From: Verrucomicrobiales bacterium
GTDB taxonomy: Bacteria; Verrucomicrobiota; Verrucomicrobiia; Verrucomicrobiales; SLCJ01
Length of the DNA stretch: 64,000 nucleotides
Direction: 5' to 3'
Assembly: GCA_046075565.1 (NCBI GenBank)
Contig: JBJTQJ010000004.1
Location: forward strand, 1-64,000
Shown here: positions 1 to 64,000 of the stretch, one piece after another
Numbering within the stretch: the first letter of the stretch is position 1
Layout: every line of letters begins with the position of its first letter
Program-made: the position numbers and the translations under genes
Notes under the pieces: generated by a model
Database searches by the model: none
Told to the model about the DNA's origin: nothing
What the model saw: only the letters and a program-made list of their open reading frames with translations

Positions 1-68
1 GTTCCCGCCAAGACAAGAAAAAGAAAAATCCCGCTTGCCAAGAATCAAATATCGGCATATAGTGATAC

Positions 69-2519
69 ATGACAATATCGAACACCAAAATCGTGGTTGT
101 GGGCGGGGTGGCTGCCGGAGCGTCGTTCGCCGCCCGGGCGCGGAGGTTGTCGGAATCGGCGGCCATCACGCTGGTCGAGCGGGGCCCGGACGTTTCGTTC
201 GCAAACTGCGGACTGCCCTATTTCGTCGGCGGCGAGATTTCCGATCGTTCCCGATTGGCCTTGCAGACCCCGAAGTCGTTGGCGGAGATGCTGGCCATCT
301 AGGTCCGGGCTGGCACGGAGGTGGTCTCGATTGACCGGGCGTCAAAGTCGGTGCGGGTGAAACGCCTGTCCGATGGCGAGGAACAGACCTTGGCCTACGA
401 CAAACTGGTGCTGGCTCCGGGAGCCGCTCCCTTGCGACCGCCACTGCCCGGGATCAACTCCCGCCGCATTCTCACGTTGCGCAACCTTCAGGATATGGAT
501 GCCATTGTCGCGGCGGCGGCTGGTGCCAAACACGCACTGATCATCGGCGCTGGCTTCATCGGATTGGAAATGGCGGAACAGCTGGTGCGCTTGGGCAAGA
601 CCGTCGAGTTGGTCGAGCAGCAGCAGCAAGTTCTCCCGCAACTCGATCCGGAAATGACCACCCAGATTTTGGCGTGGTTGCAAATGAATGGTGTTGCCGT
701 CACGCTCGGGGATGGCATTGCCGGCTTCGAAGAAAGCTCTTCTGGAATCTCCGCCACCCTGCAGAGCGGTCGCCGCATTGAGACGGATTTAGTGATTCTT
801 TCCATCGGTGTGCGCCCGGAAAGCCGCCTCGCTTCTGAAGCGGGCTTGACCCTTGGGGCCCGCGGAACCATCGCGGTGAATGAATGGATGCAAACCAGCG
901 ATCCGGATATACATGCTGCCGGCGACGTCGTGGAATCCCGCGATCGTCTCACCGGCGAACCGATGAACCTTCCCATGGGTGGGCCAGCCAACCGCCAAGG
1001 CCGGGTCATCGCGGATCACTTGTTCTTGGGCGACAAAGCCCGTCCTTACCCCGGCCATATCGGCACCGCCATCGTCCGCGTATTCGATGCCACGGCGGGC
1101 ATGACCGGATGGACGGAAAAACGCCTGCGCCAAGCCGGGCGGGCCTACCAAACGACCACGGTAACGGATAACAACCATGCCGGGTATTTTCCCGGCGCGG
1201 TTCCCGTGACCTTGAAGATTCTCTGGGAACCGGAAACCGGAAAACTTCTCGGTGCGCAATCCACCGGACCGGACGGCGTGGACAAACGTCTCGACGTGCT
1301 GGCTACCGCGCTGGCTGGTGGCCTCACCACCGCCGATTTGGTCCATCTGGAACTCAGTTAAGCGCCGCCCTTCGGAAGTGCCCGCGACGTCGTGAACACG
1401 GCCGGCTTCGCGGCGGAAAACCTGAGCGACGGCCTGGTCAATCCCGTGGCCGCCATGCCGGATGACCCCTCTCTCCAAATCCTTGATGTGCGTCCACCGA
1501 TGATGGCGGAAAACGATCCCATCCCCGGGTCGATCAATATCCCTTTCAAAGACCTGCGATCCAGACTCGGAGAGATCGACCGGACACGCCCGATTCTCGC
1601 GGTGTGCGCCCTTGGCAAGACCTCCTATTTCGCCTCGCGTGTCTTGTCACAAAACGGCTTCGCGGCCAAATCGCTGGTCGGCGGTTGGCGGCTCGTCGGC
1701 CGTGCCTCCGCCAAAGCCCCTATTTCCAAACCTGACAATTCATCACCAGTCCTCGCCGAATCCACCATGAAAACCACCACCCTTGATATCACGGGCCTCA
1801 TGTGCCCCGGCCCATTGCTCAAACTTCGCGAGGCCATGGATGCCATGGACTCCGGTGACTGCCTCGAAATCCGAGCCTCCGATCCGGGATTTGCCCGCGA
1901 CGTGGAAGCCTTCTGCAACACCACCGGCCACACCTTGCTCGGTCTGGAAAAATCCCAAGGCGTTCTCACCGCCCGCGTGCGGAAAGGTGCAGGTGTCAGC
2001 CCGGCCAAAATCTGCGCGGTGGGCGGCAACGCGGCGGTTGTCACCCCGAAATCCGGCGCCATCCTCGTTTGTTTCAGCGGCGAACTCGACAAGGCCATGG
2101 CCGCCTTTATCATCGCCACTGGAGCGGCCGCCATGGGCGGCAACGCCACCATCTTCTTCACCTTCTGGGGACTGAATGTCCTCCGCCGCGATAACCCGCC
2201 ACCGGTGCAGAAAGATCTGATGGGCAAAATGTTCGGCATGATGATGCCTCGTGGCGCGGATAAACTCCCGTTGTCCAACATGCACATGGCCGGCATGGGA
2301 ACGGCCATGATGAAATACCGCATGGGTTCCAAGAATCTCCCCAACCTGCCTGGATTGATCGATGCCGCCCGCAAGGCTGGTGTGCGTATGCTCGCCTGCT
2401 CGATGAGCATGGAAGCCATGGGAATCACCCTCGAAGAACTGGTGGATGGAGTCGAAGTCGGTGGAGTGGCCGACATGCTTTCCTGCTCGGCCACCAGCGC
2501 CACCTCGATGTTTATTTGA
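69..2519 (+). pseudogene. CoA-disulfide/persulfide reductase fused to rhodanese, TusA/SirA and DsrE-like domains; about 816 codons interrupted by in-frame TAG (300-302) and TAA (1359-1361)
   Basis: ORFs 69-302, 321-1361 and 1392-2519 are in one frame. Motifs GGVAAG (FAD), SFANCGLPY (active Cys), GAGFIGLE (NAD), LELS*APPF, rhodanese loop VCALGKTS, TusA CPGP, DsrE FFTFWGL and CSMSM. The stops may be sequence artefacts. Confidence 0.9.
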
Positions 2520-2597
2520 GTTTCATAGCAACTCGATTCTCTGCGCACATGTCCGGTGGTTAAAGGGATTGAAATGCTTATCCTGGCGCGTAAGCCC

Positions 2598-2689
2598 GTA
2601 GCGGCACCGCTTCCGGTGCCGGACGAAGGAAGCTCCACCTCCTCCGGGCCACGATGTCCCCACCCCGGAACGCGAAGGCGTTCCGCTAC
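2598..2689. repeat. Inverted GTAG-type REP doublet (REPIN-like)
   Basis: GTAG-CGGCACCG-CTTC-CGGTGCCG at 2598-2621 (+) and GTAG-CGGAACGC-CTTC-GCGTTCCG at 2666-2689 (-), 44-nt spacer, intergenic. Confidence 0.75.
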
Positions 2690-2835
2690 AAAGAGAAATC
2701 CTTAACCTGAAGCGCATGCGCTCAGAGACGATGCGAAGGAGATAATCAAACATTACACCAACGAGGCAGCAGACATTTCGCAGTCCGGCAAGCCACGGTT
2801 GAATGTTGGCGAGATATGGGGGTAAATATTGCCCC

Positions 2836-3171
2836 ATGGACTTACCCGATGTGATCGACCATTTCCTCTCCAAAACCGGCGCGGAGGAAACGATGCCCTT
2901 TGGTCCCGATGTCCTCGTTTACAAGGTCGGGGGAAAAATGTTTGCCCTCGCCATCCCGGATGATTGCCCTCCCCGCGTCAACCTGAAGTGCGACCCCGAA
3001 AGGGCCATCGATTTGCGCGACCGTTTCGAATCGATACTACCCGGTTATCACATGAATAAAAAGCACTGGAACACCATTCTGTTGGACGGTTCCGTGCCCT
3101 CGGCCCTGATCCGAGAGATGGTCGACCATTCCTACTGCCTGGTCTCCACAAAAGGGAAGAAGCAGAAATAG
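2836..3171 (+). CDS. MmcQ/YjbR family DNA-binding protein
   Basis: PFGPDVLVYKVGGKMFA, NLKCDP, PGYHMNKKHWNT motifs; ATG at 2836. Confidence 0.92.
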   Translation: MDLPDVIDHFLSKTGAEETMPFGPDVLVYKVGGKMFALAIPDDCPPRVNLKCDPERAIDLRDRFESILPGYHMNKKHWNTILLDGSVPSALIREMVDHSYCLVSTKGKKQK

Positions 3172-3381
3172 CTCTTTCCACAATGCCCGGGTGCCCCGTC
3201 CACCAGGCGACGCCCCAGCCCGACCCAACCAATTTTCCGCTTGCCCAGCCCCCGCCAGCGCGGGTTTTCCGGTCTTGTGTCTTGAGTCTTTGAGCGAAGC
3301 GATCTTGCGTCTTCTCCCCCCTTTCGCCTTGCGCCCCACCCCCATATCGCCCATGTTTGCCGTCCGACCTGACACCCGCCC

Positions 3382-4098
3382 ATGCAGCCGATTTACGAAG
3401 GGAAATCCAAGCGCCTTTTTGCCACCGACAACCCGGACGAGCTCCTCATGGAGTTCAAGGACGACGCCACCGCCTTTAATGCCGCCAAAAAAGCGGTTTT
3501 TGCCGACAAAGGCCGCCTGAATTGCGCGATCAGCAGTCTGATTTATGGCATGCTGGAGAAGGAAGGGGTGCCCACCCACTTTCTCCGCGCCGCCGGGGAC
3601 ACCGCCGTGGTCGTGAAAAAAGTCGAAATCCTCATGATCGAGGTGATCGTGCGCAACGTGGCCGCCGGAAGTTTCTGCAAACGCACCGGTATCGAGGAGG
3701 GCCGTCCGTTCTCCGAGCCGGTCATTGAATTTTCCCTCAAGAGCGACGAACTCGGCGACCCGCTCATCAACGACGACTACATCCGTGAACTCGGCCTCGC
3801 CACCCCGGAAGGCCTCGCCTTCCTCCGCCAGTCCGCCCTCACCGTCAACCGACTGCTCCAGGCATTTTTCCTCAAGGCGGGCCTGAAGCTGGTGGATTTC
3901 AAACTCGAATTCGGCCGCCTCGCCACCGACCCGTCGGTGATCGTGCTCGCTGACGAGATCTCTCCCGACGGTTGCCGCCTCTGGGACATCGCGACCGGCG
4001 AGAAGATGGACAAGGATCGCTTCCGCCGCGACCTCGGGAATGTCATGGAAAGTTATGCCGAAGTCCTCAAACGCGCCCAGCATGCCCTCGAAAATTGA
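3382..4098 (+). CDS. purC: SAICAR synthase
   Basis: YEGKSKRLF, FKDDATAFN, DFKLEFG, LADEISPD, DKDRFR. Confidence 0.97.
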   Translation: MQPIYEGKSKRLFATDNPDELLMEFKDDATAFNAAKKAVFADKGRLNCAISSLIYGMLEKEGVPTHFLRAAGDTAVVVKKVEILMIEVIVRNVAAGSFCKRTGIEEGRPFSEPVIEFSLKSDELGDPLINDDYIRELGLATPEGLAFLRQSALTVNRLLQAFFLKAGLKLVDFKLEFGRLATDPSVIVLADEISPDGCRLWDIATGEKMDKDRFRRDLGNVMESYAEVLKRAQHALEN

Positions 4099-4537
4099 GA
4101 TCACCAACCGGTTCGCCCATCCCGAAGACGCGAACAAACTGCTCTACACGCCCCGCCCCCGGGCGATCACCTTCCGGCGCACGAAGGTTTATCTGTGCGA
4201 AGTCGAAGGAGACGAAGCCGCCTTCCAAGCCTGGATGCGCCGCGTCTTGCTCGACGAAGTGAGCCAGGACCTGCACGCCGGCGAGGCCCCCGCCCTCGGC
4301 GGCACCCAGCTCGTGCTCGAATACGGCATGAAACCCGGCGCCCTCGATCACGAACGCGAAATGATCCTCGAGGAATACCACCGCGAAGGCGATAACAAAC
4401 TCGGATTCAACCTGCGTGACCTCAAACTCCGCACCCGCCTTTACCTCACCGCCGCCGACGGCCATGCCGTCGATCCGGCGCCATTCATCAAGGATATCGT
4501 CAATCCAGCCGTGCACACCCACCGCGTCGTCGCCTGA
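4082..4537 (+). CDS. PurS-like subunit (about 151 aa, double length) of FGAM synthetase
   Basis: Between purC (overlapping) and purL; MKPGALD and IVNP resemble PurS motifs; host-like codon usage. Confidence 0.6.
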   Translation: MPSKIEITNRFAHPEDANKLLYTPRPRAITFRRTKVYLCEVEGDEAAFQAWMRRVLLDEVSQDLHAGEAPALGGTQLVLEYGMKPGALDHEREMILEEYHREGDNKLGFNLRDLKLRTRLYLTAADGHAVDPAPFIKDIVNPAVHTHRVVA

Positions 4538-4572
4538 ATTTTTCCATTTTTCCCCGCTCCGCCTAACAAGCC

Positions 4573-6963
4573 ATGTTTACCACCGAGGCCCGTTACCGCC
4601 ACATCCCCGTCCGTGAACTCGACGGCGACGCCCTGCTCGCCCTGAGCAAGGAGATGAAACTTTCCTTGAGCCGGGAAGACATGCTGGCCGTGCAGCAGTA
4701 TTACAACGAAGCCGGGCGCGAACCAACGGACGTCGAACTCGAAGTGATCGCCCAGACCTGGAGCGAGCATTGCAAACACCGCATCTTCGGAGCACTCATC
4801 GAACACGAAACTGAAAAAGGTCCCGAAACTGTGGACGGGCTTTTCAAAACGTTCATCCGCAAGCCATCGGAAGCAATCTTCGCGGCCAAACCCGGCTTCG
4901 TGCTTTCCGCCTTCCATGACAATGCCGGCTTCATCCGCCTCGATGACGACAAGGCCGTCTGCCTTAAAGCCGAAACCCACAACCATCCCTCCGCCATTGA
5001 ACCCTACGCCGGAGCGAACACCGGCCTAGGCGGTGTGATCCGCGATATCCTCGGTGCCGGCAAAGGCGCCAAGCCCATCGCCTCACTCGATGTCTTCTGC
5101 TTCGGCGCGCCCGATACCGCCCCCCAGGCCATCAAGGCCAAGGATGTCATCCACCCGCTTGGGGTCATGCGCGGTGTCGTGCGAGGCGTGCGCGACTACG
5201 GCAACCGCATGGGTATCCCAACCGTCAATGGGGCCATCCAGTTCGACGAGACTTTCATTTACAATCCGCTCGTGTTCTGCGGCACAGCCGGCGTCATTCC
5301 GATTAAAGATATCGACAAACAAATGCGCGCGGGTCTGACCGTCATTGCCGTGGGCGGTCGCACCGGCCGCGACGGACTGAAAGGCGCGACGTTCTCTTCC
5401 GCCGAATTGACCGGCGACAGTCACGCTGAAGACCAAAGTGCCGTGCAGATCGGGAATCCGATCGAAGAGAAGAAGGTGGCGGACTTCATTCTCGCCTCCC
5501 GCTCCGAAGGACTCATCGAATTTGTCACCGACTGCGGTGCCGGTGGATTCTCCAGCGCGGCCGGAGAGATGCTCAGCGAAACCGGCGGCGAGATTTTCCT
5601 CGAGCGCGTCCCGCTCAAGGAACCCGGTCTTTCCTCCTGGCAGGTTTTCCTTTCCGAAAGCCAAGAGCGTATGGTGCTCGCGGTGGAAGCCGCCAGCCTG
5701 CCCCGCTTGCGTGAACTCGCCGACATTTACGAGACCGAACTGACCGAACTCGGGCAGTCCGATGGATCCGGCATCCTCAAGGTCTGGCATCATAGCGAAT
5801 TGGTTTGCGAACTCGATTGCCCGAAACTCCACGACGCCCCGCGCCGCCAGATGAAGGCCCAATGGATTCGCGCGACCACGGAAGATGCGCCCGATTTCAC
5901 GCCACCCGGTTCGCCAGTCGAGTGCCTGCGCACCCTGCTCGCCGACTTCGCCATTTGCTCGCGTGCGCCGGTCATCCGCGAATACGATCACGAAGTGCAA
6001 GGCAATACCCTTCTGAAACCCCTCGCCGGAGCCACGGGCGATGCGCCGCAAGATGGCAGTGTGATCGAGATCGACGGCTCCACCCGCTCCATGGCCATGG
6101 CCCTCTCGCTCCTGCCCGAGTGGGGAAAATCCGATCCCTACCGCATGGGCCTCGCCGTCGTGGACGAATGTGTGCGCCAGCTCGTTCTGGTCGGAGCCAA
6201 TCCCGATAAATTGGGTCTGCTCGATAACTTCTGCGTTGGCAACCCGAATGACCCGCGTGAACTCGGTGCGCTTGTGGAAACGACCAAAGGCATCTCCGCC
6301 GCCGCCGCCGCCTTCGCCGCACCTTTCATCTCGGGCAAAGATTCATTCTACAACTACTTCATCACCGACGAAGGACCCGTCTCCATCCCGACAACCATCC
6401 TGCTCAGCGGGATCGGCATCGTCGAATCGTCGTCCCACGTGACCGGCTCATCGCTGCGCCGCTCCGGAAGCACGCTTGTTCTGTTAGGAAAAGTCAGCGC
6501 TCCTCTCGGGGGCAGTGTCTTCGCACGCCATGCCGGATTGCGTGGAGCCACCGTGCCCGATACGGACTCGTCCGCCAACTTCCGCCTCTATCGCGCATAC
6601 GCCGCCGCGCGGGATGCCGGACTCGTCCTCAGCGCCCACGATGTTTCTGAAGGCGGCCTTGCCGTCGCCTTGGCCGAAATGGGCTTCTCTCTCGCCGCCG
6701 GACTCGACATCGATCTTCCCGGCGCCGATGATGTCCATACCGCCCTCTTCCACGAAGGCACCGGACGCATCATCGCCGAAGTGGCTGAAGAAAACATGGA
6801 TCAACTCCTCGATCTCTTCCGTGACCTGCCCTTGACCATCCTCGGCCAAACGACTACCGAGCACCGCGAATTGCGCATCGTGCGCGCCGATGAACCCGTG
6901 CTCGCCGCCGCTCTCGCCGAGCTGAAGGAAATCTGGTCCTCACGCCTCGCCGAGTATTACTGA
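4573..6963 (+). CDS. purL: Phosphoribosylformylglycinamidine synthase subunit PurL (no glutaminase domain)
   Basis: QTWSEHCKH, ETHNHPSAIEPYAGANTGLGGVIRD, DCGAGG, SESQERM, HDVSEGGL. Confidence 0.97.
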   Translation: MFTTEARYRHIPVRELDGDALLALSKEMKLSLSREDMLAVQQYYNEAGREPTDVELEVIAQTWSEHCKHRIFGALIEHETEKGPETVDGLFKTFIRKPSEAIFAAKPGFVLSAFHDNAGFIRLDDDKAVCLKAETHNHPSAIEPYAGANTGLGGVIRDILGAGKGAKPIASLDVFCFGAPDTAPQAIKAKDVIHPLGVMRGVVRGVRDYGNRMGIPTVNGAIQFDETFIYNPLVFCGTAGVIPIKDIDKQMRAGLTVIAVGGRTGRDGLKGATFSSAELTGDSHAEDQSAVQIGNPIEEKKVADFILASRSEGLIEFVTDCGAGGFSSAAGEMLSETGGEIFLERVPLKEPGLSSWQVFLSESQERMVLAVEAASLPRLRELADIYETELTELGQSDGSGILKVWHHSELVCELDCPKLHDAPRRQMKAQWIRATTEDAPDFTPPGSPVECLRTLLADFAICSRAPVIREYDHEVQGNTLLKPLAGATGDAPQDGSVIEIDGSTRSMAMALSLLPEWGKSDPYRMGLAVVDECVRQLVLVGANPDKLGLLDNFCVGNPNDPRELGALVETTKGISAAAAAFAAPFISGKDSFYNYFITDEGPVSIPTTILLSGIGIVESSSHVTGSSLRRSGSTLVLLGKVSAPLGGSVFARHAGLRGATVPDTDSSANFRLYRAYAAARDAGLVLSAHDVSEGGLAVALAEMGFSLAAGLDIDLPGADDVHTALFHEGTGRIIAEVAEENMDQLLDLFRDLPLTILGQTTTEHRELRIVRADEPVLAAALAELKEIWSSRLAEYY

Positions 6964-7185
6964 GGGCCCCGCGCAGAAACGCGAGATCTTCCGAGCGGGT
7001 TCGTCGGGAGTTTTCGAGATCCTGGTTTTCTCCGGCCGGTTGCGGCTTCCACCTGCGACAGTCACCACGCGAATGTTCGGAGCAACCACAATCCTGTGGT
7101 TGCAGAAGATGCGGGGAAGATGGCACTCCATGCGTCGCTCTCCATCGAGCAGTTCGTCCCTTTCAGTTCCAGGTTTCGTGGGCGG

Positions 7186-7611
7186 TCATTGTCCATTTTC
7201 TTCACTACTCCCCTGGGCTTCTCTGAGCCGACTTAAGGCAGCTTCAGCACGCTCCTGCGCCTCTTTCGCACGCCGTCTGACTTCTTCGTCTGAAATCTCT
7301 GTTTCGATTCCATAAAACCATGGAGCCGACTTGTGCAAGAAATAAGACGACTGGCCGGTCAGTGGGCGCCCGGCAGCAAATTGCCCTGCCCGATGAAGCA
7401 AGTAATGGTGTGCGTCCAAGAAAATCTTTGGCCCATAAGGGTCGGAGGTCCAAGCGAATACACCCGAGAAGAAAGGGAGCAGCAGATAAATCATGAGAAC
7501 TGAGATCGAAACGGACGCAATCAACCGCCTGTTCTTGCTTGGATATTTGTCTTTTATTCGCTTTTCAGAGATTCCAACAGACCGTGGCCTACATAGGCTT
7601 TCATGCCCCAC
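7186..7611 (-). CDS. Hypothetical single-pass membrane protein in a lower-GC patch
   Basis: 141-aa ORF with a hydrophobic stretch (LIASVSISVLMIYLLLPFF) and charged helical C-terminus; start uncertain; no family recognised. Confidence 0.4.
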   Translation of the reverse strand: MGHESLCRPRSVGISEKRIKDKYPSKNRRLIASVSISVLMIYLLLPFFSGVFAWTSDPYGPKIFLDAHHYLLHRAGQFAAGRPLTGQSSYFLHKSAPWFYGIETEISDEEVRRRAKEAQERAEAALSRLREAQGSSEENGQ

Positions 7612-7829
7612 CCATTATTAAAGGCGTTCTTATCAGTTCGTCAAAGTGTCCGTCCCTTTATGCTCCGAACGCTCCGAACCAGATCCCGAATCTCTGCTTG
7701 CTCAAGGAAGGCTTGCCTGCGGTAGCCACCGAGAGCCACTCAATAGGAGAATTTTCACCGCATTACGAAAATATTTCTTGCGTATTCGGAATTTTCAGTA
7801 ATTAGTGAAATACAGAAGGAGGTTTCCCT

Positions 7830-8285
7830 ATAAAATTACCGGAGGAAGTCAGACGCATCGAGGTATTCTACGACGGGCGCTGCGGGATGTGTTGCACGTT
7901 CCACGAGTGGATCAACCGCCAACCCCGCGCCTTCGGGGTTGATTTTGTTCCCTACCAATCGGATCGGGCGGAGCGCATCTTTCCCGGGATTGGCACACTC
8001 GATCCGGCCCGTGAGATGGTCGTCCGGACGGACCGCGTGGAGGTTTTCCGCGGAGCCGAGGCGTGGGTCATGTGTTTGCTGAGTTGTGCTAACCATCAGG
8101 GCGCGGCCCGCCGATTGGCCGGTCCCGCCCTGCTGCCGGTAGCCGTCAGGGCCTGCCGCATTCTCGCCGCCAACCGTCATTCGCTTAGCAAGGTATTCTT
8201 CAGCAGCAAGGACAAGGAAGTGCGCGAGACCCTGCACCATATGGAAATGCCAGCATGCGAGGACGGGGTTTGCCCGGTGAAGTGA
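7830..8285 (+). CDS. DCC1-like thiol-disulfide oxidoreductase (DUF393), apparent ATA start
   Basis: VFYDGRCGMC (DxxCxxC) lies upstream of the first ATG; SD AAGGAGGT (7816-7823) precedes in-frame ATA at 7830; in-frame TGA at 7806-7808 closes the frame upstream. Confidence 0.8.
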   Translation: MKLPEEVRRIEVFYDGRCGMCCTFHEWINRQPRAFGVDFVPYQSDRAERIFPGIGTLDPAREMVVRTDRVEVFRGAEAWVMCLLSCANHQGAARRLAGPALLPVAVRACRILAANRHSLSKVFFSSKDKEVRETLHHMEMPACEDGVCPVK

Positions 8286-8432
8286 AGGCAAAGCATGGTG
8301 ATTGAGCCTTGCCCGGACATCTTCTCCCACCTTGGGAAAGAGCCGGTTTTGGCGACGGATCGATTTTCCTAGCGTGGTCCGAGCCACCCGCCTATGTTCG
8401 GGAGAAACGACCCCAGCCCATTCAATAACACC

Positions 8433-9464
8433 ATGATCGCGAGCGGAAAAATCTTTATTGGCATTGATAGCGGAGCGACCACCTCGAAGGTAGCGGCGGT
8501 CCGTGGCGACGGTTCCTTCGTCTCGATGGATCTGCTGCAGCGGTCCACCAACTCGGCAGCAGGTCCGTCTGGAGTGATTGAAGCGTGGATGAACCTTATC
8601 GGCGAGTTTTTGCAATCAAACGACATCCACTGGGACATGGTCGGAGGCGTCGGCCTGGCGGTTCCCGGGCCGAGGCGAAGCTACGGCGTGCTGGATGTTT
8701 CCCCGAATCTGCCCGCCAATTTCGGAGGGTGGAATGTCGAGGAGGATTTGGGGGCGGCTTTGCTCAAAGCCAGTGGCCGGTATCTTCCGCTCGCACTCGG
8801 GAACGACGGGAACTTTGGTGGCGTCGCCGAAGCCGCCCGGGCTCGTGGAGAAGGTCGAGGAGCGGTTGTCATGCTCGCTCCGGGATCGGGATTGGGCGGT
8901 GCCTTTGTCGATGGCAACGGACTGCCGCTAGATGGCGATACGTTGGCGGGAATGGAAGTCGGCCACCTTGCCGCGCCGTTGCATTTGCTGGGAGTGCCAG
9001 CGTATCCCTGCGGATGTGGCCGAGCCTGGGGGTGCTACGAGGTTTATACCAGTCTCGCGGGTTTGCCCTATCTGCTCGAAGCGGCGCTTCCTCGTTATCC
9101 CGATCATCCGTTGGCCACGGCCACGGGCACGCCAAAAGAAAAGGCCCTCTCCCTGCGCGGCCTCGCACAAAAGGAGGATCCACTCGCGCTCGAACTCTTC
9201 GATCTCCAGGCAAAAGCCATGGGACTTCTCGTGGCCAATCTCGCCATGGCCGTGGACCCGGAGACTTATGTGATTGGCGGCGGTCTCATGGACCCCCATT
9301 CGACGACCGAAGCCTTCCGGGCCCGTTATCTGGGCATCCTCACCGAAACCGCCCGCACCTACCTTTGGCCGACTCAGAGGAAACAACTGCGCGTGATTCC
9401 GGCCTCCCTCGGAGAACTTTCCCAAGCGATCGGCGCGGCGCTGGTCGCGCTCTACCGCGCTTGA
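8433..9464 (+). CDS. ROK family sugar kinase
   Basis: IGIDSGATT, GVGLAVPG, NDGN, GSGLGG, EVGH and CGCGxxxGCxE zinc motif. Confidence 0.92.
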   Translation: MIASGKIFIGIDSGATTSKVAAVRGDGSFVSMDLLQRSTNSAAGPSGVIEAWMNLIGEFLQSNDIHWDMVGGVGLAVPGPRRSYGVLDVSPNLPANFGGWNVEEDLGAALLKASGRYLPLALGNDGNFGGVAEAARARGEGRGAVVMLAPGSGLGGAFVDGNGLPLDGDTLAGMEVGHLAAPLHLLGVPAYPCGCGRAWGCYEVYTSLAGLPYLLEAALPRYPDHPLATATGTPKEKALSLRGLAQKEDPLALELFDLQAKAMGLLVANLAMAVDPETYVIGGGLMDPHSTTEAFRARYLGILTETARTYLWPTQRKQLRVIPASLGELSQAIGAALVALYRA

Positions 9465-9519
9465 ACAGAAGCCGGATGTTATCTCGTCCGCAAAAACAAA
9501 ATCCCCCGAACACCGCTCC

Positions 9520-9822
9520 ATGGAAACTACCATCCTGAAGTGCCAGGGCTGCGGTGCCGGGCTCGAACGCCCCGCAAGCGGAAACGTCGTCAAATACCCC
9601 TATTGCCACACCGAGCAATTGCTTCCTGCGGCCGCGGCCGAGCCGATGCGGCCGGAAGACATCGCCGCAGCGCTGGACAAAGCCCGCGCATCGGGAGATC
9701 AATTGATGGACTCGGTTTTTCCGGGCGCTAGGATCCTCCGCGCGCTTTTTCCCATTATCTTCCTCGTCATCTTCGTCATTGCCGCGTTTGTGATCCTGAA
9801 AGTGCTTTTCTCGATGATGTGA
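9520..9822 (+). CDS. Small zinc-ribbon membrane protein
   Basis: CQGCGA...YPYC N-terminus (third Cys apparently replaced by Tyr), C-terminal TM helix. Confidence 0.7.
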   Translation: METTILKCQGCGAGLERPASGNVVKYPYCHTEQLLPAAAAEPMRPEDIAAALDKARASGDQLMDSVFPGARILRALFPIIFLVIFVIAAFVILKVLFSMM

Positions 9823-9870
9823 GAAGGCCGAGGAATCGTGCCGTGGTTGATGGCTTTTTGCAAAGTTCTT

Positions 9871-11361
9871 CTATTCCGGCCGCGTCTTGGTCGCTGACTG
9901 AATGGCAGCGAGGGTTTTGGCAAGTTGCCCGGCAAGTTCGGCGCGTTGACCAAACAGATTTTCCTTTTCTCCCGGGTCCTTGGAAAGATCGAACAATGCG
10001 GGTCGCGGTTTGGCTCCTGGTTTTTTCTGGCCGCCGCCTTTCCAGCCATCGGCAAAGGCGAGATCGGGCATGTATTTGAGGTTCGCGCTGCGGAGCGCGA
10101 GATGTCCGTTGCCGCTCATGACGACAAGGTGCTCGCGTTCAGGTGCGTTCTTCTCTCCGAGCATGCCGGGCAAAAGGTTGAAACTATCCGGCAGCGCTTG
10201 GGCGGGGATGTCCAACCCGGCGGCTGCGCAAATCGTGGCCGGAATGTCGAGCGTCGAAACAAGCTTGTCCGAAACACCGGGCGTGAGGCGAGCCGGCCAG
10301 CGGCAGATGAATGGCACACGATGACCGCCTTCCCAGAGCTGGGATTTCTCCCCGCTGTAGGGGCCGTTGGGCAGGTGACCCGGCTCCTTCTTCACGTAAG
10401 CGCCATTGTCGCTGCTGAAAATCACCAGCGTGTTCTTGGCCAATCCATGTTTATCCAGCGTGTCGAGAATCTGCCCCACCGACCAATCAAGCTCCATGAG
10501 CATGTCCGCGCGCATGCTCACGCCACTCTTGCCGACAAAACGCGGATGCGGAATGACCGGAGCATGCACGTCGTGGGGAGTGAAAAGCAGGAAAAAATTT
10601 TTGTCCTTGTTCCGTTCGATGAATTTCACGGATTCGCGGGTGAAGGTGTCGGCGAGTTCGGTGTCCTTCCACCACGCAGACTCGCCGCCTTTGGCATAGC
10701 CGATGCGATTACGTCCGGCAGCGAACTGCGTCAAACCCTTCGCCGTGGCTTCTTCTTTTTTGTAAGTGTATTCGATCGGATCCGAGGGATCGAGACCGAC
10801 GACCTTGTGGTCGCGGATCAAAACCGTGGGAATGCGGTCGTTGGTGGCGGGGAAGCCGAAATATTCGTGGAAGCCGATTTCCAGCGGACCGGGGCGGAGC
10901 TCGGCATTGTAATCGGGTTTCGTTTTCCCGAAACCGAGATGCCATTTGCCAATGACCGCCGTCCGATAACCATCGGCTTTCAGGAGGCCGGGAGCAGTTG
11001 GCATATCCGTCGGGATCAGCAATGGTGCTGCACCTTGAGCCACGCCTTTGTTGAGTCCCGAAACATCCCTCCTCCAGGAATACTGGCCGGTGAGCATGGA
11101 ATACCGGGTCGGAGTGCAGACGGCGGCCGAGGCATGTCCATCCAAGAACCTTTGTCCATCGCGGGCCAAACGGTCGAGGTTCGGGGTCGTGAATTTGCTC
11201 GCGCCATAACAACTCGGATCTCCCCAGCCCACGTCATCGGCAAGGATGACGACGATATTCGGCTTGGCTGTGGACGAATCCTCGGCGGTGGCGATGGGAC
11301 AGGCGGAAAAGGAGGCGGCCAAGACGAGGAGCAGCCGAAAAAGAGATTGGCGGGCAGGCAT
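9871..11361 (-). CDS. Secreted arylsulfatase (formylglycine-dependent S1 family)
   Basis: Signal peptide, PNIVVILADD, CTPTR, GKWHLG, SSDNG, EGGHRVP, LFDLSKDPGE. Confidence 0.95.
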   Translation of the reverse strand: MPARQSLFRLLLVLAASFSACPIATAEDSSTAKPNIVVILADDVGWGDPSCYGASKFTTPNLDRLARDGQRFLDGHASAAVCTPTRYSMLTGQYSWRRDVSGLNKGVAQGAAPLLIPTDMPTAPGLLKADGYRTAVIGKWHLGFGKTKPDYNAELRPGPLEIGFHEYFGFPATNDRIPTVLIRDHKVVGLDPSDPIEYTYKKEEATAKGLTQFAAGRNRIGYAKGGESAWWKDTELADTFTRESVKFIERNKDKNFFLLFTPHDVHAPVIPHPRFVGKSGVSMRADMLMELDWSVGQILDTLDKHGLAKNTLVIFSSDNGAYVKKEPGHLPNGPYSGEKSQLWEGGHRVPFICRWPARLTPGVSDKLVSTLDIPATICAAAGLDIPAQALPDSFNLLPGMLGEKNAPEREHLVVMSGNGHLALRSANLKYMPDLAFADGWKGGGQKKPGAKPRPALFDLSKDPGEKENLFGQRAELAGQLAKTLAAIQSATKTRPE

Positions 11362-11504
11362 GGTCGGGGAAATGGGAATTAGAGTTCGAGCTTAGTCGGA
11401 GCAACTGAGAAGGTCCAGCAAATGCGGGCCCAAAGCGGGGATTTCTAAAACGCGGGTCTGTCGAAAGCGGGACACGGGTCCTATCCGGACATCTCCATGA
11501 ACCC

Positions 11505-12788
11505 TCACCCGAGCCTTGAGCCAAGCCGCGGGTGGGCGGCCTGCTCCGAATTGTCTATTACCTTTTCCGACGTCGGATCCCATTTCAAAGGAGCCCCGCT
11601 ATCGATGGCGACGATGCCGAGCATGCCGAAGGAGGCGGAGCGGTGGGCCGCTTCTTCGGGGGCCGTCGTGGTCTGACGCGAGCGGATGCAGTTGATGAAA
11701 TCCTGGTGGTGATTTGTGATTTTCGGGTCGTAGCCCTCGGGAAGGCGGCGCAACAATTCCGGGTCGGAAGCCTTGATGGACCCACGATCCGCATGAATCC
11801 ATCCGTTTTCGCCGGTAAACTTCGTGCCCATGAAATTGCTGCGCACTTCAACAACGCGTCCGTCCTCGAAGGTGCCCTTGTATTCGTAATCGGTGTAAAC
11901 GTCGAAAAAGTCATGGGTCGATTTTTTGCCGGTTCCTTCGACCTTCACGGGTCCGGTACCATCGAGTTTGAGCGTCCAGAGCGCGATGTCCACATGATGG
12001 CCGACCCAGTCGAGCAATTGGCCGCCGCCGAAGGTGTTGTGCCAACGCCAGTTCCAAGGGTGCAGCAGCGGATGGTAGGGGAAATTCTTGACCGGACCGC
12101 ACCAGCCCGCCCAGTCGAGGTTTTCCGGCGACTTGCCAATGAGCCCGGCGACCTGATCATCGGGCACGTGCTTTTTGATGCTCATGCCCTTGGGGGTGCC
12201 GCATTCAAAACGCGAAAGCTTGCCGAGGGCATCATTCTGGATGAGGGCGCGGAAACGGCGGAACTCGCCCGTGGAGCGCTGCCAGCAACCGGTCTGCCAG
12301 ATTCGTTTATTTTTCTGGACCGCCTTTACCAATTCGCGGCCTTCGGCCAGCCCCCAGGTAAATGGTTTCTCACCATAGATGTCCATGCCGGCGTTCGCGG
12401 CGGCGATGCCAACCTCGGCGTGCTGGTGATCGGGCAAGCTGAGGCAAACCACATCAGGTCCGGTGACGGCAAGAAGGTCCTTGTAGTTTCCGAAAGCCTG
12501 GCAATCCTAGTTCTTGTATTTCGCATCCACTTTCGCTTTGGCGGCCGCCACCCGGTCTTTGTCCACATCGCAGACAGCCACCACGCGGACCCCGGGGATA
12601 TTGAGGAAGCTATTCATATTCCCCGTGCCCATGCCTCCCGTGCCGATGATACCCATGGTGATTTCGTCATTCGGGGAAGAACTTTGCCCCCTGACCCAGG
12701 CCATGGGCACCAGCCCGAGCGCGGAGACGGCAGCCCCCAAAAAACGACGGCGGTGGAGACGGGCAATAGGCTGGGAAGATTGGGCCAT
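11505..12788 (-). pseudogene. Tat-exported Gfo/Idh/MocA oxidoreductase with in-frame TAG at 12507-12509
   Basis: ORFs 12507-12839 and 11505-12452 share a frame; RRRFL Tat motif, GIIGTGGMG, AKYKN*DCQAF, GEKP, DWVGHHVD. Confidence 0.88.
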
Positions 12789-12979
12789 ATCCCGGTCGAT
12801 ACCCCTCCATTCCCCCATTTCTTGCGGAAAAATGGCCAAAATGCGCCGGAAAGGGAGAAAAAATGCGGGCGGCGCAATTTTTTTGGAGTCTTTTTGCCCC
12901 GGTTAGCGTTAGAGTCTTAGTCGGGCGGCATAGGCCGGCCACATTTGAAATCAATCAAACCACCACCCAAAACCATCCA

Positions 12980-13639
12980 ATGAAATTATTCACCAACCTG
13001 CTGTCCCTGCTCGGCGCGCTCGCCATCGCGGGGGGAACCTGCATTGCTGCGGACTGCGAAAAAGAATGTCCGAGCAAGAAGAAAGACAAGGAAGAACCCA
13101 CGCTGGCCGCCTGCAAGTGTGAACCCTGCAAGTGCACCGAGTGCAAGTGCGCGGAGAAAAAAGAAGGCGCCCTGATTGCCGAAGGCGACTGCAAAAAAGA
13201 ATGCCCCGGCAAGAAGAAAGAAGGCGAAGAAGAAGGTGAAGGCACCTTGATCGCCGATTGCGGCAAGTGCAAGGACAAGAAAAAAGAGGGTGAAGAAGGT
13301 GAAGGCGAAAAGAAAGAAGGCGAAACCGCCCTCATCGCTGGCAGCTGCAAAGACGGTTGCAAGGACAAGAAAAAAGAAGGTGAAGAAGCCGAAGGCGAAG
13401 GCACCCTGATTGCCGAAGGCGACTGCAAAAAAGAATGCCCCGGCAAGAAGAAGGAAGGCGAAGAAGGTGAAGGCACGCTCGTCGCTGGTAGCTGCAAAGA
13501 CGGTTGCAAGGACAAGAAAAAAGAAGGTGAAGAAGCCGAAGGCGAAGGCACCCTGATCGCCGACAACTGCAAAGACGGTTGCAAGGACAAGAAGAAAGAA
13601 GGCGAAGAAGGCGAAGGCGGAGAGCTTCTCGCTGCCTAA
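12980..13639 (+). CDS. Secreted Cys-rich modular repeat protein (219 aa, 8 modules)
   Basis: Signal peptide MKLFTNLLSLLGALAIAGGTCIAA; modules [C-x2/3-C]-K-rich-(E/G)n-(T/A)L(I/V/A)A; strongly biased codon usage; own terminator. Confidence 0.85.
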   Translation: MKLFTNLLSLLGALAIAGGTCIAADCEKECPSKKKDKEEPTLAACKCEPCKCTECKCAEKKEGALIAEGDCKKECPGKKKEGEEEGEGTLIADCGKCKDKKKEGEEGEGEKKEGETALIAGSCKDGCKDKKKEGEEAEGEGTLIAEGDCKKECPGKKKEGEEGEGTLVAGSCKDGCKDKKKEGEEAEGEGTLIADNCKDGCKDKKKEGEEGEGGELLAA

Positions 13640-13665
13640 TCTGAACATCGGTTTTACGCCGACCC

Positions 13666-13706
13666 AAGCGACCGCGATGGCCTCCATCGCGGTCGTTTTC
13701 TTTTTT
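13666..13706 (+). terminator. Rho-independent terminator
   Basis: GCGACCGCGATGG-cct-CCATCGCGGTCGT followed by a T-rich tract. Confidence 0.85.
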
Positions 13707-13747
13707 CCCCGTGGACGAGCCGCCTGCTCAAGGGCAAGTTTGTCCTA

Positions 13748-15277
13748 ATGTCCCGCCATCTGAAGTTCTTCAGCCTCCTCCTGCTCCTGATCGCAGGCAC
13801 GGCGGTCCTTTCATTGTGGTCGGATTTTCCCTATTTCTACCACACGGACGAGCCGGGCAAGTCGCGGCAGATCATCGAAGGATCCCGCAATCTGCATCAT
13901 CCCCCTCTCATGCTGGAGTCGGCGAATGTCCTGGTGCGGGTGCTCGGGCGTCCGTTGGAATCGCAATCGGTGACGGAGACCGGTCGTCTGCTTTCAGCCC
14001 TGTTCTGCGCTTCGGCGGCCGCCTTGCTTGTGCTGACTTGGTCAAGATTCCGCCCTTGGCCGGAGGCTATGCTGGCCGGCGTGTTGTTGCTTCTCCAACC
14101 CGACGTGCAAGAATACGCCCGCTTTTTCAAAGAGGACCCATCTTTGATGTTCGGATGGGCCGCCGTGTTCGCCGCCATGGCTTTCGTCGAGAAACGACCG
14201 GATCGCTGGAGTTGTATGGCTCTCGGCGCGGCCGTTGCCATCGCGGCTTCAGCCAAATATGTGGGAATTATCATGGTCATTCCCGCCGCATGGATCTTAT
14301 TCGTCACCGCTCGCCAACGGAGTAATGAGGCCGCATTTTCACCCTCGAAAGAATTTTATCTACCCGCCGTGGTGGTTTTCCTTGTCCTCCTCGCCGCCAT
14401 CAATCATCGGCTGTGGTTGGATCCTGCCACATTCAGGGCGTCACTAGGCAAAGAGACGACACTTGTTCTCGAAGGTCAGGGAAGTGTCACCAAATCCTTG
14501 CCTCACGGTGGATTCTTCGAGCGCCTGTTGAATCGTTCGGTCCATCTGCTGCCATTTGTGGCATTGGGCTGGTGGACAACCTGGAAACAACGTCGGGAAC
14601 TTTCATCGACCATTGTCCTACTCGTTCTCTCTCCTTGGGCGCTGGCCCTCATGCTGGCGTTTTCCGCGAAAGACTCCGGCCGGTATTTCATGCCGGGCAC
14701 TCTGGGTCTGGTGGCGGCATCCACCTTGGGTGTGAGTGCGCTTTGCAATTTGGCAAAGTCCACGAAAGTCCAAACCCGCGTCGCCTTAACTTGCACGCTG
14801 ATTGTCCTCGGCGGTAGTGTCGCCCGTTGCTGGGATTATTTCCGGGGATTTCAATCCGATGCCCGCAAGGAAATGCTCGTTTGGATTTCAGAAAACCTGC
14901 CACCCGGATCCCATGTCCTGCAGGGCAGGAAAGTCACCTTGCCCGATTCCTCAGGTCAGTATGCCGATGCCTGGCACATTCAATTGCCCGGGCACATCCG
15001 CCTCGACACTTGCAAATTGGTGTCATCGTTGGTGAGCAGCCCGGCCGAGGCACGCGCGCGAGGATTCACCCACATCGCGTTGTCCGGGGATGAGTATGAT
15101 GTTTACCTCGGCGATAACAAAGCGAAGGCCTCGAAAGCGGACGATTTCGCCCGGCGCCGGGACTTTTATCAGACCCTCTTCCGTGACGGGAAAATCATCT
15201 GGGATCGCCCTTCGGGGAAAGTTGGAACCCACCAACCACCGCTGCGCCTGATCGAGTTACCGCCCGCTCCTCCTTGA
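13748..15277 (+). CDS. GT-C fold membrane glycosyltransferase (ArnT/PMT-like)
   Basis: HTDEP after TM1, HPPL, many TM helices, ASAKY, GRYFMP, soluble C-terminal domain. Confidence 0.75.
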   Translation: MSRHLKFFSLLLLLIAGTAVLSLWSDFPYFYHTDEPGKSRQIIEGSRNLHHPPLMLESANVLVRVLGRPLESQSVTETGRLLSALFCASAAALLVLTWSRFRPWPEAMLAGVLLLLQPDVQEYARFFKEDPSLMFGWAAVFAAMAFVEKRPDRWSCMALGAAVAIAASAKYVGIIMVIPAAWILFVTARQRSNEAAFSPSKEFYLPAVVVFLVLLAAINHRLWLDPATFRASLGKETTLVLEGQGSVTKSLPHGGFFERLLNRSVHLLPFVALGWWTTWKQRRELSSTIVLLVLSPWALALMLAFSAKDSGRYFMPGTLGLVAASTLGVSALCNLAKSTKVQTRVALTCTLIVLGGSVARCWDYFRGFQSDARKEMLVWISENLPPGSHVLQGRKVTLPDSSGQYADAWHIQLPGHIRLDTCKLVSSLVSSPAEARARGFTHIALSGDEYDVYLGDNKAKASKADDFARRRDFYQTLFRDGKIIWDRPSGKVGTHQPPLRLIELPPAPP

Positions 15278-15284
15278 GAATATA

Positions 15285-15620
15285 TCAAGCCGCGTGGCCG
15301 CCACCGATCTCACGCAGCCTGCGCTCCATAAAAAACGGTCCTGTAGGCAACAGGGCGGCGACCATAACCCAGAAAGCCGTCCAAAATCCAAAGACGCGGG
15401 TCCGCCATGCGAGAATGGTTTGCAATCCAAGCGCGATGAAAAGCAACCCATGGGCCCAACCGAACCACTTCACGAAGATCGGATCTCCGTAGATGTATTT
15501 CATCGGCATCGCAAAAAGCATGAGCACGATAAAGGATATGCCTTCGATGGCTCCGAGCACCCGGACTCCCATAAGGACACCGCTGGCGTTTGTAGCGATT
15601 GCATTCTCTTTCCCGGACAT
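15285..15620 (-). CDS. DUF3817 family small membrane protein
   Basis: EGISFIVLMLFAMPMKY, GWAHGLLF, ALLPTGPFFME. Confidence 0.85.
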   Translation of the reverse strand: MSGKENAIATNASGVLMGVRVLGAIEGISFIVLMLFAMPMKYIYGDPIFVKWFGWAHGLLFIALGLQTILAWRTRVFGFWTAFWVMVAALLPTGPFFMERRLREIGGGHAA

Positions 15621-15785
15621 GGCGCGCCACTGAACCACCATCGCGACAATCCTGCAAGAAAGATCAGAACGGCGAAAACTGCAGTGAAACATGTGGATCA
15701 ATCGATCAGAACACGAGTTTGGTGCGTCGCACCGAAGTTGACGACGATAAGATTCCGGAACAGTACGATGCTGCTTTTCGGGCAC

Positions 15786-15822
15786 AAAAAAGCCCGCCAC
15801 TCCCTTTAGGGGAATGGCGGGC
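15786..15822 (-). terminator. rrn operon terminator
   Basis: Minus strand GCCCGCCATTCCCC-TAA-AGGGAGTGGCGGGC-TTTTTT just after 5S. Confidence 0.85.
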
Positions 15823-15827
15823 ACAAG

Positions 15828-15944
15828 TCCTGGCAACGACCTACTCTCGCAAGACCTATCGTCTTACTACCATTGGCGCGGCAGTGTTTCACTTCCGGGT
15901 TCGGAATGGAGCCGGGTGGGACCACTGCGCTCTGGTCACCAGGA
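15828..15944 (-). rRNA. rrf: 5S rRNA
   Basis: CCTGGTGACC...CCATTCCGAACCCGGAAGTGAA...GAGAGTAGGTCGTTGCCAGG. Confidence 0.95.
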
Positions 15945-16171
15945 GTCTGGAGCCTTCGGCCGCACGCTTTTTGAGCGGGCGGCGGGGCTCCAGGGATCCT
16001 GAGGACCGAATGAACGGGCCTGGGGACTTGGAAAAGAGCGCGCGGCAAGCGGGGCACGGTTCTTTGTGGGAACTGTTTAGCCCAGCGGGTCGCTGGCATC
16101 TGCACACAGGAATGGAAAATTTGCAGTCAGGCGACCATCTGTCGCTCTGCGAAGCCAAAGTGAATTGGCAT

Positions 16172-18996
<2,825 letters not shown>

Positions 18997-19179
18997 ATGT
19001 TAAAATGAGTTTGTTCCGGCCCCGGAGGGCCGGCAAGCGTCATTACAAATTTTCGCCGTATTCACTAAGATCGCAGAGCAGATTTTCTCGCATGAAACTG
19101 CAATTTTTCTACCCTGTGTGCAGATGTCAAAGACCATTGGATTCGACTTGCTTGGGAGACGGAAGCTTCCTGAAAAGAA

Positions 19180-19256
19180 TGGTGGGCCAGACTGGACTTG
19201 AACCAGTGACCCCGCGCTTATCAAGCGCGTGCTCTAACCAACTGAGCTACAGGCCC
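19180..19256 (-). tRNA. tRNA-Ile(GAT)
   Basis: GGGCCTGTAGCTCAG...TTGATAA...GGTTCAAGTCC...GGCCCACCA. Confidence 0.97.
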
Positions 19257-19303
19257 TTTTGGAATTCAAACTTCAAATACGGGATTTGAAATTCTACAGA
19301 TGG

Positions 19304-19379
19304 TGGTGGAGGCAACCGGATTCGAACCGGTGACCTTCTGCGTGCAAAACAGACGCTCTACCAACTGAGCTATACCCCC
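19304..19379 (-). tRNA. tRNA-Ala(TGC)
   Basis: GGGGGTATAGCTCAG...TTTGCAC...GCCTCCACCA with the G3:U70 pair. Confidence 0.97.
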
Positions 19380-19604
19380 TCATTCCGGGAATGCTTTGAT
19401 GTCTCAGGAAAAGAAAAGCTGAAAAGTGCGCCGCGCGGAATCGCGCGCGAATGTGTTTATAGTTGTGAGTGGTCCGGCCTCGCGGCTCGGACGAACCCCG
19501 GTTCCGCCGAAGCGGTTCCGTTTTCGATCGGCTTGCGCCGACCGGTGGTTCCTAGACCTTGTTGCCGATATGATCGCTGTGAGACGACCGGCAACATGAC
19601 TCCA

Positions 19605-21168
<1,564 letters not shown>

Positions 21169-21417
21169 ATGATAACGGTTTCGGCATTAAGCCGAAAATG
21201 TTACCGATCCATAACCGCCTGTGACGGTCGGCCATGGACCTCGCGCGCTTTCCAGCGCGCGACGCACTTTCCAACTTTTCTTTTCCAACCCGCGCTTTGT
21301 GGCGCGAGTCCTGCTTGTCAAAGATCCTAATTCGCGGGGACTAAAAATCCGGCTGTCTTTTAGGGCAGCCGGCTTTCCGTCTTGCTCGCGTCCGGCTCGT
21401 TTCGGCCGGTGAAGGTT

Positions 21418-21445
21418 ACTCTACACGGCCAGTAAAAGCGTGCAA
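21418..21445 (-). promoter_or_regulatory. Putative sigma70 rrn promoter
   Basis: TTGCAC-N16-TAGAGT with upstream A/T tracts (UP-element-like); boxA-like GATCTTTGACAA downstream. Confidence 0.65.
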
Positions 21446-21631
21446 GGCTTTTTTGCAAAAAAAAGCACCGAACCGCATTTTTTTCTTTTCACCCCCCACC
21501 GAAAGCCGCTAAAAGAACTTTCCCCCGCGGCCCGCGGGCCTGGAATTTTGTCACTGCGGGATGAGGGCATGGCGGTTGAATGTCGGCAGGTCTCAGGTGC
21601 CGGAGCGGCTTTGTTCCTTGTATTTATTGGC

Positions 21632-22369
21632 CTAACAAGCGGGATACACCACTCCGTCGACCGCCTTTTCCTCGCGCATTTTTCCATCCATCATCACGAG
21701 TCGACGGTCAGCGGTTGCAGCAACACTCTCGCTGTGGGTCACGAGCACGAGGGTGGATTTTTGATCCTGATGCACCTTCCGGAACAGCTCCAGCACACGT
21801 TCCGTCGCCGCCGAATCAAGGTTTCCCGTGGGTTCATCGGCGATGATGAGCCCCGGCTGGTGAATGAGGGCCCGCGCAACGGCTGCGCGCTGCATTTCTC
21901 CACCGCTCAACTGGTGGGGAAAATGCCCCCGTCGACCGTCCAGACCGACAAAATCAAGGAGCAGCCGGGCTTTTTCCCGCCTCTCCATGTAACCGATGCC
22001 TTGCAGGCGCAGAGGTAGCGCGACATTCTCCTCCAGGCTGAGCCCGGGCAGGAGGTTGAAGAATTGGAATACGATGCCGACCTCGCTGCGCCGGTAACGG
22101 GTCCTTTCCGCTTCGCTCGCGGAGGTCAAATCCGTTTTTCCGACCCGTAATTGGCCGGAATCCGGGGTATCCAGCGCGGCAAGCAGATTGAGCAAGGTGC
22201 TTTTCCCACAGCCGCTCGGCCCGGTGATAGCCACGAATTCCCCCTGTTTGATGCGGAAAGACACCTTGTCCAAGGCGGAGACCGAGCGCTCGGGGCCTCC
22301 GGAATAGTACCGGGAGAGGTCGGTTGCTTCCACAAGGGCGGTATCAGGAAGTATCATGGTCTGTATCAT
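21632..22369 (-). CDS. ABC transporter ATP-binding protein (LolD/MacB-like)
   Basis: GPSGCGKST, VFQFFNL, LSGGEMQR, IIADEPTGNLD, LVTH; start 22369 or 22357. Confidence 0.93.
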   Translation of the reverse strand: MIQTMILPDTALVEATDLSRYYSGGPERSVSALDKVSFRIKQGEFVAITGPSGCGKSTLLNLLAALDTPDSGQLRVGKTDLTSASEAERTRYRRSEVGIVFQFFNLLPGLSLEENVALPLRLQGIGYMERREKARLLLDFVGLDGRRGHFPHQLSGGEMQRAAVARALIHQPGLIIADEPTGNLDSAATERVLELFRKVHQDQKSTLVLVTHSESVAATADRRLVMMDGKMREEKAVDGVVYPAC

Positions 22370-22462
22370 TACGCTGGTAGAAGATTGCGGGTGGATGGAA
22401 TTCGCCGGTTGCTCCAGAGCTTGCCGCAGGCAGTGCCCGGGCGCATGGTGGGGATGCTTCAA

Positions 22463-23215
22463 ATGAACGGACGCAAGATGGATGAGATGCCGATCGAGTT
22501 CGACATCCTGTATGAGGATGCCGAACTCCTGATCGTGGACAAGCCGGCCCACTTGCTCGTTCATCCGAGCAAGCCGGATGGGCCGCCCACGCTATGGCAC
22601 GGCCTGCGCGCCCTGCTCGCTTACGAACTCGCCACCGGCGGACAGATATCGATTGTGAACCGCCTCGATCGGGAGACCAGCGGAGTGACTGTTGTGGCGA
22701 AGTCGGCGGTGGCCGCGCGGAGGCTCGGTCGCGCCATGATGCGGCGGGAAATCCACAAGGAATATCTGGCCATCGCGCGCGGTTGGCCGGAAGAAGATGA
22801 ATTCACCGTCGATGTTCCCATTCTGCGAGCTGGCGAAGTAGACACCAGTGCTGTCTATGTGAAACAATTGGCGCATGCGCAAGGGCGGCCTTGCCGCACG
22901 GTGGTGAAGGTGGAGAAACGCTGGTCGCGCGAGGGCTCGCCCTTCTGTTTGGCGCGGGCTTTCCCGGAGACCGGGCGTATGCATCAAATCCGCGTTCACC
23001 TGGCCCATGCAGGACACCCGTTGGTCGGTGACAAGATTTACACGAATGATGGAGCCGATTATCTCGAGTTTCTCGAGACAGGCTGGACACCGGCTCTGGC
23101 CGAACGATTGCTCCTGGACCGGCATGCCTTACACAGCGCCGCCATCATCATCGATGGAGACAGATGGGAATGCCCGCTGCCCAAAGACATGCGGGAATGG
23201 ATGCAAAGCGATTGA
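22463..23215 (+). CDS. RluA family pseudouridine synthase
   Basis: VDKPAHLLVHP, NRLDRETSG, TGRMHQIRVH, GDKIY; start approximate. Confidence 0.93.
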   Translation: MNGRKMDEMPIEFDILYEDAELLIVDKPAHLLVHPSKPDGPPTLWHGLRALLAYELATGGQISIVNRLDRETSGVTVVAKSAVAARRLGRAMMRREIHKEYLAIARGWPEEDEFTVDVPILRAGEVDTSAVYVKQLAHAQGRPCRTVVKVEKRWSREGSPFCLARAFPETGRMHQIRVHLAHAGHPLVGDKIYTNDGADYLEFLETGWTPALAERLLLDRHALHSAAIIIDGDRWECPLPKDMREWMQSD

Positions 23216-23239
23216 TGGCCGTCGTCGGCCCACACCGAA

Positions 23240-24442
23240 TCACACTTTCAACCCGGCCAGTTTGCCATCGATCGGTTGGGTATCGGCGAGCGCGTCTTCC
23301 CATTTCACGATTTCCCCGGGACGGAAGGCGGCGAGGCGTCCGAGCTGGGTAATGCGGTTGCTCATTACACTCGGTGCAACGGTCGGATTGCTCGCGTCGC
23401 CGGCATGGATGGCCCGGCTGAATTCGGCGAGATTGAGATTCGGGCCATCGCGGTAAATAGCAGGCGTGTCTCCGGCATTCATGTTCACGCCTTCTTCGCC
23501 GCGCAGACGGACTTTGCCTCCGTATTCGGTAGAGATCATGCCTTTGGACCCAAAGACGCGGTTGGTGATGCCGCCGGGGTCTCCCCATCCACCATATTGA
23601 CGCGAGTGGAAATGAATCGGCACTTGGCCGGGAAAATTGAAGAGGACGCTGAAGTGGTCGTGGCAATCGCCGATATCCGTGCGGCCTTTGCGACTGCAGA
23701 TACCGGTGGCGGAAACCGGTGCCTGGCCCATGATCCAACCCATCACATCCAGCGTGTGGACATTTTGTTCCGTGATGATATCACCGGAAAGTGCGATATC
23801 GAAGACCCAATTGCGCAAGCGCTTCTCGGCGGGTGTTTCGCCGCCCTCATGGGGATTAAGCCTGCCTGATTCATAGATGGCCTGCCCGTGACTGAAGTCC
23901 CCGAGCACACCCTCGCGGACTTTGGCAATCGCCTTCTGAAATGGCTCAACGGCGCGGGTTTGGAAATCGACGAGGATGACCCTTTTCTTCTCTGCCGCGA
24001 GTTTGGCGGCTTCCTCGATGATCCGGCACCCAGCTTCATCGACAGCGACCGGTTTGGCCAGGTAGACGTGCAGCCCGGCCTTGATGGCCGTCAAAGTCTG
24101 GAGTGGATGGAAAAATGGCGGGCTTTCGATGGCCACGGCGTCGAGTCCACCGGCTTCGAACAAACGACGGTAGCCATCGAGTCCGGTGAAGCACCGCGCT
24201 TCCGGCAATCCATACCTGGCGGCAAACCCCGCCACCCGATCCTGAAAGTAGTCCGCCGCGCCGACAATCGTGAACAATCCCGAGGCCTTGGCCATGTCGG
24301 CGATCATGGTGCCCCGGCCGCCGCAACCAACCAATCCCAAGCGCAGGGGCGGAGCCGCTGCTCCATTCTGGGCATGGGAAATTGCCCCCAGGGTGGCGGC
24401 GCTGGCGGTCGTGATGAATTGGCGGCGGGTGGGCGGGCTCAT
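23240..24442 (-). CDS. Tat-exported Gfo/Idh/MocA oxidoreductase
   Basis: TRRQF Tat motif, GLVGCGGRG, LAKPVAVD, EQNVHTLD. Confidence 0.92.
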   Translation of the reverse strand: MSPPTRRQFITTASAATLGAISHAQNGAAAPPLRLGLVGCGGRGTMIADMAKASGLFTIVGAADYFQDRVAGFAARYGLPEARCFTGLDGYRRLFEAGGLDAVAIESPPFFHPLQTLTAIKAGLHVYLAKPVAVDEAGCRIIEEAAKLAAEKKRVILVDFQTRAVEPFQKAIAKVREGVLGDFSHGQAIYESGRLNPHEGGETPAEKRLRNWVFDIALSGDIITEQNVHTLDVMGWIMGQAPVSATGICSRKGRTDIGDCHDHFSVLFNFPGQVPIHFHSRQYGGWGDPGGITNRVFGSKGMISTEYGGKVRLRGEEGVNMNAGDTPAIYRDGPNLNLAEFSRAIHAGDASNPTVAPSVMSNRITQLGRLAAFRPGEIVKWEDALADTQPIDGKLAGLKV

Positions 24443-24674
24443 GCGTGAAAGAACGTTTGGGCGGTGTTGGCAATTTCACAGGATCTATTTCATCCAAGTC
24501 GCCGGGAAAATGACTCAATGACCCTCGACAGGCGCCAGGCCCAGGCAACACTTCGAAAATGGCCGCCACGGCGCTCCGCCCAAATCCGCACTGGCACGGG
24601 GGCCAAATCCGGGTAAGGTTTGCATTTCGGCTGAAATCTCTCATCACGGCCACCCACTCCCCCACCCCGCGCGC

Positions 24675-26477
24675 ATGTCCCAGGAACTGACCCGGAATTT
24701 CTCTATCATCGCCCATATTGACCACGGCAAGACGACACTTTCGGACCGTTTGCTGGAGATGACGCGAACGATCTCGGAGCGCGAGAAGCAGGATCAATTG
24801 CTCGATTCGATGGATTTGGAACGGGAAAGGGGGATCACCATCAAGGCCCACCCGGTCTCGATGAGCTACACCTCCGTGCGAGACGGGAAAACCTACCAAC
24901 TCAACCTGCTCGACACTCCCGGACACGTGGATTTCAGTTACGAGGTTTCCCGCAGCCTCGCCGCCTGTGAGGGAGCCTTGGTGCTCATCGATGCCGCCCA
25001 GGGCGTGGAAGCCCAGACCGTGGCCAACGTGCACCTGGCCATGGGTCAGAACCTGACCATCATTCCCGTCATCAACAAGATCGACCTCCCGAGTGCGGAT
25101 ATCCCGAAGTGCAAACATCAGCTCGAGGAAATCCTCGCCATCCCCGCGGAGGAAGCGCTACTGGCCTCCGCAAAAGCAGGACTGGGCATCGAAGATATTC
25201 TCGAGGCCATCATCGAACGCGTGCCTGCGCCAAAAGCCTTCGACGATCAATATCTGCGCGCCTCGGTTTTCGATTCCGTCTTCGATTCCTACCGCGGCGT
25301 GGTTTCCTACGTTCGTGTTTTTTCCGGCACCATGGAAAAAGGCCAGCGCATTCGCATGCTCGCCACCGGCAATGATTACGAGGTCAAGGAAGTCGGGGTC
25401 TTCACGCCTCGCCAGACGCCGCGTCAGAAGCTCATTGCCGGGGATGTCGGATACATCATTGCGAATGTGAAGAGCACGGCCGAAGTCAAAATCGGCGACA
25501 CCATCACGGAAAGCCGCCAACCGGTGAAAGAACCGCTGCCCGGCTTCAAGGAAATCCACCCCATGGTCTTTGCGGGCATCTATCCCGTGAGCACCGATGA
25601 CTTCGAGTCGCTCAAGAATGCCATCGCGAAACTGCAAATCAACGACGCCGCCCTGACTTACATGGCGGAAAGCTCGGCTGCCCTCGGATTCGGATTCCGT
25701 TGTGGTTTCCTCGGCCTGCTGCACATGGAAATCGTGCTCGAGCGCCTGCGCCGCGAATTCGACATGGATGTCATTTCCACCTATCCGGGTGTCGTCTATG
25801 AAGTGACCAAAACCAGCGGCGAAGACTTGATCGTGGACAACCCCCTCCACCTTCCCGAACCACAGGAAGTGGCGGAAATCCGCGAACCGCTCGTGAAGGC
25901 CTTCATCATGCTGCCGAATGTCAACATGGGCGACATCCTCCAGCTCGTGATGGAGAAGCGCGGCATGGTTGATCATACCGAGACGCTCGACGAAACCCGG
26001 GTCATGCTCACCTGCGTGTTGCCGCTAAACGAAATCCTCGTGGATTTCAACGATCGCCTCAAGAGCATCACCCGCGGATACGGCTCGATGGACTACGAAC
26101 ATTGCGGCTACCAACCGGCCAAGCTCGTGCGCATGGACATGATGATCGCGGGCGAACCGGTGGATGCCTTCTCGACCATTGTGCACCGGGACAAGGCCGA
26201 GAGCTACGGGCGCCGCCTAGCCGCCAAACTCAAGGATGTCATCCCCCGGCAGCTTTTCGTGGTGGCCATCCAGGCCATGGTGGGCGGGAAAATCATCGCC
26301 CGCGAGAGTATCAGCGCCATGCGCAAGAATGTGACCGCAAAATGTTACGGCGGTGATATCACCCGTAAACGCAAGCTGCTCGAGAAACAGAAAGAGGGTA
26401 AAAAGAAGATGAAAGCCATCGGACGGGTGAGCATCCCGCAGGAGGCATTCATCGAGGTGCTTAAAACCAGCGATTGA
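24675..26477 (+). CDS. lepA: Elongation factor 4
   Basis: AHIDHGKTT, DTPGHVDF, NKID, GFRCGFLGLLH, KCYGGDITRKRKLLEKQKEGK. Confidence 0.98.
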   Translation: MSQELTRNFSIIAHIDHGKTTLSDRLLEMTRTISEREKQDQLLDSMDLERERGITIKAHPVSMSYTSVRDGKTYQLNLLDTPGHVDFSYEVSRSLAACEGALVLIDAAQGVEAQTVANVHLAMGQNLTIIPVINKIDLPSADIPKCKHQLEEILAIPAEEALLASAKAGLGIEDILEAIIERVPAPKAFDDQYLRASVFDSVFDSYRGVVSYVRVFSGTMEKGQRIRMLATGNDYEVKEVGVFTPRQTPRQKLIAGDVGYIIANVKSTAEVKIGDTITESRQPVKEPLPGFKEIHPMVFAGIYPVSTDDFESLKNAIAKLQINDAALTYMAESSAALGFGFRCGFLGLLHMEIVLERLRREFDMDVISTYPGVVYEVTKTSGEDLIVDNPLHLPEPQEVAEIREPLVKAFIMLPNVNMGDILQLVMEKRGMVDHTETLDETRVMLTCVLPLNEILVDFNDRLKSITRGYGSMDYEHCGYQPAKLVRMDMMIAGEPVDAFSTIVHRDKAESYGRRLAAKLKDVIPRQLFVVAIQAMVGGKIIARESISAMRKNVTAKCYGGDITRKRKLLEKQKEGKKKMKAIGRVSIPQEAFIEVLKTSD

Positions 26478-26489
26478 TTTTCCACGACC

Positions 26490-27692
26490 ATGTTCAAACC
26501 GCGACATCTCAAGGATTCCGTTCACTTCCGCAAGGGAGTGGAGAAGTTCGTGCATTTCAAAAAGCACCTGATCGCCACGGAAAAATTGGCCGCCATCCGC
26601 AAAGGTTTGGACGAATTGCGCCTGCTCGAGGCCACGCGTCCCGATCGCGACACGCTGAAAAAGGCGCAAGACGAACTGGAAGCCCTCTGTCGCGGCTCCG
26701 TGCCCGCCTCGCACGCCAAACCGGTGGGCTGGCTCCCGGAAAACGTGGACGTCTTTTTCACCGCCATCATCGTGGCCCTCGGCATTCGCGCTTATTTCCT
26801 GCAACCGTTCAAGATCCCGACCGGTTCCATGCAGCCGACTTTGAACGGCGTGATCTCCGAGAGTTTCTCACCATCCCAAACCTTTCCTTCCCTGCCCGTC
26901 CAGGCTTGGCAATGGATTTTCAACAGCCGCAGCCACGATGACATCCGCGCCGCGTCCGATGATGCCATCGTTAAAGTGACCGAGCGTAATCTCCTCGTCT
27001 TCTTTACCCGCGCGACCATCCATATGCGCTCGGGCGAAACCCATTCCGTCTCCTCCACCAAGGCCGCCTTGATGCAGGGCGCAGGCTGGCCGCAATTCAA
27101 CGGCGAACTTTCCGGACCCATCCCCGTGAGCAAAGGTGACATCATCTTCCGCGGCAGCAGCCAGGGAGGCGATCACCTGCTCGTGGACAAGATGAGCTAC
27201 CATTTCCGGAAACCAAAACGCGGGGAGGTTTTTGTTTTCAGCACCAAGGGGATCAAGGACATCGAAAGCGGAGGCTCCTTCCGCCCGGAATTCGGCAGCC
27301 AGAACTACATCAAACGCCTCTGCGCCGTCCCCGGCGACACGCTGGAAATCACCGCCGACCACCAGCTTTTGATCAACGGCGAACGCGCGCGCGAACCCGG
27401 TTTCCAACGGGTCATGTCCATGCAGGACGGCTACAACGGTTATTTGATCCCCCCTCCGCCCTACCCTTCGGTGACAAAATTCGATCTGCGCCCCGGACAT
27501 TTCGAGACGATGCTCGGGCGGTTCTGGCGCAATGATGTCCGTGTGCCCCAACCGATCTACTGGGCGATGGGCGACAACCAGCAGAGCAGCTCCGACAGCC
27601 GGTTCTGGGGCCCGGTGCCACAGGTGAATCTGGTCGGCCCCGCGTTGATCGTCTATTGGCCATTCGGCAACCACTTCGGGTTGATCAAGTAA
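26490..27692 (+). CDS. lepB: Signal peptidase I
   Basis: IPTGSMQPTL, YIKRL, MGDNQQSSSDSRFWG; follows lepA. Confidence 0.95.
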   Translation: MFKPRHLKDSVHFRKGVEKFVHFKKHLIATEKLAAIRKGLDELRLLEATRPDRDTLKKAQDELEALCRGSVPASHAKPVGWLPENVDVFFTAIIVALGIRAYFLQPFKIPTGSMQPTLNGVISESFSPSQTFPSLPVQAWQWIFNSRSHDDIRAASDDAIVKVTERNLLVFFTRATIHMRSGETHSVSSTKAALMQGAGWPQFNGELSGPIPVSKGDIIFRGSSQGGDHLLVDKMSYHFRKPKRGEVFVFSTKGIKDIESGGSFRPEFGSQNYIKRLCAVPGDTLEITADHQLLINGERAREPGFQRVMSMQDGYNGYLIPPPPYPSVTKFDLRPGHFETMLGRFWRNDVRVPQPIYWAMGDNQQSSSDSRFWGPVPQVNLVGPALIVYWPFGNHFGLIK

Positions 27693-27767
27693 GGCCGGGG
27701 TCCACCCCAATGCTTTTCACATTACGGAAGAATCGACGAAATTTTCGCTTTCCTTCTCCCGCGCCTT

Positions 27768-27875
27768 CCAGGGCAAGAGCGAGACGCTCTTGCTACATTG
27801 CAGATGGAAGCATAAGGAGATTACCCTGGGAGTGTCCCTAGGAGCCGTAGCAAGACCGTCTCGGTCTTGCCCTGG
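27768..27875. repeat. Inverted GTAG-type REP doublet
   Basis: 29-mers GTAGCAAGAGCGTCTCGCTCTTGCCCTGG (27768-27796, -) and GTAGCAAGACCGTCTCGGTCTTGCCCTGG (27847-27875, +). Confidence 0.8.
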
Positions 27876-27924
27876 GCGATGATCTCCGCCTGCTAGACCT
27901 AGTTCCAAGTGAACGGCTTTGGGA

Positions 27925-29178
27925 TCAAATTTCCCCCTCTTTTTTATCCACCAGAAAAGCGGGGAGGAAGGGCACGATGAGCAGGATGAGCGCGGTGGTG
28001 CCGGCGTTGAGCCAGACCAAGTTATTGAAAGTAAACTTATACACATCCGAAAGATGCGCTCCCAGCACCTCCGAAACGGAGTTGCTCAGATTCCAGACCG
28101 CCATCATCACGGCATAGCCCAGAGCCTCCGAACCCTTGGGTGTGGCACGCGCCGCCAAATCGAAAAGCGGTAACTGAGCAAGGGTGTAACCGAGCACGTA
28201 CAATGCTTCGATGGCGATGGCGGAAGATTTGGAGACATAGCCCAAATAGAGAAGAGCGCAGATCGCCGTGCTGGAAATCGACATATAGAGCAATGCCCGC
28301 AAGTTGAGTTTGCGGCAAAGAAGAGGATACAATAACGCCGCCAGCAATCCCATCGGCGCACCGTAAGTCTTCAGCAGCCCGATAAACATGGGATCAAAAC
28401 CAAGTTGATTGGTCTGATAAAAGAGCAACGGCACGCCGAACCCTGGCGCGAGGCTGACAAGGAAGAGCAACCCGCTGCATATCCAGAGGTTCCTTGAGCG
28501 GAACACCATCCGGCATTGGTGGGCGATACCGAACAGCGGGCCATCGCCGTTGTGGGCACTGGACACCCGCTTCTCACGCAACAACAGGAGCGTAAGCGGG
28601 ATCATCGAGAAAAAGAGCACGCCTCCGATGATGGCTGTCCATCCGAACCACTTGCCGGCCAGGAATCCACCAAGCGGACCGACAAAAAGAAGGATTACAT
28701 TGGCGACGATCATCCGAATTGAACTTAACCTACCGGTGGCCCCGTGAGCTTGGCCGCCTTCAACGAGCAGCCCGCCAACCACCGTGCTCGTCAGCATCAT
28801 CATCACATTCAGGCAGGTGCCGAAGAAGAGCAAGGTATGGTATTGCGGCGGAATAACTCCCATCGCCAGCCAGAAAGTCCCGCTGAACACCAATCCAAGG
28901 AGAAGATAATGCCGGTGCTTCGTCCCCTTCAATGGCACACCATCAACCAGCAGCGCGGCCAACGGCTTGAAGCTCCATGGCAGTATCGCTATCCCCAACC
29001 AGGCGGCTATCTCGGTCTGGCTCACTTTGAGCCCGTCCTTGAGCAGGAACTTGATCGGCAGGTCCCCCAAGCTGCTGAATTGGCCCAGATTGGTCACGAC
29101 CATTCCCCAGCAGACCAGAATCGAGTATTGGCGCAGCGTCATAGCCGTCTCGGCGGCGCGTTCGGTGGATGTGTTCAT
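27925..29178 (-). CDS. MFS transporter, BT1/folate-biopterin-like
   Basis: About 12 TM helices; PWSFKPL...DGVPLKG; PKGSEALGYAVMMAVWNL. Confidence 0.85.
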   Translation of the reverse strand: MNTSTERAAETAMTLRQYSILVCWGMVVTNLGQFSSLGDLPIKFLLKDGLKVSQTEIAAWLGIAILPWSFKPLAALLVDGVPLKGTKHRHYLLLGLVFSGTFWLAMGVIPPQYHTLLFFGTCLNVMMMLTSTVVGGLLVEGGQAHGATGRLSSIRMIVANVILLFVGPLGGFLAGKWFGWTAIIGGVLFFSMIPLTLLLLREKRVSSAHNGDGPLFGIAHQCRMVFRSRNLWICSGLLFLVSLAPGFGVPLLFYQTNQLGFDPMFIGLLKTYGAPMGLLAALLYPLLCRKLNLRALLYMSISSTAICALLYLGYVSKSSAIAIEALYVLGYTLAQLPLFDLAARATPKGSEALGYAVMMAVWNLSNSVSEVLGAHLSDVYKFTFNNLVWLNAGTTALILLIVPFLPAFLVDKKEGEI

Positions 29179-29293
29179 GCTGGGACTTTGTCGGAGAACG
29201 GTTAGCAAGCCCCCGGTTGCGCCCCAGTTCAAGCGGATTTCATGGTTCGCCCGATTTCGCCGGCCAAGGATCAAAGATCCGGGATGCCTGCGG

Positions 29294-31867
29294 TCAATGG
29301 ATTTCGATGGTCACGCCACGCACGAGGAAGGGTTCGATCCGCAACGTGTTGCGGCCGGGTTTGAGGTGCCGGGTTACATCGAGCCGATAAGGCTTCCCGA
29401 TCCATCCACCGGCGTGCGTCCCGTTGATCCGGATGGCGGCCGCGTCTTCCTGGACATTTGTATCCATTTCGCAGACCAGAACAGCCCGGCGGCCGGGGAT
29501 CAGCAGTTCGGACGGGACCTCGATGTTCCCTTGGAAGGCTGTTCCCGCGCACGGGCTTTTCTGGCCTTGCGCAGGAACCGGATACACCACCGGAGGAACG
29601 GAGGCGTCCGTTTGGGCGGGGATCACGGCGAGCGGTTTCGATTTCGATCCGAGACGTGGAGGACGGATCTCCGACCCGCCAAAACGCAGCAGCACGCTCT
29701 CCATCGGTTCAAGGGTAATCTCCACGGCGACACCATCCTTCGTCTGCCGTGACGGGATGCCGGTGATCTCCCCGCTCATGGCATCCCAGACCTCGGGTGC
29801 GCCGGTCACTCCGGGGATCAACAGCGAGAACTTCCGAGCGCCGCCATCGATATTCTGGTTCGCCAGAAAGACCACATCGCGGCCCTCCCGATCCACCCGG
29901 CGCAAGGCGTGCAGCCAGTTGCCCGTTTCGCCTGAGAGCACGCGAACCAGCGGCGGAACTGCGGCATCATTCATCATGGTTTTGATTTCCTCCGGCGACG
30001 GAATTTCCGGCAGGAAATAACTCCGACCGCCTTGGTCATTCCGTTTGCAAAGAGATGTCCCCGACTTCTCCGGATTTCCCCAGAGCGCATCCCGCAGGGC
30101 CGCGATGTCGGCGCGTGTCTTGCCCGGGGTGAGGGATTTCTCCGGCAGGCGACCGTAGCCGACCACGATGCCACCGGCATCGAAAAACGCCTTCGCCTTC
30201 GCCAACGTGCCGTGAGGCATGGCCTCGGCCGGTGGCACCACGAGCACCCGGTATTTTTCCCCGTGCAAAAGTAATTCTCCTTTTTCGATGCGGGTGACGG
30301 CATCCTCGAATCGCTCGAAGGGCAGCCAATCGCAGTCGTAGAGGGAATCCTGCAATGCGCTGGTCAGATCTTCGGGGGTGGTGTAGACACCGACCTGCCG
30401 GGCATTGCCGCTGAAAAGCACGGCGACGGGACAGACGTGGCGACCACCCGTGAGCATCAGGGAAAGCCTGCTGCTGTAATCCGCCCACACGCGGTATAGC
30501 GCGAAACGCGGCTCGAACCCGCCATTGTAAAAGTAGGGCGGGTAGTCCTTGTCCTGTGGGGCACGTGGATTGAATGAATGCGGAATCATGAAATTGATGC
30601 TGCGGAGTTGGTGTTGATCACACAGCCACCTCATTTGCGGATAGGTGAGATCCTGATCATAACCGCCGAAGATCTCGCACATGGCGATGTCATCGCATTT
30701 GCCATAGACATGGGAAATCGAACTCCCCAATTTCGGCGTCTGATAGATGTCGTGCGGACGCTTGCCGGGATACATCTGGCGGCAAACGAGATCGATGCCT
30801 CCCATGTCGCTGTATTTCTGCAAGCGCATCATGTCCCCGGCGCAATAAGCAGGATTGAAGTAGAGTCTCCCATGCTCCATGAAATGGCCGATGGAGATGA
30901 CCCCGCGCTTGCGGCACCATTCGGAAAGCCCGCCGTAGGTGACACGGCCCTAGGTTTCCGCGCGGGCCTCGGCATACTGGTAGAATGCGGCGTCCTGGGC
31001 TTCGCCAGACAGTTTGAACTTCCACGCCACGAAGGCGGGCATCCAATCAACCCCCATCGACTTGAAGGTATCGGCAAGTTCGGTGCCCCAGTCGCCCGGA
31101 GTCTCGGGTTCGTCGTAAAAGTATCCGGGAATCGTGCCGCCGAAATCCTTGCCGAATCGTTCATGGTGTGGTTGATAGACCGTCCGGAGATACCCATCGA
31201 CACAATCGGCACTCATGCCATCAATCGCATAACGTTTCCCCTGTTTCAGCCTTGGTGCGGTTTCCCAACGGAACTCCATCACCTGCCAATTTCCCGATCC
31301 CGAGGGCGGACTCCACGCCACTTTTCCATCCGCGGCAAGTGGGGAAAGATCGATGAGTGTGGTGGCATCGACCGTGCCATCCGCCTCCAGACGACCGGCA
31401 ATCATCGCGACAAAGTTTGGATGTGCGGCGAAGCCTGATTCGCAGGCACCACCCTGCCCGACAGCCACGGCGGAAGCGGTAAGTGCTTTGGCGGCGCGCT
31501 CGACCGGGACCTTTCCACCAACCGTCTGGCTGGGCCACCAGTCCTCATCGAAGATCCACATTTGCAGGTCATGGCGTTTCGCCGCATCAAGGCAGATGCC
31601 CAGATCGCGATACCATCCCTCGCCCAGCCAATCCTTGTCGGGGCGGGATTCCGCCGTGAAACTGCCATTGCCTCCCTCCGCCACCTTGTCCAGAATCTCG
31701 TTGAGACGCTCGGGCGATTCATCCCCGTGCAGCCAGAACTACGGTCCGGTGAGGCGGCGCGCTGAGTTGGGAAGATCGCGGAATGTTTGTTGCAACGGCT
31801 GGGCGGGAAGACCGGTCAACGAGCAGAGAAGAACCGGCCAACAGAAGGAAAAGAATCGGCTTTTCAC
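29294..31867 (-). pseudogene. Secreted glycoside hydrolase (GH106/alpha-L-rhamnosidase-like), about 857 codons, in-frame TAGs at 31739-31741 and 30950-30952
   Basis: One frame from GTG 31867: signal peptide, GP*FWLHGD, WIFDEDWWPS, YFYDEP, AET*GRVTYG, IGHFMEH. Confidence 0.8.
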
Positions 31868-31968
31868 AGAACAAACGATATTTTTATCCTAATAATCGCT
31901 TGGACGATGCAATCTTTCATTGAATCGTTTCCCGAGACGTAGTAACACCCGCGCTTTGATCCGCCAGG

Positions 31969-33030
31969 CTATTGTTGTTGCTGCTGCTGTTGCTGCAAGT
32001 CGTCGTCGGAGCCGATGTGGTAGGCACCGGGGAAGACGGTCACAGCGGGAGTCGGAACTTCCTCAACGGGAAGGAGATCGGCGTAGAGAACGAAGGTTTC
32101 AAAGATGGCCGCGCCGACGGCGATGAGGCGCGACTGGAAGCGGTCGATGTAGTTGTGCAGTCCTTCATCGAGGATTTCATCGATGCTCGAGAACTCGAGG
32201 TCGGCGCGCAGGCGCCCGGCCAAACGCAAGGCATTGACGGGCAGGGCCGTGCCGCCGGCGGTCAGTTCGGCGACCTGGCGCAGGGCGCGGTCCACCTCAA
32301 GCACGCAGAAGCGCATGGCGCGGGGGAAGGAACCACTGAGGAAGAGGAATTCGAGGATTCGTTTGGGCTCGAGGTGGTTGCAGATGGCGTGGAAGGGATG
32401 GTAGGCGGAACAGGAATGAAGTAACGAGGCCCAGCGCAACGGCGCGGCGGAAGGATGAGGAGGCATCTCCAATCCGAGCGAGGAGCAGACGTCCACCTGA
32501 CGAGAGGTCTGGTCGGCGCGTTCGAGATAGGTGCCGAGTTGCAGGAACAACCATTGTTCGCCCCGGCCCATGGTCGAACGGGCGACCCCCTGGAAGAGAT
32601 AGGAGGCGCGCATGATCTCCTCGTAGTATTCATTCGGCTGCTGCACGCGCAGGCGTTCGGCTTTCGGCGAATGGAGGAAGAGATGGATGTCGTTGAGGGT
32701 GCGCCAGAATTCGTCGGAGATCTGGTCGCGCACCATGCGGGCATTCTCGCGGGCAGTGCGCACGCAGTTGCGGATACAAGTCGCATTTTCATCCCGCACA
32801 CTCAGGTATTCGGCGATCCACTCGCTGGTCACGGACGGGTAAAGTTTGGCGTATCCTTCTTCCTCACCCGTGGTCATGAGGATGGGTTCCCAGAAGCTGG
32901 CTTCGCCGCCACCACCGGATCCAGCATCCATGTAGAGCTGGCTGTTGGCATGGAGAAGACGGGCGAGGTTTTCGGCCCGCTCCATGTATCGGGCCATCCA
33001 ATAAATGCTGTCGGCGACGCGGCTGAGCAT
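31969..33030 (-). CDS. Alpha-E domain protein (DUF403) with Gln8 C-terminus
   Basis: MLSRVADSIYWMARYMERAEN, ARENARMVRDQIS, LGTYLERAD, FPRA. Confidence 0.93.
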   Translation of the reverse strand: MLSRVADSIYWMARYMERAENLARLLHANSQLYMDAGSGGGGEASFWEPILMTTGEEEGYAKLYPSVTSEWIAEYLSVRDENATCIRNCVRTARENARMVRDQISDEFWRTLNDIHLFLHSPKAERLRVQQPNEYYEEIMRASYLFQGVARSTMGRGEQWLFLQLGTYLERADQTSRQVDVCSSLGLEMPPHPSAAPLRWASLLHSCSAYHPFHAICNHLEPKRILEFLFLSGSFPRAMRFCVLEVDRALRQVAELTAGGTALPVNALRLAGRLRADLEFSSIDEILDEGLHNYIDRFQSRLIAVGAAIFETFVLYADLLPVEEVPTPAVTVFPGAYHIGSDDDLQQQQQQQQ

Positions 33031-33103
33031 GGGAAATGGGGAATGGGTGGGTTGGGGGACGGAATTCTAGGAATGATTTCGCCCGCATTGCGGGATTGCC
33101 ATC

Positions 33104-33250
33104 AATGACGAAATACCCAAACACCCAAATACCCAATGCATGAAGAAACGCGTAGTCCAGAGCGCCAATATTCCGGAAGCAAGCTGCCCCGCCCGCCGGA
33201 TTCGGACTTCGTTCTTCGGATTTCTTTGGGTATTTGGGTATTTCGTCATT
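33104..33250. repeat. MITE-like element with 26-bp terminal inverted repeats built from AAATACCC octamers
   Basis: AATGACGAAATACCCAAACACCCAAA (33104-33129) vs TTTGGGTATTTGGGTATTTCGTCATT (33225-33250), one mismatch. Confidence 0.7.
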
Positions 33251-33291
33251 CGTGTTTGTGCCTAAGGGACAGAATGCTGAGTGAGGGTAGA

Positions 33292-34767
33292 CTACGCTCC
33301 GGCGGGAGCCGAGCCGGGGCGGCCGCTGTCGTCCCAGAAGACCCAGGTGTCTTTACTGCCGCCACCTTGGGACGAGTTGACGACAAGCGAACCTTTCTTC
33401 AAGGCGACACGGGTGAGCCCGCCGGGCACGACCTTCACCCGTTTGCCATAAAGGATGTAGGGCCGTAGATCGATGTGGCGGCCTTCGAAATGGTCGTCCA
33501 CGAAAACCGGATGGCGCGAGAGCGAGAGCACCGGCTGGGCGATGTAGTTGCGCGGATTGGCAATGATGCGGGCTTTGAATTCCTCGCGCTGCGCTTTGGT
33601 GGAAGCCGGTCCCATGAGCATTCCGTAGCCGCCGGATTCATTGACGGCTTTGACCACGAGCTTGCCGAGATTTTCCAAGATAAATGTCCGCTCGTTTTCC
33701 TCGGAAGCGAGATGCGTGGGAACATTCGGGAGGATGGGCTCCTGATCGAGATAGTATTTGATCATCCTCGGCACGTAGGCATAGACGGCTTTGTCGTCGG
33801 CGACACCGGTGCCGATCGAGTTGGCCAACGCGACATGCCCATTGCGGTATGCGCTGACCAATCCGGGCACCCCGAGCATGGAATCTTCACGGAAGACCAT
33901 GGGGTCAAGGAAGTCGTCGTCGATGCGCCGGTAAATCACATGCACCTGCACGAGTCCACGCGTCGTGCGCATGAACACGCGGTCGCCACGCACGATGAGG
34001 TCACGTCCTTCGACAATGGGGATACCCATCTGGCGGGCCAGGTAACAATGCTCGAAGTAAGCGCTGTTGTAGACACCGGGCGTGAGCAGGACAATGACCG
34101 GGTCCACCACTCCGGCGGGAGCGAGATGGGCCAGGGTATCGCGCAGCATGGTGCCGTAGGAATCAACCGGTCGTACGGGCAGTGATTGCAGCAAGTGCGG
34201 AAACGCCCGCTTCATGGCCATGCGGTTCTCGAGCATGTAGGATGCGCCGGAGGGCGAACGGGCATTGTCCTCGAGCACAAAATAGGTGCCGTCGCGGTCG
34301 CGCACGAGATCGGTTCCGCAGATGTGGATGTAGATATTGTGCGGCACCTGCACGCCGTGGAAGGCTTTGCGGTAATGCGATGCCGATTCAACGACCTCGC
34401 GGGGGACGACACCATCGTTCACGATGCGTTGGGCGTGGTAGACGTCGTGCAGGAAAAGATTGAGGGCGGTGATGCGTTGGACGAGACCGGCCTCGACCTG
34501 ATCCCATTCCGAGCGGGGAATGACCCGCGGCATGAGGTCGAAGGGGAAAATGCGCTCGGTGCCACTTTCATCGCCATAGACGGTGAACGTGACGCCTTGC
34601 TTCAAGAAAGCGGCGTCCGTGGTCACCTGCTTCTGGGCGTAGTCCTCGGGCGAAAGTTTCCCCAGCGCCTTGATGAGGCTTTGGTAATGGGGGCGGGCGT
34701 TGTCTTCGCTGGTGAAGACCTCGTCGAAGAAGTCACCGGGTTCGTAGGATTCAAAAATTCCGGGCAT
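33292..34767 (-). CDS. Circularly permuted type 2 ATP-grasp protein
   Basis: [59 protein letters not shown]. Confidence 0.95.
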
Positions 34768-34783
34768 GGGTATGCCTATTTGT

Positions 34784-34799
34784 AGCAGAACCCGTGCCG
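34784..34799 (-). promoter_or_regulatory. Possible sigma54 (-24/-12) promoter
   Basis: CGGCACG-GGTT-CTGCT, GG-N10-GC spacing, upstream of the ATP-grasp start. Confidence 0.4.
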
Positions 34800-34866
34800 G
34801 ATGGGGATATATTCAAGCAATCCCCGCGATTTTCCACCCCGGCCAGCCGATGGGCCGGGATTGCCA

Positions 34867-35523
34867 TCACTCGAGGGAGACGACCTCGTCGCCCTGCATG
34901 ATACTCTCCTTCGGGGCCATGGAGCCGGGAATCGGGGCGAGGGCCGCCTCGTTGTCCTCGATGCTGTCCCCGACGACCACCCGGCAGATGATCTTGTCTC
35001 CCCGACGAATGCGGAATTCATCCCGGGGTTCGATGTTCGCATTCCGGCCCGCCGACATGACGGCGACGCCATGCTCGGGGCTGACGAAGGTGATTTTGGC
35101 CAGCATGGGTGCCGACCGGATCTGGGCGATGCGTTGGTCGATCTGATGCTTCAGAGCTTCGTTTTCGCCGGCCATGCGGTCGCGTTCCTCGCTGGCGGCT
35201 TCACTCTGCAAGCGGAGGTTTTCCTTTTCGGCACGCATTTTTTCCAGTTCTTCCGTCACAATGCGGAGCCGTTGTTCCGCCGGCGTTTCTTCCCCGCCGG
35301 TCGTTGCGGTGGCCGGTTGGGCCGGGTTCGAGACGGGATTTCCGGCGGTGTTGTTTGCCGCGGGCGCGGTCGCTGGAGTGGACGTCTTCCCGGTGAGCGC
35401 CTCGATGAGTTTGGCCGTATCCTCGCGCTGCTGGCGCAGGTCCTGTTTGTTGCTCCACTGCGTGTAGCCGAAGACGGCTCCCAAGAGCAGGAGGATTCCA
35501 ATGAGGATGCGGGATTGGTTCAT
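34867..35523 (-). CDS. Hypothetical membrane-anchored coiled-coil protein
   Basis: N-terminal TM, Pro/Ala/Thr linker, coiled coil, beta-rich C-terminal domain. Confidence 0.75.
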   Translation of the reverse strand: MNQSRILIGILLLLGAVFGYTQWSNKQDLRQQREDTAKLIEALTGKTSTPATAPAANNTAGNPVSNPAQPATATTGGEETPAEQRLRIVTEELEKMRAEKENLRLQSEAASEERDRMAGENEALKHQIDQRIAQIRSAPMLAKITFVSPEHGVAVMSAGRNANIEPRDEFRIRRGDKIICRVVVGDSIEDNEAALAPIPGSMAPKESIMQGDEVVSLE

Positions 35524-35624
35524 CAGAAACCCATACACCTCCTCGGGGCCCGTGGCAAGCCGCTTCCGGGAAGATTCGGGGTTGAAGCCGGGCCCATCCT
35601 GCGGGTAAATGGGAAGTTCCGACC

Positions 35625-37208
35625 ATGCCCAGACTGCTTCCCATTTTCGCCCTTCTCATTGCCGCCGCCGCCCTGCGGTTCCATGACCTGCCCTCGCGGG
35701 TCATGCACACCGACGAGGCCATCCATGGGGTGACGGTCGGGCGTCTGCTCGCGGGCGAGGCTTTCAAATACGATCCCAAGGACTACCACGGCCCGACCTT
35801 GCACTACTCGACCCTGCCCGTGGCTTGGGCGCGCGGGCAGCACCGATTCCAGGATTTGGACGAAACAACCCTGCGCGGGGTGACGGCCGGCTACGGCGTG
35901 CTCCTCGTGCTGATGACTTTCCTTTTCCGGAAAGAGCTTGGCGAAGCAGGCGCCGCGTTCGGCGCGGTTTTGGTGGCGGTCTCGCCGATGATGGTTTTTT
36001 TCAGCCGCTACTACATCATGGAGTTGCCGTTCGCGGTTTTCCTCACGCTGCTTGGCTTCGCCTGCTGGCGCTTCACCACGGAGACCGAACCGCGACGGCG
36101 TCGCGTCTGGTGGATTCTAGCCGGGGTCTCGGCCGGGCTTCTGCATGCGACCAAGGAAACCTTCGTCCTGCACGTTGCGGCCATGGCACTTGCCGCCGCA
36201 ATCGCCGGTGGACGTGCGAGCATCACGGCTATCCCCGGATTCCTGCAGCGGCATTGGAAAGCCATCCTTGCCTCCTGTGTGCTGGGCTTTGTGCTTTCCG
36301 CGGCTTTGTTGAGCCATGGATTCCGCCGACCGGAAGCGATTTGGGACGGCATCCGCACCTATCTTCTTTATTTGAACCGGGCTGAAGGAACGGATGCCGG
36401 CCACAACCAACCATGGAATTACTATTTCGCGGTGCTGTTTTTCCTCAAGCCAAGCGGCGGGTTCTGGTATTCGGAGATTGGAGTGCTGATTCTCGGCCTC
36501 GCGGGAGCGGTGCGAGCATGGTGGCCCGGAGGTGGTGATGCAAAACGTTTTCCCCGCGCTCTCGCCGCCTACACCATCGCCACCATGGTGATTTATTCGG
36601 TGATCCCTTACAAGACCCCGTGGTCCTTCCTCGCCACCATGCATGGATTGATGCTGCTTTCCGGTTATGCCCTCGCGGGCTGCCTGCCAGATCGCAAAGC
36701 GGGCAAACCACCCGCTGCCAAACTCGCATTGATGGCCGCCGCGTGCCTGGCCTTTGCCGCAACCATCGCCCATGCTTTGCTCTACGACCGCAGAATGATC
36801 ACCGAGGCCCCGGCCGATCCCGAGCAACCCATGGTCTATGGACACACCAGCCAGGAAATCCTCGAACTGGCTCGCCAAATTTCCCAGCTCGAATCCTCCG
36901 AAGGCCGCACCCTCACGCTCGCCATCGGAGAAGAAGAAAATGGCTGGCCTCTGCCGTGGTATCGGAGGAAAGCACTCGGCTCGAACAGCTATGGCCGCAG
37001 CCTCCCCGACCTCAAGGAACCACCCGACATCGTGGCCGTATCCACGGACCATTTCCCCGACGCCGCCCAGGCTCTCTTCGCCACCCATCTCTGCAAGAAC
37101 TACGAAATCCGCCCCGGAGTCTCGCTCCATGTCTTTTTCAGGCGCAGCCTGGCCGGACTTCAGGAGCCCGCTACTCCCGTCATGAAGTCGCCCGACAAAG
37201 GATCTTGA
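35625..37208 (+). CDS. TIGR03663-like GT-C membrane protein
   Basis: MHTDEA, YDPKDYHGPTL, SRYYIME, ATKET, IPYKTPW. Confidence 0.8.
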   Translation: MPRLLPIFALLIAAAALRFHDLPSRVMHTDEAIHGVTVGRLLAGEAFKYDPKDYHGPTLHYSTLPVAWARGQHRFQDLDETTLRGVTAGYGVLLVLMTFLFRKELGEAGAAFGAVLVAVSPMMVFFSRYYIMELPFAVFLTLLGFACWRFTTETEPRRRRVWWILAGVSAGLLHATKETFVLHVAAMALAAAIAGGRASITAIPGFLQRHWKAILASCVLGFVLSAALLSHGFRRPEAIWDGIRTYLLYLNRAEGTDAGHNQPWNYYFAVLFFLKPSGGFWYSEIGVLILGLAGAVRAWWPGGGDAKRFPRALAAYTIATMVIYSVIPYKTPWSFLATMHGLMLLSGYALAGCLPDRKAGKPPAAKLALMAAACLAFAATIAHALLYDRRMITEAPADPEQPMVYGHTSQEILELARQISQLESSEGRTLTLAIGEEENGWPLPWYRRKALGSNSYGRSLPDLKEPPDIVAVSTDHFPDAAQALFATHLCKNYEIRPGVSLHVFFRRSLAGLQEPATPVMKSPDKGS

Positions 37209-37273
37209 ATCCCTAGCCCGTGCCACCGCGTTTCCACGGGAAATCCTGACTTTGCGGCGCAGGTTTTGCCCGG

Positions 37274-37636
37274 TTTTTCCCAAGTTATTCACAATTTACC
37301 GACATCCGACCCCGCAGACACGCATTTCGCGGAAATTCAAAGAGCGCTTTTCAGAAGCAAGAATTCCCCTTTGGCCCGCCAGGGAACCACTCCTTGGCCC
37401 CCAGAGAATCGGCGACCATTCTTGTGTTTATAGACAACTCAAAATCAATGGATTAGAGGAGAACCTGCCATTTGACATTCCCTCCCCTTGCACGTGGAAC
37501 ACCGATAGAATCAATGTGGAACGCTGATCCACCTTTCGCCAAGCCGATCATGCCATTTTCTCTGATTTGCAATGGGAATCCATTCATCGAATCAAGCCAA
37601 CCAGCTTGGTGACGTGCCCGTTTCGAGTTATTCACA
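37274..37636. promoter_or_regulatory. DnaA-box / IHF / parS-like cluster (oriC- or datA-like candidate)
   Basis: TTTTTCCCA 37274-37282, TTATTCACA 37285-37293 and 37628-37636, AATCAATGGATTA 37443-37455, CCTTGCACGTGGAACA 37486-37501. Confidence 0.45.
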
Positions 37637-37765
37637 TTCCGGGAGACCAGCGCTGGGCAGCAAGGAAAAATCCCGCATTTCCTGCCGAAACCATTCGACA
37701 GAAGGGCATGGATCCGCTGTATTTGCGCTCCGAATTCCCCCGCCATATTTCAACCACAGCAATCC

Positions 37766-39037
37766 ATGGCCTACCAGCACCTGACACCACCGACCACCGG
37801 CGAAACAATCCGCATTGAAAACGGCAAACTCGTCGTGCCCGACCATCCGATCATTCCCTTCATTGAAGGCGATGGCACCGGCCCCGATATCTGGCGCGCC
37901 TCCGTCCGCGTGCTCGATGCGGCCGTGGAAAAAGCCTACGCCGGCAAAAGAAAAATTTCCTGGTTCGAGGTCCTCGCCGGCGAAAAGGCGTTCAATCAGC
38001 TCGGCACTTGGCTGCCCGACGACACCCTGACCGCCTTCCGCGAATACCTCGTCGGCATCAAGGGTCCCCTCACCACCCCGGTCGGCGGCGGCATCCGTTC
38101 CCTCAACGTCGCCCTCCGCCAGATTCTTGACCTCTATGTCTGCCTGCGCCCGGTCCAGTATTTCACCGGCGTGCCCAGTCCGGTCAAACATCCGGAAAAA
38201 GTGGATATGGTCATTTTCCGTGAAAACACGGAGGACATCTACGCCGGCATCGATTTCCAGGCCGGGTCGGACAAAGCGCTCAAGACGCTCGAGTTCCTGA
38301 AGGCCAATTTCCCGGATGACTTCAAGAAGGTCCGTTTCGGAGCGGAAGACGTGGCCTCGGTCGGCGTCGGCTTCAAACCGGTTTCCCGTCCCGGCACCGA
38401 ACGCCTCGTGCGCTCGGCCATTGAATACGCCATCCGTTTCGGGCAGAAGAGCGTGACGATCGTGCACAAGGGCAACATCATGAAATACACCGAAGGCGCT
38501 TTCCGCGACTGGGGATATGATGTGGCCAAAAACGAATTCGGCGCGGTCGAACTTGATGGCGGACCATGGTGTGTCATTCCCGAAGGCAAGCCGGGTGCCG
38601 GTATCATCATCAAGGATGCCATAGCCGACATCACGCTCCAGCAGGTGCTCACCCGCCCTGAAGACTTCGATGTGATCGCCACCCTGAACTTGAACGGCGA
38701 TTACCTTTCCGACGCGCTCGCTGCGCAAGTCGGCGGCATCGGCATCGCTCCGGGCGGAAACATCAACTACATCACCGGACACGCCATCTTCGAGGCTACT
38801 CACGGCACCGCCCCCAAATACGCCAACCTCGATCAGGTCAATCCCGGCTCGGTCATCCTTTCCGGCGAAATGATGCTGCGCTACATGGGTTGGATCGAAG
38901 CGGCCGACCTCGTGCTCAAGGGACTCAATGGCGCCATCGACAGCAAGAAAGTTACCTACGATTTTGCCCGCCTCATGGAAGGCGCGACCAAGATCAAGTG
39001 CTCCGAGTTCGGAGACAACATCATCGCTCACCTCTGA
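37766..39037 (+). CDS. icd: NADP-dependent isocitrate dehydrogenase (homodimeric)
   Basis: [61 protein letters not shown]. Confidence 0.98.
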
Positions 39038-39056
39038 GCGAAGAAAATTGTCGAAG

Positions 39057-39095
39057 AAAAATGGCGGGTTCCGTGAAGGGGCCCGCCATTTTTTT
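39057..39095 (+). terminator. Rho-independent (probably bidirectional) terminator after icd
   Basis: AAAAATGGCGGGTTCC-gtgaa-GGGGCCCGCCATTTTTTT. Confidence 0.85.
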
Positions 39096-39151
39096 GTGGT
39101 GAAGCGTGCGGAAAAGTCTTCCATGCACCGATCGATCTGCGCACAAAATCC

Positions 39152-39260
39152 GGAGGGACACGATCCCGCAGGGTCGTGTCCGTTGCCGGAGCGTGAAGGA
39201 CACAGAATCTCGTTCGAGCATCGGACTCTCCCCAATCGGAATGCGAAGGCATTTCGCTAC
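39152..39260. repeat. Two REP-like hairpins (GGAG-type and GTAG-type)
   Basis: GGAG-GGACACGATCC-CGCA-GGGTCGTGTCC (39152-39181, +); GTAG-CGAAATGC-CTTC-GCATTCCG (39237-39260, -). Confidence 0.6.
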
Positions 39261-39318
39261 CCTGGAGTTTCGCGCTTTTCTTTCTGCCGCGCCCGAAAGA
39301 TTCGCTCCCCGATTCCTG

Positions 39319-41268
39319 CTATGGCCGGTCCGATGATTTCACCAATCCCCGCAATCCGGCGGCATCGAGTTCGGCATTCGGTTTGAACCCATCTCCTTCC
39401 AGATAACGCAGGATGCTCGCGCGCATGTGCCGTGACGCGGGATCCGCGGCGGCCTCCTCGCGCAAATCAAATGCGCAGGCAAGCAGACGCCCTGGCCCGA
39501 CCTTGGCTTCGAACAAATACGCCAACGGACGATTGGTCACCCAATCATCAATGGGACGAACGATCACCGGATGCGATGGCAAATCGCGAAGAATGAAAGG
39601 CCGGGCGTTCCGTTGGACCGACCACCATTGCCAATTCGTGTGCTCACCGGTCGGGAAGGCGGCCAAAGCCGGATGCTTTTGATTAATCAAAAGACCGAGC
39701 GTGTGCGGCGGTTGCCAGTTTGTCCATGCCGTGTTCCAGAACATGGGAGAGAATCCCGCAACCAGCGGTCGTGCCGGATCATCGGCAATTGCCTCGGGCT
39801 CCGGCATCCACCAGACAACCTTACCTTCATCGAGAGCGCGGAGCGCATCCTCGAGCGAACGGGTTTCGACCACGGAAGGAGATCGCTCTGCCTTCACCGT
39901 TGGGTAGATGAAGACATCACAGTGGTTGCACAAGGTAAGGGTCTCGTCACCAACCACGAGTTGGGCCTGTATCGGCTTCAACACGGCGTTCAAAGGCACG
40001 CTGATCGAGCCGAGTTCATGCAACGCCCCGCGCTTGAGATCCCGTTTCGCGAGAGTTCCGCCCGCGAATGCCCGCCCATCCCAGCGCAGCTCCCATCTCG
40101 GGGTAAAGTCCGTGAAATCCGATGGCCCGAAATGGGAGAGCAACAATCGCGCGGTTAGGTTCTCGTCCGTTGACCAAATCAATTTCGGCAATTCAGCGAG
40201 TGGCACGACCGGACCGCTGAAGCGGGCGTATTCTTCAGCATTGATGTAACCTTTTTCATCCCAGAAGGCATCGAGCACTCCGACAAGGGCGGTTCCCTTG
40301 CCCGGAAAATCGTGCAAGTCGAGCAGTTGATATCCACCGAATCCGGGCGTGCGCAATGCGGCTTCGATATCATGTTTGTAACAAGCGGCCTGCCATTTTC
40401 CGGAAGCACGGAGAAAGTCCGGCGTGAGTTCGAGAATCTTATTGCGCCGGGCCGTCTCCCGGAAGATCTCGAAATTCCGCGCCTTGAAGTAGCCGGTGTA
40501 TTTTTCGATCTCTTTCAAATTGGGATAAACACACCACTGGCCAATCTCATGGGAGACAACGGGAGAATCGGGGTGTTTGCGGATAAATTCGCTCCAATTG
40601 AAATCGGTCGAAGGCGGCTGGGCATTGAGCCGGGATTTCAAGCGCTCGCCCCATCGTTGCAAACGCGGATCGGGGCTGCTGTGGAAATCCGAGCCGGCCG
40701 CAACAGGCCATCCGGCGCCGGTGGTGTAGGCGCGCCGTGAATCCTTGCTCTTCCACTTGGCCACAAAGTCCCGCAGCCACTTGACATGATTTTTCCCGGA
40801 AGGCTCATTGCCGTAGGCGAAAAGCAGGAAACTCGGATGGTTTCCGTAGGCCTCGACCATCCGTTCGGTTTCGCGTTCCATCCACACGTCGAGGGGACGT
40901 CCGCTCCCGATTTCCGCTCCTTCGTTGGCCCATGAGGACGCCTCCACTTGATAGTAGAATCCGAGTTGATCGGCGGCGAGGAAAGCCACCTCGGGCGGGC
41001 ACCATGAGTGGAACCGGATATGGTTCAATCCATGTGCCTTGCAAATCCGGATGATGCGTTTCCAGGATTCCACATCGGTTGGCGGATAACCGGTCAGGGG
41101 AAAAATGCAGCACTCGAGTGTTCCCCGGAGGAAAAGCGGAACACCGTTGAGTGTCCATTGCCCGCCGCTCGAACGGATCTCGCGGAAGCCGAAGGTTGTC
41201 GTTTTCTCGTCGACGGGCATATCGTCGCCGGTAAAGAGTCTTGCCCGCCCTTCATGAAGGGCGGGCAA
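39319..41268 (-). pseudogene. GH2 glycoside hydrolase, 5'-truncated at the palindrome axis
   Basis: FGFREI, LNGVPLFLRG, GLNHIRFHSW, NHPS...GNEP (acid/base), SHEIG; no signal peptide or N-terminal sugar-binding domain. Confidence 0.85.
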
Positions 41269-43190
41269 GACTCTTTACCGGCGACGATATGCCCGTCGAC
41301 GAGAAAACGACAACCTTCGGCTTCCGCGAGATCCGTTCGAGCGGCGGGCAATGGACACTCAACGGTGTTCCGCTTTTCCTCCGGGGAACACTCGAGTGCT
41401 GCATTTTTCCCCTGACCGGTTATCCGCCAACCGATGTGGAATCCTGGAAACGCATCATCCGGATTTGCAAGGCACATGGATTGAACCATATCCGGTTCCA
41501 CTCATGGTGCCCGCCCGAGGTGGCTTTCCTCGCCGCCGATCAACTCGGATTCTACTATCAAGTGGAGGCGTCCTCATGGGCCAACGAAGGAGCGGAAATC
41601 GGGAGCGGACGTCCCCTCGACGTGTGGATGGAACGCGAAACCGAACGGATGGTCGAGGCCTACGGAAACCATCCGAGTTTCCTGCTTTTCGCCTACGGCA
41701 ATGAGCCTTCCGGGAAAAATCATGTCAAGTGGCTGCGGGACTTTGTGGCCAAGTGGAAGAGCAAGGATTCACGGCGCGCCTACACCACCGGCGCCGGATG
41801 GCCTGTTGCGGCCGGCTCGGATTTCCACAGCAGCCCCGATCCGCGTTTGCAACGATGGGGCGAGCGCTTGAAATCCCGGCTCAATGCCCAGCCGCCTTCG
41901 ACCGATTTCAATTGGAGCGAATTTATCCGCAAACACCCCGATTCTCCCGTTGTCTCCCATGAGATTGGCCAGTGGTGTGTTTATCCCAATTTGAAAGAGA
42001 TCGAAAAATACACCGGCTACTTCAAGGCGCGGAATTTCGAGATCTTCCGGGAGACGGCCCGGCGCAATAAGATTCTCGAACTCACGCCGGACTTTCTCCG
42101 TGCTTCCGGAAAATGGCAGGCCGCTTGTTACAAACATGATATCGAAGCCGCATTGCGCACGCCCGGATTCGGTGGATATCAACTGCTCGACTTGCACGAT
42201 TTTCCGGGCAAGGGAACCGCCCTTGTCGGAGTGCTCGATGCCTTCTGGGATGAAAAAGGTTACATCAATGCTGAAGAATACGCCCGCTTCAGCGGTCCGG
42301 TCGTGCCACTCGCTGAATTGCCGAAATTGATTTGGTCAACGGACGAGAACCTAACCGCGCGATTGTTGCTCTCCCATTTCGGGCCATCGGATTTCACGGA
42401 CTTTACCCCGAGATGGGAGCTGCGCTGGGATGGGCGGGCATTCGCGGGCGGAACTCTCGCGAAACGGGATCTCAAGCGCGGGGCGTTGCATGAACTCGGC
42501 TCGATCAGCGTGCCTTTGAACGCCGTGTTGAAGCCGATACAGGCCCAACTCGTGGTTGGTGACGAGACCCTTACCTTGTGCAACCACTGTGATGTCTTCA
42601 TCTACCCAACGGTGAAGGCAGAGCGATCTCCTTCCGTGGTCGAAACCCGTTCGCTCGAGGATGCGCTCCGCGCTCTCGATGAAGGTAAGGTTGTCTGGTG
42701 GATGCCGGAGCCCGAGGCAATTGCCGATGATCCGGCACGACCGCTGGTTGCGGGATTCTCTCCCATGTTCTGGAACACGGCATGGACAAACTGGCAACCG
42801 CCGCACACGCTCGGTCTTTTGATTAATCAAAAGCATCCGGCTTTGGCCGCCTTCCCGACCGGTGAGCACACGAATTGGCAATGGTGGTCGGTCCAACGGA
42901 ACGCCCGGCCTTTCATTCTTCGCGATTTGCCATCGCATCCGGTGATCGTTCGTCCCATTGATGATTGGGTGACCAATCGTCCGTTGGCGTATTTGTTCGA
43001 AGCCAAGGTCGGGCCAGGGCGTCTGCTTGCCTGCGCATTTGATTTGCGCGAGGAGGCCGCCGCGGATCCCGCGTCACGGCACATGCGCGCGAGCATCCTG
43101 CGTTATCTGGAAGGAGATGGGTTCAAACCGAATGCCGAACTCGATGCCGCCGGATTGCGGGGATTGGTGAAATCATCGGACCGGCCATAG
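41241..43190 (+). pseudogene. GH2 fragment (mirror copy)
   Basis: Reverse complement of 39319-41268. Confidence 0.85.
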
Positions 43191-43471
43191 CAGGAATCGG
43201 GGAGCGAATCTTTCGGGCGCGGCAGAAAGAAAAGCGCGAAACTCCAGGGTAGCGAAATGCCTTCGCATTCCGATTGGGGAGAGTCCGATGCTCGAACGAG
43301 ATTCTGTGTCCTTCACGCTCCGGCAACGGACACGACCCTGCGGGATCGTGTCCCTCCGGATTTTGTGCGCAGATCGATCGGTGCATGGAAGACTTTTCCG
43401 CACGCTTCACCACAAAAAAATGGCGGGCCCCTTCACGGAACCCGCCATTTTTCTTCGACAATTTTCTTCGC

Positions 43472-44743
43472 TCAGAGGTGAGCGATGATGTTGTCTCCGA
43501 ACTCGGAGCACTTGATCTTGGTCGCGCCTTCCATGAGGCGGGCAAAATCGTAGGTAACTTTCTTGCTGTCGATGGCGCCATTGAGTCCCTTGAGCACGAG
43601 GTCGGCCGCTTCGATCCAACCCATGTAGCGCAGCATCATTTCGCCGGAAAGGATGACCGAGCCGGGATTGACCTGATCGAGGTTGGCGTATTTGGGGGCG
43701 GTGCCGTGAGTAGCCTCGAAGATGGCGTGTCCGGTGATGTAGTTGATGTTTCCGCCCGGAGCGATGCCGATGCCGCCGACTTGCGCAGCGAGCGCGTCGG
43801 AAAGGTAATCGCCGTTCAAGTTCAGGGTGGCGATCACATCGAAGTCTTCAGGGCGGGTGAGCACCTGCTGGAGCGTGATGTCGGCTATGGCATCCTTGAT
43901 GATGATACCGGCACCCGGCTTGCCTTCGGGAATGACACACCATGGTCCGCCATCAAGTTCGACCGCGCCGAATTCGTTTTTGGCCACATCATATCCCCAG
44001 TCGCGGAAAGCGCCTTCGGTGTATTTCATGATGTTGCCCTTGTGCACGATCGTCACGCTCTTCTGCCCGAAACGGATGGCGTATTCAATGGCCGAGCGCA
44101 CGAGGCGTTCGGTGCCGGGACGGGAAACCGGTTTGAAGCCGACGCCGACCGAGGCCACGTCTTCCGCTCCGAAACGGACCTTCTTGAAGTCATCCGGGAA
44201 ATTGGCCTTCAGGAACTCGAGCGTCTTGAGCGCTTTGTCCGACCCGGCCTGGAAATCGATGCCGGCGTAGATGTCCTCCGTGTTTTCACGGAAAATGACC
44301 ATATCCACTTTTTCCGGATGTTTGACCGGACTGGGCACGCCGGTGAAATACTGGACCGGGCGCAGGCAGACATAGAGGTCAAGAATCTGGCGGAGGGCGA
44401 CGTTGAGGGAACGGATGCCGCCGCCGACCGGGGTGGTGAGGGGACCCTTGATGCCGACGAGGTATTCGCGGAAGGCGGTCAGGGTGTCGTCGGGCAGCCA
44501 AGTGCCGAGCTGATTGAACGCCTTTTCGCCGGCGAGGACCTCGAACCAGGAAATTTTTCTTTTGCCGGCGTAGGCTTTTTCCACGGCCGCATCGAGCACG
44601 CGGACGGAGGCGCGCCAGATATCGGGGCCGGTGCCATCGCCTTCAATGAAGGGAATGATCGGATGGTCGGGCACGACGAGTTTGCCGTTTTCAATGCGGA
44701 TTGTTTCGCCGGTGGTCGGTGGTGTCAGGTGCTGGTAGGCCAT
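43472..44743 (-). CDS. icd: Isocitrate dehydrogenase (mirror copy)
   Basis: Identical translation to 37766-39037. Confidence 0.95.
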
Positions 44744-45300
44744 GGATTGCTGTGGTTGAAATATGGCGGGGGAATTCGGAGCGCAAATACAGCGGATCCA
44801 TGCCCTTCTGTCGAATGGTTTCGGCAGGAAATGCGGGATTTTTCCTTGCTGCCCAGCGCTGGTCTCCCGGAATGTGAATAACTCGAAACGGGCACGTCAC
44901 CAAGCTGGTTGGCTTGATTCGATGAATGGATTCCCATTGCAAATCAGAGAAAATGGCATGATCGGCTTGGCGAAAGGTGGATCAGCGTTCCACATTGATT
45001 CTATCGGTGTTCCACGTGCAAGGGGAGGGAATGTCAAATGGCAGGTTCTCCTCTAATCCATTGATTTTGAGTTGTCTATAAACACAAGAATGGTCGCCGA
45101 TTCTCTGGGGGCCAAGGAGTGGTTCCCTGGCGGGCCAAAGGGGAATTCTTGCTTCTGAAAAGCGCTCTTTGAATTTCCGCGAAATGCGTGTCTGCGGGGT
45201 CGGATGTCGGTAAATTGTGAATAACTTGGGAAAAACCGGGCAAAACCTGCGCCGCAAAGTCAGGATTTCCCGTGGAAACGCGGTGGCACGGGCTAGGGAT

Positions 45301-46884
45301 TCAAGATCCTTTGTCGGGCGACTTCATGACGGGAGTAGCGGGCTCCTGAAGTCCGGCCAGGCTGCGCCTGAAAAAGACATGGAGCGAGACTCCGGGGCGG
45401 ATTTCGTAGTTCTTGCAGAGATGGGTGGCGAAGAGAGCCTGGGCGGCGTCGGGGAAATGGTCCGTGGATACGGCCACGATGTCGGGTGGTTCCTTGAGGT
45501 CGGGGAGGCTGCGGCCATAGCTGTTCGAGCCGAGTGCTTTCCTCCGATACCACGGCAGAGGCCAGCCATTTTCTTCTTCTCCGATGGCGAGCGTGAGGGT
45601 GCGGCCTTCGGAGGATTCGAGCTGGGAAATTTGGCGAGCCAGTTCGAGGATTTCCTGGCTGGTGTGTCCATAGACCATGGGTTGCTCGGGATCGGCCGGG
45701 GCCTCGGTGATCATTCTGCGGTCGTAGAGCAAAGCATGGGCGATGGTTGCGGCAAAGGCCAGGCACGCGGCGGCCATCAATGCGAGTTTGGCAGCGGGTG
45801 GTTTGCCCGCTTTGCGATCTGGCAGGCAGCCCGCGAGGGCATAACCGGAAAGCAGCATCAATCCATGCATGGTGGCGAGGAAGGACCACGGGGTCTTGTA
45901 AGGGATCACCGAATAAATCACCATGGTGGCGATGGTGTAGGCGGCGAGAGCGCGGGGAAAACGTTTTGCATCACCACCTCCGGGCCACCATGCTCGCACC
46001 GCTCCCGCGAGGCCGAGAATCAGCACTCCAATCTCCGAATACCAGAACCCGCCGCTTGGCTTGAGGAAAAACAGCACCGCGAAATAGTAATTCCATGGTT
46101 GGTTGTGGCCGGCATCCGTTCCTTCAGCCCGGTTCAAATAAAGAAGATAGGTGCGGATGCCGTCCCAAATCGCTTCCGGTCGGCGGAATCCATGGCTCAA
46201 CAAAGCCGCGGAAAGCACAAAGCCCAGCACACAGGAGGCAAGGATGGCTTTCCAATGCCGCTGCAGGAATCCGGGGATAGCCGTGATGCTCGCACGTCCA
46301 CCGGCGATTGCGGCGGCAAGTGCCATGGCCGCAACGTGCAGGACGAAGGTTTCCTTGGTCGCATGCAGAAGCCCGGCCGAGACCCCGGCTAGAATCCACC
46401 AGACGCGACGCCGTCGCGGTTCGGTCTCCGTGGTGAAGCGCCAGCAGGCGAAGCCAAGCAGCGTGAGGAAAACCGCGAACGGCAACTCCATGATGTAGTA
46501 GCGGCTGAAAAAAACCATCATCGGCGAGACCGCCACCAAAACCGCGCCGAACGCGGCGCCTGCTTCGCCAAGCTCTTTCCGGAAAAGGAAAGTCATCAGC
46601 ACGAGGAGCACGCCGTAGCCGGCCGTCACCCCGCGCAGGGTTGTTTCGTCCAAATCCTGGAATCGGTGCTGCCCGCGCGCCCAAGCCACGGGCAGGGTCG
46701 AGTAGTGCAAGGTCGGGCCGTGGTAGTCCTTGGGATCGTATTTGAAAGCCTCGCCCGCGAGCAGACGCCCGACCGTCACCCCATGGATGGCCTCGTCGGT
46801 GTGCATGACCCGCGAGGGCAGGTCATGGAACCGCAGGGCGGCGGCGGCAATGAGAAGGGCGAAAATGGGAAGCAGTCTGGGCAT
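45301..46884 (-). CDS. TIGR03663-like membrane protein (mirror copy)
   Basis: Identical translation to 35625-37208. Confidence 0.8.
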   Translation of the reverse strand: MPRLLPIFALLIAAAALRFHDLPSRVMHTDEAIHGVTVGRLLAGEAFKYDPKDYHGPTLHYSTLPVAWARGQHRFQDLDETTLRGVTAGYGVLLVLMTFLFRKELGEAGAAFGAVLVAVSPMMVFFSRYYIMELPFAVFLTLLGFACWRFTTETEPRRRRVWWILAGVSAGLLHATKETFVLHVAAMALAAAIAGGRASITAIPGFLQRHWKAILASCVLGFVLSAALLSHGFRRPEAIWDGIRTYLLYLNRAEGTDAGHNQPWNYYFAVLFFLKPSGGFWYSEIGVLILGLAGAVRAWWPGGGDAKRFPRALAAYTIATMVIYSVIPYKTPWSFLATMHGLMLLSGYALAGCLPDRKAGKPPAAKLALMAAACLAFAATIAHALLYDRRMITEAPADPEQPMVYGHTSQEILELARQISQLESSEGRTLTLAIGEEENGWPLPWYRRKALGSNSYGRSLPDLKEPPDIVAVSTDHFPDAAQALFATHLCKNYEIRPGVSLHVFFRRSLAGLQEPATPVMKSPDKGS

Positions 46885-46985
46885 GGTCGGAACTTCCCAT
46901 TTACCCGCAGGATGGGCCCGGCTTCAACCCCGAATCTTCCCGGAAGCGGCTTGCCACGGGCCCCGAGGAGGTGTATGGGTTTCTG

Positions 46986-47642
46986 ATGAACCAATCCCGC
47001 ATCCTCATTGGAATCCTCCTGCTCTTGGGAGCCGTCTTCGGCTACACGCAGTGGAGCAACAAACAGGACCTGCGCCAGCAGCGCGAGGATACGGCCAAAC
47101 TCATCGAGGCGCTCACCGGGAAGACGTCCACTCCAGCGACCGCGCCCGCGGCAAACAACACCGCCGGAAATCCCGTCTCGAACCCGGCCCAACCGGCCAC
47201 CGCAACGACCGGCGGGGAAGAAACGCCGGCGGAACAACGGCTCCGCATTGTGACGGAAGAACTGGAAAAAATGCGTGCCGAAAAGGAAAACCTCCGCTTG
47301 CAGAGTGAAGCCGCCAGCGAGGAACGCGACCGCATGGCCGGCGAAAACGAAGCTCTGAAGCATCAGATCGACCAACGCATCGCCCAGATCCGGTCGGCAC
47401 CCATGCTGGCCAAAATCACCTTCGTCAGCCCCGAGCATGGCGTCGCCGTCATGTCGGCGGGCCGGAATGCGAACATCGAACCCCGGGATGAATTCCGCAT
47501 TCGTCGGGGAGACAAGATCATCTGCCGGGTGGTCGTCGGGGACAGCATCGAGGACAACGAGGCGGCCCTCGCCCCGATTCCCGGCTCCATGGCCCCGAAG
47601 GAGAGTATCATGCAGGGCGACGAGGTCGTCTCCCTCGAGTGA
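46986..47642 (+). CDS. Hypothetical membrane-anchored protein (mirror copy)
   Basis: Identical translation to 34867-35523. Confidence 0.75.
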   Translation: MNQSRILIGILLLLGAVFGYTQWSNKQDLRQQREDTAKLIEALTGKTSTPATAPAANNTAGNPVSNPAQPATATTGGEETPAEQRLRIVTEELEKMRAEKENLRLQSEAASEERDRMAGENEALKHQIDQRIAQIRSAPMLAKITFVSPEHGVAVMSAGRNANIEPRDEFRIRRGDKIICRVVVGDSIEDNEAALAPIPGSMAPKESIMQGDEVVSLE

Positions 47643-47741
47643 TGGCAATCCCGGCCCATCGGCTGGCCGGGGTGGAAAATCGCGGGGATTGCTTGAATAT
47701 ATCCCCATCCGGCACGGGTTCTGCTACAAATAGGCATACCC

Positions 47742-49217
47742 ATGCCCGGAATTTTTGAATCCTACGAACCCGGTGACTTCTTCGACGAGGTCTTCACCAG
47801 CGAAGACAACGCCCGCCCCCATTACCAAAGCCTCATCAAGGCGCTGGGGAAACTTTCGCCCGAGGACTACGCCCAGAAGCAGGTGACCACGGACGCCGCT
47901 TTCTTGAAGCAAGGCGTCACGTTCACCGTCTATGGCGATGAAAGTGGCACCGAGCGCATTTTCCCCTTCGACCTCATGCCGCGGGTCATTCCCCGCTCGG
48001 AATGGGATCAGGTCGAGGCCGGTCTCGTCCAACGCATCACCGCCCTCAATCTTTTCCTGCACGACGTCTACCACGCCCAACGCATCGTGAACGATGGTGT
48101 CGTCCCCCGCGAGGTCGTTGAATCGGCATCGCATTACCGCAAAGCCTTCCACGGCGTGCAGGTGCCGCACAATATCTACATCCACATCTGCGGAACCGAT
48201 CTCGTGCGCGACCGCGACGGCACCTATTTTGTGCTCGAGGACAATGCCCGTTCGCCCTCCGGCGCATCCTACATGCTCGAGAACCGCATGGCCATGAAGC
48301 GGGCGTTTCCGCACTTGCTGCAATCACTGCCCGTACGACCGGTTGATTCCTACGGCACCATGCTGCGCGATACCCTGGCCCATCTCGCTCCCGCCGGAGT
48401 GGTGGACCCGGTCATTGTCCTGCTCACGCCCGGTGTCTACAACAGCGCTTACTTCGAGCATTGTTACCTGGCCCGCCAGATGGGTATCCCCATTGTCGAA
48501 GGACGTGACCTCATCGTGCGTGGCGACCGCGTGTTCATGCGCACGACGCGTGGACTCGTGCAGGTGCATGTGATTTACCGGCGCATCGACGACGACTTCC
48601 TTGACCCCATGGTCTTCCGTGAAGATTCCATGCTCGGGGTGCCCGGATTGGTCAGCGCATACCGCAATGGGCATGTCGCGTTGGCCAACTCGATCGGCAC
48701 CGGTGTCGCCGACGACAAAGCCGTCTATGCCTACGTGCCGAGGATGATCAAATACTATCTCGATCAGGAGCCCATCCTCCCGAATGTTCCCACGCATCTC
48801 GCTTCCGAGGAAAACGAGCGGACATTTATCTTGGAAAATCTCGGCAAGCTCGTGGTCAAAGCCGTCAATGAATCCGGCGGCTACGGAATGCTCATGGGAC
48901 CGGCTTCCACCAAAGCGCAGCGCGAGGAATTCAAAGCCCGCATCATTGCCAATCCGCGCAACTACATCGCCCAGCCGGTGCTCTCGCTCTCGCGCCATCC
49001 GGTTTTCGTGGACGACCATTTCGAAGGCCGCCACATCGATCTACGGCCCTACATCCTTTATGGCAAACGGGTGAAGGTCGTGCCCGGCGGGCTCACCCGT
49101 GTCGCCTTGAAGAAAGGTTCGCTTGTCGTCAACTCGTCCCAAGGTGGCGGCAGTAAAGACACCTGGGTCTTCTGGGACGACAGCGGCCGCCCCGGCTCGG
49201 CTCCCGCCGGAGCGTAG
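47742..49217 (+). CDS. Circularly permuted type 2 ATP-grasp protein (mirror copy)
   Basis: Identical translation to 33292-34767. Confidence 0.93.
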
Positions 49218-49258
49218 TCTACCCTCACTCAGCATTCTGTCCCTTAGGCACAAACACG

Positions 49259-49405
49259 AATGACGAAATACCCAAATACCCAAAGAAATCCGAAGAACGA
49301 AGTCCGAATCCGGCGGGCGGGGCAGCTTGCTTCCGGAATATTGGCGCTCTGGACTACGCGTTTCTTCATGCATTGGGTATTTGGGTGTTTGGGTATTTCG
49401 TCATT
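49259..49405. repeat. MITE-like octamer-repeat element (mirror copy)
   Basis: Mirror of 33104-33250. Confidence 0.65.
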
Positions 49406-49478
49406 GATGGCAATCCCGCAATGCGGGCGAAATCATTCCTAGAATTCCGTCCCCCAACCCACCCATTCCCCATTTCCC

Positions 49479-50540
49479 ATGCTCAGCCGCGTCGCCGACA
49501 GCATTTATTGGATGGCCCGATACATGGAGCGGGCCGAAAACCTCGCCCGTCTTCTCCATGCCAACAGCCAGCTCTACATGGATGCTGGATCCGGTGGTGG
49601 CGGCGAAGCCAGCTTCTGGGAACCCATCCTCATGACCACGGGTGAGGAAGAAGGATACGCCAAACTTTACCCGTCCGTGACCAGCGAGTGGATCGCCGAA
49701 TACCTGAGTGTGCGGGATGAAAATGCGACTTGTATCCGCAACTGCGTGCGCACTGCCCGCGAGAATGCCCGCATGGTGCGCGACCAGATCTCCGACGAAT
49801 TCTGGCGCACCCTCAACGACATCCATCTCTTCCTCCATTCGCCGAAAGCCGAACGCCTGCGCGTGCAGCAGCCGAATGAATACTACGAGGAGATCATGCG
49901 CGCCTCCTATCTCTTCCAGGGGGTCGCCCGTTCGACCATGGGCCGGGGCGAACAATGGTTGTTCCTGCAACTCGGCACCTATCTCGAACGCGCCGACCAG
50001 ACCTCTCGTCAGGTGGACGTCTGCTCCTCGCTCGGATTGGAGATGCCTCCTCATCCTTCCGCCGCGCCGTTGCGCTGGGCCTCGTTACTTCATTCCTGTT
50101 CCGCCTACCATCCCTTCCACGCCATCTGCAACCACCTCGAGCCCAAACGAATCCTCGAATTCCTCTTCCTCAGTGGTTCCTTCCCCCGCGCCATGCGCTT
50201 CTGCGTGCTTGAGGTGGACCGCGCCCTGCGCCAGGTCGCCGAACTGACCGCCGGCGGCACGGCCCTGCCCGTCAATGCCTTGCGTTTGGCCGGGCGCCTG
50301 CGCGCCGACCTCGAGTTCTCGAGCATCGATGAAATCCTCGATGAAGGACTGCACAACTACATCGACCGCTTCCAGTCGCGCCTCATCGCCGTCGGCGCGG
50401 CCATCTTTGAAACCTTCGTTCTCTACGCCGATCTCCTTCCCGTTGAGGAAGTTCCGACTCCCGCTGTGACCGTCTTCCCCGGTGCCTACCACATCGGCTC
50501 CGACGACGACTTGCAGCAACAGCAGCAGCAACAACAATAG
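49479..50540 (+). CDS. Alpha-E domain protein (mirror copy)
   Basis: Identical translation to 31969-33030. Confidence 0.92.
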   Translation: MLSRVADSIYWMARYMERAENLARLLHANSQLYMDAGSGGGGEASFWEPILMTTGEEEGYAKLYPSVTSEWIAEYLSVRDENATCIRNCVRTARENARMVRDQISDEFWRTLNDIHLFLHSPKAERLRVQQPNEYYEEIMRASYLFQGVARSTMGRGEQWLFLQLGTYLERADQTSRQVDVCSSLGLEMPPHPSAAPLRWASLLHSCSAYHPFHAICNHLEPKRILEFLFLSGSFPRAMRFCVLEVDRALRQVAELTAGGTALPVNALRLAGRLRADLEFSSIDEILDEGLHNYIDRFQSRLIAVGAAIFETFVLYADLLPVEEVPTPAVTVFPGAYHIGSDDDLQQQQQQQQ

Positions 50541-50641
50541 CCTGGCGGATCAAAGCGCGGGTGTTACTACGTCTCGGGAAACGATTCAATGAAAGATTGC
50601 ATCGTCCAAGCGATTATTAGGATAAAAATATCGTTTGTTCT

Positions 50642-53215
50642 GTGAAAAGCCGATTCTTTTCCTTCTGTTGGCCGGTTCTTCTCTGCTCGTTGACCGGTCT
50701 TCCCGCCCAGCCGTTGCAACAAACATTCCGCGATCTTCCCAACTCAGCGCGCCGCCTCACCGGACCGTAGTTCTGGCTGCACGGGGATGAATCGCCCGAG
50801 CGTCTCAACGAGATTCTGGACAAGGTGGCGGAGGGAGGCAATGGCAGTTTCACGGCGGAATCCCGCCCCGACAAGGATTGGCTGGGCGAGGGATGGTATC
50901 GCGATCTGGGCATCTGCCTTGATGCGGCGAAACGCCATGACCTGCAAATGTGGATCTTCGATGAGGACTGGTGGCCCAGCCAGACGGTTGGTGGAAAGGT
51001 CCCGGTCGAGCGCGCCGCCAAAGCACTTACCGCTTCCGCCGTGGCTGTCGGGCAGGGTGGTGCCTGCGAATCAGGCTTCGCCGCACATCCAAACTTTGTC
51101 GCGATGATTGCCGGTCGTCTGGAGGCGGATGGCACGGTCGATGCCACCACACTCATCGATCTTTCCCCACTTGCCGCGGATGGAAAAGTGGCGTGGAGTC
51201 CGCCCTCGGGATCGGGAAATTGGCAGGTGATGGAGTTCCGTTGGGAAACCGCACCAAGGCTGAAACAGGGGAAACGTTATGCGATTGATGGCATGAGTGC
51301 CGATTGTGTCGATGGGTATCTCCGGACGGTCTATCAACCACACCATGAACGATTCGGCAAGGATTTCGGCGGCACGATTCCCGGATACTTTTACGACGAA
51401 CCCGAGACTCCGGGCGACTGGGGCACCGAACTTGCCGATACCTTCAAGTCGATGGGGGTTGATTGGATGCCCGCCTTCGTGGCGTGGAAGTTCAAACTGT
51501 CTGGCGAAGCCCAGGACGCCGCATTCTACCAGTATGCCGAGGCCCGCGCGGAAACCTAGGGCCGTGTCACCTACGGCGGGCTTTCCGAATGGTGCCGCAA
51601 GCGCGGGGTCATCTCCATCGGCCATTTCATGGAGCATGGGAGACTCTACTTCAATCCTGCTTATTGCGCCGGGGACATGATGCGCTTGCAGAAATACAGC
51701 GACATGGGAGGCATCGATCTCGTTTGCCGCCAGATGTATCCCGGCAAGCGTCCGCACGACATCTATCAGACGCCGAAATTGGGGAGTTCGATTTCCCATG
51801 TCTATGGCAAATGCGATGACATCGCCATGTGCGAGATCTTCGGCGGTTATGATCAGGATCTCACCTATCCGCAAATGAGGTGGCTGTGTGATCAACACCA
51901 ACTCCGCAGCATCAATTTCATGATTCCGCATTCATTCAATCCACGTGCCCCACAGGACAAGGACTACCCGCCCTACTTTTACAATGGCGGGTTCGAGCCG
52001 CGTTTCGCGCTATACCGCGTGTGGGCGGATTACAGCAGCAGGCTTTCCCTGATGCTCACGGGTGGTCGCCACGTCTGTCCCGTCGCCGTGCTTTTCAGCG
52101 GCAATGCCCGGCAGGTCGGTGTCTACACCACCCCCGAAGATCTGACCAGCGCATTGCAGGATTCCCTCTACGACTGCGATTGGCTGCCCTTCGAGCGATT
52201 CGAGGATGCCGTCACCCGCATCGAAAAAGGAGAATTACTTTTGCACGGGGAAAAATACCGGGTGCTCGTGGTGCCACCGGCCGAGGCCATGCCTCACGGC
52301 ACGTTGGCGAAGGCGAAGGCGTTTTTCGATGCCGGTGGCATCGTGGTCGGCTACGGTCGCCTGCCGGAGAAATCCCTCACCCCGGGCAAGACACGCGCCG
52401 ACATCGCGGCCCTGCGGGATGCGCTCTGGGGAAATCCGGAGAAGTCGGGGACATCTCTTTGCAAACGGAATGACCAAGGCGGTCGGAGTTATTTCCTGCC
52501 GGAAATTCCGTCGCCGGAGGAAATCAAAACCATGATGAATGATGCCGCAGTTCCGCCGCTGGTTCGCGTGCTCTCAGGCGAAACGGGCAACTGGCTGCAC
52601 GCCTTGCGCCGGGTGGATCGGGAGGGCCGCGATGTGGTCTTTCTGGCGAACCAGAATATCGATGGCGGCGCTCGGAAGTTCTCGCTGTTGATCCCCGGAG
52701 TGACCGGCGCACCCGAGGTCTGGGATGCCATGAGCGGGGAGATCACCGGCATCCCGTCACGGCAGACGAAGGATGGTGTCGCCGTGGAGATTACCCTTGA
52801 ACCGATGGAGAGCGTGCTGCTGCGTTTTGGCGGGTCGGAGATCCGTCCTCCACGTCTCGGATCGAAATCGAAACCGCTCGCCGTGATCCCCGCCCAAACG
52901 GACGCCTCCGTTCCTCCGGTGGTGTATCCGGTTCCTGCGCAAGGCCAGAAAAGCCCGTGCGCGGGAACAGCCTTCCAAGGGAACATCGAGGTCCCGTCCG
53001 AACTGCTGATCCCCGGCCGCCGGGCTGTTCTGGTCTGCGAAATGGATACAAATGTCCAGGAAGACGCGGCCGCCATCCGGATCAACGGGACGCACGCCGG
53101 TGGATGGATCGGGAAGCCTTATCGGCTCGATGTAACCCGGCACCTCAAACCCGGCCGCAACACGTTGCGGATCGAACCCTTCCTCGTGCGTGGCGTGACC
53201 ATCGAAATCCATTGA
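50642..53215 (+). pseudogene. GH106-like glycoside hydrolase with in-frame TAGs at 50768-50770 and 51557-51559 (mirror copy)
   Basis: Mirror of 29294-31867 including both stops. Confidence 0.8.
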
Positions 53216-53330
53216 CCGCAGGCATCCCGGATCTTTGATCCTTGGCCGGCGAAATCGGGCGAACCATGAAATCCGCTTGAACTGGGGCGCAACCGGGGGC
53301 TTGCTAACCGTTCTCCGACAAAGTCCCAGC

Positions 53331-54584
53331 ATGAACACATCCACCGAACGCGCCGCCGAGACGGCTATGACGCTGCGCCAATACTCGATTCTGGTCTGCT
53401 GGGGAATGGTCGTGACCAATCTGGGCCAATTCAGCAGCTTGGGGGACCTGCCGATCAAGTTCCTGCTCAAGGACGGGCTCAAAGTGAGCCAGACCGAGAT
53501 AGCCGCCTGGTTGGGGATAGCGATACTGCCATGGAGCTTCAAGCCGTTGGCCGCGCTGCTGGTTGATGGTGTGCCATTGAAGGGGACGAAGCACCGGCAT
53601 TATCTTCTCCTTGGATTGGTGTTCAGCGGGACTTTCTGGCTGGCGATGGGAGTTATTCCGCCGCAATACCATACCTTGCTCTTCTTCGGCACCTGCCTGA
53701 ATGTGATGATGATGCTGACGAGCACGGTGGTTGGCGGGCTGCTCGTTGAAGGCGGCCAAGCTCACGGGGCCACCGGTAGGTTAAGTTCAATTCGGATGAT
53801 CGTCGCCAATGTAATCCTTCTTTTTGTCGGTCCGCTTGGTGGATTCCTGGCCGGCAAGTGGTTCGGATGGACAGCCATCATCGGAGGCGTGCTCTTTTTC
53901 TCGATGATCCCGCTTACGCTCCTGTTGTTGCGTGAGAAGCGGGTGTCCAGTGCCCACAACGGCGATGGCCCGCTGTTCGGTATCGCCCACCAATGCCGGA
54001 TGGTGTTCCGCTCAAGGAACCTCTGGATATGCAGCGGGTTGCTCTTCCTTGTCAGCCTCGCGCCAGGGTTCGGCGTGCCGTTGCTCTTTTATCAGACCAA
54101 TCAACTTGGTTTTGATCCCATGTTTATCGGGCTGCTGAAGACTTACGGTGCGCCGATGGGATTGCTGGCGGCGTTATTGTATCCTCTTCTTTGCCGCAAA
54201 CTCAACTTGCGGGCATTGCTCTATATGTCGATTTCCAGCACGGCGATCTGCGCTCTTCTCTATTTGGGCTATGTCTCCAAATCTTCCGCCATCGCCATCG
54301 AAGCATTGTACGTGCTCGGTTACACCCTTGCTCAGTTACCGCTTTTCGATTTGGCGGCGCGTGCCACACCCAAGGGTTCGGAGGCTCTGGGCTATGCCGT
54401 GATGATGGCGGTCTGGAATCTGAGCAACTCCGTTTCGGAGGTGCTGGGAGCGCATCTTTCGGATGTGTATAAGTTTACTTTCAATAACTTGGTCTGGCTC
54501 AACGCCGGCACCACCGCGCTCATCCTGCTCATCGTGCCCTTCCTCCCCGCTTTTCTGGTGGATAAAAAAGAGGGGGAAATTTGA
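53331..54584 (+). CDS. MFS transporter, BT1-like (mirror copy)
   Basis: Identical translation to 27925-29178. Confidence 0.85.
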   Translation: MNTSTERAAETAMTLRQYSILVCWGMVVTNLGQFSSLGDLPIKFLLKDGLKVSQTEIAAWLGIAILPWSFKPLAALLVDGVPLKGTKHRHYLLLGLVFSGTFWLAMGVIPPQYHTLLFFGTCLNVMMMLTSTVVGGLLVEGGQAHGATGRLSSIRMIVANVILLFVGPLGGFLAGKWFGWTAIIGGVLFFSMIPLTLLLLREKRVSSAHNGDGPLFGIAHQCRMVFRSRNLWICSGLLFLVSLAPGFGVPLLFYQTNQLGFDPMFIGLLKTYGAPMGLLAALLYPLLCRKLNLRALLYMSISSTAICALLYLGYVSKSSAIAIEALYVLGYTLAQLPLFDLAARATPKGSEALGYAVMMAVWNLSNSVSEVLGAHLSDVYKFTFNNLVWLNAGTTALILLIVPFLPAFLVDKKEGEI

Positions 54585-54633
54585 TCCCAAAGCCGTTCAC
54601 TTGGAACTAGGTCTAGCAGGCGGAGATCATCGC

Positions 54634-54741
54634 CCAGGGCAAGACCGAGACGGTCTTGCTACGGCTCCTAGGGACACTCCCAGGGTAATCTCCTTATGCT
54701 TCCATCTGCAATGTAGCAAGAGCGTCTCGCTCTTGCCCTGG
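54634..54741. repeat. GTAG REP doublet (mirror copy)
   Basis: Mirror of 27768-27875. Confidence 0.75.
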
Positions 54742-54816
54742 AAGGCGCGGGAGAAGGAAAGCGAAAATTTCGTCGATTCTTCCGTAATGTGAAAAGCATT
54801 GGGGTGGACCCCGGCC

Positions 54817-56019
54817 TTACTTGATCAACCCGAAGTGGTTGCCGAATGGCCAATAGACGATCAACGCGGGGCCGACCAGATTCACCTGTGGCACCGGGCC
54901 CCAGAACCGGCTGTCGGAGCTGCTCTGCTGGTTGTCGCCCATCGCCCAGTAGATCGGTTGGGGCACACGGACATCATTGCGCCAGAACCGCCCGAGCATC
55001 GTCTCGAAATGTCCGGGGCGCAGATCGAATTTTGTCACCGAAGGGTAGGGCGGAGGGGGGATCAAATAACCGTTGTAGCCGTCCTGCATGGACATGACCC
55101 GTTGGAAACCGGGTTCGCGCGCGCGTTCGCCGTTGATCAAAAGCTGGTGGTCGGCGGTGATTTCCAGCGTGTCGCCGGGGACGGCGCAGAGGCGTTTGAT
55201 GTAGTTCTGGCTGCCGAATTCCGGGCGGAAGGAGCCTCCGCTTTCGATGTCCTTGATCCCCTTGGTGCTGAAAACAAAAACCTCCCCGCGTTTTGGTTTC
55301 CGGAAATGGTAGCTCATCTTGTCCACGAGCAGGTGATCGCCTCCCTGGCTGCTGCCGCGGAAGATGATGTCACCTTTGCTCACGGGGATGGGTCCGGAAA
55401 GTTCGCCGTTGAATTGCGGCCAGCCTGCGCCCTGCATCAAGGCGGCCTTGGTGGAGGAGACGGAATGGGTTTCGCCCGAGCGCATATGGATGGTCGCGCG
55501 GGTAAAGAAGACGAGGAGATTACGCTCGGTCACTTTAACGATGGCATCATCGGACGCGGCGCGGATGTCATCGTGGCTGCGGCTGTTGAAAATCCATTGC
55601 CAAGCCTGGACGGGCAGGGAAGGAAAGGTTTGGGATGGTGAGAAACTCTCGGAGATCACGCCGTTCAAAGTCGGCTGCATGGAACCGGTCGGGATCTTGA
55701 ACGGTTGCAGGAAATAAGCGCGAATGCCGAGGGCCACGATGATGGCGGTGAAAAAGACGTCCACGTTTTCCGGGAGCCAGCCCACCGGTTTGGCGTGCGA
55801 GGCGGGCACGGAGCCGCGACAGAGGGCTTCCAGTTCGTCTTGCGCCTTTTTCAGCGTGTCGCGATCGGGACGCGTGGCCTCGAGCAGGCGCAATTCGTCC
55901 AAACCTTTGCGGATGGCGGCCAATTTTTCCGTGGCGATCAGGTGCTTTTTGAAATGCACGAACTTCTCCACTCCCTTGCGGAAGTGAACGGAATCCTTGA
56001 GATGTCGCGGTTTGAACAT
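54817..56019 (-). CDS. lepB: Signal peptidase I (mirror copy)
   Basis: Identical translation to 26490-27692. Confidence 0.93.
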   Translation of the reverse strand: MFKPRHLKDSVHFRKGVEKFVHFKKHLIATEKLAAIRKGLDELRLLEATRPDRDTLKKAQDELEALCRGSVPASHAKPVGWLPENVDVFFTAIIVALGIRAYFLQPFKIPTGSMQPTLNGVISESFSPSQTFPSLPVQAWQWIFNSRSHDDIRAASDDAIVKVTERNLLVFFTRATIHMRSGETHSVSSTKAALMQGAGWPQFNGELSGPIPVSKGDIIFRGSSQGGDHLLVDKMSYHFRKPKRGEVFVFSTKGIKDIESGGSFRPEFGSQNYIKRLCAVPGDTLEITADHQLLINGERAREPGFQRVMSMQDGYNGYLIPPPPYPSVTKFDLRPGHFETMLGRFWRNDVRVPQPIYWAMGDNQQSSSDSRFWGPVPQVNLVGPALIVYWPFGNHFGLIK

Positions 56020-56031
56020 GGTCGTGGAAAA

Positions 56032-57834
56032 TCAATCGCTGGTTTTAAGCACCTCGATGAATGCCTCCTGCGGGATGCTCACCCGTCCGATGGCTTTCAT
56101 CTTCTTTTTACCCTCTTTCTGTTTCTCGAGCAGCTTGCGTTTACGGGTGATATCACCGCCGTAACATTTTGCGGTCACATTCTTGCGCATGGCGCTGATA
56201 CTCTCGCGGGCGATGATTTTCCCGCCCACCATGGCCTGGATGGCCACCACGAAAAGCTGCCGGGGGATGACATCCTTGAGTTTGGCGGCTAGGCGGCGCC
56301 CGTAGCTCTCGGCCTTGTCCCGGTGCACAATGGTCGAGAAGGCATCCACCGGTTCGCCCGCGATCATCATGTCCATGCGCACGAGCTTGGCCGGTTGGTA
56401 GCCGCAATGTTCGTAGTCCATCGAGCCGTATCCGCGGGTGATGCTCTTGAGGCGATCGTTGAAATCCACGAGGATTTCGTTTAGCGGCAACACGCAGGTG
56501 AGCATGACCCGGGTTTCGTCGAGCGTCTCGGTATGATCAACCATGCCGCGCTTCTCCATCACGAGCTGGAGGATGTCGCCCATGTTGACATTCGGCAGCA
56601 TGATGAAGGCCTTCACGAGCGGTTCGCGGATTTCCGCCACTTCCTGTGGTTCGGGAAGGTGGAGGGGGTTGTCCACGATCAAGTCTTCGCCGCTGGTTTT
56701 GGTCACTTCATAGACGACACCCGGATAGGTGGAAATGACATCCATGTCGAATTCGCGGCGCAGGCGCTCGAGCACGATTTCCATGTGCAGCAGGCCGAGG
56801 AAACCACAACGGAATCCGAATCCGAGGGCAGCCGAGCTTTCCGCCATGTAAGTCAGGGCGGCGTCGTTGATTTGCAGTTTCGCGATGGCATTCTTGAGCG
56901 ACTCGAAGTCATCGGTGCTCACGGGATAGATGCCCGCAAAGACCATGGGGTGGATTTCCTTGAAGCCGGGCAGCGGTTCTTTCACCGGTTGGCGGCTTTC
57001 CGTGATGGTGTCGCCGATTTTGACTTCGGCCGTGCTCTTCACATTCGCAATGATGTATCCGACATCCCCGGCAATGAGCTTCTGACGCGGCGTCTGGCGA
57101 GGCGTGAAGACCCCGACTTCCTTGACCTCGTAATCATTGCCGGTGGCGAGCATGCGAATGCGCTGGCCTTTTTCCATGGTGCCGGAAAAAACACGAACGT
57201 AGGAAACCACGCCGCGGTAGGAATCGAAGACGGAATCGAAAACCGAGGCGCGCAGATATTGATCGTCGAAGGCTTTTGGCGCAGGCACGCGTTCGATGAT
57301 GGCCTCGAGAATATCTTCGATGCCCAGTCCTGCTTTTGCGGAGGCCAGTAGCGCTTCCTCCGCGGGGATGGCGAGGATTTCCTCGAGCTGATGTTTGCAC
57401 TTCGGGATATCCGCACTCGGGAGGTCGATCTTGTTGATGACGGGAATGATGGTCAGGTTCTGACCCATGGCCAGGTGCACGTTGGCCACGGTCTGGGCTT
57501 CCACGCCCTGGGCGGCATCGATGAGCACCAAGGCTCCCTCACAGGCGGCGAGGCTGCGGGAAACCTCGTAACTGAAATCCACGTGTCCGGGAGTGTCGAG
57601 CAGGTTGAGTTGGTAGGTTTTCCCGTCTCGCACGGAGGTGTAGCTCATCGAGACCGGGTGGGCCTTGATGGTGATCCCCCTTTCCCGTTCCAAATCCATC
57701 GAATCGAGCAATTGATCCTGCTTCTCGCGCTCCGAGATCGTTCGCGTCATCTCCAGCAAACGGTCCGAAAGTGTCGTCTTGCCGTGGTCAATATGGGCGA
57801 TGATAGAGAAATTCCGGGTCAGTTCCTGGGACAT
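56032..57834 (-). CDS. lepA: Elongation factor 4 (mirror copy)
   Basis: Identical translation to 24675-26477. Confidence 0.96.
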   Translation of the reverse strand: MSQELTRNFSIIAHIDHGKTTLSDRLLEMTRTISEREKQDQLLDSMDLERERGITIKAHPVSMSYTSVRDGKTYQLNLLDTPGHVDFSYEVSRSLAACEGALVLIDAAQGVEAQTVANVHLAMGQNLTIIPVINKIDLPSADIPKCKHQLEEILAIPAEEALLASAKAGLGIEDILEAIIERVPAPKAFDDQYLRASVFDSVFDSYRGVVSYVRVFSGTMEKGQRIRMLATGNDYEVKEVGVFTPRQTPRQKLIAGDVGYIIANVKSTAEVKIGDTITESRQPVKEPLPGFKEIHPMVFAGIYPVSTDDFESLKNAIAKLQINDAALTYMAESSAALGFGFRCGFLGLLHMEIVLERLRREFDMDVISTYPGVVYEVTKTSGEDLIVDNPLHLPEPQEVAEIREPLVKAFIMLPNVNMGDILQLVMEKRGMVDHTETLDETRVMLTCVLPLNEILVDFNDRLKSITRGYGSMDYEHCGYQPAKLVRMDMMIAGEPVDAFSTIVHRDKAESYGRRLAAKLKDVIPRQLFVVAIQAMVGGKIIARESISAMRKNVTAKCYGGDITRKRKLLEKQKEGKKKMKAIGRVSIPQEAFIEVLKTSD

Positions 57835-58066
57835 GCGCGCGGGGTGGGGGAGTGGGTGGCCGTGATGAGAGATTTCAGCCGAAATGCAAACCTTACCCGG
57901 ATTTGGCCCCCGTGCCAGTGCGGATTTGGGCGGAGCGCCGTGGCGGCCATTTTCGAAGTGTTGCCTGGGCCTGGCGCCTGTCGAGGGTCATTGAGTCATT
58001 TTCCCGGCGACTTGGATGAAATAGATCCTGTGAAATTGCCAACACCGCCCAAACGTTCTTTCACGC

Positions 58067-59269
58067 ATGAGCCCGCCCACCCGCCGCCAATTCATCACGA
58101 CCGCCAGCGCCGCCACCCTGGGGGCAATTTCCCATGCCCAGAATGGAGCAGCGGCTCCGCCCCTGCGCTTGGGATTGGTTGGTTGCGGCGGCCGGGGCAC
58201 CATGATCGCCGACATGGCCAAGGCCTCGGGATTGTTCACGATTGTCGGCGCGGCGGACTACTTTCAGGATCGGGTGGCGGGGTTTGCCGCCAGGTATGGA
58301 TTGCCGGAAGCGCGGTGCTTCACCGGACTCGATGGCTACCGTCGTTTGTTCGAAGCCGGTGGACTCGACGCCGTGGCCATCGAAAGCCCGCCATTTTTCC
58401 ATCCACTCCAGACTTTGACGGCCATCAAGGCCGGGCTGCACGTCTACCTGGCCAAACCGGTCGCTGTCGATGAAGCTGGGTGCCGGATCATCGAGGAAGC
58501 CGCCAAACTCGCGGCAGAGAAGAAAAGGGTCATCCTCGTCGATTTCCAAACCCGCGCCGTTGAGCCATTTCAGAAGGCGATTGCCAAAGTCCGCGAGGGT
58601 GTGCTCGGGGACTTCAGTCACGGGCAGGCCATCTATGAATCAGGCAGGCTTAATCCCCATGAGGGCGGCGAAACACCCGCCGAGAAGCGCTTGCGCAATT
58701 GGGTCTTCGATATCGCACTTTCCGGTGATATCATCACGGAACAAAATGTCCACACGCTGGATGTGATGGGTTGGATCATGGGCCAGGCACCGGTTTCCGC
58801 CACCGGTATCTGCAGTCGCAAAGGCCGCACGGATATCGGCGATTGCCACGACCACTTCAGCGTCCTCTTCAATTTTCCCGGCCAAGTGCCGATTCATTTC
58901 CACTCGCGTCAATATGGTGGATGGGGAGACCCCGGCGGCATCACCAACCGCGTCTTTGGGTCCAAAGGCATGATCTCTACCGAATACGGAGGCAAAGTCC
59001 GTCTGCGCGGCGAAGAAGGCGTGAACATGAATGCCGGAGACACGCCTGCTATTTACCGCGATGGCCCGAATCTCAATCTCGCCGAATTCAGCCGGGCCAT
59101 CCATGCCGGCGACGCGAGCAATCCGACCGTTGCACCGAGTGTAATGAGCAACCGCATTACCCAGCTCGGACGCCTCGCCGCCTTCCGTCCCGGGGAAATC
59201 GTGAAATGGGAAGACGCGCTCGCCGATACCCAACCGATCGATGGCAAACTGGCCGGGTTGAAAGTGTGA
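58067..59269 (+). CDS. Gfo/Idh/MocA oxidoreductase (mirror copy)
   Basis: Identical translation to 23240-24442. Confidence 0.9.
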   Translation: MSPPTRRQFITTASAATLGAISHAQNGAAAPPLRLGLVGCGGRGTMIADMAKASGLFTIVGAADYFQDRVAGFAARYGLPEARCFTGLDGYRRLFEAGGLDAVAIESPPFFHPLQTLTAIKAGLHVYLAKPVAVDEAGCRIIEEAAKLAAEKKRVILVDFQTRAVEPFQKAIAKVREGVLGDFSHGQAIYESGRLNPHEGGETPAEKRLRNWVFDIALSGDIITEQNVHTLDVMGWIMGQAPVSATGICSRKGRTDIGDCHDHFSVLFNFPGQVPIHFHSRQYGGWGDPGGITNRVFGSKGMISTEYGGKVRLRGEEGVNMNAGDTPAIYRDGPNLNLAEFSRAIHAGDASNPTVAPSVMSNRITQLGRLAAFRPGEIVKWEDALADTQPIDGKLAGLKV

Positions 59270-59293
59270 TTCGGTGTGGGCCGACGACGGCCA

Positions 59294-60046
59294 TCAATCG
59301 CTTTGCATCCATTCCCGCATGTCTTTGGGCAGCGGGCATTCCCATCTGTCTCCATCGATGATGATGGCGGCGCTGTGTAAGGCATGCCGGTCCAGGAGCA
59401 ATCGTTCGGCCAGAGCCGGTGTCCAGCCTGTCTCGAGAAACTCGAGATAATCGGCTCCATCATTCGTGTAAATCTTGTCACCGACCAACGGGTGTCCTGC
59501 ATGGGCCAGGTGAACGCGGATTTGATGCATACGCCCGGTCTCCGGGAAAGCCCGCGCCAAACAGAAGGGCGAGCCCTCGCGCGACCAGCGTTTCTCCACC
59601 TTCACCACCGTGCGGCAAGGCCGCCCTTGCGCATGCGCCAATTGTTTCACATAGACAGCACTGGTGTCTACTTCGCCAGCTCGCAGAATGGGAACATCGA
59701 CGGTGAATTCATCTTCTTCCGGCCAACCGCGCGCGATGGCCAGATATTCCTTGTGGATTTCCCGCCGCATCATGGCGCGACCGAGCCTCCGCGCGGCCAC
59801 CGCCGACTTCGCCACAACAGTCACTCCGCTGGTCTCCCGATCGAGGCGGTTCACAATCGATATCTGTCCGCCGGTGGCGAGTTCGTAAGCGAGCAGGGCG
59901 CGCAGGCCGTGCCATAGCGTGGGCGGCCCATCCGGCTTGCTCGGATGAACGAGCAAGTGGGCCGGCTTGTCCACGATCAGGAGTTCGGCATCCTCATACA
60001 GGATGTCGAACTCGATCGGCATCTCATCCATCTTGCGTCCGTTCAT
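59294..60046 (-). CDS. RluA family pseudouridine synthase (mirror copy)
   Basis: Identical translation to 22463-23215. Confidence 0.9.
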   Translation of the reverse strand: MNGRKMDEMPIEFDILYEDAELLIVDKPAHLLVHPSKPDGPPTLWHGLRALLAYELATGGQISIVNRLDRETSGVTVVAKSAVAARRLGRAMMRREIHKEYLAIARGWPEEDEFTVDVPILRAGEVDTSAVYVKQLAHAQGRPCRTVVKVEKRWSREGSPFCLARAFPETGRMHQIRVHLAHAGHPLVGDKIYTNDGADYLEFLETGWTPALAERLLLDRHALHSAAIIIDGDRWECPLPKDMREWMQSD

Positions 60047-60139
60047 TTGAAGCATCCCCACCATGCGCCCGGGCACTGCCTGCGGCAAGCTCTGGAGCAA
60101 CCGGCGAATTCCATCCACCCGCAATCTTCTACCAGCGTA

Positions 60140-60877
60140 ATGATACAGACCATGATACTTCCTGATACCGCCCTTGTGGAAGCAACCGACCTCTCCCGGT
60201 ACTATTCCGGAGGCCCCGAGCGCTCGGTCTCCGCCTTGGACAAGGTGTCTTTCCGCATCAAACAGGGGGAATTCGTGGCTATCACCGGGCCGAGCGGCTG
60301 TGGGAAAAGCACCTTGCTCAATCTGCTTGCCGCGCTGGATACCCCGGATTCCGGCCAATTACGGGTCGGAAAAACGGATTTGACCTCCGCGAGCGAAGCG
60401 GAAAGGACCCGTTACCGGCGCAGCGAGGTCGGCATCGTATTCCAATTCTTCAACCTCCTGCCCGGGCTCAGCCTGGAGGAGAATGTCGCGCTACCTCTGC
60501 GCCTGCAAGGCATCGGTTACATGGAGAGGCGGGAAAAAGCCCGGCTGCTCCTTGATTTTGTCGGTCTGGACGGTCGACGGGGGCATTTTCCCCACCAGTT
60601 GAGCGGTGGAGAAATGCAGCGCGCAGCCGTTGCGCGGGCCCTCATTCACCAGCCGGGGCTCATCATCGCCGATGAACCCACGGGAAACCTTGATTCGGCG
60701 GCGACGGAACGTGTGCTGGAGCTGTTCCGGAAGGTGCATCAGGATCAAAAATCCACCCTCGTGCTCGTGACCCACAGCGAGAGTGTTGCTGCAACCGCTG
60801 ACCGTCGACTCGTGATGATGGATGGAAAAATGCGCGAGGAAAAGGCGGTCGACGGAGTGGTGTATCCCGCTTGTTAG
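60140..60877 (+). CDS. ABC ATP-binding protein (mirror copy)
   Basis: Identical translation to 21632-22369. Confidence 0.9.
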   Translation: MIQTMILPDTALVEATDLSRYYSGGPERSVSALDKVSFRIKQGEFVAITGPSGCGKSTLLNLLAALDTPDSGQLRVGKTDLTSASEAERTRYRRSEVGIVFQFFNLLPGLSLEENVALPLRLQGIGYMERREKARLLLDFVGLDGRRGHFPHQLSGGEMQRAAVARALIHQPGLIIADEPTGNLDSAATERVLELFRKVHQDQKSTLVLVTHSESVAATADRRLVMMDGKMREEKAVDGVVYPAC

Positions 60878-61340
60878 GCCAATAAATACAAGGAACAAAG
60901 CCGCTCCGGCACCTGAGACCTGCCGACATTCAACCGCCATGCCCTCATCCCGCAGTGACAAAATTCCAGGCCCGCGGGCCGCGGGGGAAAGTTCTTTTAG
61001 CGGCTTTCGGTGGGGGGTGAAAAGAAAAAAATGCGGTTCGGTGCTTTTTTTTGCAAAAAAGCCTTGCACGCTTTTACTGGCCGTGTAGAGTAACCTTCAC
61101 CGGCCGAAACGAGCCGGACGCGAGCAAGACGGAAAGCCGGCTGCCCTAAAAGACAGCCGGATTTTTAGTCCCCGCGAATTAGGATCTTTGACAAGCAGGA
61201 CTCGCGCCACAAAGCGCGGGTTGGAAAAGAAAAGTTGGAAAGTGCGTCGCGCGCTGGAAAGCGCGCGAGGTCCATGGCCGACCGTCACAGGCGGTTATGG
61301 ATCGGTAACATTTTCGGCTTAATGCCGAAACCGTTATCAT

Positions 61341-62904
<1,564 letters not shown>

Positions 62905-63129
62905 TGGAGTCATGTTGCCGGTCGTCTCACAGCGATCATATCGGCAACAAGGTCTAGGAACCACCGGTCGGCGCAAGCCGATCGAAAACGGAACCGCTTC
63001 GGCGGAACCGGGGTTCGTCCGAGCCGCGAGGCCGGACCACTCACAACTATAAACACATTCGCGCGCGATTCCGCGCGGCGCACTTTTCAGCTTTTCTTTT
63101 CCTGAGACATCAAAGCATTCCCGGAATGA

Positions 63130-63205
63130 GGGGGTATAGCTCAGTTGGTAGAGCGTCTGTTTTGCACGCAGAAGGTCACCGGTTCGAATCCGGTTGCCTC
63201 CACCA
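63130..63205 (+). tRNA. tRNA-Ala(TGC) (mirror copy)
   Basis: Cloverleaf, TGC anticodon, encoded CCA. Confidence 0.97.
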
Positions 63206-63252
63206 CCATCTGTAGAATTTCAAATCCCGTATTTGAAGTTTGAATTCCAAAA

Positions 63253-63329
63253 GGGCCTGTAGCTCAGTTGGTTAGAGCACGCGCTTGATAAGCGCGGGGT
63301 CACTGGTTCAAGTCCAGTCTGGCCCACCA
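63253..63329 (+). tRNA. tRNA-Ile(GAT) (mirror copy)
   Basis: Cloverleaf, GAT anticodon, encoded CCA. Confidence 0.97.
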
Positions 63330-63512
63330 TTCTTTTCAGGAAGCTTCCGTCTCCCAAGCAAGTCGAATCCAATGGTCTTTGACATCTGCACACAGGGTAG
63401 AAAAATTGCAGTTTCATGCGAGAAAATCTGCTCTGCGATCTTAGTGAATACGGCGAAAATTTGTAATGACGCTTGCCGGCCCTCCGGGGCCGGAACAAAC
63501 TCATTTTAACAT

Positions 63513-64000
63513 GAGAACAAGCTTTTAAGGGCACACAGTGAATGCCTTGGTGCCAACAGGCGATGAAGGACGTGCGCAAGCTGCGATAAGCCCCGGTTAG
63601 CCGCTAAGAGGCTGTGACCCGGGGATCTCCGAATGGGGTAACCTGATGCCGGAACCGGCATCGTCTCTTCCTGAATCCATAGGGAAGAGGTCGCGACACC
63701 TGGTGAAGTGAAACATCTCAGTAACCAGTGGAAGAGAAAACAAACGTGATTCCGCAAGTAGTGGCGAGCGAACGCGGAACAGCCCAAACCGGTGGCATTG
63801 CCACCGGGGTTGTAGGAGCCCGTCGTGGGACCGGAACGATTAGGTCAAGTGTCTGGAAAGACACGCCAGAGAGGGTGATAGCCCCGTAATCGAAAATCCG
63901 AACGGCCCTAGGGAATTCCTGAGTAGCGCGGCACACGTGAAACGCCGCGTGAATCCGGGGGGACCACCCCCCAAGGCTAAATACTCGTTGGCAACCGATA
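63513..64000 (+). rRNA. rrl: 23S rRNA 5' part (mirror copy, runs off the window)
   Basis: AAGGGCACACAGTGAATGCCTTGG...GAAACATCTCAGTAACC. Confidence 0.95.

Follow-up and report, generated by a model that had tools for sequence, protein, structure and literature searches.

The window, a stretch of 64,000 nucleotides from a Verrucomicrobiales contig, holds a short reading frame in which an apparent export signal runs into eight repeated modules with paired cysteines. The question raised by this locus is whether the frame is a gene or a by-product of repetitive DNA and, if it is a gene, what such a chain would do once exported. The first-pass annotation had read it as a secreted polyprotein, a candidate metal-binding peptide or RiPP-like precursor.

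The reading frame and its product

The frame encodes a protein of 219 residues, P0001, exactly as first translated. At the DNA level the gene contains tandem repeats (periods of 75, 147 and 222 bp; TRF scores of 315-571), and the opposite strand also has long open frames across them (211 and 233 aa), as would be expected if a purine-rich tandem repeat alone had left the frame open. Against this, where the repeats differ, the changes are synonymous or conservative when read in the frame of the proposed gene: modules 5 and 7 are identical as protein and differ by two synonymous codons, and in the linkers of modules 3 and 6 the Thr, Leu and Ala codons show only synonymous changes and Ile becomes Val. 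Such differences show that this reading frame is under selection. Furthermore, the repeats are preceded by a signal peptide in the members printed from 112 clusters of relatives and at 24 genome loci, the leader is conserved, a terminator-like hairpin follows the stop codon and the gene is mostly single-copy across six other genera. Together with the synonymous differences, these features refute the non-gene reading for practical purposes, leaving it a negligible probability. Short-read contigs from four metagenome DNA runs of one freshwater study tile the locus with no frame-breaking differences. A second identical copy at C4:68873-69529 was rejected as a paralogue, because the contig is a perfect palindrome and this copy belongs to its mirrored half.

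As the upstream gene is divergent, a monocistronic gene is most likely; together with the strong hairpin and T run 3' of the stop codon, this agrees with the earlier proposal of a single gene with its own terminator. Terminator-like sites in the region are not in excess of those in shuffled sequence (5 vs 3.2 ± 1.7), and this hairpin is by far the longest of them. In the 35 nt 5' of the ATG, A+C amounts to 83% and G to 3%. A CA-rich leader is common to all 24 family loci, with a mean A+C of 77% and G of 8%, compared with 52% and 29% for 246 rough control ORF starts; Shine-Dalgarno-like motifs are found in 0/24 family leaders vs 35/246 controls. The leader has no match in Rfam.

Table 1. Positions of the gene, its modules and its flanking signals in the window
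Feature	Position	Strand	Content or evidence
CA-rich, G-poor leader without Shine-Dalgarno-like motif	12942..12979	+	directly 5' of ATG
CDS of the 219-aa repeat protein P0001	12980..13639, including stop	+	ORF, translation, profile relatives, synonymous repeat differences
Sec-type signal peptide, residues 1-24	12980..13051	+	MK, hydrophobic core, ..GGTCIAA end
Module 1	13052..13111	+	DCEKEC (CxxxC), basic/acidic spacer, PTLAA
Module 2	13112..13180	+	CKCEPCKCTECKC, three CxC, metallothionein-like spacing; spacer, ALIA
Module 3	13181..13255	+	EGDCKKEC, spacer, TLIA
Module 4	13256..13339	+	DCGKC (CxxC), spacer, TALIA
Module 5	13340..13414	+	GSCKDGC, spacer, TLIA; protein identical to module 7
Module 6	13415..13486	+	EGDCKKEC, spacer, TLVA
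Module 7	13487..13561	+	GSCKDGC, spacer, TLIA
Module 8	13562..13636	+	DNCKDGC, spacer, ELLAA; hydrophobic motif is the protein end
Intrinsic-terminator-like hairpin and T run	13666..13708 (hairpin 13666-13698)	+	after the stop; 15 pairs, 9 G-C, loop of 3

An N-terminal MK, a hydrophobic helix and an AxA-like end, the features of a Sec signal, support export of the protein, as first proposed. AlphaFold2, given the deeper alignment, predicts residues 3-23 to be a helix (pLDDT about 90), and by the -3/-1 rule, which describes signal-peptidase sites, cleavage would fall after ..CIA or ..IAA. Among the members printed, relatives share an MKLxL..PLAFA signal that leads straight into the first Cys pair; in most, PLAFA is succeeded by G, E or D. 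The 21st cysteine of P0001 lies within the signal peptide. A lipoprotein was nevertheless rejected, because the orthologue P0003 lacks a cysteine in this stretch; moreover, ..IAGGTC places G, G and T at positions -3 to -1, at odds with the lipobox [LVI][ASTVI][GAS]C found at the end of lipoprotein signal peptides. Internal lipoboxes were likewise rejected, the first cysteine directly following the linker motif in only 19 of the 297 linkers measured.

The eight Cys-pair modules with their hydrophobic linker are present as originally described, each passing from a Cys pair or CxC cluster through a Lys-rich and then a Glu/Gly-rich stretch to a (T/A)L(I/V/A)A motif. The modules end in turn with TLAA, ALIA, TLIA, ALIA, TLIA, TLVA, TLIA and LLAA, the last directly before the stop codon. 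A repeated hydrophobic motif therefore stands, while its strict xLIA form does not: what is found is (T/A/E)-L-(I/V/L/A)-A. After residue 24 the protein contains 20 Cys (10.3%), 22% E, 21.5% K and 16% G, with no F, W, Y or H, in keeping with the earlier count of 20 cysteines and no aromatic residues. This mature part is predicted to be intrinsically disordered, AlphaFold2 giving a mean pLDDT of 42.5 with 13 aligned sequences and 49.3 with 113, and no strand.

Relatives and gene neighbourhoods

A word-based homologue search with P0001, in which low-complexity words crowded the candidates, yielded at least two relatives, and a profile search was needed. A profile built from 13 relatives identified 112 cluster representatives that are built alike, with between 1 and 12 modules. 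This outcome, a variable module number with Cys pairs and hydrophobic linker retained, is the one that the first-pass annotation had asked to look for. Of the 401 genomes sampled from this order, 47 yielded the family, which was not found outside the order in the phylum sample. Within its clade it is common, occurring in 45 of 73 genomes sampled from family f2 (genus g4 excluded) and in 13 of 17 from genus g20. The gene is mostly single-copy, and sources of names offer only 'hypothetical protein'; a source name places members in Luteolibacter-type genomes. A search of genome contigs for related loci with P0001 gave 40 pattern matches, none of which was confirmed. On these sequence searches, the family is an unnamed one limited to one Verrucomicrobia group in the samples covered.

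As first supposed, no curated family covers the protein: Pfam returned no family for P0001 at E ≤ 10 and NCBIfam no match, while a PDB sequence search with the profile gave no match at E ≤ 1. The ESM Atlas returned only unnamed Verrucomicrobiota clusters (best score 0.80), to be taken as a lead only. Nothing on the family was found in the literature, where the motif strings HCGKC, CDKCKK, GKCKKKC and CKDGCKD turn up in unrelated papers. One member, P0055, has three modules fused to DUF2147; it is the sole fusion seen, and a search for longer, fused forms with the family alignment found none, which is weak evidence.

Paired cysteines recur throughout the family. Only 1 of 113 members has two or fewer cysteines beyond residue 20, and among the 462 adjacent-Cys spacings of 0 to 6 residues in 111 members, CxxC accounts for 199, CxxxC for 87 and CxxxxC for 84. 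HCxxC is found in 23/113 members, and HC(G/S)xC with a second His within 12 residues in 15/113. Sites for c-type haem (CxxCH) were discounted, as this pattern is not seen and the His precedes the pair. Modules with CxC clusters occur in 12/113 members, among them module 2 of P0001, whose three CxC agree with the metallothionein-like spacing originally ascribed to it. Aromatics make up 0.4% of the family's 7556 residues and the spacers are rich in K, E, D and G. The hydrophobic motif forms the end of the protein in 92/111 family proteins, and in P0027 and P0093 it is kept though the repeat modules have few or no cysteines.

Gene neighbourhoods were examined at 24 loci from nine genera (20, 108 and 62 neighbouring ORFs scanned), and no neighbour family was common across genera. 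Neither metal-efflux, metal-sensor nor copper/zinc-resistance genes adjoin the family gene at these loci, nor is a protease conserved beside it across genera at the loci examined. The recurrences that were seen are genus-specific synteny: tgt-yajC-secDF neighbours at 5/10 loci (the tgt-secDF synteny of genus g32), and an M16 peptidase within about 1.2 kb at all three loci of genus g38, which as a single genus counts as one observation. Other loci have envelope or secretion genes as neighbours, namely lgt, lpxA/lpxC, LptF/G, SecG, YkuD and PMT_2. The idea that the adjacent PMT_2 glycosyltransferase (13748-15277) O-glycosylates the Thr of the linker was rejected, there being no PMT_2 neighbour at the other 23 loci and Thr being swapped for A or E in many linkers. 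The window also contains a circularly permuted ATP-grasp/Alpha-E pair (31969-34767) and transglutaminases, 18 kb from the P0001 gene; these are adjacent to the family gene only at two loci of one genus.

Modified or unmodified cysteines

The first-pass annotation drew an analogy with HvfA/oxazolin. The copper-binding RiPPs compared here are the Buf_EGKCG proteins or oxazolins (HvfA) and the bufferins, which are modified by MNIO enzymes (PMC12452194; PMC11252979; PMC11626156). On such a reading, an MNIO (DUF692) acting in trans would convert the cysteines to copper-binding heterocycles before export. In the available part of PMC12452194, the Buf_EGKCG precursors share with the P0001 family a Sec signal, a variable number of modules, and tandem repeats that contain cysteine, span about 17-25 residues and abound in E, G and K; periplasmic metal binding is the presumed role of both. 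The genome that carries P0001 also holds one MNIO. However, this only MNIO lies elsewhere, on contig C40, directly behind a precursor-like ORF of its own, which encodes a signal peptide, weakly matches an EF-hand and has ..GCPACGLG at its C-terminus. The search suggested earlier for a modifying enzyme in the neighbourhood or genome thus turned up no candidate partner: MNIO was not found in 6 of the 10 carrier genomes searched (95-99% complete) and is never adjacent to the family gene in the other four.

In the described systems, according to the same portion of PMC12452194, the gene order of precursor, MNIO and partner is strictly conserved, the Buf_EGKCG gene directly preceding MNIO (PF05114) and a DUF2063 partner, often with DoxX. 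By contrast, none of PF05114, DUF2063 and DoxX is found among the neighbouring ORFs scanned at the 24 loci, and no radical SAM or other modifying enzyme adjoins the gene there. A linked modifying enzyme, a dedicated protease or an exporter, by which RiPP precursors are generally recognised, is likewise missing from these loci. The EGKCG motif occurs in none of the 113 members, P0001 included, no DUF2282 (bufferin Buf1) is detected among them at E ≤ 0.01, and the disordered model of P0001 contrasts with the beta-helix with inward-pointing cysteines that AlphaFold2 gives for repeat-type Buf_EGKCG members, as stated in the part of PMC12452194 that was available. The aliphatic (T/A)LxA linker is a feature of the P0001 family absent from that partial description, and these RiPPs come mostly from Pseudomonadota, the P0001 family from Verrucomicrobiota. 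The MNIO analogy is hence close to refuted and highly improbable, and of the proposed metal binding the part that relied on modified cysteines is not upheld.

Binding of metals by unmodified thiols is nevertheless plausible, given the ligand-like patterns in the sequences. The best reading, tentatively adopted at somewhat below an even chance, is a stand-alone, disordered, periplasmic thiolate metal buffer. P0001 would be exported by Sec and act without enzymatic modification, buffering or sequestering thiophilic ions such as Zn2+, Cu+ or Cd2+ within the periplasm, at the cell surface or beyond it. Every module would contribute a dithiol site just after a short aliphatic stretch, and in some this would have developed into a Cys2His2-like site (HCGxC...H) or a metallothionein-like one (CxCxxCxC); the spacers, rich in Lys and Glu, would keep the chain soluble and extended, and one ion would probably be enclosed by several modules.

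This interpretation is preferred because the Cys pairs are the conserved core of the family, because HCxxC, HC(G/S)xC...H and CxC modules recur with classic metal-ligand patterns, and because the near-zero aromatic content and charged spacers recall metallothioneins. In the members printed, the AxA-type signal end directly precedes the first pair, which also favours it, as does the predicted disorder, apo-metallothioneins being disordered. In the genome that carries P0001 (100% complete by marker genes), DsbB, VKOR, DSBA and Thioredoxin_4 each have no match, implying that exported Cys pairs need not be oxidised; the search covered these four families only and other thiol oxidases could exist. 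Five other carrier genomes have DsbB in 0/5 and VKOR in 2/5. The anatomy of the protein, its export signal, conservation, taxonomic range and predicted disorder, the missing partner genes and the failure to find a Dsb oxidase in this genome are observations; that the thiols stay reduced and bind metals, and which metals these would be, is inferred. The gene standing alone, with no neighbour conserved across genera, fits a protein that works as made.

Several observations sit less well with a metal buffer. The absence of adjoining metal-efflux, metal-sensor and copper/zinc-resistance genes at the 24 loci is one, and the lack of a zinc-ribbon-like fold in the AlphaFold2 model is another, since such folds are often recovered when real. 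Metallothioneins, including the bacterial SmtA/BmtA, are cytoplasmic and contain about 30% Cys. P0001 resembles them in its wealth of Cys and Lys, its near lack of aromatics and its CxC and CxxC patterns (module 2), but it is exported, its Cys content is far below theirs, its charged spacers are long and its linkers are aliphatic. Neither Pfam nor NCBIfam yields a metallothionein match. Metal buffering does not account for the (T/A)LxA motif, which after the Cys pairs is the best-conserved element of the family and survives in P0027 and P0093. If the metal-buffer reading is true, free-living Verrucomicrobiales have a periplasmic counterpart of metallothionein in one small stand-alone gene, a third and simpler route of extracytoplasmic metal buffering that does without the MNIO chemistry of bufferins and oxazolins. 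The regular architecture would also make the family an easy test case for metal binding by disordered repeat proteins.

Possible roles of the aliphatic linker

One explanation of the linker, considered fairly unlikely, is that signal peptidase I, or some other protease of the envelope, cleaves the exported chain behind every (T/A)LxA, releasing dithiol peptides of about 20-25 residues, diffusible and metal-binding, redox-active or signalling, with no modifying enzyme needed. The linker fits the -3/-1 rule, with Ala at -1 in 80% and L, T, A, V or I at -3 in 82%; position +1 is mostly G, D, E or S, with Pro outside the seven commonest residues, and a G or P often stands 4-5 residues before the motif end, like the PLAFA ends of the signal peptides themselves. 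As most members end on the motif, every module, the last included, consists of a Cys pair, a spacer and a hydrophobic end, and each released peptide would finish in the aliphatic tail that also closes the native protein. Purifying selection on the linker, its retention where repeat modules have few or no Cys, and the M16 peptidase of genus g38 (the one observation) are also consistent with cleavage. In contrast, the genera have no protease in common next to the gene, and the internal sites lack the membrane-spanning core by which sites are presented to signal peptidase I. The motif is also low in information, and tandem duplication would equally explain why unit boundary and protein end coincide.

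Multi-copy peptide precursors, such as the cyanobactin PatE-type multi-core precursors and the fungal Kex2-processed repeat proteins, likewise have near-identical short modules in variable number (here 1-12), with a conserved short motif between them, and end at a module boundary. They differ in that the P0001 gene has no linked processing or modifying enzyme, and in that its aliphatic motif, a candidate cleavage site, looks like a signal-peptidase site rather than a dibasic or recognition sequence. The fullest version, in which every (T/A)LxA is cut in the envelope by the logic of signal cleavage and up to a dozen dithiol peptides of about 20 residues from one small gene serve as unmodified, ribosomally produced metallophores or redox shuttles, is doubtful and perhaps a shade less probable. 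Were the linker a cleavage site, the family would represent a new kind of bacterial peptide precursor, and secreted metal-binding peptides would be made without any biosynthetic gene cluster.

Alternatively, the protein could be a structural or protective polyampholyte of the envelope, a disordered K/E-rich chain whose regularly spaced aliphatic 'stickers' and Cys pairs would form reversible disulfide or hydrophobic cross-links, giving a periplasmic gel, redox buffer or stress chaperone. This is judged unlikely. The failure to find the four families of disulfide-forming machinery in the P0001 genome speaks against cross-linking by enzymes, the reading offers no account of the modules with His or CxC, and the frequency of envelope and secretion genes nearby, which would otherwise favour such a role, is genus-specific synteny. 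The predicted disorder does support it, as do the strictly alternating basic, acidic and aliphatic segments of each module and a linker that is kept in P0027 and P0093, where the repeat modules have few or no Cys. CA-rich leaders without a Shine-Dalgarno motif may go with strong translation, and all 24 family leaders are of this kind. Weak compositional matches to Asr (NF033636) and the MXKDX repeat proteins (TIGR02953), in 2/113 and 3/113 members respectively (E 0.001-0.007), point the same way. Those proteins have neither Cys pairs nor an aliphatic linker of this kind, but they too are small, signal-peptide-bearing, charged and repetitive, are encoded by stand-alone genes and are probably disordered in the periplasm.

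The repeat gene and its product

Retranslation, delimitation of the modules and repeat analysis confirm the anatomy described in the first-pass annotation, in which a secreted protein consists of eight Cys-containing modules joined by a repeated linker. The open frame has 219 codons, and in its product (P0001) the signal peptide, of which residues 3-23 form a confident helix in the AlphaFold2 model, is followed by eight modules of 20-28 residues. Each runs from a Cys pair through a Lys-rich and then a Glu/Gly-rich stretch to a four-residue aliphatic motif. The pair is CxxC or CxxxC, except in module 2, which instead contains three CxC, and the successive motifs are TLAA, ALIA, TLIA, ALIA, TLIA, TLVA, TLIA and LLAA, the last directly before the stop codon. 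The composition of the mature part agrees with the 20 Cys and lack of aromatic residues reported earlier, and comprises 10.3% Cys, 22% E, 21.5% K and 16% G, with no His.

Tandem Repeats Finder detects periods of 75, 147 and 222 bp in the gene, and the strand opposite is also kept open by the repeat. Modules 5 and 7 share one protein sequence with two synonymous codon differences. Between the module 3 and module 6 linkers, the Thr, Leu and Ala codons change only synonymously and Ile is exchanged for Val; selection therefore acts on the forward frame. Contigs from four short-read metagenome runs of one study span the locus without frame-breaking differences, and the probability that this is not a gene is close to nil. 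Downstream of the stop codon come a hairpin of 15 pairs and a T run, and the neighbouring gene on the upstream side is divergent, hence the gene is most likely monocistronic with its own terminator, as had been proposed.

Within the window lies a perfect inverted repeat with arms of 22746 nt and zero spacer, and an identical second copy of the gene is found at the mirror position on the same contig (C4), which shows C4 to be palindromic over its full length, centred on 41254/41255. The most likely cause is a fold-back read, and thus an artefact of assembly, in which case the assembly counts all that lies in the window twice. The second copy was rejected as a true additional copy, being the mirror half of the inverted repeat, and the repeat gene is single-copy in its own genome.

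Coordinates of the features discussed (window positions unless another contig or C4 is named)
Feature	Position	Strand	Details
Sulfur-trafficking pair	321-2519	+	pyridine nucleotide-disulfide oxidoreductase, then rhodanese-TusA-DsrE fusion
Gfo/Idh/MocA oxidoreductase	11505-12839	-	twin-arginine-like signal, ..RLHRRRFLGAA..
In-frame TAG of that gene	12507-12509	-	..DAKYKN*DCQ..
Repeat gene	12980-13639	+	product P0001
Signal peptide of P0001	residues 1-24	+	Sec-type: MK, hydrophobic core, ..GGTCIAA
PMT_2 glycosyltransferase	13748-15277	+	directly downstream of repeat gene
rRNA operon, complete	15828-21168	-	16S, two tRNAs, 23S, 5S; 2.2 kb downstream of repeat gene
Inverted repeat, arms	18509-41254, 41255-64000
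ATP-grasp and Alpha-E genes	31969-34767	-	circularly permuted (CP_ATPgrasp_2, E 7e-166); 18 kb from repeat gene
Second PMT/PMT_2-family gene	35625-37208	+
Mirror copy of repeat gene	C4:68873-69529
MNIO gene	contig C40, locus L017, 7119-8674		span of the locus; MNIO PF05114, 114 bits

An undescribed family found in one order

Searching Pfam and NCBIfam with P0001 at E<=10 returned no match. A word-based search identified two relatives with the same plan and other module numbers, and six-frame searches of related genomes added more; a profile built from 13 members and searched against 1.84 billion cluster representatives then retrieved 112 proteins at E<=0.001, 35 of them at E<=1e-10. Read individually, the members share an MKLxL..PLAFA signal peptide, a first Cys pair directly after it, and an aliphatic motif closing every module (median length 20 residues). 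The number of modules varies from 1 to 12 (median 3) with Cys pairs and motif kept, as had been anticipated. Across 111 members, the motif ends in Ala in 80% and has L, I or V at its penultimate position in 88%. G, D or E predominate right after it, the distance to the next Cys is 1-3 residues in 237 of 297 linkers, and the motif forms the exact C-terminus of 92 of the 111 proteins. Mature sequences contain 10.7% Cys and 0.4% aromatics family-wide.

None of the 113 members has a convincing match among the curated families: no Pfam or NCBIfam model matches more than four, and all such matches are weak and compositional, with the exception of P0055, a relative in which three Cys-pair modules are fused to DUF2147 (E 2.9e-25), the sole domain fusion seen. 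A PDB sequence search found no relative, the ESM Atlas yielded only unnamed Verrucomicrobiota clusters, the source records read 'hypothetical protein', and nothing on the family was found in the literature searched. The family is real and, in agreement with its not having been recognised at first, undescribed in every library and literature search made.

Among the genomes sampled, the family is confined to the order of the window, where the profile matched 47 of 401, mostly at a single locus. Matches occur in 45/119 genomes of family f2, including 13/17 of genus g20 and 0/46 of genus g4, and in one of three other genomes of f1, the window's own family; none was found among the genomes searched of f4 (0/119), f5 (0/38) or f6 (0/118). 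An even sample of the phylum gave 4/401, all from f1 or f2.

At all 24 family loci the leader is rich in C and A, poor in G and devoid of SD-like motifs. A+C averages 77% against 52% and G 8% against 29%, and SD-like motifs number 0/24 against 35/246, a rough contrast in that the 246 control starts are rough ORF starts with miscalled ones included. Such conservation supports a real and probably well-translated mRNA. Promoter-like blocks further upstream vary by genus: loci L026, L028-L031 and L033 of g20 carry GGAAC-N18-TTC(T/C)(C/T/A)A about 60-95 nt before the ATG (also written GGAAC-N18-TTCTCA, and resembling the ECF-sigma promoter consensus), those of g32 carry CGAATAAA..TCTCA/TCTGA, and those of g38 and g40 look sigma-70-like.

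Gene surroundings and possible functions

Neighbours were scanned at the gene's own locus (20 ORFs) and 23 others, ten of them with 108 of 135 greedy ORFs compared to Pfam (edge-cut and gene-overlapping ORFs left out) and thirteen with the 62 of 109 ORFs closest to the gene. No neighbour family is common to different genera. The gene is divergent from tgt(-yajC)-secDF at 5/7 loci in g32, has an M16 peptidase, DUF456 and DUF1802 close by at 3/3 in g38, and adjoins an SDR gene at 2/3 in g40; neighbours are mixed in g20, and are lipid A genes and secG in the f1 relative. In the window, PMT_2 lies downstream and Gfo/Idh/MocA upstream. No MNIO (DUF692), radical SAM enzyme, ABC exporter or metal-efflux gene occurs among the scanned neighbours of the 24 loci, and of the enzymes, peptidases and metal exporters for which this check had been proposed, only the M16 synteny of g38 appears. 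The statement that the window lacks a modifying enzyme holds beside the gene; the unique half of the window offers no candidate beyond the ATP-grasp/Alpha-E pair, 18 kb away, and housekeeping lepA-lepB.

The sole MNIO gene of the genome lies elsewhere, directly after an ORF that combines a signal peptide with a C-terminal ..GDGCPACGLG and a weak EF-hand match (E 8e-5, under the cut-off); on its other side comes an ORF of 126 aa that matches no Pfam family. The EF-hand-matching ORF is the natural candidate for the substrate of this MNIO, and the locus resembles a distinct MNIO RiPP cluster whose precursor bears an EF-hand. Among ten further carriers of the family, with genomes 95-99% complete, an MNIO was found in four, never near the repeat gene. 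The family differs from Buf_EGKCG/oxazolin, lacking three of the four features tested, in that EGKCG occurs in 0/113 members, AlphaFold2 models of the mature part are disordered and MNIO linkage is absent. The earlier suggestion of a RiPP-like precursor is hence unsupported, and an MNIO-type RiPP is nearly excluded. The main text of the MNIO landscape paper does not mention 'Verrucomicrob', and its Table S2 of small precursors might add signal-peptide precursors (PMC12452194).

The conserved chemistry of the family is dithiol. Modules with A-H-C-G-x-C and then a second His occur in 15/113 members, HCxxC in 23/113, and metallothionein-like CxC clusters in 12/113, module 2 of P0001 among them. 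DsbB, VKOR, DSBA and Thioredoxin_4 were not found in the gene's own genome (100% complete by markers), in searches that matched 3-9 of 14 control genomes; five other carriers gave DsbB 0/5 and VKOR 2/5. His modules, CxC clusters and the missing Dsb families together favour metal coordination over structural disulfides. The part of the first-pass annotation that proposed metal binding therefore remains the best reading, shorn of the RiPP route: P0001 may act, unmodified and disordered, as an exported metal buffer based on thiolates, a tentative proposal of which we infer all functional steps. It also fits the predicted disorder, the near-absence of aromatics and the stand-alone gene. Against it, no metal gene is linked, the Cys content is one third of that typical of metallothioneins, and the aliphatic motif is left unexplained.

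Codon comparison between modules indicates purifying selection on this linker, which is kept even in P0027 and P0093, relatives whose repeat modules have few Cys or none. A conserved linker, the charge pattern and envelope-related neighbours would suit an envelope polyampholyte, redox buffer or chaperone, which leaves the His and CxC modules unexplained and is unlikely. The motifs are also candidate cleavage sites: they fit the -3/-1 rule, which describes signal-peptidase sites, often come after a G or P, as do the ends of the signal peptides themselves, and close the protein, such that each module would be released in the form of the last. No protease is linked beyond the M16 gene of one genus, and release of modules from such a polyprotein appears unlikely.

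Other features of the window

At g20 loci L026 and L029, paired transglutaminase-like genes adjoin the repeat gene; this family often accompanies the circularly permuted ATP-grasp/Alpha-E pair. Both PMT/PMT_2-family glycosyltransferases of the window are ArnT-like membrane proteins, and the adjacency of one to the repeat gene is absent at the other 23 loci. The sulfur-trafficking pair is, as far as seen, unrelated to the repeat gene. A short-read contig of run X1 spans the in-frame TAG of the Gfo/Idh/MocA gene with zero differences, and this gene is a pseudogene or else a genuine nonsense allele.
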